From Lobosporangium transversale (Eukaryota), in assembly GCF_002105155.1 (NCBI RefSeq), contig NW_019029005.1, positions 248,001 to 312,000 of the forward strand: a stretch of DNA of 64,000 nt. Reading direction: 5' to 3'. The position numbers were made by a program, and so were the translations under genes. The stretch's first letter is position 1. Each line of letters starts with the position of its first letter. The notes below the pieces were generated by a model. The model did no database searches. It was given only the letters and a program-made list of their open reading frames with translations, and was not told the DNA's origin. Of the stretch, positions 1 to 64,000 are shown piece after piece.

Positions 1-2841
1 CGCATCCGTCACTTGTCTCCTCCATTTCCACTATCATCTCCTCCTCCTACATCTCTTTCATCCTCCTATCCTTTGCGCCATTCATCCTCCTACATGTATA
101 CACCATCTAGTTATGATGCAAGTGTGGAGCGTGGTAGAGATAAAGAAAGATATAAGGGGAGAGAGAAGGAAAAAGAGATGGAGTTCGAGCATACAAGTTC
201 AGAAGTTGAGAATCATCATCCTGAGGCCACAGTAGGCTCGCTTCCTTTGGGTTTTCGGCAACACCACCATTCACAGCATCAGCATCACTCTCCTCGGGAA
301 AATGGCAGATCATCTTCTCCATCATTTAATGGCTCGATCGGAGTACAGAGCAATCAAAGCGACAGCGACCTTTATCAGCCCTCCTATCCGCAGCTGCAGG
401 TGCAATCTCACCCTGCTGCAGGAAAAGATCATGGACTGCAGCGGGAAATCAAAGATTCTGCCATCGCCGATCGGCTATCGTCTCTTACGAAATCTATGTT
501 TGTGCACCCTCCATGGCACGATGACAGAGAGTTTGGTCACAAAAACAATACAAACACACAACATACTACATCTTATTCGGCCCAATATCCATATAGACCT
601 GAATTAGGTCAAAACCGTAGCAATAAGGGTGCATTCTACTATGACTTACCTAGCAGAAGCGTAGAAGATGTTCTAGATCATACCCAGGATCCATCTTCTC
701 GCAACCATGCACACTCTTATCAGTCAGGACTTCGAGGTTTCTTACCTTCTCATAATCAAGATCCTTTGAGACATCATCACCCTTTAGACCAATACGAGCG
801 CAATCGATATGAGTTTAATGAGAATACCCATACATCTCGCACATCTGCAAACATTGAAAGCAGCCAGTACTACTCATCCCCTTACTCTCAGGGTAAATAT
901 CCACAAGTGAACCACCCCATTTCATTTCACGCTTCACATCGACCTTGTAGTCCTGCACAACTATCTCAGCATCAAGCTCAGCAGCAATATTCTCAGCAAC
1001 AGCACAATACAGGCCGTGAACAGCCAGAGCCTTCGATAAGCCAGTCTTTAGGAGCAAGATCAGACGTTACACCTAACTTACTTCCTCCTCCCACGAACAT
1101 TGACAGGTCGTGGAAAGGATACAATGGATGCACAGTTGACCGTAGCAGTGCACTTCATGATTCTAGCTATGATAGCAATGCAGAAGAAGAGGAAGCGTTG
1201 AGAGAGGAGGAGAATATGCAGCAACAGCGCCATCGATTCAAGTTTGGAACAGAAATGCCGAGTACAGTTGATTTAAAATCAGCGATTGAAAGTTGTGACG
1301 CACTTTGCAGGTTTGCTCTCCATTACGCAGAGCAAGCAAATGCAGTTCATAGCGGTGGTTATGACTATGGCCAAATGGATCCTGATATGCGAGCGAACTT
1401 ACAAAAAATCCGCAGTATGAATACCACTATGCTTATTGGCCTTCAGCATATCGGAGGTGGGTCCAATGAAAAGTCTGGTGCAGAAGCATCAGGCAATGCT
1501 AACAATCAACAATACGAACGAATAGAGCGAGAAATGAGTCCTCTACGATTCGGACCCGGTAGACCACCACATGAGATGGTTCATGAGCTTGCGAAGGCAG
1601 CCACATCCATATTCCAGCTAGCTATCCGTATCAGGTCTTGGATGGGGATGACTCCAGAAGAGCGGGAACTAGATGAAGAAATCAATACAATCCGCGGTAA
1701 GCGCTGTCTACTTATGGATAGTGCATTGGCATCCGCCACAATGGACCAGCATGGCAATATCCAAAAAGATTGGACCGTTGTCCCTGCTGCTGCATCAAAC
1801 TCCAAGTCTTTTATGAACGACAGCGGATCTGGAGCAGCACCGACACACATCTTATAGTCAAGGTCAGAAGCATCACAACACTATGCGAAGAATAGTCGAT
1901 TACCTGGCCGTACTTCAGATTATCGTGGTCGGCGCGGTGGCATGGATACGGACGTTGATGGCTTTGGAAATAATAGCGACACAATGATATCTGTCTCGAT
2001 GTCGCATCATCAGTCTCCTCACAGACCCTCATCGGCTCCCTATCTGTCTGACCCGAGCGTGGCTAGATCTCATCAAGAAGGGCTCGGAGTAGGAAGAGAA
2101 AGTAGTCGAGCGAGTAGTGTGAATAGTCAAAATGGGCGTGGTGGTAGCAACGCTTCCAATAGTCGCAACTCTAAAAACAGCGATGTCCCATATCAAAAGT
2201 ATCGCAAGCGAGCCAAGCGGACACAGCCACCTGGCCGATGCTTGTCATGTGATTCATCAGATACACCCGAATGGCGCCGTGGGCCTGACGGTGCCCGCAC
2301 ATTGTGCAATGCGTGTGGGCTTCGTAAGTGCAAACACTTTTTGTTGCTCTATGTCTTATCACCGATAGTGTTATTATTGTTATTATTATTTTGCTTCTTT
2401 GATTGACGCAATATATCATCAATCATGCTAGATTATGCTAAGTTGGTGAAGCGTCAGAATGAGCAAGCGCAGCAGCAAAAACAGATAGGTTCAGGACTTT
2501 CGCCGATGAAGAAGGGCCTATTGCCCAATAACGCACGGATGGCACAACTGCAAGCATTAGCATTTCCCCTCCGAAAGCGCAATGGCAATCAGTCGGTCGA
2601 TTCATCAAGGCAGCAGAAACTGGAAGTCGGAGTGAATTCATTCTCTGATAAAAATTATCCTCCATCTTCGCCTGCTCCTGCAACTATTACTCCACCAAGT
2701 TCTGAGCACATGGGTTCGAACGCTTCGTCGCTGCCTCCACCGGATCGCGATGCTGATAGTGATACTAATGACAATGGCACGGGAAGTGCTTCTGCAGAAC
2801 GGGGCGAGGCAGACGACTCGATGAAGCAAGGTCATACATAG
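1..2841 (+). CDS. GATA zinc-finger transcription factor (5'-partial, frameshifted, one intron 2324-2431)
   Basis: [33 protein letters not shown] motif, joined across a GTAAGT...TAG intron. The frame is open from base 1. Apparent frameshift near 1810-1940. Confidence 0.9.
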
Positions 2842-2969
2842 GCCGCTTTTTAATCTGAATATTTTCACTTTGTCTTTTTTTTTTGTACATGGATTCTTTT
2901 TATTTTTATTTTTTGTTTTTTTGCCAGAGTTTTTGTTGTCAATGCTCTTCTTAGTATAATTTCATTTTG

Positions 2970-3002
<33 letters not shown>

Positions 3003-3365
3003 CAACATTCGTATTTATCTTTCATATTCAACCTGTACTATATCTTTGTTTTTGTTTTAGTTTTGCTATTGCTTTTGCTTTTGCTTTTCCCTTTGACTTT
3101 TATTTTATTTTTTGAGAAGCCAGCTCCAGAAATATATTTACATTTTTGTAAAGAATGTTTATGAAATACGTCAATGAAGTAAAATAAGAAAAAAAAAAAA
3201 AAAAAAAAAGCTGTAATTATTGGTTATCTTATTTGAAGGGTGTATCTACATTTTCAAAGATTTTTTTTTGAGAGAGAGAGAACGATGATAAATGCTCCTC
3301 TGAACGCACTCAACGACAATGATAGCCTAAGGCGGCAACGGCTGGTTTTGTTCTTCTGATATAGT

Positions 3366-4589
3366 TTAATATCGTTGATGTCTTGATCTTAGCCGCTCAT
3401 GTTCAGTCATTCCTTGCTCTTGTTGCTGTCTCTCCATCTCTACCTCTCTTTCAAACGCTAATAGAGCTGAGTAATCTTTGCAAGAGGCTCTGCAGTCCAG
3501 TGCATTAACGAGTTCGTCGATCATCCTCTCATCCTCGGCCTTTTTTTTATTATTAATTCTATCATTACTGTTACTTGAAGGTTGCTGATATTCAGAATTG
3601 CTGTGCTTGTCACCGTCATCCATCTCCATGTCCGTACCATAATCTTGATTTGCTCGTTCAAGCCATTGTGCTTTTTCTTCTGGACCTAGGCTCTCCCAAA
3701 CAATCATTTTTGCGATAAACAACTCGTCATATCGCTGAGTCTGCGACGCCAGTTCCTGAAATGCTTCATGTTTCAACATGACAAGTGCTTGATGCTTTGG
3801 ATCGATTGATTCTGAAGCTGGGTCACTTGGCAAGGAAAATAAAGAAGGTGTAGAGGGTGATGTGAGAGGAGAGGTCGGAGTCAGCATAGGAGACGAAAAA
3901 GACGTGCTTGGATAAGAAGAAGAGGATGGTGTCCATGGATGAGTACTATTGGAGCAATTGGAGTCTATGGAGACTGCTGTTATTGTGTCTGAGGAAGGAG
4001 AGAGTGTAGAACTTGACTTTATCGTAGGAACATCCGTAGCTGCGCCTGCGGCGTCAATAACAGTTCTTGGTTTTGGACCACCAATTTTTGAACTAAGCTT
4101 TTGAGAATGCCTCTTCAGTTGGCTGTCATGGAGGTAATGATGAATCCGGTAAGCTTGGAAAGCTGAGTAGAAGTGGTAGTTAAGGAAGGTGGTGATGAAT
4201 AGGTTGATGATGTGGAAAGCTGATATTACATATTGAAACGAAAAAAAAAAAAAAAAAAAAAAGCACCATTAGTGACGGATCCCCATATTTCTTAACAGTC
4301 AAGGAAGATCAAGCCAAACTTTTCAAGTACACACCCTGTGTGTTATGTGGTTGTGGTCAGCAATACAAAAAGTGGCAACAGTAGCATTAGCATTTGTATT
4401 GGCATGAAGACCATGAAAGCGAGCGATGCGTTCCTTGAGACGCGTGTGATGAGTACGTAGCAAGGATCGTTTGAAAGTAGGACGAGCATGATGTAGATGA
4501 TGAGAATATGAATGAGATCGTTTTTGTTTCTGTTGCTGATGGCGTTGTCTATCACCCCGCACGGTCCCACCAGGCCTGTGGATACGCAT
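3366..4589 (-). CDS. Hypothetical low-complexity protein (Ser/Pro-rich middle, helical C-terminus)
   Basis: ORFs 4323-4589 and 3366-3887 are linked by coding-like Ser-rich sequence, with a probable poly(T)-containing intron at ~4225-4330. No recognisable domain. Confidence 0.55.
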
Positions 4590-5102
4590 TGTTCAAAGAA
4601 ATGTTGAGAGAGGAAGAGTGAAAGAGTATGAGAGTGTGAGAGAGTGAGAGAGAGAAGGAGAAAATGTGGATGGGTTTGTACGCGTGGGAAGAGTATTAAT
4701 AGAAAAGTAAAAGAAAGAGAAGAGGAACGAAAAAGAATTGTCACAGGAAAGAAATAAAGATGGCCCAAATGTTTCACAAATCATTGTGAAGAGTGTTTTG
4801 GCTTTGCCCAACAAACAGAAATGCACTACTAAAAGCGCGTTGTTTGAATTATGACTCTCTGGCGGTTGGGCGTCTATCTGTTTCTGTTGATGTTTCTGCA
4901 TGCAGGATGCATCAGATCTGGAGGACGCAAATCTTCTTCACGATTGATTATTATTATGCCGACTTGTATATTAGCTTTATTATTTTTGCTCAACCTACTC
5001 CTTCTGGCAACACATTGGAACTTTGCTGTTATATTTACAGCTCATCACTGCTCTGAATGATGCAACCAGCCTACAGGCTTTTTTTTTATTTTATTTTATT
5101 TT

Positions 5103-5884
5103 TTACTTGCCAGCTTCTTGCGCAAAGCTCTGGTCCTCTTACGAAGCTTCTTATATTTGTGCTTCCTCATCTTGATCCTCCTCTTGCGTAGCACACTTGT
5201 CATATGCATCACATTCGTATCATCCATTTCATCCATGATGGTACCGATAGTAGGTGGAGTCTGAAACCCGAGTCATTTGGCCATCCACAATGGACACGAC
5301 ATTCAATAAACGACTCTGTTGCTGACGCTCGATGAGATGGAAGAACTCCTGCACAGTTTGCTTTGAATCAGTGGATCTGAGATTGCTGCTACTGTTGGGC
5401 GGTGAGTATGGGCGAAGTGAAGAGAAGTAATTGTTCAAATCCTCGACAGATTCTATTAGCAGTTTTTTTTTGTGTTAATATGTACGTTAGATTGATGCGG
5501 TCCATAAAAACGCCCGAAATATATAAGTATATCAGCTTTAAATTAACCAGGCAGCTAACCTTCAAAATCACTAAAAGAGTTGATCCTAGTATCAACAGGG
5601 ACATGGGTAAGACCAAGCAGGGGACGATGAAGCGCAAAGAAGGATCCATGTGCTAGATCAACTCTATCCATTGACGCCGCGTTCACTTGACGCTCGGGCT
5701 TAACAATACTCAAAAAATCAAGCTTAGAAAGATCACTCGAGGAAGGGGACGAGGAAGACGAAGACTGGTAGCGGCGTGCAGTGGTGTAGATAGAGGAGCG
5801 AACCGTGGTAGCGGCATTAGCTTTGATAAGCGTCATGACACCTGAGATGGCAGATCTCTTCAATGTTGAGGTACTTGAAATCAT
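5103..5884 (-). CDS. Mitochondrial ribosomal protein mS38 / COX24-like (DUF1713)
   Basis: C-terminal MTSVLRKRRIKMRKHKYKKLRKRTRALRKKL at ~5105-5205; N-terminus resembles a mitochondrial presequence; FFALHRPLL motif; intron ~5453-5559. Confidence 0.8.
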
Positions 5885-7124
5885 TCTTTTTTATCTTTTT
5901 TTTTTTTTTTCTTCTCGGCGTGATATAAATGTCTGTTCCTTCGGAGGAAACAGAAAAAAAAAAGAAAAGAAAAAAAAAAAAAGATTGAATGGGATCCTGT
6001 AACTGAAATCTCGATGGATAGTAAGTTCCTCAAGAGACGGAAAATCGGGTTGTTTACGATAAACGAAGAAGCAGTCGTGAAAGTGATCACTATTGTATAA
6101 AGGGGAAGCCTGTATGAAACAAGGTTGGCTTTGCATTTGTATAAGTGTAGCCATCCCACTATTGCACAATTGCAAGGCATCATGCATAAATAGAATTATC
6201 TTTGTACTTGGCTTGAGACATGAAAAAATCCAAGAAGGCTGCCCACGACTTTGTCCAAGGTTGAAATGATAGTGTGCAAAGCAGGAAAGAGCAGGAAAAA
6301 AGTCGTAGGACCCACATGCTTCAATTACTCAATTTTTCACCTTTCCTCTCTATTTCTTCTATCCCTATCCTTTATCCTTGACTTTACATATTCTTCGTTG
6401 TTCATTTACCCAGAAAGTGTTCATCCATCTGGGACCCATTAGGCTTTTTTTAAATTGATTCTGACCTGAACAAGGTATGTTTTATACAAGGTGTGTATCC
6501 ACCACTTTGAATGGCATCAGATTATCCAACAGCATCATCCAGACTCAAGCTCATTTATACTTTAGATGAGGATGGATGCATGGCTTCATAATTGAACAAA
6601 TGGATGGATGAATCTTTTAGACATTGTCGTATCTAGCTGTTTTCCATAGCCTAAATTTTTTTTTTTTTTCTTGCATTGTAAGATAGTGATCATACTAAAG
6701 CTGTGTAGACCAGTTCAAGCGCTGAAAATCTGAGAATAGCACTGACACACAAAAGCAAAGAGAAATAAGTGTGCTGCCAACCAACACTTCCCGTCGCCGC
6801 ACGCTCCGCTGACCAAACCATACCCCTACCCTCTTCCTAACCTTCTTGGTCATTTCAGCTCCATCTCTTTCTTTCGCATCGCGACAAGAAGCAAAGAGGA
6901 GATTTTGACTGATACCCCTGAAAAGAATGCTTTCACTTCTCTTAACAGCGGCAATACTATAACCATATATCCAATTCTCAAGCCTCCAGCAGTTTGCATA
7001 GAGACTCTATTTTTTTTACCTCTTCCTTGTTTTATTTTCATCTTTTCTTTTCTATCTTGCTACCAAACCTGCGCAAATCCTCTCCTCCATCGAAATCAAG
7101 TCATTTGAACCAGATTCGATACCT

Positions 7125-9833
7125 ATGACCAACTCAAGTACAGTGGTAGCAAGAAGGACAGCTGACTGGGCAGAGTTCTACAAGAACGGGCAGCCCAAGG
7201 AGGTGATCGTGATCGATGACGATACGCCACCACCCTCACTCTCATCCTCGTCTACTTCCTCAACTTCCTCTGTTCAACATGTTTCTACTGGCAATCTTGG
7301 AACCTCACCACGGTATCGTGTCGTGCAGACACTGCCATCACACTCTGGAGCCCATTCGTATCTCAATGCATCCTCAATACCAATGGTAGGAACAGGAGGG
7401 CAAATCACAAGGAGAACAAACAAACGACTGCCTTCGACAGATTTGGCATCAGGATCAAGCGGCGGTTTTTCTCATAACACAAACCAACATTACACCTATC
7501 CTCAGCAATCATATGTATCCAATCATCATGAACATCAGCCATCTTACATATAATAACCCCATCGTGGTCGATGCTCCCACCAAGAAGCGGAGGCGTCCGG
7601 ATATCAAATACGTGCAATCGCGTGCACCACAGGAGAACCAGGCGCCATACTACCCACCAGCACCTTCGAGCCATGCGAATACCTCCGTAGCCAATCGAGA
7701 TGTAATTGACAACACCCTACATTAAATGCTTGCCTCAAGACGATGGTGGAAGTACGACCTTATAACTATACGGTGTTATTTATCTAACTTACGTTTTGCT
7801 ATACTTTGCTTTGACATCATATCCTAGACCCTAACCAATGTGCCTCCATGGGATGACAAGGAGGGCCACTATATTGTTGTTGTGAACGACGACTTTACAC
7901 CACGCTGTAAGTGCATTGATAGAAGCTACAATAGAGTTTTCCTCGAATAACGCATATTTTATGTACAGCAAATATGAGATCTCATCCTTGCAATTTCATC
8001 CGCATAGATCGAATTGTTAGATTACTAGGGCAAGGCACATTTGGTAAAGTAGTCGAATGTTTCGATAGGGAAACAGGAAGACACTGCGCCATCAAGATTA
8101 TTAGAGCAGTACAAAAGTATCGGGATGCCAGCAAAATCGAGACACGCGTTTTAAACACGCTCAAAAAAAATGATCCTCCCAACGCATAGTAAGTTATCCG
8201 AACAGTAAGAAGATGAAAAAAGAAGAGTGATGTATCGCTCAGAAACCCTTTGAATATACTATACTAACTACATCTACCTATTTCACTTCTATCCATTTGT
8301 TTTTCATTTCTTTTATTCAGTAAATGCCTTCATTTGAATGACTGTTTTGTACATAGGAATCATGTGTGCATGGTTTTTGATCTTTTGGGTCAATCGATTT
8401 ATGACTGGTTGAAGGATAACTCGTTTTGCCCATTCCCGCCCAACCAAATACAATACTTTGCTTATCAGCTCTTGAAGAGCGTTGAATGTAAGCCTTTATA
8501 CTTTTATTTTTGATGTCGGTATCAACCTAGAGTTCTAGCACAGTCAACGAGCTAGAAATTTAATGATTTTTAATCCATTTTCTCGCTAGTCTTGCATCGG
8601 TTACGGTTGATTCACACAGATTTGAAGCCAGAAAATATTCTCCTGGCTAATGGGGCGTACCGACAGGTCCCATATAAAGTAAGTGAAAGGACCGTGGCAT
8701 TATATGATATCAAATAGTGACATAGAAGGACCTTTGGAATACTAAATAGAAGCTTTTCTTGCTCAATGCCCTATTCTTAATTCATTCTGTATTAGAAATC
8801 GCCTTCAAAAATGCGGAGGATTCTATTAGATCCAGAGATTCGTCTTATAGACTTTGGAAGTGCAACGTTTCAGGATGAGCATCATTCGAATGTTGTCAGC
8901 ACGCGACATTACCGGGCACCTGAGATTATTCTTGGTGAGATTACATATAGACTAAGCTTTAAAAGCTTGAATGAAGTTGCGGCTCGATTTTTTTTTTTTT
9001 TCCTTTTCAAACATTAAGTTCAAATTATATGCTTCCTTTTTGGATCTTGATATCGTTATAGGTCTTGGGTGGTCATTTCCATGTGATATATGGTCTATAG
9101 GATGTATTTTGGTCGAGTTTTTGACTGGAGAGGCCCTCTTCCAAACGCACGATAATTTAGAACATCTTGCCATGATGGAAGCGGTGCTAGGACCTATCCC
9201 CGATAAGCTTGTCCGGTCATGCAAGTAGGTCAATCATTTCCTCGAATATCCATGCTTTTCTACTACCTTATTTACTTTTCACATTTGAACGGAAGTGACT
9301 GCATAACATGCAGAGCTGGTTATATTAAACATCTTTGATTACCTCTGTCCTTTTCAGCAAATCTGCGACCAAATACTTTGTGCATGGGCGTCTGGATTAC
9401 CCTAATGATGAAACGAAGCGGACTAGTCGAAAATATGTTAAGGCTTTGAAGCCTCTCAAGGTAAAAGAGTTAATTTTTTAACTTCAATAGAGCTCATTCT
9501 GTCTTTGATTGAGAGTGTGTGTGGAGGTGAGAATGAGAAAGACGGAGAAAAAGAGAAATGGAGGAAGCAAAATTTTCTAACCTGAAATATTTTGTTGCTT
9601 TTCGTTTATTATACATCGCGTAGGATTATGTTGTGCCGGTCACCAACCGTGTAGAAAACTTGTCGTTTGCAGGAGATCTCCGCGATCTCTTGAGTAAACT
9701 GTTGACATATGACCCTGAGAAGCGAATCACAGCAGCGCAAGCATTGAGGCACCCATACTTTGGATACATTGTGGATGAATCTGGACAGATATCAGGCAGA
9801 AGGATGTCTGATTCGTACCATCCGTCTAGATGA
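7125..9833 (+). CDS. LAMMER (CLK/Lkh1/Kns1-family) dual-specificity protein kinase, multi-exon
   Basis: [54 protein letters not shown] and [11 protein letters not shown] motifs, spread over GT-AG-delimited exons. Confidence 0.95.
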
Positions 9834-10489
9834 AATACCCACAGCATCTACTTTTCTTTATTGTCATCCATTTTTTAATGTCATAATTATTTTCTTTTAT
9901 TTCAAATTGTATCCTTCTTTTTTCTTTTCTGAGTAACGGAGAAATTTTTTTTCGCTTCCTCTTCCTTCCTATTCATGTAGAAGCAAAATGCTTTATGAAG
10001 CATGCCGCTACCCAGTTACTGTGTTGTTATTTTACTGCTACTGTTTTTTTTTTTTTTTTTTTTTTTTTGGTCCTTATTTGATTTTTCATTATTCATTTAT
10101 TTATTTTTTTAAACAAACCGCACTATTGTACTTTTAACGCTTGCGAAAACGAAGTTTATGAATAATACAAAATGTTTATTTTGTTTTTGTAAAATCAATT
10201 GCTACAAATGAAAGAGTAGTAGGAGTGAAAAGAGAGAAGGGAGTACGTTACTACTATTCTTATTCTTATCTCTGTATTTTTGTATTTTCTCTCCTACTCC
10301 TCTCTATCTTCTGTTGGAAATGACACGTAAGTATAGCAATGAATGTTTCACTCTCCAGACATCCAATTGCCAAATTATTTATTTATATTATGGAAAGAAT
10401 ACGTTTTTGAAAAGTTAAAAACGTTTTCGTCTTTAGATTCTGATGCCTGTTTATGAATAAAAAAAAAAAAAAAAAAAACATCAATGTGT

Positions 10490-13174
10490 CTATCTGGATG
10501 TTGGTGCGCTGGAATGTGTGTATGAATGGGATAATTTATGATGCTGAAAGTGTAAAATGTGAATGCATAAAAATAAGGATATGTGAAAGTAATCATGACA
10601 TGCATAAAGTAATAAAAGTAACAGATATGACAACAGCTTGGTAGAGGTAGCCGCCATAATAGCCTCTCTACTCATCGAAATTGAACTGTGATAGCCTCGT
10701 CCCAAATCTCCCAACTGAGGGTCTCCGGCTCGTTTCTTTCGACCGCCTGGACCTGCAGCGGGTGGATCCTGTAGCCATGCAGCTGTCAAGACAAGCTCTT
10801 TAGAGGATGGTTTGTGCTGTGACTGATATTGAAGTGGTGGTAATGGTGATGCCTCTGGTATCGAAGCTGACGGTGAGGAAGTCGTTTCTAGGGTTTTTGC
10901 AGAATAAGGTGTAGTGGGCGAGGTTACGCTCGTGGGAACTGGAGATACATGATCCATGACAGGCGATATCGCTCCAGCTTCAGCTTGTATGTCGGCGTCG
11001 TCCCTTAAGGAGACAAAGATGTATTAGCTGAGCTCGCATTGTTGGGAATGACTGACATACTAGAGTTTTGGTCTGAGCTTGTGGTCGTGATCGATGGGAC
11101 GGGCGAAATGTTTCGAGCTTGATCTTGATATCGCATATGCTGTTCTTGGCCTTGTTTATGATAATGTTCGGCTACTATCTCTTTGCCATTCGGTGAGGAT
11201 GGCCGACTAGAAGAGAGAACCGGGGGAAGGGGAAATGCGGCTATGGCAGAGGTCGTGAATTGAGCGGTAGGTGCGCTAGGCTGCTGCATGGCAGGTGTAG
11301 AGGTTGATTTGGACGTTAATGGAAAAGGTATCGGTGTAGCTGTTGGTATAGGCGTGGGCGTGAGTGTGGGCGATGGGGTTTTACAAGTTTCAGAAGATGG
11401 TAGTTCTGATGGTGAGAATAACTTGCGCTGTACATAATTTTGGTGACGGTGCTGTGGCTGTTGCTGCTGTTGCTGTTGTTGCTGTCGTTCTGATTGATGC
11501 GCTAAGAGGGATGGTTTGCGTCGAGGTGGTCTTATCGGAAGGGGCGAAAGGTCTGCAACTGTTGGCTCTGATCGAAGCAGGGGATCCAGAGTATGAACCG
11601 TTTTTTGGTACGGGCGAAGGCGCTCGAGCTATTGCGGTGGGTTCAGGCGAAGGAACTTGTTTGACAGGAGTATGAGCATTGTTGTTATTTACTTTCTTAT
11701 GAGCAGTAAAGTGGGGGGGAAGAGGAAGGGGAAGAGGAAGATGAAGCAGCATGCATAAGTGCCCGGGCAGGTGGATGAACAACGCCAGCGTTGCCATTGG
11801 GGTCAGAGTCCGATGAGGGTATGTTACTGGAAAAATCTGGGGTTGGCGGTAAATATGGCCCCAGAACGAGATGCGCCGTATTTGGTCCACTAGAGTCTGT
11901 GCTAGAGTCTACATTTACAAACAGTTGTCTCTGCTTTCACTGTTGCTGTGGTTGATGCAGCAGCTGGTTTCTTTAGACCTAGACTAGCACCATTAGGTCG
12001 GCGGTGGGGTTGGCCCCTAACAATGCATACTTCACAGTTTCTGTTAACACATCAGTAAAGACAGGCTGTTGATGGTCCTTAGGCAGGATTGCTTGGGGCG
12101 GATGTCTTGTAAGTTCCTCTTTGCCTTTATACAAATCAGAAGAGCTCGTCTTATCCTCGACTCGTTGTCGCACAGGCGTAGATGGTGCAGTTGCTCCTGA
12201 CTGTTGTTGTTGTTGTTGTTGGCGGCTTGTTGCTGCTGTTAATTGAGTTTGTGTTTGTTGTGTTGCTGCCTGAGTTGAATTAGTTGTCATATCTTGAAGT
12301 TGTGGCGTCAAATTCTTGTGAGCAATATGCGATGGTGATGCTGCTGATGACAATGGCCCCACTGTGATCATTGTTGGTTCAGATAAGGGCGTCTTTGTCT
12401 TCAATGTGTCAGACAAGTCCAACTTCCGAACTGCCGCTCTTGTAATAGATACGGTAGCCTTGGCGGAAGGCATTAACGGCTTTTTATCTGTAATGACAGG
12501 GCGTGCGTGATTCAAAGGTCGCGGAAAGGTGAAGGGAGGTAGCCTTCGAGCCTACTTGGGGCTCTTTCACTTTCTCTGTCTTCCGATGGCTGGGCTGAGA
12601 TTCCACGCGGCACCATGACTGCCGGTGCCGACATGAGGTCCATCGCTTGATTTCTTTGAAGAACAGTAGCATTTTTGTTGTTGCTGCTGTGACAAGTGCC
12701 GCTTTTGCCGCTCGAGGCGTGAATAAATGCTAATTGTGTGGTGGCGTCAACCCAGGATGTAAGGCAGGAGTAGGCTGAATTGGACTCGGAGAACGGCATC
12801 GATCGAGGGGTAAGGCAGCACGGAATTGAAGAAGACTGACGTTTTTCTGAACGTCATGATCATCATCGTCATCATCACTAATGTCGCTGCTTATCCGCAA
12901 TAAAGCTTGGTGTGCTTGGCGATCTTTTGAGCTCCTGTTGCTGATGTGAGCGACTGGGCGTAAAAAGGGACGGAGGCCGAGGAGTAGTAACAGTATTAGA
13001 ATTAGTTGTAGTGATAGTAATGACGGTGGAAGGGGTGGAGGCAGCAGTGGTATTTTTGATTCGTGAACGTGTCTGCTTGTGCTTAATAGCTCGTTTTTTG
13101 TAACAAAAAAGAAATATCCCTCCAACGATGACTACGGAGGAGATGGCGATGACGAAAAATGGGGTGAAGTCCAT
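10490..13174 (-). CDS. Hypothetical single-pass membrane protein with long Ser/Thr/Pro-rich disordered tail (frameshifted)
   Basis: N-terminal hydrophobic helix MDFTPFFVIAISSVVIVGGIFLFCYKKR, followed by a chain of overlapping same-strand low-complexity ORFs. The 3' end is uncertain. Confidence 0.6.
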
Positions 13175-14620
13175 ATTAGCGGGCTAAGAAGACATTTCCA
13201 AGTGGGAAGACAGAGAAGAGAACAAAATGAATATATTACGAGAAAGGTGTAAAGATAAAACAGAGCAGGCCGCGTAAAAAAGGCCGTGTAAAAAAAATAT
13301 ATATCTATATGAAAAAGTGAAAGGAAGGGAGTCCAGTCATTTTTATAACTGAATAGACTTCTTCTTTTATGGGGTCATCGAGAAAGAGAACAAACAAGAA
13401 TAAAAGTGAGATCAGAGCTTTCTACATTTTCTACATGAACTAAGAACTGTATTTTACTCTTCGCCCTCGTTTTTGTTTTGTTTTGTTTTTTTGCTGTAAA
13501 CATAAAGCTATCGCGATATCATATTTTATTTATTAACCTTTGCCCATATTAATTCCTAAGCTTTGCTTCCTCTTTCTTCTCGCCCTGTATGCTCACTGCT
13601 TTTTTTTTTTTTTTTTGTTTTGCTTCATCGGAATAAGAGCCGATCAACCCGCCACATTGCCCTTGGTCTTGCAAAAGCCTACGCTTTGATACACATGTCG
13701 AAAACAAACTCACTTTCTTCACACAAATGCATCAGGTGGCAAGTCCAATCTTAAAAAAAAAAGAATGTGTTCTTTTCTAAAAGGAACGGGTTACACATCA
13801 TGGATAGAGGAATGAGCCAAACTTGATCGTTTGTTTGTTTTTGCTCTCACTCAATCATCTTCTGTGCACAGCAGTAGGGATGGCCAATAGACCGCATTGG
13901 TTACAAAAATGTATTGAATGCATGCTCAGTACACACATAACCATGACAAGTGTCATTGTGTTTATGTTGTTCCCAACCTCGCTTTTTTTTTTTGTTTCAA
14001 GGTCCTTTTTCGGACAGTTATTCAACCGACCATATGAACGTAAACGGTCGAACGGCTTCCAGCTCTGTTCTGTCTTGTTGTTGTTGAATGTGAGTGTTTT
14101 TGACACGCTGTAACACGGAGAAGACTACAAACAAACCACAGAATGAAGAAGCAGAGAACATCTGTTTATATACATGTATTTGTATATAAATAAACCGTCG
14201 CCTAATTGCCCATCCACGTTGCAAATACAAACATGTAGTAGGAAACTCTTAATTATGGGACATCGATCCTATTTCTCCGCTTGTTTTCTTTTGTTTATGA
14301 TCTAACGTAGTATATTTAAACTTCCTTTTCATTTCGAAAGGCCCTTTCGCCTTTTTAATACAACCTTGCGGGGCCTTGAATGTCCTTTGGAGAGCACAGT
14401 TCCCAAGTTATCCTCCGGTGCCTCAATAGACTATTGGCTCGGCTTTCTTAACCCTTGCATGCTTTTCTTCATTGGACACATTCATCTCCAATAATTTTTA
14501 ATTTTTTATTTGGACTAAAAATATCAAAATCGACAAGATCGTATAATATAAGCCAATATTTGTGGGGTGCTGCTCTCATGCCAAAGATGAAACCTAATTG
14601 CTAAATGGTTAATACTTTGT

Positions 14621-17153
14621 TTAAAATGTCTGAGCGAGGATTTTAGCAGCCTCACGTCGTCCTGTCATGAGTGCACCATGCACGCTCGCAAACGAAGTTG
14701 AGGTTGTGTGTTCACCTGCAAAATACACTCTTCCTCGGATCGCATCGTCCACAGCGATCATCTTCACAGCCTTGACGGAATTCTTTTTGGCCAATCCAGG
14801 GTAATAGTTGAAGTAATCACCTTCGAAAAAACCACTGGCCCCTCTATTGTTGCTGATCAAGGAGTCCTTCTCTGAGAGCAAAACAGCCCTATTCTGCTGC
14901 TGTCTTTGCTGCTGGTACTGATGTAGGGCCTGCTGCTTTTGTTCCTTAATGCCTGTAGTTATCCTGTAGTGGTTGTAAGGAGGCCTTAATGTCTGAGATG
15001 ACATGGTAGTATCATTGGTGATCGCTGTTGAATTTATGACCGAATAAGGGTCTTTCAGCTTGAAGGTAGTGTTTTGTAGGCCACTATCAGGCCCAACGGC
15101 GGTTGCATTGTCGGTGGGTTTTACTGAATACTTAGTAAGGCTATTAGATCCATGATTAGGAGTAAGGGCTCGATCGTTGAAAACCTTATTGTCACCGATC
15201 TTGCTACTGTGGTAGCCATGACTGCCTTCGGCGCCACCCATCTGTGGAAGGCCTGCAAATTGATTGAGGCAGTTACCTGTGGCCATCAAGCTGACGGGTA
15301 ACAGTGTCTTCATAACTCTTAATCCGTCAGTGCCCTTGAGCTTTTCAGCATAGGTGTCGATCACCTTTTTGTTGGTGCCCAAAAAGCTGTTTCCGCAAGC
15401 CTTGATATCCAGTTCTTCGAAACGCGATTCTCCTCTCTTTAATACTTGCTCAGGACTCGACATGACGACAACAGATCGGGCTCCAACAGGAGTTTCAAAT
15501 TCCGCAAGATCCGATTGATGAGCGCCAACGGGTTACTTGTATAAGAACCTTTAGCAAATGGATCTGCGTTCCATCGAGTCATAAAGACAGCTGTGGGCCT
15601 TGTACCAACGGGATCCTTGATGAGAACGTCGAAGTAATGGGCAAGATGGCAAATCAGTACCTCTTTAGCTTCATCCTCTGTGAGTTTTTCAAAGACATCA
15701 GCGGAGTCATTAGCCATGTATGCAATCATGATAGGCGCATTGTGGATGGGCATGAAAGACGTGTAGTTCGCAAGGTCGCTCATATAAGTCTCTAAAGCCA
15801 ACATCTGTCGCTTATTAAGGTGACGACAGATGTTGGCGTTAGGTATACTTGAAGAAGGTATAGGTAAAAATTTATAAAGTGTTTATCCTTGGGCCAGAAG
15901 CAAATAGGAAAATGAAGGATCACTTTCACCATAGTGCCAAAGCCCAGGCGTTTGATAGCTGTTTGCTTATTCATGGGCAAAGGCGGTGAAAATGTGACGG
16001 AGTTGGACTTGAGGACTCCAAGGGGAAGAGTGACCAAAACTATATCCGCAGTAAATACACCCTTGTTGTTGAAACCTTGACGGCAGACTCTATAATTTTG
16101 AAAGAAAGGAAGATAAGCCTGTAGCGGTTAAGAGCATTGCTCTAATTTTGCTGTCAGTTCATCGTAGTTCAACTATCTACATGTTTCTATGTATCCCCAT
16201 TTCTTTTGTTTAAAATAAAAAAAAATAAAATAAAAAAAAAATAAATAAAAGCGAGGGCTTTTCATCATTCAAAGCGCATGTAATCACTCACCATCATACG
16301 CAATGTGATCCACAACGTGCTCTAGCCGTATATCGACAGGACCCATGTCCTTGCAGAGCGTATCCAATACGCGGTCATAACCGTTTGTTACAATGCAATG
16401 ATCGCCTGGAGGCATATTTTCAGCATCCATGTACTTGAGAGAGACCTTGTCAAGTGGGATTGCATTTTCATCTGCCCAGAACTGCGCTAACAGAGGCACT
16501 ATTTTCAGTTCTCTCTCTGACATGTAATTGGGTAGTTTTGGGTCGCTGGACTGCCGGGTTGCCAGATACTGACATAGCCAGTTTTTGAAGGAGGTTCGAA
16601 TAGAAATTCCTTTCCGATTGTCACGAGAATATTCTTTGGCTCTGCCAAAAATATCCCAGAGGATGGCCCAATAATGATTACTCTCATCCTGGGCGAGCTC
16701 CTTATGGCCGGGACGATCATATATGACATCACTGTTCGTAGCTTCTAGACGCACCTGGGCTGCCTGGGCCAGGCTCACAATGGGGTTTGAGGGGTCGACA
16801 CCATGGATCCAGGATGCCCCAAAGTCGACAGGGATATCACTATGTTCACCAGAAAACAGATTTCGGTGCGTGTCGAGTCTACCTCCGATGCGGTTCTTAG
16901 CTTCAAGGACGGTCACCTGAATCGTGGAAGGATGTTTGGATAGCTCGTAAGCTAAGCATCAATGACACAGTATGGATATATATTTTGTCGAACGTTAAGA
17001 GAAAATAGCATGCGGAATGATGAAAGAAAAGGATAATTTGGGAAATAAAAATAAAAAAAATGAACATGTGATATGCACCAACCCTCACTAACCCAACATC
17101 TCCTCTTTAGACCATTTGTCATTTTATTATAACGCCGCAGCAGGTGTGGGAAT

Positions 17154-17193
<40 letters not shown>

Positions 17194-17468
17194 AGTGAAG
17201 ACTATGTTCTAGTGGAAAGGAGTGAGACGGCCTCGAGAGGGCGGTATTATTGTAGTTTACCTGCAGCGAGACCAGAGATACCAGCTCCAATAATGATAAC
17301 GTGTTTCTTTATAGAGTCCATAGCTTTAGGTGTTGCGAAAGGTGTTGCTATTATAGTTGTGTAGGCTGAAGTTGTGTAGGCTGTACTAATTGGTTTTGTT
17401 GTTGCTGTTTGAATATATACTCGAATTGACTGAAGATGGTTTTTTCTATTGTTGGGCGAATGCTTCAA
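14621..17468 (-). CDS. Flavin-containing amine oxidase (polyamine oxidase/LSD1-like family)
   Basis: FAD-binding VIIIGAGISGLAA, VLEAKNRIGGRL, DFGASWIHG, VTLPLGVLK, TRWNADPFAKGSY and C-terminal FAGEHTTSTSFASVHGALMTGRREA. The start codon is uncertain. Confidence 0.93.
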
Positions 17469-18278
17469 AGTACAAGAGAATTACAGAAGGTTGGTTGGTG
17501 TGACTGGTACTCTGGCATGCAAGGATGTGTCTTTGTGCAACCACCAGTCAACTTGAAAAAAGGAAGTGAAATGAGAAAACTTACAATGGGAAGCGATGTA
17601 ACGAACAAAAAAAAAAAAAAAGATGAACTTGTTCGGTCAGTTGGCTGGTTGCTGCTTGCTTGAGGGTTAATTTGTTGAAGGTGAAGAGAAAGAAGTGGAG
17701 AAAGAAAGAACGAACGAAAAGATTACTTGATGGGGAAAGTACGTCTCTTTATACGATTTTAAAATCTTTAAATAGCAAAGAAATATGCCCACATGGCTGT
17801 TCGTTTGGCTTCTTTTCAACGAACAGTTTATTCCAGGAGAGAAAGAATTGAACAAAGAAAGCAGGCATGCTATTGGTGTCTACTTCACTCTCTCTTCTCT
17901 CTCTCTCTCTCTCTCTTTTTTTTTATTTTTGTTCCTGACGATTATGTTCCTGAGTTTGGTCTGCAATTGCCGCAATAGGCCTATATTTTTACTCGTGGAC
18001 AGAAAGGCATTCCTTGCTTTAAATGTTCCAAGCGCTGAAGATATCAATCCCTTGTGATGAAGGGGTGTAGGGACTTCTAAAAATATAATCCCTCACGCTT
18101 TTTATGGTCTATACTGTCTTTCTCAAAATCACATACCATGTCCTACTATTAACACCATTCGGCTCTTCTTCCATCAAAGATCTTTTTTTTAAAACGACAT
18201 TTGATCACCATTAATCTGGCTCACTATTTCTTACAAGTCCTTAAGCCCTTTTATCCCAACTCCTCGAATCAAATCTTG

Positions 18279-18760
18279 CTACTGACCTAAATTCGACTCT
18301 CCTGCGACGCGTGGCCCACAAAATCTGGAACAAATGTGCTTTACATGCATGCCACACCATATGATAAGTGTCATTTTAAGAAGTTGGACTGAGCAAGACG
18401 GCGTTGGCACTGAAGTCTTGAAATTCGAGACTTTCATTGCGTTTTTGCTGTGAGAGTGACTGAACCTAGGCAGTTGACATGTAATAGAGGACCTAGCTCC
18501 TTGGTACTTGGGATTAGTTGGTCTACTGGTCTGGCTCTTAATCTCCTCGTTAATGATGTCCAGATTGTTCTCTGTAACTCTGGGTGAACGATAAAGAAAG
18601 TCAACTCGTCGCTCGCTGGAGATGTAGTATTGCTTTGGAATAAATGGTTTCTTGAAGCAGGCATTAATATCCCAATATCCTACTGTATCGGACATTGCTG
18701 ATCGTCTGGTTGTTCTACTCAGTAATCTCTCCTTGTGTAGTGCTCGGCTGAGGATGTTGC
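18279..18760 (-). pseudogene. Possible degenerate PD-(D/E)XK-like nuclease fragment
   Basis: RRVDFL...NEEIK spacing resembles a D...ExK nuclease motif; the surrounding frames are interrupted. Weak evidence. Confidence 0.25.
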
Positions 18761-20930
18761 ATTGTGGTATAGATATGTGTCATGTATTGAAATAGTGCCT
18801 ACTGCCTATACTGTTGGTCATGCGGCCCTGCATTTGTTTGAAGGAGGTATTGGATGAATCGAACGAATAGCAAGACACCAATCAAAACCATCATGAAGAA
18901 AGTTCGATTTTACTCACCACAATGTCAGATCGCGTTCTATAGTAACCCCACCGGTCTTTCAATCCATTTGGGCCCCCATAACTCACTCTTTTCTACGAGG
19001 AAAGGACGAATTTGTAAGTCACCAAGGCCTGAGAAAGAATCCAAAACAATGGCACGCCACACGGTACATCAACCTCTTGACCTTATTTTCTTTGTAAAAA
19101 AAAAAACAAAAAAAAAAAAAGCAAAGAAAAGAAAAAGCATAGAATGGAATCAGAATGTAATGATCAGCCACGACTTGGCAATCTACTCTCTTGTTGAGTT
19201 CTCATTGAGTTTTGGAATGAGCATCGGCTCTTTTGAGGGTTTGTTTGATTCATACCACAAAAGAAGGTGATGGGTGTATATGTGTATATGTGTATATGAC
19301 TCTTGGCCAAGGTAATTTCTTTGTCCTCCGCTCCTTCTATTATACCCTCTCTGTCACCCTACTGCAAAGGGACCATACGCGCTGCATTTGAGTTCTTTCG
19401 TACAGGTGCTTCACCTTGGTCAAAAGAGGATCATCCTGTCACCTTTCACTGACGGACTCAATATTGTACTTTATCTAATCATTCTAAATGCTACGTGTTT
19501 AAACATTGTCGAGGCTTCTATCGTCCTCAATCCCATTACCATGTAAGATTGGAGCTCTTTCCTTTTTATGGACGAAGAAAACAAAAGTCAAAAATGACAA
19601 TGCTTCTTAATGTAATGTCTTTGTTACGACTTCAAGGGTATTTGCCTGTCATCTAATTGTATCCGAGATTTGTCTGCCACAATTGACTCATGTGCACTTC
19701 TGCTACCTGCTTACAACGACCACCATATCCAATAACCGCTATTAATGGAGCAAGGTTTACCACCAATAAATAGCAAAGAGCCATTGGATGACAATATTCA
19801 AACTCTTCCACATCTTAGTATATTGAATTTGTCACCCCCACCTAGTCGGCGGCAGCTGAACGCGAGCCTGTGCCTCCACACGGTCCTTTTCGCAGTACAT
19901 CGCTATCAACCAATCAGTTACTATGCTATGTGGCTCAGCTGCAAGGACTTTTCCTCCTCACAGTGCCGCACAAGCCAACCCAATACTCATATCCAAGGGT
20001 GCCCGAGCTTAGTCTCAGCTTACGGAGCCACCATATCTATCTCAACAGCGGCAACAACAGCAGCAACAACAACAACAATTGTAACGTTATTATAACGAGA
20101 TAACGACGCCCGCTATTTGGCTCGTTATGAATGGGCCGAAGGTAGTAACGAGTTAAATTCTTTCTTCCATCAGAGGCATTAATGGGTGCTATGAGATTTT
20201 AGGGGACGTTCCTGAGACTATAGTGCTTGCGAGTGGCGTTGGTATGTCACGCCCTGAGAGTTAAAACTATTTTGGTCTCCATCATCCATTCAGGCTAAAC
20301 TTTAAACAACCTCTAGAAACCAAATCTGCTTCTCCATCAAGAGATTTTGACGGAAGCAATAACAACAACAGTAAACTAACAATAGCACTGGCAAGTTTTA
20401 TGTGCGGCAACGACAGCAGCGGCCATTGCGGTTGCCATCTGCCACAATGAAAAAATCTTACGGGGCTGCTGGAGAAGGCACAAAGCCTAGTGAACAGGAT
20501 ACTCTGTTACGTCTGGCAGATATAGAGGGAGGAAAAAAGAAGAGGAGAGTGGTAGAGCCAAGAGATTTATTCCAGACATTGTGCTGACACTCCCTACACC
20601 TGCAGAGGCAGGTAGATTGTCCAGCAACTTCGCCATTTAAAACTTAAAAAAAAAATGATGGCGAGATATCTACGTCAATGTGATTGAGCGATTTTAGCAT
20701 TCAATTGATTACATTATTTGTATTCTCTAAACAATATAAATATATTAAATGAATTAAATGGGTTTTTTATCATTCCTTCTCCTTCTTTCACTCCTTTCCC
20801 TTTCTCCCTCATTCTGAATCTCATTGGAATCTCATTCCTTGCATCGCTGATTCGGTTACAATCTCTAAACTGGTTATTAATATTATAGCTATTACACCAT
20901 TTGTCTTCTCCCTTTCCTCGTCTCGTCCGA

Positions 20931-22430
20931 ATGGCTTCGCCCTCCTCAAATTCACACACTCTCTTCCGTGCCAAAGGCATTGGCAAAAAAAAAGAAGACG
21001 GCACATGGCTCTTAAAAAAAAAGAACAAAATAATAACTAAAGGGGGAATTTTTCACTGGCCCATTTCTGGTAATAGGGTATGTGCAAATATGAATAACGG
21101 ACATATTAATTTAATAATATTATTATTCGTCTCGGCAATTAACAATTACTATCTATCAAGCTGATCCCATTCCTTGTTTTATCCCACTTTAGTAAATCTA
21201 CTCTGCTCAAGTGCATCAACCAGACCATTTCTATGGATGAAGGTCAGGTTTGGCTGAATGACAAGTAAGTGAGGAGAGATAATAATCATGAGAGACATAA
21301 CAAAACAAACAAACAAAAAGATCTAGAACTTAAAATTAGAGATTAAAAGAAAAAAAAAAAAAAAACCTGCAATTGCCAAAAATGGTCATGCTCCTCCGAT
21401 ACTGATACTGCCATCTCTTAACTTACAAAAAACCATAAACAAAAAAATAAAAAAAAAATAAAAAAAATAAAAAAAAGAACTCCGGATCAATGGGCATCCC
21501 AACATGGCGAAGTTTAGTCATGTATATCCCTCAACGCACCGCTGTCATGGAAGGAACGCCTCTCGATTTCGTAGAAGTGATTCGAAAGTTCCAAACTCAC
21601 AAAAATAACACCGATTATTACGATGACCCCGTCCAAGTTGCACTAGAGTATGTCTCCATGTTTTTTGTGTGTCATCTAATCGAAGACTATCGATACGCCA
21701 ACCCAAAAAAAAAAAAAAAAAAAAAAAAATTTAGTAAGTATTTAACATAAAGTACTAACTCCATCTCATCTTTTTTTTTTTTTTTTTTTTTTTTTTTACA
21801 TCTTGTGTACGCATACCAATCTGCTCCTTTAATTATTAATCTCTAGCTGGGGTGTTCGACCCGATCTCTGGCATAGCAAGTGGAATACTCTCTCTGGAGG
21901 AGAGATACAACGAATCGCTCTCGCTATCGGATGCTCTTTCCGTCCAGAAGTCCTGCTTCTTGATGGTATGTGGCTACTTCTTTTTCTTCATAGTTTTTGG
22001 TCTTGAAATCGATGTGAAATCATTTTATATTTTTCATTGAAATCCTTTTTTTTTTTTTTTTTTTTTTCGAAACTATCGTGCATGCATGTGTATGTGTACT
22101 GATAACCTGCTAGAACCCACATCAGCGTTGGATGAAGAAAGTTGTGACAAGGTCGAGGAGACCCTTCGAGGACTCAACTGTATCTGGGTCACTCATAATC
22201 CTCACCAAGCCAAGCGTATCTCTAGCGCAGGAACATTGCAAATGCGTGAAGGCGATAACAGCGAACCTGGCAGCCCTTTGAGCGTAACTATAGAGAGCAA
22301 TCGTGATCATGGGGATGGACACGTTAAACCAAATGGAAGCAAGCATAACAAGGCCTCAGGCCATTCAAAATCTTCCTCAAATGCTTCTTCCTCAAGCTCT
22401 TCTTCCTCCAAGACCGCTGGTGCCCATTAA
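20931..22430 (+). CDS. Stand-alone ABC transporter ATP-binding subunit (YbbL/FetA/STAR1-like), multi-exon
   Basis: Walker A split by an intron (GPSG..G|KSTLLKCI), Q-loop YIPQR, signature LSGGEIQRIALA (~21890-21930), Walker B VLLLD|EPTSALD and H-loop WVTH. No transmembrane domain. Confidence 0.88.
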
Positions 22431-23011
22431 TAGTATTTTTGCCGGTGACTCTACATTTTAACATAGGATAATAAATAAATCTTTTAACACACATCATCGC
22501 TCCAGGCACAAGGGTTGCCTTTATTCAACCTTTCGTATACCTTGCATACATGGAAAGCCACCATGGTAAGGAAATAAAAGAGTTTTTAGCAGATAACTAC
22601 ATCCCTAGTTCCGATCAGCATTGAAGGGGTTAAGTACAAATAAGACCAAATATGTGGTGAATACATCAAAGGGGCCAAGAATTACAACCATTATGGTGTT
22701 TAAAAAGATTAAATAACTTAATATGTACTCTCTCTGGGTTTTGTATCTTATTTACCATTATAAACTGTCTGAGAACCCAGGTTTATCGAGTATCTGGAAT
22801 ATATTTGAGTAACGTAATTCATTTCAAAGGCTTTGAAACGTGCTTTATTTGATATCTCTATGGAGGAGCGGAGGAAATCCATTTTCATGAGGTCAGGCCT
22901 GAAAGGACAGCTTCGGTTTGTTTATTTATTTTATTTACAAGGAAATAGCTGTCTATAATATTACGATTCATAAAAAAAAAAAAAAAAAAAAATCTTGCAA
23001 TCTCCTGTTTA

Positions 23012-25499
23012 TCACGCAGCAGTGCTCGTTTTAGGAGTTGATCCATGAGTTTGCAGTAAATGGTTTTTGAGGCCATTAATATTGGTATATCCCTTGCCAC
23101 ACCCTGGAACAAGACATTTATAAGGCTTGTTCGATTCATCCTCTTCCTTTGAGTAGTCTGAGGTATTAGGAAGCTCCATAGAAGCTGTAGGAAGACGACG
23201 CACAGAAGCTGTGACAGATCCACTTGAAGACGCTTTAGAGGCACTGATACTGCTGTAGAGATCAATATGATCATTCCGCATATGGTTATTTAGACTCGAT
23301 TGACTCACATACGACTTTTGACAGGCAGGTGCAGCACAAGCGAACTTTTTCGTTGATGATCTGGATGCCGGCGCCTTGGTTACTTTGGATGTGAATGTAG
23401 CAGGAAGCACTGAAGCTGGAGTAGAAAATGCCGGGACCGTAGCAAGTAGCGCTGAAGTCGTTAATGACAGAATGCTGGAATTCGTTGCTGAATTGAGATT
23501 GCTAGCCCCTGCATCTGTAGCTGTTGTTGTAGTTATCGACATCGGTTGAACAAAAATAGGCTCGTGTGCGGCCACGTTGATATGTGTCCCAAAATGTATT
23601 CTATCATGCAAAGGATTCCCCATGGGATTTGCGAAAAAAAGCTCCTTTCCTCCAAAGATATCAAAATCTGCATTATTATCAGTCGTATTGCTGCCATTAT
23701 TGCCATCGGTGCTATTAGAGATATCCTGCACATTGTTAGGCGCTGACATTGCATCTATAACCATATGATCGCCGTTACTAGCTACTTGATGCTGCAGTAA
23801 TAGATTGCTGTCCAAGGGCGAAGATGCTGCTGAAGTTAAATCTATCATATCAATGTCGAGGTCGGTATGGCTATTTTGCGGGATGACCATGGCATCCGTC
23901 CTGAATATTGTATCATCGCTGTGCATAGTCATCGCCCTATGACCGTGGCTATTGGTTATGTGCGTGTTTAATCCTTGAATTTGGTGATAACTCTGTTCAC
24001 ACCCTAGTTCGGGACAGTGTAGCAGAGTACGATGGTTTTTAGGTGAAGATGCTCCTGAAGAGGTCTGCGAGGATGCAGCTGACCCTTCTAGTGACGATGC
24101 ACTATGTGGAATATTAAGGGCGTTATGTGCTATATGTTGGAAAAGAGTCTGTGGTGGATGGTCTTTTTGAGAGGATTGGTGTAGTTGTAGATGAACCTCG
24201 GTTGGAGTGGGGGAGTTGGGAAGACCCATCATTGAGGTTTCAAACACAGTGGAAGGTATGGGCATGCGGAGACCAAGGCTAGGTGATGGTGCACTAGAAG
24301 TAGATGTATTAAGTTTGTTATGAGAATTGGGAGTGCTTTGTCGAGCCGTCCGGATGGCTTTGCTGGAAGACTCTGAGGTGTCTTCAATGGTATTAGAATG
24401 ACCCGTATGTCCCGGTGAGTTCTTAGCATGTGTGACATGGTATTGAAGACCATTGATGTTCTTGTATCTTTTCCGCATCTCACAACCGGGCATAGTGCAT
24501 CGAAAAGGCTTTTCGACCGTAGTCCCTGCATGCGATGCCTTAATGTGATAGTAGAGGAGCGATGGTGATGAACTCATGAAATTACAGTCAAGGATTGCGC
24601 AGCCATACGGCTTAGTGTCGTCCTCAGGTTCACTATTGTCTGCTTGATCACCCTTAATATCGCTCGCAAGTTTTGCAAAAGAATCATCGTCCAGCGTGAT
24701 CCCATGCTCCAGAAACTCTTCGTCGAAAAATGAATCTCGCATCAACAGGATATCGTCTGAATTTACGTGATAGTTTGCATCGGATTCAAAGTCATCGTTA
24801 TGTGTATCTAAAAGAGCCTCCAGACGACGGGTTTCGGCAAGGATGGCTGCATCATTGCTGCTTCCTTGGCCTCTTTTTTTGTTGACTCGCTTCATGTGGT
24901 TGATCCCTCTCTGAATTTTCCGCCAGCGGTTTCGACAGTGTACCAGGTCTTCCTGGAAAGGCCAGAGCAATCTTTTGCCACTGACTGCCAAACTCCTCAA
25001 ATCTCTGTAACAAGATAAGATCGTCCTCTGGAGTCCAGGCAGCCCTATCAATATGTGGATCCAGACCTTCGCGCCATCTCTTGGCACATTGGTCATCAGT
25101 ACGCCCAGGAATACGCTCTGCAATCTTGCTCCATTGCCCCTTAAACATTTCCACACCGGTCCTGAGTAAGTGATCCTCTTCTGGGGTCCAAGGACCTTTT
25201 TTGAGCTTAGGGTCGAGTGAGTGGAACCAACGTTTCCTGCAATTTTTGTTGGTTCTTCCTGGTACACATGCTGCAATCTTGGCCCACTTTTCTGTTTTAT
25301 CCCCGTATTTTTGAACTGCAGCACGAAGGAACTCGTCTTCCTCAGGTGTCCATACTATTCTCTCGCCACGATCCCGTTTTCGAGGAGCAGCTGCTTCTTC
25401 TAGATTAAGAAGGTCTTCAATATTAGGCTCTTCCTCTCCTGTCAGCCCCAATGAAGGCATATCCTGTGGCAGCGCAGCATTAAAGACCACAGCCGGCAC
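23012..25499 (-). CDS. Three-repeat Myb DNA-binding protein fused to multiple C2H2 zinc fingers (Sfp1-like fingers); 5' exon unresolved
   Basis: WTPEEDEFLR...CRKRW, WTPEEDHLLR...CAKRW and WTPEDDLIL...CRNRW repeats; C2H2 fingers such as KPFRCTMPGCEMRKRYKNINGLQYH and KPYKCLVPGCGKGYTNINGLKNH. Frameshift near 24945. Confidence 0.9.
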
Positions 25500-26795
25500 C
25501 TATTTATATGACAGAAAAGAATATATATATATATAAGAGAGAGGCCTTTAGCTTCTTTCGTAGTCAACATTATATGTCAATGGCTATCCTTTTGCATTAA
25601 AGTGTAAGATCTTCTGCCTTGTAACCATCCATGTCCTTACAGGTTATCCTTTGACCCACCCTCGTGTGGGGGTGAATAGAACGTGAACTATAGACCATGG
25701 ATCACAAAACTGGGCGTTAGTTGTGGTAGTACCAATATATACAAGGGCTGTTCAAAAAAAAAAAAAAAAAAAAAAAAAGGAGTAGAAGTATAAGCGCAAA
25801 CCACCTACATCGAATTGCGACGATGCCTGGTATGCAAAGTGCGAATAAGGCTCAAAGTCAGAGTGAGAACTGTAGCTGTCGCTCTGGTGAAAAACGAAGT
25901 GATGGATGAGACGAAAAAAAAAGCAAGCAAGCAAGGGTGTCAATTAGTAAGGAGAAGAGAGATGGAAAAGGAGCACCTTGGGTTGAGTGAGTGCTGCCAA
26001 ACCCTTGTCCACTTCTCTTCCTCTTGAACCAGCGCTTTTGCTCATTACCATGTTCACTGCCATGGAGTGCTAGCAAGGGGTCATTCGCTACACGGTGCTG
26101 ACGATGTACATATACACACCAGCAAGGTTTTTTGTTTTGTTTTGCTTAGTTTTGTTGCAAAGTAGAATTATAAAAGCTATTTTTTTATGAATGAAATAAA
26201 GAGAAATGGGGCAGGATAATTGATAAATATGGAACAACTTATTGTGTATGAGAATGAAGGAGATGAAGGAAGAAAGGGAATAAGTGTGAGGTATGGGGTA
26301 TGAGGTGTGAGGTGTGAGGTATGAAGAATGAATGTGAGGCGTGTGAAGTAAAAGAATTTGGAATTGAGATGACTTGTCGTCTCCTGATCGAAGCCTTTGT
26401 TGTAAACTCGTTCCTGTAACATTGTAATTACAGCCACAAAACCCTTGACAATTGAAAATTCAAATGACTTGGATATGTTGCTCTTCAACCCCTGCATCTC
26501 AATTTTTGGACTTTCAAAGAACTGGCACACTTTCTCCATCAGCCCTCTTCTGGCCCGGGAGAGGTGAGGGAACAAACTTCTTAACCTCCTCTCCAAAAAG
26601 ATACTTTTTTTTTTCACATTTTTGTTGCACTTTTGTTGCACTCTCACGCTCAGTATCCATATCTTTTAATTGATTCAACAGACAAGTATCATCACGACAT
26701 CGGATCTCAAATAAGCGATACAACAAGAGCTTCTTATAACGGATATATTATACCATTCTACAATTAAAGATGCCACTTCGACAGCTGTGATACTT

Positions 26796-26831
<36 letters not shown>

Positions 26832-27843
26832 CAATGCATTCTAATATTTATTAACGAGAAATCATCTGTACCATCTCTCTCCGCTCTGCAGATTAGATCA
26901 ACTAGGACATCAAGAACAAAAACTACACTGTATGCTGTAGGTGCGTTCCTTTGTAATCCAACAAGGACTATGATTTGATTGCAAGCGCATCAAAAGATGC
27001 TTTTTTTTTTTTTTTTTTTTTTTTTGGTTTTTGGTTTTCAACGGCCGACATGCGTGATCGATCAGAAATAAATGACAATAAATCTAAACATGCAGCAATG
27101 CAGCTCTTAAGAATCAAACAAGATACGGTAACCAGTATATACAGCCGACATTGCTGTTTTTCTTATTGCTGGTGTTGATGATATGATGAGCTGTGGAGCA
27201 TGATTGCTGTGGCTGCTGTGGTTACAAGCTCTATTCATACAATCTAGACTTGCGTCTCCTACCCCACATCTGCAGAGTCGGTAGTTTAATGGGATTCCAG
27301 CCTTAAACCTCTAAAGATGTATGTATGACATAAAGATCGATCCATGAATTACGTGTTCAGGTTCCCTTGCTTTGCCTATCCAATTTTGCTAGATCATTGC
27401 TGCGGATGAAAATAGACAACGACAATAGTAAAGGTGTCCTATAGCCCATTCAGGTAATTGTATGCATTGCTCCATGCGCTCGATTCTCATTAGCAGCGTT
27501 TCGAGTCTGTGACAAATATTCCATAAGTTTATCATGCCATCGCAAGTCAGGCAGGTCTGTCAATGACTGTACGAATATAAGCGCTTTTATAAACTAACTA
27601 CCATCACCATTGACCTACACTCAACAAGCTATTCTTAAGTTAGGATTACATCCCCACATGCAAGCGGCGTTCGTGCAGAAGAGGAAGTGTGGATGTTTGA
27701 TATAGGTATAGGTGTAGACACCCCAATTTATGATGAACATTATTCTTCCATTTCGTCCACCCTCGCATCGAATCGCTTGCTTTTTCATCATTCAGCTTTT
27801 CGGGAAGGGGAAGTATAAATTATTAAACAGCGGTCATTAGGGG

Positions 27844-27876
<33 letters not shown>

Positions 27877-29395
27877 ATTATAAGTTCACGAAGTCTATGG
27901 TTATCTCAAGGGCATCTGCCTCCTTCTGTCAACTTGAGTACAGCCCCTTTGATAAATAATGTGGCGTCAGATCAAGTATTTATTCCTGAGGCTTGTGGTG
28001 CTGGGACTGAAGCTAGACCAAGAAGATTGCAGTCAAGAAAGACATATTAAATTTTTTTGCAAGTGCTCAAAAAAAAACTGGAACTGTTAAATAACAAAGT
28101 TCTATCAGATTCACAGATACATTTATAATTTCCTACTTAGCAGGATCAAGAATAATGATCAGTTTGCAGCGGTCATTCATCTTGATTAGAAATCTATATT
28201 AACTTCCTACCCTTATATTATGTACACCATTTGCGTTGTCGATGGATGGTGCTTGGAAAATATGAAAAAAATGTTAAAGCTTGGAAAAAGCAACAGTCCT
28301 CATCTAGTTTACGAACGCAACGGAATTATCAAATCTATACAAAAGATAAAAAAAAGCTTCGTTTTTTGCGTTTCCTCTGGTCAAGTTTAGGCTGAATAGT
28401 CGATCGATCGCGAAGCATAAAAAAAACCATTTAGTCTCTCCTGGAACGACGAAAGATGCGTGCAAAAGAAAAAAAAATGGCATGGTGCCATTCTGTTTCT
28501 TTTCAAGCACTCTGATCTTTCACTTTTAAAAAAAGTATCCTTGACCAGCCACAGTCATTTTTACATGCAAGTCAAAAAGTAGTTTTTGTTAGCAGGAGCC
28601 CTCTCCTCAACAAAACATAAATTCAATCAATAAATCTGGGAAGTTTGATTCAGGCCAAATATCTCGTTGGCCCAGGACGGGGGGGGTGTGTGAGCACAAG
28701 CATCAAAGGAAGTTCTCGATTTTCAGCTCGAGATTCCTGGCTTGGCCCTTTTAGATCTTTAATTCTGGGGGTTGGGGAGATGCACTTCCTCCAACTTTTG
28801 TATACTAATGCCATAATTAATTTTTTTTTTCACTCTCACTCATTGCTCTCCCTAAAAAGTAAAGTGTCGAAAGATAAAAAAAAAGCAATAGCCAAGTGGT
28901 ATGCATCCAACGGCGCAGCAGAACGATAAAAAGACTAAAAGAAAAGTATCTACAATCCACAGGTCATTCATCATGTGATGAAGCTTGGAAAAAGAAAAAA
29001 AAAAAAAAAAAAAAAGAAAAAGAAAAAGAAAAAAAAGGCCAAAAAATCATTTTTTCATAAAAAAAAAAAAAAAAATGAAGAAAAAAAAATTGAAAGTGGT
29101 GGATCAAGTTGACAACAGCCATAAAGGAGAGGCTGGGCTGAAGTATTGATAGGTGGTGATGATAATAACAGAGGAAGTGACGAAAATTTTAAACTGCAAG
29201 CTCGATAATCAAAACACAAAAAAAGAACAAAACAGCACAAAAAACGAGGAAGGGTAAGAAAGTGTAGTTGAGCGCGAAACCAAAACTGATGTGCGCAAGG
29301 CGAGGGGCCCCTCCACCGTATTGAGATGGAGGAAGGCCATCGAGGTCCTCAAGGTGGCGGGAAACCACCTGACGATCTCCATCACTTGGGAAGGC

Positions 29396-31690
29396 TTACT
29401 CATTGGCATAGATAGCAATCGAGTTAGAGGCTGTCTGCCAGAATTTGCCATCAGCTGTCTCATTGGCCATAAGATTCAAGCTCGACGTCAGAAAAGATGT
29501 GACAGATGTGGATGGGAGCGAAGACGGATAGTAAGCCATGCTAGTGTCTTCTTCAGCTGCTGTCTGATGAGTATCCTTCTCTAAGTTGGAATCGGCTTGG
29601 TCATTCATGTCCGAACCTCGGCCCATGAAGGTACTACCAGCCTCGTTTGCCTGAAGAAATGATGCAATCAGGTCACTCTGCTGTTGAAAAGTAGGTAAGA
29701 AATCATTGGAGATAGCCTCTTTTGTAGGGGACAGGGGAGCGTGCTCAAAGTTGCTTTCATTCGACTTGGACTCAACAGAGATAGGCTGCGGTTGGAGCAA
29801 ATTGAGCAACTGCTGCTCATGATCGAGAGTTGAGGCAGGAATGGAGGCATGCCCAAGTGGTTGCGCAAAACTCGACATCGCTTTTCCAGAATATTAAGGA
29901 ATTTGTACATTTGACCAGGCCTCATATGTTCAACCAACATCTGAAAACGAGCGTCATCGAAAATAAGAGACTTTGGTGGCGTTGTGGGTGGAGTAGGAGT
30001 TGAGGTCTGGCTCAACATTGAGGCAGGAGCCGCGCTGAACATCAAGTTAGAGAAAGGTACACTACCCAAAGCAGTTGGAGGAAGCGAATAAAGACTCATT
30101 GGTGGCATGGTAGGAACCTCGGCATTAGTGAGAGGAGAGCATACAGAGCTATTTGACGAAAATGAGCCACCGTCACTTGTCAATAGAGGCGATTCGGATG
30201 AGAGAGACTGGAGTTCAGCTGATGAGGGTGAACCATTGGTATAAGGGGACTTGATACAAGCGGAGAATGTCGGACTTGACGAAGCAAATGTTTGAGACTG
30301 TACTACTGTGGAAGCATTTGCACTATCGTCAGTCCTATGATGTACACGCTGCTCATCTTGAGACTTGCCGCTCGATTCATACTTTCGGAGGTCGACAATG
30401 CTTTGACGCTTTGCTCTTGTCCTGTAGCTCCACGGGCGCGAGCGGCTGATTCAATTTCAACATCCATGTTTTTGGATGAGGACGTAATGAGAGAGGACGA
30501 TAAAACCGAAGTATCCAACTTAGGTGCCAGAATGGCCCTATAAAGTGATGATTTTGGAGATGGGGTAAGAGTATAAGGGGCAGATGACTCGCGCTGTTGA
30601 CCCTGACTTAAAGATGGCTTCTGGCGGACATAAGAGGACGATGACCGTTGTACTGTTTGTAATATAGTCCACAAGCATTGCACAATGAATGCTTGCGATC
30701 CAAAGTACGACGCCACAATGGCGTTTGGGTAACCTTGCAGTTGAAGCATTCGAGAGTACGAGGAGGCCGCGAGCTCTGCTTTTTTGTTTTCTGGGTTTTG
30801 GAACCTGCCTTTTGAAGTGCAGCTGCGAGGCTCCAAACATCATCTTTGGAACTGGAGTCCAAGTCTGCGGAAGAAACGTTATCGAGAGTGCTTGCACTGG
30901 TTTTGGGAGCCAAGATAGGAGACGAAGTTTTGGTCAAATCATATTCTCCGAAAGCATCCTCACCATTCTTGGTAGATGTTGTTTGCTGCTGTTTAGATGC
31001 TTGCTGTTGCTGGAGCTGGAGCTGTGCCTGCATCAAGAGCTTTTGCTGATACTGCTGTTGCTGGAACTGCTGCTGATGTTTAAGCAATTGTAAGCGAAAG
31101 TACTCTTGTTGCTCAGGTGTAGGTTGTAGATCATCATCATCATCTATGCTCGAGCGGATGGTCGATGGCCTCCATGACAATGTGCTTGACGAGAGGGTTG
31201 ATGATTTGCTGGAGAGCGATGCTGATTGTTGAGTCTGACTCTGGAGCTCCTGAAGCTTTTGCAGAGCCTCCAACGTCTTGGCACCTGTGAGAGATGATGA
31301 AGAAAACGAATCAAAGGGTTAATAAATGGAACAAGTGAGACGCTGTGAGAAGATGGAGCTATGTCTGATATTACAAAGCTCCTAAAAGACTTTGACGTAC
31401 CTGAGATATTTCGAAGAATAGTCGCTGCCAGATCTTGAATGGGAGCGTCTGGTTTTGTGACGGTATCACGCGAAGCAATGGTCTGGAGAATAAGCTTACG
31501 AGACTGGTTGAGCAAGTGTTGCTGGATCAGTTTCTCCGCATCGAGGGTAGTACGAGCCTTAGCACTGGGCGAGTCAATGTCCATATTAGTAGGCATGTCG
31601 GCCTCAGGTAAATGGATAATTGTAGAAAACTTCAGAAACTGGGTAATATCTATGACAGAAGCACGTAAAGAGAACGGCGTTAGTTGATGG
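29396..31690 (-). CDS. GATA zinc-finger transcription factor (frameshifted; start unresolved)
   Basis: CFNCKVTQTPLWRRTLDRKHSLCNACGLYYKQYNGHRP motif; intron ~31286-31400; Gln/Ser-rich flanks. Confidence 0.9.
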
Positions 31691-34600
31691 TGGATTAGAA
31701 AGCAACTGAGTGGAGGTCACGTTATTTAGGGTTCAAGGTTAAATAGGTTAGAGGAGGAACATAAACAAAAAGCACGCCATCTCGGGACATATCGCAGCGG
31801 GCACAGTTGCACTGGCTGATTGCACATATTACCAATGATAATTAGGCAAAGCTCTGTGTTAATAAAAAAAAAAAAAAAAAAAAAAAATAGGAAGACACAT
31901 AAACAAGCAAAGAGAGGAATATGGAAGAACGAGAAAAGAAAATAAAGAACAAGAGGGATATCAAATTTATTGCAGAAAAGATTTTTACCTTCGATCAGAA
32001 AGAGAAAGTTTGTATAAAAAAAAAAAAAAAAAAAAAAAAAAACTACAACCACTTAATGGATGAATTTGCGAGGAAAGCTGTCTGTGGGTATATATGTGGG
32101 TATATGTGCGCGTAGTGCGAGTGTGGAAGAATAGTTGCTGGTATAAATAGTAGAAAGTTTGGTCGAAGTGGGAAGAAAGAGAAGAAAGGAAGCGGCGTGT
32201 TGGTTCGATAAGAAGAGAAAGAGAGGAACAGAAAGAAAAAAAGGACGAACATTGTTCGTAGTACTTCAGCTACTCTTTATATAACCGCTCGGGTCAGACC
32301 TATGGCAATGCTCTCGACCATTTTTACCTGTCTGCTCAAATGTGATACAAAAAAAAAAAATCTGTAGCCATGATTGAATACAAATGAATAACAGATGGTT
32401 GGGGTCTGCTCTTGATTTGTCACCTTTCTAGAGTAGATTTTATTGTTTACAGATTGAAACGCATTGGGGCCATTCTTTTTTCTTTCCAATTGAGTTGTGT
32501 AAAAAGTGTAGACACAGAAAAAACTTTTACACAACGTGTGTAAGCAACTTGGTGACATAAAAATATAAAACACCTTTCATAACCCAGTGGTCGCACCAAA
32601 ATATCGGTTCATTCTTAAGCTACCGTGTCCCCACTCAACATTATCATTTATGAAAGCTAACATGAAGATTCAAATGCATCATGTATCGATATTGCAGCTT
32701 TTTTATTTTATTTATATTATTCTTTTTTTTTATTTCAATTACCTTCGCGACTAAAGCCATCAAGATATCATCAATGCTGTTCTCTATGAATGATTAAAAT
32801 GGCACCTAACCTCTGTTCTTGACTGACGCTGGCAAATTGGAGCATGTATATACATTAATTTAAAAAAATTTGCCGCACTTTTTTTGTTGTTGTTCAACAG
32901 GTCAGGGAACCAATTGAGTGAGTCCAGTCGCGGTAAAGAAAAAAGGGGTTGAACAGAATAACTCAAAAAGAGATGGCGGCAGCCAATCAGATCTCAGGAA
33001 TACTAGAAAACGCGTCATTTCGACCATCGTTGCTTGGTTGCAAAAAATAATGCACGTAGTCACTCTAACAGGTTTCCATCTGTGCCTGTGCTCTCGTTAT
33101 GTTCCGTCAAACATTGCGACTACATTCATCTCAACACGCCCAACTGAGCTATAATGGAACAGCTCTCTATAACATGTATCAATATAAAGCCCTATTCAAT
33201 CAGTTGCAGGAAATTTCATGTGGCCTCTAGATGAATTCATAATGAGTGAAGTAATAAAGAAAAAAAACAGTGATACGCCAGAGTTCTTACCCGCTACCTT
33301 CTGCATTATACATGTACTATTACTTTCCTCAAAGAAAAAACGTCAATGTGTCGAGCACGCTGTCGTGCATAATATACTCCACGAGTATTTTTTATAATTC
33401 TGTTTAGACCTAGCAAGCTTTTGTTCAAATGTATCTCACTTTACCTTCTCCACCTCTTTGTGTCCCAAACATTGAGACATGATTTATGTGCATGGTGTCT
33501 CAATGATCCGACTTGAATAAAACTCAGTATGTATACATGTATATATCAAGAGCAAACATGACCCATGATTAACAAATTGCTCTCACCAAGCGTTTTGTTT
33601 TTGTATCACGTCTGTTCTAAAAAGAATTAACCTAGATGGTAAAATCGTGCTTGTTTACTTTTGATGCATGTTCCAGAAATTGTTTTTGGTAGCTTTTGAT
33701 CTTTCATAATACGCATGCTCAATCTCATCTTCTATGGATGGTACAGTCAAGAGACCAAAGTAAGGCGGAAAGAGTACCATTAAGGTTGAAAATATCGTGA
33801 CCCATAATGACTGAAACAAATAGATAGCCCTATTGTGAAGCCCTTTGCTCTTTTTATTTGCCCTGTTTTGAAGAACTATAAAAATGGTGGCATTTAGTTT
33901 TGATTAGTATTTGCAACAGACATTCACTTTATTAGGGGCCTCGCTGCACCCTTACCAGTCAATGCCTCCAATATCCCTGCTACATGATAGACAAGGGATG
34001 AACGCACGTCCATAGATAACACGGCCATAGAAAACACGGCCATAGAAGTGGAGATTATCTTGTGTGGCTGTTAATAAACACGTGCTGCTTGTTATTACAA
34101 TAAGGGATGACAAGAGATGTAGTGAAGTAGTGAAAGCCATCTTCATCCGCTATTGCATGACTGAGTCAGAAACATTGTCAGATGGAGGAAGTGAGAGACC
34201 CGTAGGAGTCGTGTAATTGCTGGCATGACATCCAGAGCTTATTGAGCTCTGTGGAATAAAGAACCAGAGCCACTGTATCACAATATATACAAAAGCTATC
34301 CGGATTAAAAGGTCTTGCACGAAGAAAGCAAAGCAAATCTAATGCACGCTAGTAGACTTTTTTACGTGACCGAGTATCTATGATGTGTTGCTAGGTATCA
34401 TCCACTCGTCTAGATACCTTGGCCATCAAATTCCTGAGCAAACTCAGACCATTCCCTTCATAAGACCTTAGCGACATACTCGTTCTTATCCTTTTAAGGA
34501 ACATGATTAAGACTCAAAACGACAACTTTTACTCTTTATCCGACGCAGTATCTATGCTCCATGTAACTCTGGTCATCTATAAGGATCCGGTTGCACTTGA

Positions 34601-34748
34601 CTATTAAACAATCCTTACTCTGACTCAATTGAAAGCCGAGAGTATTAAACCTTTTCCTTTAACAACCCATTCCCAATCGCGTAGGCTATCTGAATTTCGG
34701 CCATTATCTACTTGACTACCATTCAAAGGTAGTTGAGAATACTTGAGG

Positions 34749-34779
<31 letters not shown>

Positions 34780-35404
34780 TTTTCCACAAACCTTTCAAAA
34801 ATAGTTCGTCAAAAATAGAAATATAAACCTCGCTTAGGAATCATAGCACCCGATTGTTGTGCTTGTATACTATGGCCCTCCAGTGCAAAGTACCTTTTTC
34901 ATACGCCACTTAACTATTCCAGCCCCTTAGTTATCAATCTTCTACAGCTTTTTTTATTTTTTTACTTCTCGCTACCTTTATTATTGCGAGACAAAGGGAG
35001 CTGAAGATTGCTGTGGAATTGACAGCAACCTCCGGAGAAAAAACCAATTGGCCAAAAATTAAAAAAACGATGAAAATTAAAATGCCGGTATGCAGATCCA
35101 ATAGGAAAATAGTCCAGCTGGAAAAACCGGCACACTTGTGTCCTTCGGTTGCAAGTCTTCCGGTTGTCTTGGGGTGATCAGTTTCTCTATCATAATAATC
35201 GAATATATATTTTCTTCAGATCTCTTCTCTCTTTTGATCTCTTTCCCCGTAATTCTTTTTCTCTTTTTCTCTTCTCTTCTCTCTTCTCTCTCCATTTTTT
35301 TTTTTTTTTCTTCATCATTCATTTATAATCCAGCCTTGACATTTGTTCTTCGCTTCCTAATCATTCCTTCCCAGTCTTTTTCATACGCATCGCACATTCT
35401 CAAC

Positions 35405-36518
35405 ATGATGTCAACAGATCAAATCACACCATTCCAGGTGCTTTGGAAGAGTCGACCTCATTTATTACAACCAACAATTTCGCTGCGCTGGATTGAAGGC
35501 ACAACCGAATGTAGACACATTGAATCTCTCTTTCTTCTTGTCGATGGACGCACGCGATGCACACTTGAAGCAACTCCTCAAAGTTTTCCCACATCTCAAA
35601 GATAAAAGCAGAGTTGTTCGCTATGCAAACATTAAAATGGATCAGCATTATCCCGAAAACTACAGACACGTCGCTGATGCTCGCAGCAGACGCGGAACGC
35701 GCCCTCATTTTGGTCAGTTGCTCCGTGTGGAGACAAGGTTCGTCAATATGGGCAATACCAGTGTCAAGTTCCAGCACCGTTTCTTGACTGTGCCTCAGTC
35801 GCAAGCCAGTCGTGACTTCAATAACAGGGATGAGGACATACTGTATACTGAGCTAAAGGAAGGTGATGAGCCCGAGAGACTGATTGCTAGCGCAGAAGGG
35901 GCTCTTGTTTTTATCAAGTGGCAGGAAGATGATAAAGGCCACCGCTTCTTCAAACCCACACAAGGTGTCTTTCATAATCTTGACCTAGCTGCTCCAAAAG
36001 TAATTCACTTTCTGAGGGAGACTGCTCCTGAAAGGCGGCCATCTGGTTCTGCACGCCCCAAGAATGCCTTTCGTGTACAGATTCATCTTCGCAAGTCGGA
36101 TGAAGACGAATTAGGCCATGTCACCAATTCTCGTTACGTATCATTAATCCATGATGTTTTGACGTTTGGACTTCGCACCGGATACTACGCTAATGGAGCA
36201 GGGATTTCTCAAACGCCCAACGACCTACACGTCATTCCATCACATTCAGGAACAAATGAGTCAGACATCGCAGTACCCGCAGGATCAATGTTCTATAAAC
36301 GAGGAACTATCTATGAGCTCTATGTTGGGTACGAGCGAGAATTAAAGGTCAAACCAGGAGTCTATGTTTGGAGCTGGGTGGAGCAAGATAAAATCCAGGA
36401 TGAGTATGATGTGATACGGTTTGAGATTTGTTCGACCGAGGATGACGGCCAGGAGCAAGTAGTGTCTTTGTCGCGCGCCATCGTAAAAGAGGATACCACC
36501 ACACGCCCATCGCTCTAA
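35405..36518 (+). CDS. Double hot-dog-fold thioesterase (acyl-ACP/acyl-CoA thioesterase-like), intronless
   Basis: N-terminal VETRFVNMGNTSVKFQHRF hot-dog strand pattern; C-terminal LRKSDEDELGHVTNSRY resembles the thioesterase D-x-x-x-H-V-N-N-x-x-Y motif. One frameshift near 35490. Confidence 0.7.
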
Positions 36519-37208
36519 TAAGACTAACTGAATAGACAGCATTTTGATGTACAACTTGTACACTTTAGATTGATTATATTTTCCATTAGGCATATTTAAA
36601 TAGACATTAATAAAGTTATATATTTTAATTCAGCATGTGAAGTAAAGGGAACCGTATAAATTTGTTACTATCCAAAAGTAAGCGGTACTTTGGGTCGAAA
36701 CTTTGGATGTCTTGCTTGAGATATCACGGAAAGACTATGTGGACTAATCAGTCTCATCTGTAAGAAAACTGACAACGTCTAAAAACTAAAATCACGTTGG
36801 ATAACGCAGTAGAAAAAAGGACTGTGATAGTCTATCGCTGATGATACTGACGGCAGACTCGACTAGCAAGTTGAATACTTGAAAGGTTTGAAAAACTTCG
36901 CTTCTGGGAGTCGCATCCATCAACACTCTCGGTTCTACTTGTAATAACCACATCTTCAATTAAAAAACTTTTTGAGCTTTATCTGCAGAAAATAAAAATT
37001 AGGGCCAGATTGCGCCATTAAGGGTCAGGAATCCACTTGTTTATTGCTTTCTTTTTTGTGAGTAACATGAATCTGTTTGTTGACGGTTTCTTGGACCTTC
37101 ATCGATTGCTCTTCAACATCGCCAACATTCGGCACAGGACAATAAGAGACAGGAGCTGTAAATACATTGGCTACAATCCTATTCAACAATAGCATTCCCT
37201 AATCAGCC

Positions 37209-37927
37209 ATGGCGGAGAATTTCGACGTCGTTACAACATACAAGAGCTTATTGCTTAACTCACCTGTACGGAAGGTTTTATTAACTTGTCTGTTTTCCCT
37301 TCACAGAACACTTGGCAACGAATAACTTCATTTCAATACCTGCTGATATGGATTCGCGTTCCCCCATATGGTTTTTAGGAGCTTTCCATGCCAGTGGCAG
37401 CTATTCAGTCCTTAGTTGAACTCATCAAGCATTCGAAAGGCAAGCTCTCTTGGTTTTGTCTTGCATGACTTTCGTTAGCATTAATATATTTACATTATCT
37501 TCACGTTGCTTTCGGGAAAATCTTCGCCAACTCTTATTCCCTATCCAACAGCCACAACCATGTCTGAGTTCATGCTTTCAATAAAGGATGCAAGCCAGCA
37601 GCTCAAGTCATCTGTCCGCAATTCGATATCGCTTTCGGCAGGTTGCGATCTATTTTTACGATTCGTGACCAGAAAACTCACAAGATGTAGCAGACTTTGA
37701 GATCTGGAAAAAGACGCTCATTATACGTGGTCAGAGCTTTGTAGAGAAGGCTGATGCGTGTCGTTACAAGATTGCAGATTTAGGCGTGCCTTTTATTAAG
37801 GATGGAAGCGTGGTCTTGATCCATGCCCATTCGCGCGTGGTTTCCCTGTTATTGCAGAAGGCTGCAGAGAACCACAAACGATTTAAGGTGTTTGTCACAG
37901 AGTCAAGTCAGACACAAGGAGGGTAGG

Positions 37928-37962
<35 letters not shown>

Positions 37963-38702
37963 GTGGATTGTTGTGGTGGCGCTGCTTTTTCTTATACTAT
38001 GACTCATTTATTGTATGTGCGTTTGTACAACGGCTTTCCCTGTAGTATCCGATCTGCTAAAGTCCTTCGTGCTGCAGGAATCCCTACAACTATCATCTTG
38101 GATGCTGCTGTCGGATATGTGATTGACAAGGTTGACATGGTTCTTGTCGGTGCTGAGGGGTTGTGGAAAATGGAGGTTTAATCAATCAGATTGGATCATA
38201 CCAAATGGCAATTGTGGCCAAAGCTGCCAATAAACCTTTTTATGCCGTTGCAGAAAGGTATTCATATGGCTGCCATGTACAATCAAAGGCATTTTACTAT
38301 TTTATCTTACAGTTTCGCAAAGTACATTGTGACTCTTGAATTAATTTTATCTATTGGTTTCCCTTTCGTTTTTCTAGCTACAAGTTTGTGCGTCTATTCC
38401 CTTTGAATCAATATGATCTCCCCACTTATAACGCGGACACGCTATCATTCCAAGAATTAAATGTCGACCAAAGTTCTCTGACAAAGGAGGATGGCACCAT
38501 CCCCGCGGTATCAACATCTTCCACAGGTTCAGCGCCATCACAGACAGCGTTGCATATGAAGACATCTGAAGACAGAGCTTCACAGGGCTCGAACCCGTTA
38601 GTAGATTACACACCTCCTAGCTATATCACATTGCTTTTCACGGATCTGGGCGTCCTCACACCTTCTGGCGTTTCAGATGAGCTCATCAAATTGTACTTGT
38701 AA
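37209..38702 (+). CDS. GCN3: Translation initiation factor eIF2B alpha subunit
   Basis: [54 protein letters not shown] and [32 protein letters not shown] motifs; multiple GT-AG introns. Confidence 0.95.
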
Positions 38703-41474
38703 AGAAACAGCTGTTACTGAGTAAAGATCAAGGCATTGTTAATTCATTGAACAAACAAACAAACAAATAACAGAGAACACGTAATAGTCCTGACATTCCA
38801 AATGCTGACTCAAAATTTAATGCATACTTGAGAGAGGCTGTGCGTGCATGTGTATGCTTATGACAGATCAACTTGGGTGTCTGTAAGCCCTACTTTGCTT
38901 GGCTTCGTCGTCCTCTTGCATAATTTATCAAATCGTGTAAATGGAAAAAAACAGATGGGTCATGTACATGTTCTTCTGCAAAAACATTACTTTGCGTTGG
39001 TTGAGAAAACATGAAGGGGTAGCTCTGGAGGATGACCTAGAGGAGAAGACCAAGAACAGGGATAGTCTTGAGCTACAATCGATAGGAGTCTAGATCTAAT
39101 AAGTGATGGTGCCACACGTTTTTCCAGAACTTTGGTGTGTAAAGCTGATCAGAGGAGATCAGACGCGTTCTTTGTTTTCTGATGTGGCGACTAAAGGGAT
39201 CTGTACGAAAAGATTTTTGACAAACGCTGTGATATGCAAGAAAAAACAAGAAAGGCATGTCATGAGAATGCCAACCAGAATTTGCTCACCATTAATGTAG
39301 ATTTGCGCCTTCAGAGAGTGTGGCGGGGCGAGATGAGAATAATGGTGCATCTATCGCTTCTTTTATGTCATAGATGAGCATCTCAGAAGAAGGTAAAAAC
39401 GGATACGTTTCTGCTCCGAGTACCACTACCCTTCCCCACATATGCCTTGGTAAAGAAAGGAAAGAAAGCAAGAGACAGAGATAGCTGGGCCAGAATCGTC
39501 TATTGGAAAGAAATATCACAGCTCAATTTACACATGTGTGCATATTCATATTCACATAAACGAATTTCCACAAGGGCCGTTACTAAGAGGCAAATGCTTA
39601 TCAGTGAATATTGGATACACCAATTCAAAATTCAAAATATGCATGTCAAAAGCCCCACGTTCGGATGGTCTGTGTATTTTGTGTTTGTCGTCCATGTAAA
39701 AGTGCACAACATTCACAAGAAAAAAAAAAACGAGGGAAAGAACATCCATCTTTGTGAACACAAACGGCATATCAAATCTAGACAGAGAAAAGAGGCGAAG
39801 ACGAATAAATGAAATGGAAAGGACTTAAGAAATTGACTATTAAAGTGGAGCATCAATGATAATGCTAATGCAGCCATCATCACCATCCATGTCATCCTAC
39901 ATTTTTTTTTTTTTTTTTTTTTTTTTGAGTATCGATCATAATGCCTCGCCTCTTTGTTCCTCTCATTTGTTATTGATCCAACGCCCAAAAGACGGAGTTC
40001 AGGGTTGTGCAAAAAAAAAAAAAAAAAAAAAAAGAAAACAAAACAAAACCAAAAAGGGGAGGATTTTTTGCACCGCTCACTGACTGCATACCTTACTCTG
40101 ATCAAACTCCTTCTCATGATCATTGAGGGATTGAAAATGAAGATGTAAATGAGGAAAAGGAGAATGGCTATTGTAAATAGGTGGCAATAATGAAGACGAT
40201 GCTCAGTAGTGAAAGTAATAGAAGTAATAGCTTATAATTAATAATTAGTTAGTAGTTAGTAGTTAGTAGTTAGTGGTTCGTAATTAATAATTAGTAATTA
40301 GGTATTAACAATAAAAATATACACATTCTTGTTGGCGATTTGATTTGCATGGTGTATATCGCAACCATTGAATGTCCACAAAAACGTGTAGTGAGGGAAG
40401 CACACCATGCGACCAACCTCATTGACAAACCATGCAAACCATGCAACCATGTCGAATCATGCAACGCCTTTTTTTTTTTGTCTTTTTTTCTTTTCTTTGT
40501 CAGAGTAAGAGAGAAGCCATTGGTTTTTCTTTTTGTTTCTCAGTCTCAACTGTTGTTTGAAAAGTCATTCCTAACCATTGCTCTGTTGTTTCCTGATCTT
40601 AATTTTTACCAAAATATAAAAGATTTTTTTTTTAAGGAGCAACTGCTGACCTGTTTCGACTAGTGGCTACTTGCACCCTAACACTACCCAACCTAAACCC
40701 AAGAAGAGCACAAAGCACCTTGTGCCTGTGCATGCACCTACTACTTACCCCTTCCCCCCATTCAAACTATACCCATCCAGTATACACCATTGGATTTGGA
40801 TTCGACACCATTCAATACCTTCTGGTTTACATACAATCTACCAAAGTATCTCTCTCCATCCTGTCTTTTCTCTGCTCTTTTCTTCTGCTTTCTTTCTTTC
40901 TTTCTTTTTTTCTTTCTTTCTCTTCCTCTCTCCTTCCCCTTTGCTTTTTACTCCCCTCACTTCCATCCCTCCTTCCTTATCCCAAGCATTTACTAACACC
41001 ATCCTTGTACTTTTCTTGCTCCTTCCTTGCCCACTTCCTGGGCGTATTTAATCATTCTCTCTCCCCTTCACTTCCTTCCCCTTTTCCTTTTTATCCCTAC
41101 ATCTCCTTGTTCCTGCCTTTTTTTTTATTTTTTTCTTTATTTTTTTTCTTATTTTTTTCCCTTCTCAGCTCACTTCCGTCAGTGCAGGGTGATTTGCATA
41201 GATTACTTTATTTTTTTTCTTGTTCTTGCTCACTTGCAGTTTGTGAGGTCAGTTTTGTCAGCCAGCTCTTGTTAACTGAGCACGCACCGGAAACGAGAGC
41301 AGTACAGCACAATAAAAAAAAAACAGATATAAAAAAAAGAGAGACAAGAGGTGTCCTATCAACTTCTCTAACAGTACGATTCAAGGACGCGACGAAAAAA
41401 AATAAAAAAAAGAAAAAAGAAAAAAAGAAAAAAGAAAAAGAGTATATTCATCCGGCGAAAGAGCAAAAGAAAAG

Positions 41475-43984
41475 ATGAATTCCGCCTCTTCCTATGCGTT
41501 TCTTCCGTATCCGTCAACCTCGCAGGTGACCTCGCCAGGATTACAGCACCAGAATCAACCTCAACAGTCGCAACAACCACAACAACCACAGCAGAAACAG
41601 CAACAGCAACAGCAACAGCATCCACTTGGTCCAGTGACCACTCAACAACAACAGCAACAGCAGCAGCAACCTCAACAACCTCAGCAGTCGCAACAATCGC
41701 AACAACAACAGCAGCAGCAACAACAGCAGCAAGACTTGACACAGGATCTTTCTGCCCCTCCGACCCCGCTGTCATTGCATCCCTCATTGCAAACTTCTTC
41801 TGCAGGTGTCTCCGTTTCTGGGTCCCTGGCAGCATCGCCAGTCAGTGTTAGTAACAACACACTCAGCAACGCTTCAGGTCCCACGCTTGCAAGCCATGGA
41901 CATCCAACCATCAACACTGCTATACTCACAAGCTATGGCAATATGTTGCCATCACCGCAATCCTCTCAAGTCCCTTCTACCCCTACCACTGCTACATTGC
42001 TCCCTTCAACTCCACCACCACACACTGCGGATCTAGATTCAATTCTAGCAACCTATGCGAATCAGCCCGAGTTGCTTAAGCTTATTATTGCCTCTAAAAC
42101 AGAGGAAGACCGGCGCTGGGCTGAGGAGGCTCGATTCAAGATGATGGATCTGATCATGAGAGGCGAGAATCGAAATCTCATCACAGGCTATGAAGGATTG
42201 CTTGGTCAAGTTGTTCCAGGCCCAACTGCAGGGACACCCACATCAACCATCCCTACTGGTAACATGGGGACCAGCCCTACAACAAGTACTGTAGCTACAA
42301 GCACTATAACCACGAGCACTGCTACCATCCCTACTACTACAACTACAACTTCTAGCGCCTTAGGCCTGGCAGTTTCTGGAAAACGTTTTATGGATAATGC
42401 GTTTGATTCGCATTCTGGAGCAGCAAACTCAGGAAATGGGAGTGGAGGGAGCAATGGCTTCGCTCAAGGAGCAGATCTGGCTCTTGCCCGTAAGAGATCT
42501 GTTACTTTTGCCAGAGATGTACACCATGGTCATCTGCGCTCACAATCCATGTCCTCGGTACCATCACTCTCCAGCACAGGATCGACTATAACCGCTTCCG
42601 CTGATCAGTTTGGTACGCTATCAATGATGGGCTTGACCGGACCCAACACAGCTCTTCAGCAACAGCAACAGCATCACCCTCACCAAATACCATCGCACCC
42701 CTCACTGAATCAGTTGGCACCATTCACATTGCAGCAACCATTCCAGCAACAGCATTTTCAGCAGCACCAGAGTCAGCAATCGAACCAGATGCAGCAGGTA
42801 GCCCACCAGCAGCTGCCACCACACTTTGGCCAATACCCACAACCTTTTCCATATCATACTATGTCTCAGTTTCAACCTCAAAACGTTATTCGTAGAACAA
42901 GTTCGCTCTCACACCTCTCACACTTTGCTCAGAATCCACACGCAACAGTGACCGAACCTCGCCTAGCCGCAAGTCGACCAAGGAATGACAGTGCTTCTTC
43001 GTTCAGAACACTAGATGACAGTGGTATGTGAAGATGTTTTATTGATATTGACTTTACAAGTAGTGAGCAATTGCCCATATTCATATATATACTGGCCGCC
43101 TACTGACTGTTCTTTTTTTTTTTTTTTTTTCCCTCCTATTGATTACCAACAATCATACAAAAAAAAAAAAAAAAAAAAAAAAAGATGACGAATCGGATGA
43201 TGGTTATAACGACCATCCAGTTTTGGGTGGTATGGATGGATAGTCGACCAGGGTCATCTTTAGTATGCACAACATGATGGGTGGCAATGGGAGACGTCAC
43301 TCACCTTGGACTTTTCGGACATGGCTACTGTCTCTGGAAATGGGCCATATACATCTCAGCCACCGCAACAAGGCAGTCAGCATAACCAGCCAGGCACTTC
43401 TTCATCGATCCTTTCATCCCTTCATGGGACAGGCTCCGTAGTTTCTATGGGTATTTCCGGGCTAGGGCATGGTACCACTGTACGAAATGTGCCAACTAGC
43501 GCAGCAGGATTAAGTGGCTCAACTACGTCAGCCGCGGTATCAGCAGCAGATCAAAAGAGAAAACGTAAACGTCGAGAAATGCAGCCTGTTAACAAGATTG
43601 TCGAGTCACCTGATCCTCATATAGATCAATATCTGTGGAAGAACAATGGAAACACACTCAGAAGAAAGACTGGGTGTAAAAGTATTTATTACAAATGTTC
43701 TAACAGCGCTGGAGGATGCACGGTAAGAAGTTTGAAATAATGGATTTTTTCACGGTATCCCTATCGCTACATCGGTCGCTTGGGGTTTATCCTAACCTTG
43801 CCATTTCATTTTGCTATTTAACATTTACAATGCCCTTAGGTCAACAAAACTGTAAAGAAAAAGAAAGCGGCGGGTACATTACAAAGTAAGAGGCGAACAT
43901 CTGGAGGACTGCATCAAATTCAAACGTGCTCAGATGGCGGCCCAGGCGGCTCAGAATGCATACAGCCTCCAACGCGAGCAGTAG
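41475..43984 (+). CDS. Fungal-type WRKY-like transcription factor with poly-Q N-terminus
   Basis: DQYLWKNNGNT...YYKCSNSAGGCT|VNKTV...GEHLEDC, giving a C-x6-C ... H-x3-C zinc ligand set; introns at ~43025-43184 and ~43723-43839. Confidence 0.8.
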
Positions 43985-44795
43985 ACTAAAGAAATTTTTT
44001 TTTTTTCAAATATTATTATTATATGTTTATTTATTGTTAATTTTTGATGACCGATGATGATCAGTTCTATTCATTTTCCTGCCTCAGACTCTGCCGCAGC
44101 TTCTTCAGACGCCTTGTAGATCTCCTTATAGTTGACTTTGTATCCCTTCTTTGCTGCATTTGCTTCATCCATTGCGACTCTTTCCTCCCCTATAAAAAAA
44201 AGAAAAAAAAATCAATGACTGTATAATTTCTTTTACAAATTCGCCACATGTCTCATTCTTTCTTGTAAGAACTTCCTTACAGGATATTTCTGTGGTTTGG
44301 TTGGGATAGTACTTGAAGGCACGCTTGTTCCCGACGGCGAAGGTAAATGTCGTTCTTCGTTAAGGCATAGAAACTGAAGCCAGCTTTTTTTATGCATTAG
44401 TGGTTAAATACTGTATAAACATGTGCTGGAGATGTACATAAAGATTAAGGATGAACCCTTTTACTTACTGACTGTTAAACCAGCCCTAATTACCAATATA
44501 TTCAATAAAAAAAAAAATATAATAATAATAAAAAAAGGTGCAAAGTTATATGGCAGGCTCAGTGAAGAACAGGCATCTCGAAAATTTCAAATCAAGGCTA
44601 AATCAAGTTTTAAAATGACATTTCATCATTCTTTACCAGGTAAGCATAATATGTGAAGGTTTATTCAAGTTAAGTTTAAACATGGTTTATATGATGTTCA
44701 TGTAAGAATGAATGAATCAAGAAAAAGAATGCATGGTGTGTGTATGGAAGGAGCGGAAGAAAGGTTGAAAATGACTGCTTTTCTTATGTCGTTCT

Positions 44796-45754
44796 CTATG
44801 CCTTTGATGTTGATCCTTGGTCCTCGCCGTCATCGTCCGATTCCTCCTCGTTATCGTCATTATCGTCCTCTTCTTGAAGTTCCTCGTCGGGCTCTGTGTT
44901 GATCAACATCCAGGCCACAACCTTCTCACGTTCTTGGATCTCTGCCTCCACCATAGCGGTGTGTCCAGCTGCATTCTTTAGCTATTAAACAAAAAAAAAA
45001 AAGAGAAATATCAGGGAATAGAAAGTAAAGAGTAAGTTAAAAAAAAAAAAAAAAAAAAAAAAAGCAAATGAATGTGCATTAATATATGTGTGGACGGCGA
45101 TCCATAGGATATCTGCAAAGCTATATTAGAAATCGGTAACACCAATACCTTGTAGTCAGCCTTTCCTTTGCTGACTAAAGCCTCGACAACCTTGACATGA
45201 CCATTAGTGGCAGCCCAGTGTAAAGCAGTGTTTCCTTGTTCATTCTGAATATTGATAGCCTCCGGCGATATAATAGATATGAGATACTCGACTATATCTA
45301 CTCATTACATGAAATCGAATACTACTGTAAGCCCTCTTTGTTCACAAATGAAGAATAATGGGTCCCTCCTCCGTTTCCTTGATGTCCGCAATTTCAAGTC
45401 ACGTCCTTTTTTGGTATTTATTTGACATGGTCACTGATCATAACCTCTTTTATGGTGGTTGTTTTCTCCTCGAGTCTTCAAGCAGGAAGATAAAATTCAT
45501 CCTGCTATTATATTTCCAGTGCTTCCTCGCTTACCAATATGTCCATTAGCAGCTGCCATGTGGAGGGGGGTCTTTCCATATTCGCTTTGTTGAGACAAAA
45601 CGGTCTTGGCCTTCTCTGGTCCTAATGACTTGACCATGCCCTGAATCTCTTCCAGTTCGCCGTAACGAGCGCATTCAATCAGTTCCTCTAAACTCTCGGC
45701 ATCTTCGACTGACAGCTTTGACATGGGTTGTATTAGCTGTTGCTCTGTTGTCAT
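44796..45754 (-). CDS. Ankyrin-repeat protein, Yar1-like (Rps3 chaperone)
   Basis: LIECARYGELEE, GKTPLHMAAANGH, QGNTALHWAATNGHVKVV, KNAAGHTA and an acidic C-terminal tail; three exons. Confidence 0.8.
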
Positions 45755-47503
45755 GATTTGTGGCAATGGCTTTAATGAAAATAAATGGCTACTGAAAAAG
45801 AAAAAAAAAAAAAAAAAAAGCTTTTCTACATTTAAGACAACAATTCCACGTGATAGTTATTTGCCACCAATCAACTATCCCTTAAACCGTCAACCTGGCA
45901 AATTTGCCATTATAAATGGGCTTAAAATCCAGCAATTCATGGGCATTGCCTTGAAAATTTATTTCGATGTCGAAATAAATGACCGAAAACTAAACTGTCA
46001 TGGAGCTATCCTGGCTTCTTTATCTGTGCCAATAAAAAACTCTTGAAGGCTTTCGCATGACACTAGCATCCTCTTGGGGGCCATTGTGTTGTTTATTTAT
46101 TGACTGGTGTAATAGAAGTGATAATATTTGCCATAGTATCGACTTGAAAGGAGGGCAATCTGAGTTGATTCATTCTACCGCACCATAGAGCTTGCTCGGC
46201 AAGACTTGATTGTCACATCATTTGCTTCTTCGTCTTCTGTGTTCCCTGGGTTGGTAAACACTGCTAATAGAGTTTGTTGGGCTTGTTGAAACCAGAGGGA
46301 ACCACAGCAACATATCAACCCAAGATGATACAAATATCTCTGTTGGAGTGAGTGCTGAACTGTGTGGTTCAGATGTAGTGGACATAAACGGCGAAAGGAT
46401 GCATCGAAAGGATGTGAGCGGTTTATGAGAGCAAGGAAGAAGGGGTTGGTATACCTGTTAAAGTCCTTGGCAAGAGAGCATGAGTAGTAGTTGTGATCAA
46501 AAGTTGATTTCGGTGAGTCCGCATAACAATGGTATAGTTTCTAGACCCTATCTTCCACGTACAGCATTGCATTATTGGTGTTTTCAGACCTGGCACTAAT
46601 CATGCGAGGTATTTCTTTTTCTGAGGATTCCTTGTGTTAAACGGCCAGACAGAAAGCTTAAAAGACATACAGACACAACGGTGAAAAAAATGTATGTGAG
46701 CAAACAGTTGCTGTGTTTATTTGTTGTCTGCACATGCCTTCTTTCATCGCGGGCTTTTTTTTTTCCTTTTTTGTTCGTCAATCACTGTGTGCACGAATAA
46801 GCAGCTGAAGCATCTCCTTGGTTTCTGTACATGTGTAGACACATTTTACATCGCGGCGTCTTATTTATTTTCTGCAATTCCAAAACACAAAACACAAGCT
46901 TTTTCCATTGGTGCCTCCAGAAGAAATAAACAAACTTTATTTTGGTGGCCACTCCACAATCATGCCATGGTTATAACAATCCCTAGGAAAGGATGAAACG
47001 CGTCGGTATTAATCTCGCTTCTGTAATTCTAAATGCATATATTTTGGCGATTGGTATCAACTATCAAGTTCGCACATACACACACCAAACGACCGCCAAA
47101 AACCACCACTCTCGCTTCTGCTCTCCATCCATCCACAAGGCGCTGCGCAATATCACCATTAACAAGGCACCGTCCAGTAAGAAAGGGTGCTTAGCTAGCT
47201 TTTACTCCAAGCAATAAGCACATCACCTATCTCCGCCATTGATGCCGGAACCTGAGAGCCAACGAATATCTCTGCTTTAACGCAATAGTACTGGGGCTGT
47301 TGGAGCAAAGAACGACATCTGAACCCATTCTCTGATAAAAAAGACTTTTTTTTTCTTTAGTTTGTTACCTTTGACAAGGATATAATCATCAAGTCATATC
47401 TGTCAATGCATTTATTACCCCTGTTCAAAATTATAAATCTTCTTTTACTCATTAAATTCCTCACAAAGCACAAAGCAAGGGCCAGTGCAAACAAAAGAAA
47501 CTG

Positions 47504-47534
<31 letters not shown>

Positions 47535-47535
47535 T

Positions 47536-48030
47536 ATGGACGCTTTGGAGAACAATATGAGCACCTTCGAGAGAAATTCTCGGAGTGGGGTATGGACTCG
47601 TCCTCAAGTCATGAGGCGCATCCAGAAGGGTCTTCGAGAAGTCCACACCCTGAGCGTCCAGGACAAGGATCAGCTGGCAACAGGCCTTAGTTCTGTCTTC
47701 GATGTTGTCTGTGTGCATATGAAGCGGACCCATGCATAGGGTGCCATGATGAGGAGAATGATAGGATCGTGATATCCCAAGACTCTGATTTTTTTGCGTA
47801 CGAACGAGTCTGCTTCCTAGTGCGACCCCTTCCGCACCGTAGACGGAAGTTTGGGTTTACGACGTAGACAACGTTATCCAAGCACTAAGACTGCCATCAC
47901 ACGCGCATCTGGTGTTATTCTGTGCCATCGCAGGCAATGACTACTCAAGGAACCTCGAGACGTTAGGCCCGATTATAATCTTCGATTAATTCGAAAGGTT
48001 GCGTGGAACGAGAACTACTAATAAAATGCT
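47536..48030 (+). CDS. XPG/FEN1/EXO1-like (PIN-fold) structure-specific nuclease region (frameshifted)
   Basis: Manual translation gives AYEADPCIG (E at 47721), VISQDSDFFAY (D at 47781 and 47787) and H3TH-like LVLFCAIAGNDYSRNLETLGP (~47908-47972). These match the XPG-I EAD, S-x-D-S-D and G-x-D-Y...G-P motifs. The XPG-N part upstream (~47.2-47.5 kb) is not cleanly readable. Confidence 0.8.
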
Positions 48031-48412
48031 TCGGGCTACCTAAGGGAAGCTAGAAGGTGTTGGGAAGGAACGTAGCCTCTGAGGAAGGCCGTTTCAGTGT
48101 AGCTCTCCGCATTTTTACTTCCGGCCATCAAACGTCGGCCCAAGCGTTACCATCGAACAATGAGTTCGATAACTTCAAGCAGCGTCTACTCAATGGAAAG
48201 GATCTTCGCCATAGAATGGCTCAGCAAAGGCGAGCGCAGCGCCGCAGAACGTAAGAAAGCTCAAGCTATAGTTTTTGGCCTTGAAACCAACGTCCCCAAT
48301 ACTAATCGTTAGTCCCTTTCTTGAATAATGTAGAGGCGTACCATCATTCTATATAGCGGAAGGGTCACATAGGAACCAGTTCCGGCCCATCTTTTCTGAC
48401 AAGGCGAGCATA

Positions 48413-50706
48413 TTGAATGGGCGCACAGTTGATATCAGTAACTGCCGTCAGCACGATAGGCCGGGCCTTAAGCATCCACCACGTCGGAGAAAGGCAAAAA
48501 AGAAGCAACAGAAAAAACAAAAGCGGAAGCACAAAGGCAAGAAGCCCCACAGGGCTAAAAAAGAAGGTGCACCAATTAGGAACTTGAAGGATGCTACGAA
48601 GGTTGATCACAGCTACAGCAGTAAGCACCCTATCAAGGCCTTAACAATTGGGTCCCTTAAGGCCTCCATGGCAAGGAAAGGCGGACTGGACGCAGATGAA
48701 AGGGATAGTATTGCAAGCCAGATCCGAGGGGCAGTTGTTGTCCTCAACCGACTACGCCGCTATGCATACTGGGCGGATTGCCTTGGACATTGAGAGGATC
48801 ATGCGGTTACCAGGGGCAGCAAAGTCGAGGAAAAAGGCACTGGACGAGGTCTTGGATAGCAATGATTATTCCTTCCGTCTCGCCACCCTTCTTTTGAGTG
48901 GTCAAGGTGGCCCCAATTCAGCTTACGCGAGGGCAAAAAAACAAGGAAAGGCGGTAGAAACGCCCACATCACCTCGCTTATGAACATTTCAAGGCCACCA
49001 CTGAACTTTCCCCAATAAAGGAATAGACATCACATTGGGGGACGTCCAAGGCTTTGATCCCAAAAAGATCACATTTCCAAGAGCGTCAGACTTACTAATG
49101 GGCCAAGTACAGACATCATTAAGGCAGCACTACAGGAACGCAATGGTATAGCTTGTGTAGGGTATTTTCATGCATATTCTGCAATCAAATGCTCTTTATT
49201 CACACCTTTTTTTTTTTTTTTTTTTTTTTTCTTAGTTTGATGTCGAGAAAACAAACGAAGATATGAGCGACATTGAGTTTTTTTTGCGGGAGAACAAAAA
49301 AGTGAAAAAATACTCAGACTTTCCTACGCCCCCTGGTCACCCGGGTATGTGTATCTGTCTGAACACGCCCTAGTTGACATCCTCTGGGCGAACGAAGATA
49401 CCAAGCAGCTGCTGGAGCGTATTCTGCCTCTCAATAATCTTCCAAGACTGCAATGTATGAGTGTGTACAGGGAACAAAAGGGGTTTTGATACAGGCTCTC
49501 TTTTGTGACATTGGAGGTGATCGCATGGTTCGTGGATATCAAGACAAAGTATCCCTGCAGTCACAGGACAAAGATCTAACTCGGTTCAAACTCAAAGGAA
49601 CGATTTCTACCAACGGTCTAGTTCTGAATCTACTTGCCTATGACACAACCCAGACGAAGAGACAGCAGCAGTCTGACGTAGATGAAGAAGCCCCAGCCAA
49701 GAACTGGAGCTTTCTCAGGGATTTCTCAACACGACGTGTTCAAAGGCGGCCGGTGAAGACCTAACAGATGAAGACTACGCAAACATAAACTGGAAGAGGA
49801 GCTCCAAGCTGCTTGAAAACGTTGAGCTCACATTCAACAAACCAGGGCGATGCCCATCCGCAAACACCACAACTATCGTCGGATGTGATCCTGGTATTGT
49901 TAACGCCCTTACGTTTTCCTCGCTGGACCTCACAACCCTAACTTGCGGCAAACGGTAAAGGTGAGAAGCAGGTTCTTGTACCTCCCTGTCCTCCGCTTCA
50001 ATCACCTGTTGAACAAAAGGAAGCGTGAAAAAGGAATGATTGAGGTTGAGAGCGCCATCCCTGTGTTTGGAAGGGATACGTATAATGAGTACTTTCAATG
50101 GATGAACGAGGAGTCTCAGACACAGACAGGATCAACGAATTTGGATGTGCTTCAAGAGTTCTACGAGTCCAGATGGCACCTGAAAAAAAAATGGGACCTA
50201 CGAAAGGCTCAACGAGCTACGTTCGACTACGCGGTACAGCGAGTGTTGAAGATGCTTGGGGATAAAGGAGTACTTGTCGTCGGCCTAGGGTCCTTTGAAA
50301 GTAGTAAAGGAGTTCCCAGCAAGCACACTGCTATAACGAGACATCTTGTCACACAGGTATGGCTTTTTTTAAAAAAGTAAAGAAAGCTGGAAAGCCATAA
50401 ACCCTTGCTAATAAACGACTGCCATTTGAAACGCTTAGGTCAAAGCACGAGGACACTTCGCTGTAGGAGCGCACGAATTTTACACCAGCGCCCGCTGTCC
50501 CCGACCCCTCTGCGATAGCTTTTTAGAGACGGTGTACCCTCGCTCTAAATATTGCGGACATGTAAGGTATTCTTCGACCGTGACGCAGTAGGGGCGGAAA
50601 ACATCGCAAGAATCGGTCTTGCTCAAATTGAGAGACAAGAGAGCCTGCAAAGTACAAGCCCACGGAAGAGTCGCCTGCTCCGGCTGCAAAGCGCGCACGA
50701 CGCTAG
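48413..50706 (+). CDS. Fanzor (eukaryotic TnpB-family) RNA-guided endonuclease region, intron-containing, frameshifted
   Basis: GTISTNGLVL (WED-like); RuvC-I TIVGCDPG (D 49887); VVGLGSF; RuvC-II AHEFYTSARC (E 50475); Zn finger C-x4-C...C-x2-C; RuvC-III FDRDAVGAENIARIG (D 50582); C-terminal RPAKYKP...PAAKRARR*. Introns at ~49146-49236 and 50357-50438. Confidence 0.88.
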
Positions 50707-51125
50707 ACACAAGTATTTGGGTGCCGGCACACCCACAAAAAATTTGTAAGTTCTGTTTATTTTCGTCTCCTGTATCCATCCTCTCTAATCTTTTGCCCCT
50801 GAATTTCTGGACTAACTTTAAAAACCGTACAGATCAAACAGATAATGCCATCTGGATTCTACACAAGAAACAATACGCTCATAAACTAAAGTAGTGATAG
50901 GCCAATGCCTCGAGGGCCGTCTTGCCAAAGCCAGACTGATATTCACGGCGGAAGAACACAGTTGAGCTTCTGATCCGCCCGTTAGTTTGTTGCTGGTATC
51001 CATGTCTAGTATTTTGGGTGAGGAACTCCAGGATAGAACTATTCAATTATTTATTTTGTATCCTCAACCCTGAGCGAGTTCAAAATCTGAATATTGGAAA
51101 AGATAATCGCTCAAACCAGGAGTGA
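50707..51125 (+). ncRNA. Candidate Fanzor omega-RNA scaffold / structured element end
   Basis: Several stem-loops directly 3' of the Fanzor stop codon (50718-50735, 50945-50982, multi-branch 51025-51123). The position fits known TnpB/Fanzor loci. Inferred only. Confidence 0.4.
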
Positions 51126-51956
51126 CAATTTCAGAGAGTGATCGAACCCATACAGAAGTCAAGCCAGTGGAGCGGGAACGATGTCAAGTACGCGTGGGAT
51201 GAAATCCTGACAGAGTTGGTGAGGTTTGGAAATGTACGGGTCACGCAACGACTTGAGTATAGGACAGTATATTATGCACTTGGCCAGCACATCCGTCTAC
51301 AAAAATTCTCGGCAGTAGGTGTTAGCTGCGTGCCAGAATGTTGCATAAAGCTCTTTTTTTTTTTTTTTTAGTGGACATTCCTGCTGTGAGCAGTAATAAC
51401 AAACTGAGGGTAACATTGACCAGCTAGATTTAAAAGGCAAGGAAGGGAGTGGCTGTTGGATAGAGAGCAGAGATGGTACAAAGAATGAAATCGGCAATAT
51501 TGATGGGAAATCATAGGAGTTAGACCTCTACAGAGGCTACTGATGCACATTGGATGGGTCTCCAGCTTTTATATCTCTTCTCACCAAGCTGTATTTCATA
51601 AGCTTATACCCTTCCTCGAAAGCAACTAGACAATAAGGATTAGATGGATATCCCTGACCGCTCACTCTTTTTTCTGAAGGAATGTCAGGACCGAGCACAC
51701 CAAAATTTTATTTAAATTTAGATTATATCTGAATGGGAGCGTGGGATATTAGCTACACATGATGTTCCAGTATTTTAAAAACAAAAACTTTCTCTGAACT
51801 GTTCTTTATTCTTTTTCTCTCTCTTCTCTTGTGCAATTTATCTACGTTCACACTCTCAGAGCCTCGATTAATTCTTGTTGCCTTCTGTTTTCCTTTTTCT
51901 TGCACCAATTCGTTCCCCAACCCCCACTCCCAGTGAATAAAAAAAAAGGAAAAAAA

Positions 51957-52667
51957 ATGATATTCATCAAATGAAGGCCAATCCTCTCAAGCACAGCAAG
52001 TCAATTCAGGTCTGGCGGTAACAACATAACATCTACATCTCCAAACAGCAGCTATCATTCAATAACAAAAGGAGAAGAGAACACAGAAGAAAAACAGAAG
52101 TAGGAGTACCGCCATCCTCGACACCCGAACCCATTGATAATGTTTCAGAATCCTTTGCAACTCTCTCGGTCAATCCAGCGTCTGAATTATCAGATATGAA
52201 CACAATCGATAAAAGTAATACAAATGAGGTGTGAGCACACAAAGAATGCCTCTCAGTCCGTGAAGATAGAGGAAGATACTAAGCCCTGAGGAAGCTTGCT
52301 GAGGGCCAAGGGTCTCAAGAGCACACATCGCCAGGTTTTTTACGTTATATTAATTGCCCCGTCGACTCCGTATCCAAACGAAGTCAAAAACATTCGATCT
52401 TGATCGATACTGCCCGCATGCTAACGCAGATTCCTCAAGTGGGTATGTTTTTTTTTTTTTTTTTTTTTTTTTTTTGCATTTTAACTTTGATACATTTTTT
52501 GCTCAATAAATGTAACCATGTGTTTCTTCTAGGGAGTTTTACGTGCAGACATGACACTTCGATGTGGTGTGCACTACTGGGGTTTCGATCTAGTCAAGAA
52601 CGGACAGTGTATCGCGCACCCTGACGAAACTCTAAATGCCTGTCCTGTCTCTGACTTGGAGTGGTAG
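51957..52667 (+). CDS. Small Rieske [2Fe-2S]-domain protein with low-complexity N-terminus (frameshifted; intron ~52443-52532)
   Basis: Manual translation DRYCPHANAD...|GVLRADMTLRCGVHYWGFDLVKNGQC fits the Rieske C-x-H (52411) ... C-x-x-H (52563-52574)-x-W-x-F-D-L-x-x-x-G pattern. The start is uncertain. Confidence 0.72.
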
Positions 52668-52748
52668 GCATTTTTATATATTTATTAATAAACGACTATA
52701 TTTTACAAAAGGTCCTGCTAGAAGGGCCAACTATGCTACAACATAACT

Positions 52749-53555
52749 CTAATACCGACGTGGGCGTGAATAGCGATCGCGGATATCCCTTGGAGGATAT
52801 TCGTCATGCCTCAGGCCTCCACCGCTTCCGTTATTACTATACGCTCGACCATGAAGTGATCATGATTGCGCTCTTGCCGTTTAATGGAAACAGAGGATGA
52901 GTGTGCAAGGTTGGTTGCTCTGGATTAAACTGTTGGCTATATGCACCGACAGATCCATGGCTTTTTTGTGGGTTACATAGTCTGGATTCAATAGTTTGTG
53001 AACTTTTGTTTGCTCTGCTTGTTCTCTTTCCAAACGCTCCTTCCTCAGTTTCTCGATCGTGCTCAGCTCTTTCTCTTTGTGGACCTAATGGTTAAGAGAA
53101 GAATACAATCTAATGAATGAGAGGACCAAGAGATAGCCTCGATAAGGATATAACAAAACGATGGGTATTTACTGGCTGCAATGGCTCGTCTCCTTTCTGT
53201 AAACGCTTCGTTTCTGACTTATGCGGTGACGATGATGACTTGTACTTCTTCAGACGTTGCTCGTCTCGCTTTCCCAGCATTGATTTCATTGCACTCATAG
53301 GATCTCTCGAACTTTGCTGAAATTATGGTCTCGATCTCTTTAAAAAAAAATAACATCGTAAAATACATCCATATTAGTGTTATGAATCAGTTTTATGGTA
53401 ATGATCAGGCACCATATCAGAGAAATAAACTTTCGATCTTTACTTTTTGCTGATGTCCCCTTGAGAATACGTAGGAAGCAACCATGGTTCTTTTCCTATT
53501 TATGTATTTATATGGCAAATTGGTATCTTAAAAGCGGCATCTTTATCTACGCATT

Positions 53556-53587
<32 letters not shown>

Positions 53588-54323
53588 TCCTTTGACATTA
53601 TCAAGAAACATGCCCGACTTTCGTTCAAACTTATTTAGTTTTGCTTTTTTCTCTGCTTCATACTCTTCATTTCCTTTGTTATTATAGCCCGCCTCCTAAA
53701 TGAATTATGGATAAAATCAAAGAGGTGCTTAATAGCAAAAAAAGAAAAGAAAAGAAAAGAAAACTATGTTTTATACATAATTACTGTGTAATACACTTAC
53801 TCGCCCTTCTAAATCGGCCCAGAAGTTGACATGTTGAGCTCTTGAATCCTTAGATATGGACTTCGAGTCTCTTTTTCTAGCAAGTTAGGTTGCCCTTCGT
53901 CAAGGATTTCAGTGTCATTGCTAGAGAGCACCCGGCGCTTCGCTCGATCCCTTAGCACCTTTAGCTTATATTCTCTATCCTTATGGTGATTTTTGATCGC
54001 GAAGGGTTAGATCATACAGCTCCGGGCTTGAAATAGCTCCATTCACGAAAATAGCTAATGGGCAGTGGAAGTAAGTCTTACTGCAGCTAATGTCTCTTCG
54101 GCCTTCCTCTTGTTCTTCGCTTCTGCTTCTGCTTCATCCTTTCGGACACGGTCACGATTTTTTTGGTTATAAACGTGCCAACTGAAGCGATACAGATTAT
54201 TAAAAAAATATATAGAAATATAAATATATCAATATTTTCCCTGGTATGCTGCGCTTCATAAAGCATATTGCACTTATTGCCTTGATTTACTCCTTGTTAC
54301 CTCTTGTGTGGCAAGATGTTCAT
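52749..54323 (-). CDS. LENG1-like protein (CIR N-terminal domain), multi-exon
   Basis: MNILPHKS|WHVYNQKNRDRVRKDEAEA N-terminus, a DPMSAM segment and C-terminal YSQQFNP. Confidence 0.82.
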
Positions 54324-54483
54324 TTCAATGAGTTGCCTTTTGTTTGTGGACCATCACACTGGAAAGGCAAACTTTAGAATGGTGATGTGACTCGCTTGTT
54401 CATGCTGTTTGTTTAATTTTCGACATAAACTCTTTAATATTTGTCCGGCGACGCAACTTCATTCACCAAAACGCACTAAATTC

Positions 54484-55897
54484 ATGCTTGCTGCTGCAAA
54501 GGTTGCAGCCATCCGGAAATAACTGCGCGCACGCCAGTCTCATCCTTAAATCGTACAGACTGGTCTTGCTACTCTTTCCACAAGTGGTATGGAAGTGTGA
54601 GCGTCGAGGAAGGCATGGATACATATGGCTACGCAGCTTATAGAGCTAATAACTGACGCTTGTGAGATGTTGCTTATTTGTCACTATAGAGACATGGAAG
54701 CCTGGAAAAACACTGTGTGGATATAAAGTGCTCGAGGTATGGTTGACATGTCTAATTAAACCCGATGCTGTATCATGCCATCCCATCAATATGCGCATTA
54801 TACAGAAATACTGGAAATTTGACCTATTTTGTTAATCGGAGATAGACTCGACACATTAAGGAGCTGGAACTCGACGCTATTCGGCTAAGGCATGAGAAAA
54901 CAGGAGCAGAGCATCTTCATATCTCCCGAGATGATTCCAAAACGTCTTTGGCATCGGATTTGCCACGCCTCCAGAAAATAGCACGGGTGTTCCCCATATT
55001 CTCGAACATACGACACTCTGTGGCAGTCGATCTTTTCCAGTGAGAGACCCGTTCTTCAAGATGTTGAATCGTAGCATGGCTACGTTTATGAATGCTTTCA
55101 CAGGTTTGTTTGTAGTTCATTTCAATGATTGTCATTAATATTGATTGGGCTTGAATCGACGTGCTTACGCACAATATATTCAAATATCGATTGACTAGCA
55201 AGTGATTACACTTTGTATCCGTTTTCAACAACTAATCCCATTGACTATAAGAACTTGAGGGACGTTTACATGGACGCTGCATTCTTTCCGCATCTCAGGG
55301 AGCTGGATTTCAAGCAAGAAGGATGGAGGCTAGAACATGAAGACCCCAATGGTACTTTTGTTTTGTCTATTATTTAAAGATTGGATATTGTCGGTGTCAA
55401 AAGTTGACTTTGGATAATAACCGTAAAATTTGTCTCAATGGGCTGGTTGATTCTAGACAAGAGTTCCCGATTGTTTTCAAAGGGATCGTGTATAATGAGA
55501 TGAAGGGACAGATGGCAGATTCAGGATATTTATTTTGTCAAAGATGCAGCAGTTCATGTTCCTGGAACGACTTATGCTAATAACAGTGGAGGGGACCCTG
55601 CTTATATCACGGATTGACACACGAAGAACTTGTTCGATTCCACAAAACTCACTATCATCCAAGTAACGCTAAATTCTACAGTTATGGCAATTTTCGTTTG
55701 GAGGATACGCTTGAGGCTATCAATTCAAAGCTACATGAATTTTCTCCAATCACGCCTCCAGTCGTCGATAAAGTCGTCAAGCCTTTCGAGAGCCCTCGGC
55801 GAATCAATCTAACCTGCCCTGTCGATCCTAGTACGCAAATATTCGAAGAAGTATATGGGATAGAGTGTTGCATAACCTTTCGAATATTGATCTGACT

Positions 55898-55929
<32 letters not shown>

Positions 55930-58664
55930 CTCAGTGACGCCCCCTGAAAAGCAAGCCAAGATGTCAGTTTCTTTCTTGCAAATAAGGCTACTGTACGCGT
56001 TTAAATCTCCTCGATGCGATACTAATGAAGAACATCCGTGAGATATACGGGGAAAATTGACGAACACTTTTGTTTATTGGGTTTAGGATACTTTTGAAGG
56101 GTTTGGCCTCAGAATCCTTTCAGATTTACTTACAGATGGCCATGCCTCACCAATGTACAAAGCTCTAATCGAGTCTGATTTGGGGTCAGAATACTCTTCG
56201 AACACTGGATACGATGGGTCAACCATGATGAGCTCACTGTCATTTGGCGTTCAAGGGATGAAAGTAGAAAATGTGCCCAAGGTAGAACAGACCATCATCG
56301 CAGTCCTTGAAAAAGTCAGAGAAGAAGGCGTCGACCCCAAGCGTGTCGAAGCCATTGTTCACCAGATGGAGCTTGGACAGAAACATGTATGAAATCGGTT
56401 CAAATAGAGTCAATGCTGTTTACGCTCTTTTCCACTCGGAAAGTACACCAATTAATTTTATCTTCTTTAACAGAAAACATCCTTTTTTGGAATGGGTCTT
56501 AGCAAGGACTTTCGTCTGGCTGGTTCAATGGCTGTAATCCATTGGATCTTTTAGAGCTTAATAAGGTTAGCAAACATAACAAATATAATGCGTATTGTTT
56601 TCAGAGTCGCTGCCTAGACTGACACGCAGCCTTTTGTACCCTAGAACATTGATCGTTTAAAATCCGAGTTTCATCTGGTCCATTCTTCCAAAACTTGATA
56701 AACAAGTACTTGTTGAATAACCCACACAAACTCGTATTCACTATGGTTCCCAGCACTGACTATGGAGCAGAAGTCGCAGCTAACGAGATGACGCGCCTTA
56801 TGGGCAAGACTAGTGTTCTAACCAAGGCAGACAAGGAGGCTATCTATGAGCAAGGCCAGGCATTGCTCAAGAACCAAGAAAAGATTGAGGATGTTTCATG
56901 TCTTCCGACTTTAAAAGTAGATGATATTTCGAAGAAGACAAAGATCTTTTCATTGGAACATAGCGCCGTAAACAGCGTCCCCGTGCAATGGAGACCCACC
57001 TCAACCAACGGTATCACTTATTTCCGAGGATCAGTGTCATCTCAGAATTACCCCTGACCTAAAGAAATATCTACCGCTTTTCGCTGATTCTCTAACATCT
57101 CTCGGTACGCATAAGCGTGCAATGAGTGAGATTGATGACGAGATCAGGCTACACACAGGTGGAGTCCGTGTTGCGCCTTTCCTTTCCACGAATCATTCTA
57201 GTAAGTTATACTTCTGCTTGGCTTGATTGTATTCTAGCTGAGCGGTATTGTCATGATTATTAAAGCCATTTTGCCTTACTTATTTCCCTTCTATGATCAT
57301 GAACTATATAGCAATTGACAGGACTGAAGAGGGCCTGTCCTTCAGCTCTTATTGCTTGGACAAGCAAGAATCGTATGTACGATCTTATGGGCGCGCTCAT
57401 TAGCGAAACAAACTTTGACAATACCGACAAGCTCAGAACTTTGATTAAAGGGTACGTGAGCGTGTATCAAAGAGAAATCTGTTCAAGCTTTGCACTGAAT
57501 TTAATTCGATCGACCTCAATTGTTTTTGTAGAATGCTTCGGCTCTCTCCAATTCCGTTGCAGACTCTGGACATGCTTTGCTAGAACCAATGCTGGTTCGC
57601 GCTTGACACCTGCTGGCGTAAGTCATTTTGGATATAAACAAATAATAGTATGAGCGTTAAATATTTACATGTGAAGCTAATGCATACTGTTGTTTTTATT
57701 ATCTAGTATGCTTCTGAGATTTATGGTGGTATGACTCAGGTTCAATTCATGAATTCGCTTGCGCAAATGGATGACCTCACTGAAGTATCGCAACGTTTAA
57801 AGGAGATTGCTAACGTGGCAATCAAGCGTTCCAGCCTAAGACTTGCCGTTACCTGTGGAGATGATCAAATGTCGAGCAATGAGAAAGTTATCGGACAATT
57901 TATTTCACGTCTTGATGCTAGCCCTGTAAAATCTTTTTCCCAGGTAAGATGGATTAATTTAAAGTGTTTAAAAAAAAAAAAAAAAAAAAAAATATCAACA
58001 CCATTTTATTGTCAATTATTAGCTTGAATTCTCGCCATCGTATGAAAATTCCTTCTTTGGATTACCATATGGTATCAATTCACTGCAAAATGCCTGCGCG
58101 GTGTACATTACACACATGAGGATGGGGCAAAGCTTCAGATCCTTGCTTCACTCATGTCGAACTTGTTCCTGCATCGTGAGATTCGTGAAAAGAATGGTGC
58201 CTATGGTGGTGGGGCCGGCTACTCTTCTACAGGCGGTCTATTTCATTCTATTCTTATCGTGATCCTAGCCCCAAGAAGACGCTAAGCACTTACGAAGACT
58301 CTGTTCGTTGGGTGCTGGATCGTAAGGACTTTTCTGATCAAGAGATGGCAGAAGCAAAGCTATCAATCTTCCAACGCATGGATACCCCTGTCAGTGCAGC
58401 TGAAGAAGGAATGATTATATTTTCGGAGGGTATCACAGATGAAATGCGTCAAAAGTAAGTTTTAGAAGAATGAAACAAAAGGCCCTCGAGATAACAAGGA
58501 AATGCCTCCTGAACACTTGACTAATGATACTCTCTCTTTCTTTCTCTTACAACAGCCGTCGTGAACAGCTTCTCAAAGTTACAAGCGATGATGTCAAGGA
58601 GGTGGCTAACCGCTATCTACTCAACCAGCCATCGAGCCATTGCATCCTTGGTGACGAAGAATAA
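54484..58664 (+). CDS. CYM1: Mitochondrial presequence protease (M16C, Cym1/PreP), multi-exon
   Basis: [37 protein letters not shown] (HxxEH inverzincin), [35 protein letters not shown] and YRDP motifs. Confidence 0.95.
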
Positions 58665-60058
58665 TTTTTTCACTCGTTTTTCTTTCAGATAGAATGCAAT
58701 AAAGCATCAAACCGCGGCACGGCACGGACATTAAACTAGCGAAAATACACGCGTGTATCCGATTTTAAAATAAAAAGATCAGTTGAAGTTTATTCATACA
58801 TTTCAAGGGCAGAGCGACTAGTGGCCATCCTTTACTCGGGATCACTTAAACTAGTAACCGTATTTGCCACACATGCCGCAGTCCTACGAGCTGCATGCTG
58901 TGTAGTCTTGATCGATATCGATGTTCATCACTATCATAGTTGCCGGACCCATAATACTCATCGTCCGAAGCAAATGCGCTATATTTGTCCCCATAAAGGA
59001 ACAAGAAGCAAGTGAATGTAGTAGAAAACCTATGCAACCATCGCTCTATTAGGATTTTAAAGAACTGGAGCATTCTACGTCCATGCATCCATGATAGGAC
59101 TTTGTACGTGTCAGAGTCCTTTGGGAAGAGGTAAAGTATAGATCCCCAAGATTCAAGTACTACCCATACCGCTTCAAAAATCCACATCCTTTCGAGTAGA
59201 AGGATTCGGTTCGATTGGCTTGAGATGTGTCGTCGCCTTCTTGATACCATCTGTTATTCGGACATCCTATTTCCTATAGGTTAGCCATTCCTATGTGTAA
59301 AGATCATCTCCCCACCAATCTTGCAGTGAAGGAACGAATGACTAGAGATACAGCGTTCTTGTGAAAGAATAAATGTTAAAGGAAGAATACAATTAAGGAG
59401 CACGAGTGGAAGGAGTAATGAAAGTAAGTGATAGAAGTTGGGAACAAGAGAGAAGCTGAAGGAAGTTGAGGAGTATGTTTATGTATGTGCCCATTCTCTG
59501 GAGCTCTTTTTCTCTTGATTCATCTACTTCATGTCACCACAATGCGCTTGTATCGTGGAAAAAACGTGTCTCTTGTAAATTCATTCTTTGAAGAAAAGAC
59601 ATCTGCATGGTCCTTACACACCTTACTCGCATGCCCCTCCCCCCCCATGTAATAATCTAAAAAAATTATCGCACGACCAACGTACACACTGATTTACACT
59701 ACTTCCGTCTCCTGTGCAAATAACCTTCATGGAAAAAGATATTGGATTAATCTAATTGGCAATCCAAGTGCAAATATAGTCAACTTTGAAGACTTTTTTT
59801 GGCAGCCCAGCTGTCAAGGAACACCCTCATGATTTGGCAACCTACCTAGCGTTATTAGCCTATTTCTATTATTTCTGTAAAAACTCTCGTATCTCGTTTA
59901 CTGAGGACAATCCTGTTTTTGATCGTGATATTCAGCTACAATCCAGTGAGGCACATCAACATATTTTGCGATCCTAATGCTTCCTGTCTATTGACATTTT
60001 TATTTAGAGGAAGCCCACCAATTAAAGGCGGGTTTTAATTAAAAAACTGGGATAATAA

Positions 60059-60147
60059 CCCCGTGCAAACAGCTTATTATTTGGCAGCCCAGCTGCTGCC
60101 GCAAAAAAGGCTGCCAAATAATGGTAAAAATTACTATTTGTACGGGG
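60059..60147. repeat. Short palindromic, MITE-like inverted-repeat element
   Basis: Outer IR CCCCGTGCAAACAG / CTATTTGTACGGGG (12/14 match); inner perfect 14-bp IR ATTATTTGGCAGCC (60076-60089) / GGCTGCCAAATAAT (60109-60122); partial copy at 59768-59813. Confidence 0.6.
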
Positions 60148-60194
60148 CCGTGCAAATATCATCACCCCGAATAAAATGCTACCAGCAAAATGTA

Positions 60195-60267
60195 CGCTCC
60201 TGGGTGGCTTGAACCACCAACCTCCTGATTAACAGTCAGACGCGCTAACCAATTGCGCCACAAGAGC
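60195..60267 (-). tRNA. tRNA-Asn (GTT)
   Basis: Cloverleaf GCTCTTG-TG-GCGC-AATTGGTTA-GCGC-G-TCTGA-CTGTTAA-TCAGG-AGGTT-GGTGG-TTCAAG-CCACC-CAGGAGC-G. The T-loop is one base short (likely a dropped C). A T4 run follows. Confidence 0.93.
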
Positions 60268-60396
60268 CTGAAAATTGTCGTAAATGACGCCTATTCATTT
60301 ACCTAAATATGTATTTCCTTTCAATTTATTATTTCCTATCATCCTATTTTCTACCATTTTTAAATAGTATTTAAGTAGCTTTTTCCTTCACTGCAA

Positions 60397-61089
60397 GAGC
60401 AAACAAGCCAATGGCTGAGTAGTAAAACTCGTCAGGGCACCCCCCTGTCTAGCCCAGGGGCCGGGTTCGAGTCCTGGTTAAGGCACATAAAGTGAAGCAA
60501 ACATGTGCCAGGTCAGGGATTTGCTTGAGTTTTATACTTTCTCTCCGAGACAGCCTAGTGTTCTCCGCTAAGGCTAAGATCGTGGGTGCACTACCCTAAG
60601 TCGCCTGGCTGGCCACATGTCTTAGGTTTATATTCCACCCCCAGCCGAACCAGCGGTACATCTGGCAGCATCCCCCATCACCCATTGACTAGGACAGCGA
60701 TGATCACAAAGTTTGACGGAGTCCAAAGTAGAAATTTCAGACCAATTCCGCAAGATTTGGTCCACATGCCAGTGGATTTGATCGAATAGAAAAAATTAAA
60801 AGTCGTCCTTAGCTAGAGTCGGCACGCCAGCCTCCGCGGCTTTTCACGGGCGCAACAGGCCACATCGGAAGGATGGACTTCGAGTACCGATCACGGTGTA
60901 CATTGGTAGAGAAAAACATGGATACGAATTGGCTCTTCACAGCCATCCCGTGCGAACTTTGAGAGTTTCGCTTGTTTCATAGTTGAGGGCGATATCATTA
61001 CTTTAGAGCGAGATTATGAAATAAAATTCCTCACCTCTGTGGGTTCTTGTTAACAGGAAAAAAAAAAAAAAAAAAAAAAAGAAAAAAAA
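60397..61089 (+). mobile_element. tRNA-derived SINE (~690 bp) with poly(A) tail and 20-bp target-site duplication
   Basis: A-box TGGCTGAGTAG (60412-60422), B-box GGTTCGAGTCC (60464-60474), poly(A) from 61058, and identical flanking AGCTTTTTCCTTCACTGCAA at 60377-60396 and 61090-61109. Confidence 0.85.
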
Positions 61090-61223
61090 AGCTTTTTCCT
61101 TCACTGCAAAGAATCTTCTTCTTATTCGATGCCTTTTGCAGGTGAGTTTATCTTCATTATTCTCATTATGAATTCTCAGAAAATTAGCAGTTATTAAATG
61201 ACTCTCTTCTTATTATCGATGCC

Positions 61224-61258
61224 TCGTGGTCCTTGTTATCAAAAAAAAAAAAAAAAAA
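61224..61258 (+). mobile_element. Extremely 5'-truncated retro-insertion (17 nt + A18) with 18-bp TSD
   Basis: CTTCTTATTATCGATGCC at 61206-61223 and 61259-61276 flanks TCGTGGTCCTTGTTATC-A18, which resembles the SINE 3' end GTGGGTTCTTGTTAAC. Confidence 0.65.
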
Positions 61259-61289
61259 CTTCTTATTATCGATGCCCTTTTGCAGCATC

Positions 61290-64000
61290 CTCAAAATCAT
61301 TCAAAGCATTACTTAGGATCACTATCGTATCCCAAAACCACGAGGCTCTTGCCCAATTCTTCATTTTTCATCATTACCTACTAGTTTCCAGAGATCACTA
61401 GTAGATGCTCTACGACAAAATCGAACTGGATCTAAACTATTTAATACGGAAGACATCAACATCGAGTGACAGATTAAGGAGTAGAGATGCGGACCGGTGA
61501 AGTGGACCAGATGAGGCTTCCGCACTCAGCGGCCCATGACCTGAGGGTCCTTGCTCAAAAAAAAAAAAAAAAAAAAAAAAAAAAGCCTTCCACACTCGGA
61601 AGAGACCCAAAGGCATCTCCAGCATGGTTCCACAATGTTCAAAATGCCCTTCATGAGTCCCTTTACACACACAACTTTATCGAAGTATGGTGTAGAGACA
61701 AAAAGAACATTCTTCAGAGACTAGACGAAGAGGAAGAGAGAGATTTAAGGGAGCTCCAACAGCTAAATGAGGCTGAAAACAATGAGAGAGCAGATGAACT
61801 ACTCACAGAAGACAATATGTTGGAGGAGCAGCCCACTGAGGATGATGAGGATGATGAAGTTGGATATATAAGTTACCTCAGTGACGTGGAAGAAGACCCC
61901 AGAGAGCCACTTGATCCCCTAAGTGTAGAACAGCGGGAGGAAAGAGAAAGAAGAGCACAGTGTTACATACAAGAGGGTATGCAGGAGTATGAAGGATACA
62001 CTGAGTCTGATCGCGAACTCCAAAAAGAATACTTGCGAGAAAATTTTGAAAAAAGAGAGCGTTTGAGAGAAAAAGAGCGCGAAGCTAACGAGAGGCATAG
62101 GCTGTGGAAAGATCCTCAAGGAAGGAAAATGTTACAATTTCGCGACCGTTTGGAAAGAGGGAAGAGGGAGCAATGGTTGCTAAGAAAAATAGAGCAAGAG
62201 AGGAAAAAAGAAGAGGCGGAGAGAAGGAGAGTGTGGCGACGTGAACAGTGGGTGCAAGCCAAGCAAGAAGCCGCACACTCGAAGGCTATCGAAAGAGCTC
62301 GCCGTCAAGAACGCCTACGGTTACAGGCTAGGTTTCAAAGGCTCGATGAACAAGGAAGAAGAGAACAGCGACGACGAGCGGCTTTCAACCGAGCAAGACG
62401 TAGAGCACAAGAGCGAAACAAGATACGTGGACGCCATGAACTCGATGAACAAGCTCTCGATAGGAGGCTCAGGACGAAAGCGCAAGAAGAGATGGACTCC
62501 TCAAGAACAAGGAATAATAAAATCCCAGAGGGTCATCATCGGTGGTTTGGCTCCTCTGAGTGCCTAGGTGTAGAGATCCCACAGGTTGACATGGACAATA
62601 TACTGCGTCAAAGAGAGAAACTATCAACGATGAGTCAGCTAACACTTTACTCCGATGGGTCCCTTGAAGAGGCAGGAAGAAGGGCGGCGCGGATGGCTTT
62701 CGGGTGGTGGCTCAGATAGGCCCAGAAAGCTTCTCAAATGTAGTTTCAGGTAGAGTCGATGGGTATGCTTCATCCACCAAGGCAGAGCTAGTAGGACTGT
62801 ACGCAGCCATTCTAGTCAGTCCCCGTAACGTTCCAACGACTGTCTACATAGACAACATGGCGGTAGTGGTTCAGTTCAAGGACCTTGCTCAAAAGCGAGA
62901 AGCAAGCACTGAACGGCAGCGATTGCGATCCAAGTACGCAGTGTGGTGGGCAGCCATTTCGAGAGCGCTCTTTAAGCAGGGCGGGAAGGTAACTGTGAAA
63001 TGGGTCAAGGGCCATGCTGGGAATAGAGGCAATATAAGGGCAGACCAAGCCGCCAAAGATGCTCATTTTAGCGAAATGTGGACAATCAAAGACTGGAACA
63101 CAACGATCTGCGCTGTCACGCTATTTTCGAGAACGAGGTGGTGGAGGATGATCTTAGACACCTGCTAAAACTCCAATCAGCAGTGAGAACACATTACTTG
63201 TGGGCGTCTCAGAACAGAGTCAGGAATTATATTGCAGACTGGCGAGAAGTAGAATGGAAAGCAAGCCTGCATATTCTTCACGATGGCAACACGCCTAGAG
63301 GCCTCTTCACCAGCCCAGCAGATTGTCACAAGAGAGCGCACAGAATAAAAAGGTCCATGGTATGCTTCCTACACTCACTTATATGAGGCAGTGGCGACCG
63401 GACCTGTATGAGACTGACATCTGCAGGATGTGTGAACAGGAGCAGGAGGACATAGAACACCTCTGGCGATGTCCCATGACACTGGACGAGCAATTGAAAG
63501 GTTGGAAGCAGGCCATAGAACTCATCACGAAGGATGGCAAAAGAGCATTAGTGAAGGAGAAGAAGCTCTGGGAAGACAAACAAGGGAAAACACAGGAGCC
63601 AAACCTGAATAAAGGAGGCCCTCGTTTACACCTGTAGCCGACAACGTGATTTGGGGCTCTTTGGAAGCGATGTTCAAGGGCGTCAGAGAGATTCGACATG
63701 CGAGCACTCTGTTTGGTGAGGAAGATGTGGATATGGGACGGAGGAACGAGGGTGAGATGCCCACTGGACTGTCCAAGACTTGTACCACGGTTTGGTGCCG
63801 AAGGAACTGATACAAAAATGGAAGACGATCTTCAGAACCACAGCATCGATCTCAAGGTACATTGTTTGCCGCTTTGTCAAGTCAATCGAGGAACTCGGCA
63901 GGACTGAAATCTGGAACAGACGCTGCAAAGTCACCGTCAACTGGGAAAGAGACAATGGTATCACCTCTGTGAGCAAACGCGCCAGGGGACGCAACTGTGT
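61290..64000 (+). mobile_element. Non-LTR retrotransposon-derived fragment: RNase H + C-terminal zinc finger (zf-RVT-like), no RT/APE visible; runs off the window
   Basis: RNase H motifs LYSDGSL, SSTKAELVGL, VYIDNMAV and KWVKGHAGNRGNIRADQAAK; HGMLPT...CRMCEQEQEDIEHLWRC; IWNRRC. Frameshifted, no introns; the 5' boundary is approximate. Confidence 0.8.

Follow-up and report, generated by a model that had tools for sequence, protein, structure and literature searches.

An EXO1/FEN1-type nuclease domain joined to Fanzor1 in a multi-copy element of Lobosporangium transversale, and in related fungi

A sequence-only reading of a 64,000-nucleotide stretch of the Lobosporangium transversale genome (hereafter the window) had proposed that broken open reading frames, starting at 47200, encode an XPG/FEN1-like nuclease joined to a Fanzor (TnpB-family) RNA-guided nuclease. 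The locus raises the question of whether the two halves form one protein, whether each is what it appears to be, and what a Fanzor would do with a second nuclease. When the codons were checked, the motifs cited in that reading (EAD, DSD, NDY, the K/R tract, DPG, E 50475, DRD and PAAKRARR) were all found in place on the + strand, which carries every part of the element; the start had to be moved, since homology begins at ~47536.

Structure of the gene in the window

Exon 1 (47536..48250) encodes the EXO1/FEN1-type nuclease from about the equivalent of residue 102, including EAD, DSD, NDY and the helix-turn-helix motif, as assigned by alignment to relatives, by codons (confirmed for E 47721, D 47727, D 47781, D 47787 and D 47939) and by mapping fold and residues on relatives. 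Intron 1 (48251..48333, GT-AG, 83 nt), which separates this head from the linker, is skipped by a contig from run X7, a run labelled RNA only by guess, and the resulting in-frame junction matches gene model P0202. Exon 2 (48334..49145), placed by alignment to relatives, contains the linker, the K/R-rich tract and the start of the Fanzor WED/REC region. The tract (~48480-48580) is predicted to be disordered and likely serves as a nuclear localisation signal; in the relative P0028, pLDDT falls below 50 at linker residues 388-418. Intron 2 (49146..49235, GT-AG, 90 nt, with a poly-T tract) is crossed by an X7 contig joining 49145 to ~49236-49243, and shares its codon position with a distant element, L001. 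Exon 3 (49236..50356), supported by gene models, frameshift-aware alignment and codons, carries REC/WED with a TNG motif, an acidic insert and the RuvC-I DPG (D 49887). Intron 3 (50357..50438, GT-AG, 82 nt) is joined across in gene models, partly retained in one X7 contig and again shared in position with L001. Exon 4 (50439..50706), defined by codons, alignment and PF07282 on sister models, provides the RuvC-II E 50475, the C4 zinc finger, the RuvC-III D 50582 and a basic C-terminal tail ending in PAAKRARR, followed by TAG at 50704-50706.

The gene contains 15 frameshifts, with six single-base indels of the assembly in exon 1, and no nonsense codons. Frameshifts also affect host genes, and the missing bases occur in short-read contigs, so that those of the gene are most likely assembly errors. 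The breaks noticed in the reading frames arise mostly from such errors plus the three introns. The sequence-only reading had overlooked this cause, and also that the head lacks its N-terminal third (~100 residues) in the window. Five of the seven acidic residues are present in the window head, and the MG, the first two acids and the arch K/R were not found. If this gap is real, the window copy would be Fanzor-active but head-dead.

Upstream of exon 1 lies a multi-copy 5' region (46762..47535), recognised by contig depth, with a provisional left edge and a 28-nt A run at its end (47504-47531). No coding match was found there: a Pfam search gave no match, and residues 1-105 of five relatives gave none clearly above shuffles. 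Residues 26-92 of P0029, considered as the missing N-terminus at 46987-47190, were rejected (score 45, against a maximum of 43 in 15 shuffles). One contig joins 47192 to 47555. The depth of the region reaches ~170-270 in two DNA runs, compared with 5-9 in the right flank, and since this non-coding depth equals that of the gene, truncated heads may be common in the L. transversale genome.

Searched against Pfam, the window fragments gave nothing significant for either family (best XPG_I_2, E 0.17), so the domain assignment rests on relatives. Four proteins of 998-1,186 aa align collinearly from ~47536-47700 through the RuvC region, and the frameshift-aware alignment that the sequence-only reading had recommended gave 267/580 identical columns to P0026 and 414/455 to P0001; the motifs of the window are thus no chance occurrences. 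Head and tail have similarly high depth, and among the contigs listed none spans both.

Two nuclease halves conserved in full-length relatives

Relatives were found using the C-terminal 454 aa (the Fanzor part) alone as query, the shorter matches being mostly fragments. A profile of the head, made from four of the 15 relatives that reach at least 990 aa, matched all 15 (weakest E 6e-5). The fusion is present in at least six genera, the suspected linkage of the halves being conserved across Mortierellaceae genera, and it occurs as uninterrupted 1,071-1,302-aa frames on 3.9-5.5-kb contigs. The close relative P0204, a continuous 1,071-aa frame, is identical to genomic models until those run into introns, and its continuation through the genomic intron positions argues for one spliced message. 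The proposal of a single two-nuclease protein is thus borne out in the relatives, where the family encodes one protein of ~1,000-1,200 aa. Across 16 proteins, distances between heads vary together with those between tails (Mantel rho 0.52, 0 of 2,000 permutations); the head and tail trees, mostly without resolution, disagree on P0145, P0127 and P0158.

Profile, fold and the catalytic residues of the relatives support the assignment of the head to the FEN1/EXO1 family, in keeping with the XPG/FEN1-like character first attributed to it. In an AlphaFold model of P0028 (pLDDT 81; an earlier model from a four-row alignment, pLDDT 38, was excluded), residues 2-308 matched EXO1 with Z 21.1 (rmsd 3.2, 279 aligned) and FEN1 with Z 20.5, within 1 Z unit of each other, and XRN2 with Z 15.8. 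The best profile scores came from archaeal FEN-1, and the motif letters EAD and DSD read as EXO1-like, not FEN1-like. In 19 aligned heads (median pairwise identity 27%), the seven acidic positions, which align residue by residue with the EXO1 and FEN1 motifs, were acidic in 13/13, 17/17, 18/18, 18/18, 18/19, 18/19 and 18/18 of the rows having the residue, and the arch K and arch R were each present in 16/16. With EXO1, FEN1, XPG and GEN1 the head shares the fold (Z 17-21), the N-terminal MG, seven acidic metal ligands, the arch Lys-x6-Arg and the helix-turn-helix, and T5 exonuclease belongs to the same fold family. It differs from them in having only 14-19% identity to any solved member, under Pfam cut-offs, in its contiguous N and I regions, and in residing in a mobile element, joined to an RNA-guided nuclease. 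In P0026/P0204, the closest full-length relative, one acidic site is occupied by Asn and the helix-turn-helix motif is altered. A single-sequence PDB search returned low-complexity matches only.

For the C-terminal part, read earlier as TnpB/Fanzor-type, motif, fold and published classification support Fanzor1. The Fanzor1 pattern is D-X(125,275)-[TS][TS]xx-C4 zinc finger-X(5,50)-RD (PMC3627910), and the window fits it with 171 residues from D to TS, the C4 finger, five residues and RD. Its EFYTSARC at 50475 places the glutamate six residues ahead of the first Cys of the finger, as described for the RuvC-II glutamate of Fanzor1 (PMC13565253). In the P0028 model, residues 435-1179 matched PpFz1 (Z 18.5, rmsd 4.1, 475 aligned) and SpuFz1 (Z 16.4), with SpuFz1 the top Foldseek match (E 1e-11) and also the best PDB match of the family profile. 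Overall, the likeness to Fanzor1 (SpuFz1, PpFz1, GtFz1; Bao and Jurka 2013, PMC3627910; Saito et al. 2023, PMC10432273; Xu et al. 2024, PMC11423790) covers D...TSxxC4...RD, the relocated glutamate, a WED/REC/RuvC fold over ~470 residues, and a locus present in many copies whose 3' end is conserved and whose flank varies. The differences are a domain of ~300 residues and a basic linker ahead of the Fanzor part, giving 1,000-1,500 aa instead of the 600-800 aa described (PMC10711439, in part); the failure to find terminal repeats or a target duplication; an intron within the predicted omega-RNA; and, for the TDG motif of the Fanzor1 WED domain (PMC10711439, in part), TNG in the window and most close relatives, with TDG retained in P0030 and P0157.

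The pairing of an EXO1/FEN1-type nuclease with a Fanzor is common in related fungi. The sister copy ORZ22893.1 and three of the six full-length relatives looked up are FZ1 in Saito's Supplementary Table 1 (PMC10432273), and 22 of 56 rows in three sampled parts of the published Fanzor table show the head motifs by eye. The suggestion that the architecture was undescribed holds in so far as the head domain is named in no text of the searchable Fanzor literature, and fails in so far as the proteins already stand, unannotated, in the Fanzor tables, labelled as 'hypothetical' FZ1. Elsewhere, exact-pattern scans of viral contigs found no relative, a metagenome scan gave two partial loci, both lacking the head, and the ESM Atlas held one cluster of 58 members named for the TNB domain only.

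The element and its right end

The copy in the window is one of many: the element is represented by 39 L. transversale gene models, and its family is young, dispersed and high-copy, with variable flanks. Downstream of the gene, X7 contigs and comparison with L001 define a conserved 3' non-coding end (50707..50845), the predicted omega-RNA scaffold. Within it, a hairpin at 50718-50735 precedes an A/T motif that L001 also has; an 11-nt motif common to the window and L001 was reached by 14 of 1,000 shuffles. Against Rfam the 3' region gave one chance-level match only, and its folding in the window was not stronger than that of shuffles. The right end is sharp: four X7 contigs agree to ~50845 and then enter differing flanks, and depth is down to ~9 by 50947. 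From this divergence, the first flanking bases (50846..50862) are the predicted guide of the window copy, a role assigned by analogy with PMC10432273.

A fourth intron (50746..50832, 87 nt), of spliceosomal type (GTAAGT, CTAAC branch, CAG), follows the stop codon and falls within the predicted omega-RNA. One X7 contig breaks off exactly after 50745 and resumes with the letters of 50833-50845, while three others are unspliced to 50834-50837. A spliceosomal intron within the predicted guide-RNA region is new here. In IStrons, a TnpB element carries a group I intron (10.1101/2023.11.20.567912, in part), whereas the intron of the fungal element is short, spliceosomal and beyond the stop codon, with a possible effect on the guide RNA.

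No transposase or terminal inverted repeat was seen in ~4.1 kb, neither target duplications, nor terminal repeats, nor any similarity of left and right ends exceeded shuffles (best 17 of 300), and Pfam on the flanking frames yielded nothing useful. Retroposition was rejected as the mode of spread, no intron skip being listed for the DNA runs; introns kept in DNA copies point to DNA-based spread.

What the joined nuclease may do

With a probability of about one half, we favour a reading in which the spliced EXO1/FEN1-Fanzor1 protein likely makes an RNA-guided cut at the element-free site, after which it likely resects the 5' strands and repair copies the element back. Transcription reading through the right end would yield an omega-RNA whose last bases derive from the flank; contigs of run X7, presumed to be RNA, do read into different flanks. 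RuvC would cut the empty site, possibly leaving 5' overhangs as SpuFz1 does (PMC10432273, in part), and the tethered head would degrade the 5' ends into 3' tails, favouring repair by homologous copying over end joining, by which the target would be destroyed. New sites would first be reached with a transposase supplied from elsewhere, our default assumption. A role of the fusion in resection and homing is thus what we infer as likely. According to a 2026 review, homing is less adaptive in eukaryotes because they rely on end joining (PMC13565253). Engineered Cas/IscB fusions with T5 exonuclease, TREX2 or SbcB likewise tether an RNA-guided cutter to an end-processing nuclease, but are laboratory constructs, whereas the fungal fusion is natural, conserved and spliced; the Cas-exonuclease fusions are reported mainly to give higher indels and longer deletions, which would counter homing (PMC11471210, in part). 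Moreover, with no transposase, terminal inverted repeat or target duplication found, there is no sign of the excision that homing would have to repair.

It is possible, at clearly lower odds, that the head acts late, as a flap endonuclease that removes 5' flaps, or strands displaced during copying or joining of the element, and that the protein inserts at new sites without a transposase. The tie between the FEN1 and EXO1 folds, the archaeal FEN-1 profile scores, the absent transposase and terminal repeat and the DNA-based spread agree with this; the EXO1-like motif letters do not, the left end of the element is not fixed, and Fanzor elements lacking a transposase are known, with help in trans presumed (PMC10432273, in part). 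We hold it doubtful that the element is a transposase-free selfish one whose fusion alone would cut, resect and drive copying into new sites, with splicing of the right-end intron switching the scaffold between two folds.

Somewhat more doubtful is a role on RNA, in trimming the omega-RNA from a long transcript or clearing RNA:DNA hybrids after cleavage: the predicted scaffold sits at the end of a spliced message and needs 5' trimming, XRN2 is among the fold matches, and FEN-family enzymes can degrade RNA in hybrids. Against it, Fanzor1 proteins lacking such a head make omega-RNA (PMC10432273, in part), and the DNA-binding helix-turn-helix and arch residues are kept. We give marginally less credence to a head that makes cuts destructive, widening breaks into deletions so as to destroy competing elements or viruses; the fusion might then be a tool that the host has partly domesticated. 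The raised indel rates of the engineered fusions (PMC11471210, in part) and the P0026 family, near-identical in two strains and found on six Logan contigs, would suit this, but the gene belongs to a young, dispersed, high-copy family with variable flanks, as expected for a selfish element. That a host EXO1/FEN1 fragment adjoins the Fanzor by chance, or that gene callers merged two genes, as the broken window frames and the L. transversale models mostly covering the 3' half only might suggest, is highly improbable and already largely refuted by the similar depth of head and tail, the uninterrupted frames and the spread of the fusion over genera.

Under the favoured reading of cutting followed by resection and copying, the fusion would be a natural RNA-guided nuclease carrying its own end-processing enzyme, a design that genome engineers build by hand, and it bears on what Fanzors gain from cutting in eukaryotes, given that homing should there be defeated by end joining. 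This is a large subfamily, and for a sizeable share of the catalogued Fanzor1 proteins the first domain may have gone unread; intact members of 1,070-1,190 aa exist for study.

Frame and introns of the window copy

The motif positions on which the sequence-only reading based an XPG/FEN1-like nuclease joined to a Fanzor (candidate gene, window ~47536-50706, plus strand) were all confirmed on that strand by a codon check. As it had also stated, the locus holds only fragments: only short open frames occur, and neither nuclease family was matched significantly in Pfam by any of them. Frameshift-aware alignment, the check it had proposed, yielded with introns removed a continuous frame over ~2.9 kb with no in-frame stop after 15 single-base indels, a sixteenth event being an error in the reference model and left out of this count. 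One-base differences were seen in short-read contigs at 12 or more places, and of the 12 listed, ten lie at the gene's frameshifts and two in introns; these contigs mix element copies, so that the intactness of the window copy is unproven. Two host genes, named from their motifs, are broken in the same way: a Myb-like gene (~24945, minus strand) has a single-base frameshift and a presequence-protease-like gene (54938-55620, plus strand) at least three. Because host genes share this kind of break, and given the short-read differences, assembly error is the likely cause of the frameshifts in the fusion gene, and broken frames in this unpolished Lobosporangium transversale assembly are therefore not to be taken as decay.

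Residues 1 to ~100 of the full-length relatives have no counterpart in the window, nor do the first 39 of the sister gene model P0022, and by sequence comparison the missing 5' part appears to be a real gap; a 28-nt A run adjoins the start of the frame. The window copy is error-ridden and 5'-incomplete. Runs of A or T of 24-28 nt are frequent in introns and intergenic DNA of the window (for example 45039-45066, 49207-49230 and 52448-52475).

Three GT-AG introns interrupt the frame, the first between the N-terminal nuclease (head) and the linker and the others in the C-terminal Fanzor1 (tail). X7, a sequencing run whose RNA label is a guess, has contigs that pass over introns 1 and 2, and introns 2 and 3 occupy identical codon positions in L001, a distant related element with 40% identity.

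Head and tail across relatives

Queries with the C-terminal 454 residues alone returned 15 proteins of at least 990 aa, and all 15 matched a head profile, itself built from four of them. Named fusion proteins come from Mortierella, Linnemannia, Entomortierella, Actinomortierella and Benniella, and a Podila protein is present in the published Fanzor table; four relatives are uninterrupted frames on 4.0-5.5-kb contigs. The claim of one two-nuclease protein held across Mortierellaceae genera, and the fusion architecture as such is close to certain. The 1,071-aa relative P0204, from six Logan contigs, is identical over 979 residues to the genomic model P0026 and continues into the last exon, staying in frame where P0026 reads into intron 3 and the model P0203 into intron 1; from this comparison we infer that head and tail would be carried on one spliced message. 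P0026/P0204, outside the window, is near-identical in two Mortierella strains and apparently transcribed, has an eight-residue deletion in RuvC, and is possibly a domesticated or decaying copy.

The first 270 positions of the family profile matched FEN1, EXO1, XPG, Rad2 and GEN1 (best E 4e-13), and its C-terminal end matched TnpB/Fanzor. Both folds were recovered in an AlphaFold model of the relative P0028, rather than of the window's product (pLDDT 81, pTM 0.67, 63-row alignment): residues 2-308 resemble EXO1 (Z 21.1) and FEN1 (Z 20.5) at rmsd ~3.2, and residues 435-1179 have a Fanzor1 fold (PpFz1 Z 18.5, SpuFz1 Z 16.4). Among 19 aligned heads, in which the P0114 row is misaligned in its second half, almost no variation is seen at seven acidic positions or at the Lys and Arg of the arch. 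Since median identity among heads is only 27%, this conservation argues for a predicted active nuclease. In 16 proteins picked for having both parts, head and tail distances co-vary (rho 0.52, 0/2,000 permutations), with trees that are poorly resolved and conflict on three long branches.

Ends of the element and its predicted guide

Summed contig depth in two DNA runs, a sign of repetition rather than a copy number, was 60-690 over ~46762-50850 and 4-9 past 50947. Four X7 contigs share a right end up to ~50845 and then differ in their flanks; the left end is not fixed, because the depth bin left of 46762 is also elevated. Directly left of the element lies a hairpin-prone stretch (46660-46770) of elevated depth, which may be a small repeat of its own or the element's true left end. 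A transposase frame, terminal repeats and target duplications were looked for at the element in the window and not found. Low-depth DNA contigs skip 47192-47555, 48908-49480, 49747-50717 and 50669-50729, and internally deleted copies exist, one with its 3' end kept. Elsewhere in the window, an RNase H domain (PF00075, E 8e-11) lies in the second of two overlapping frames at 61478-63168, which are probably part of a retroelement, and a frame at 43264-43740 has a weak WRKY-domain match below cut-off (E 0.002).

Positions 50746-50832, 3' of the stop codon and inside the predicted omega-RNA (guide RNA) region, read as a spliceosomal-type intron, spliced exactly in one X7 contig and kept in three. 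Splicing creates a 5-bp hairpin immediately before the flank; unspliced, the start of the intron could instead pair with that right end in a 7-bp stem, and this predicted fold, the one of the two compared with shuffles, is no stronger than they are. Two alternative terminal stems set by splice state are a lead. In L001, a hairpin and an 11-nt A/T motif shared with the window element directly follow the stop codon (2375-2420).

Possible role and extent of the family

We put at roughly one in two the reading in which the guide would direct the Fanzor cut at the empty, element-free site, the head would resect 5' strands there, and homologous repair would copy the element back. It is supported indirectly by the conserved catalytic residues of the head, by the 5' overhangs that SpuFz1 leaves (PMC10432273) and by the problem, stated in PMC13565253, that homing in eukaryotes is weakened by end joining. 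Three points count against it: the element shows no excision machinery, the nearest full-length relative (P0026/P0204) has Asn at one acidic head site, and engineered exonuclease fusions are reported to increase mostly deletions (PMC11471210). Flap processing by the head while the element is copied is unlikely; RNA trimming is improbable, and destructive cutting a shade more so. Chance adjacency of head and tail is very improbable.

The sections consulted of PMC3627910, PMC10432273, PMC10711439, PMC10530073, PMC13565253, PMC11423790, PMC5499597, PMC10691335 and PMC11471210 name no FEN1/XPG domain on a Fanzor. Searches outside subscription journals, Repbase and bioRxiv supplements found no literature pairing Fanzor with XPG or with Mortierell-, titles on Fanzor and PIN gave none on this fusion, and no description appeared among the broader Fanzor matches listed. 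Some of the proteins were already tabulated: in the Saito table (PMC10432273), a sister copy and three of six queried full-length relatives are FZ1 'hypothetical protein'. Head motifs occur in the first 400 residues of 22 of 56 rows of its Table 1, one from Tilletiopsis, by an unscored count by eye in three of 158 table parts picked near known members.

With the longest C-terminal frame as query, 24 of the 25 proteins returned were L. transversale gene models (57-100% identity); P0006, with the same frame quirks, appears to be the model of the window locus. All three RuvC motifs are kept, by a strict pattern, in 18 of the 39 L. transversale models, cluster members included and two perhaps being one locus. 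In this genome the family is young, and in relatives it is intact; it forms a widespread and apparently unnamed subfamily of Fanzor1 that carries an EXO1/FEN1-type nuclease of its own.
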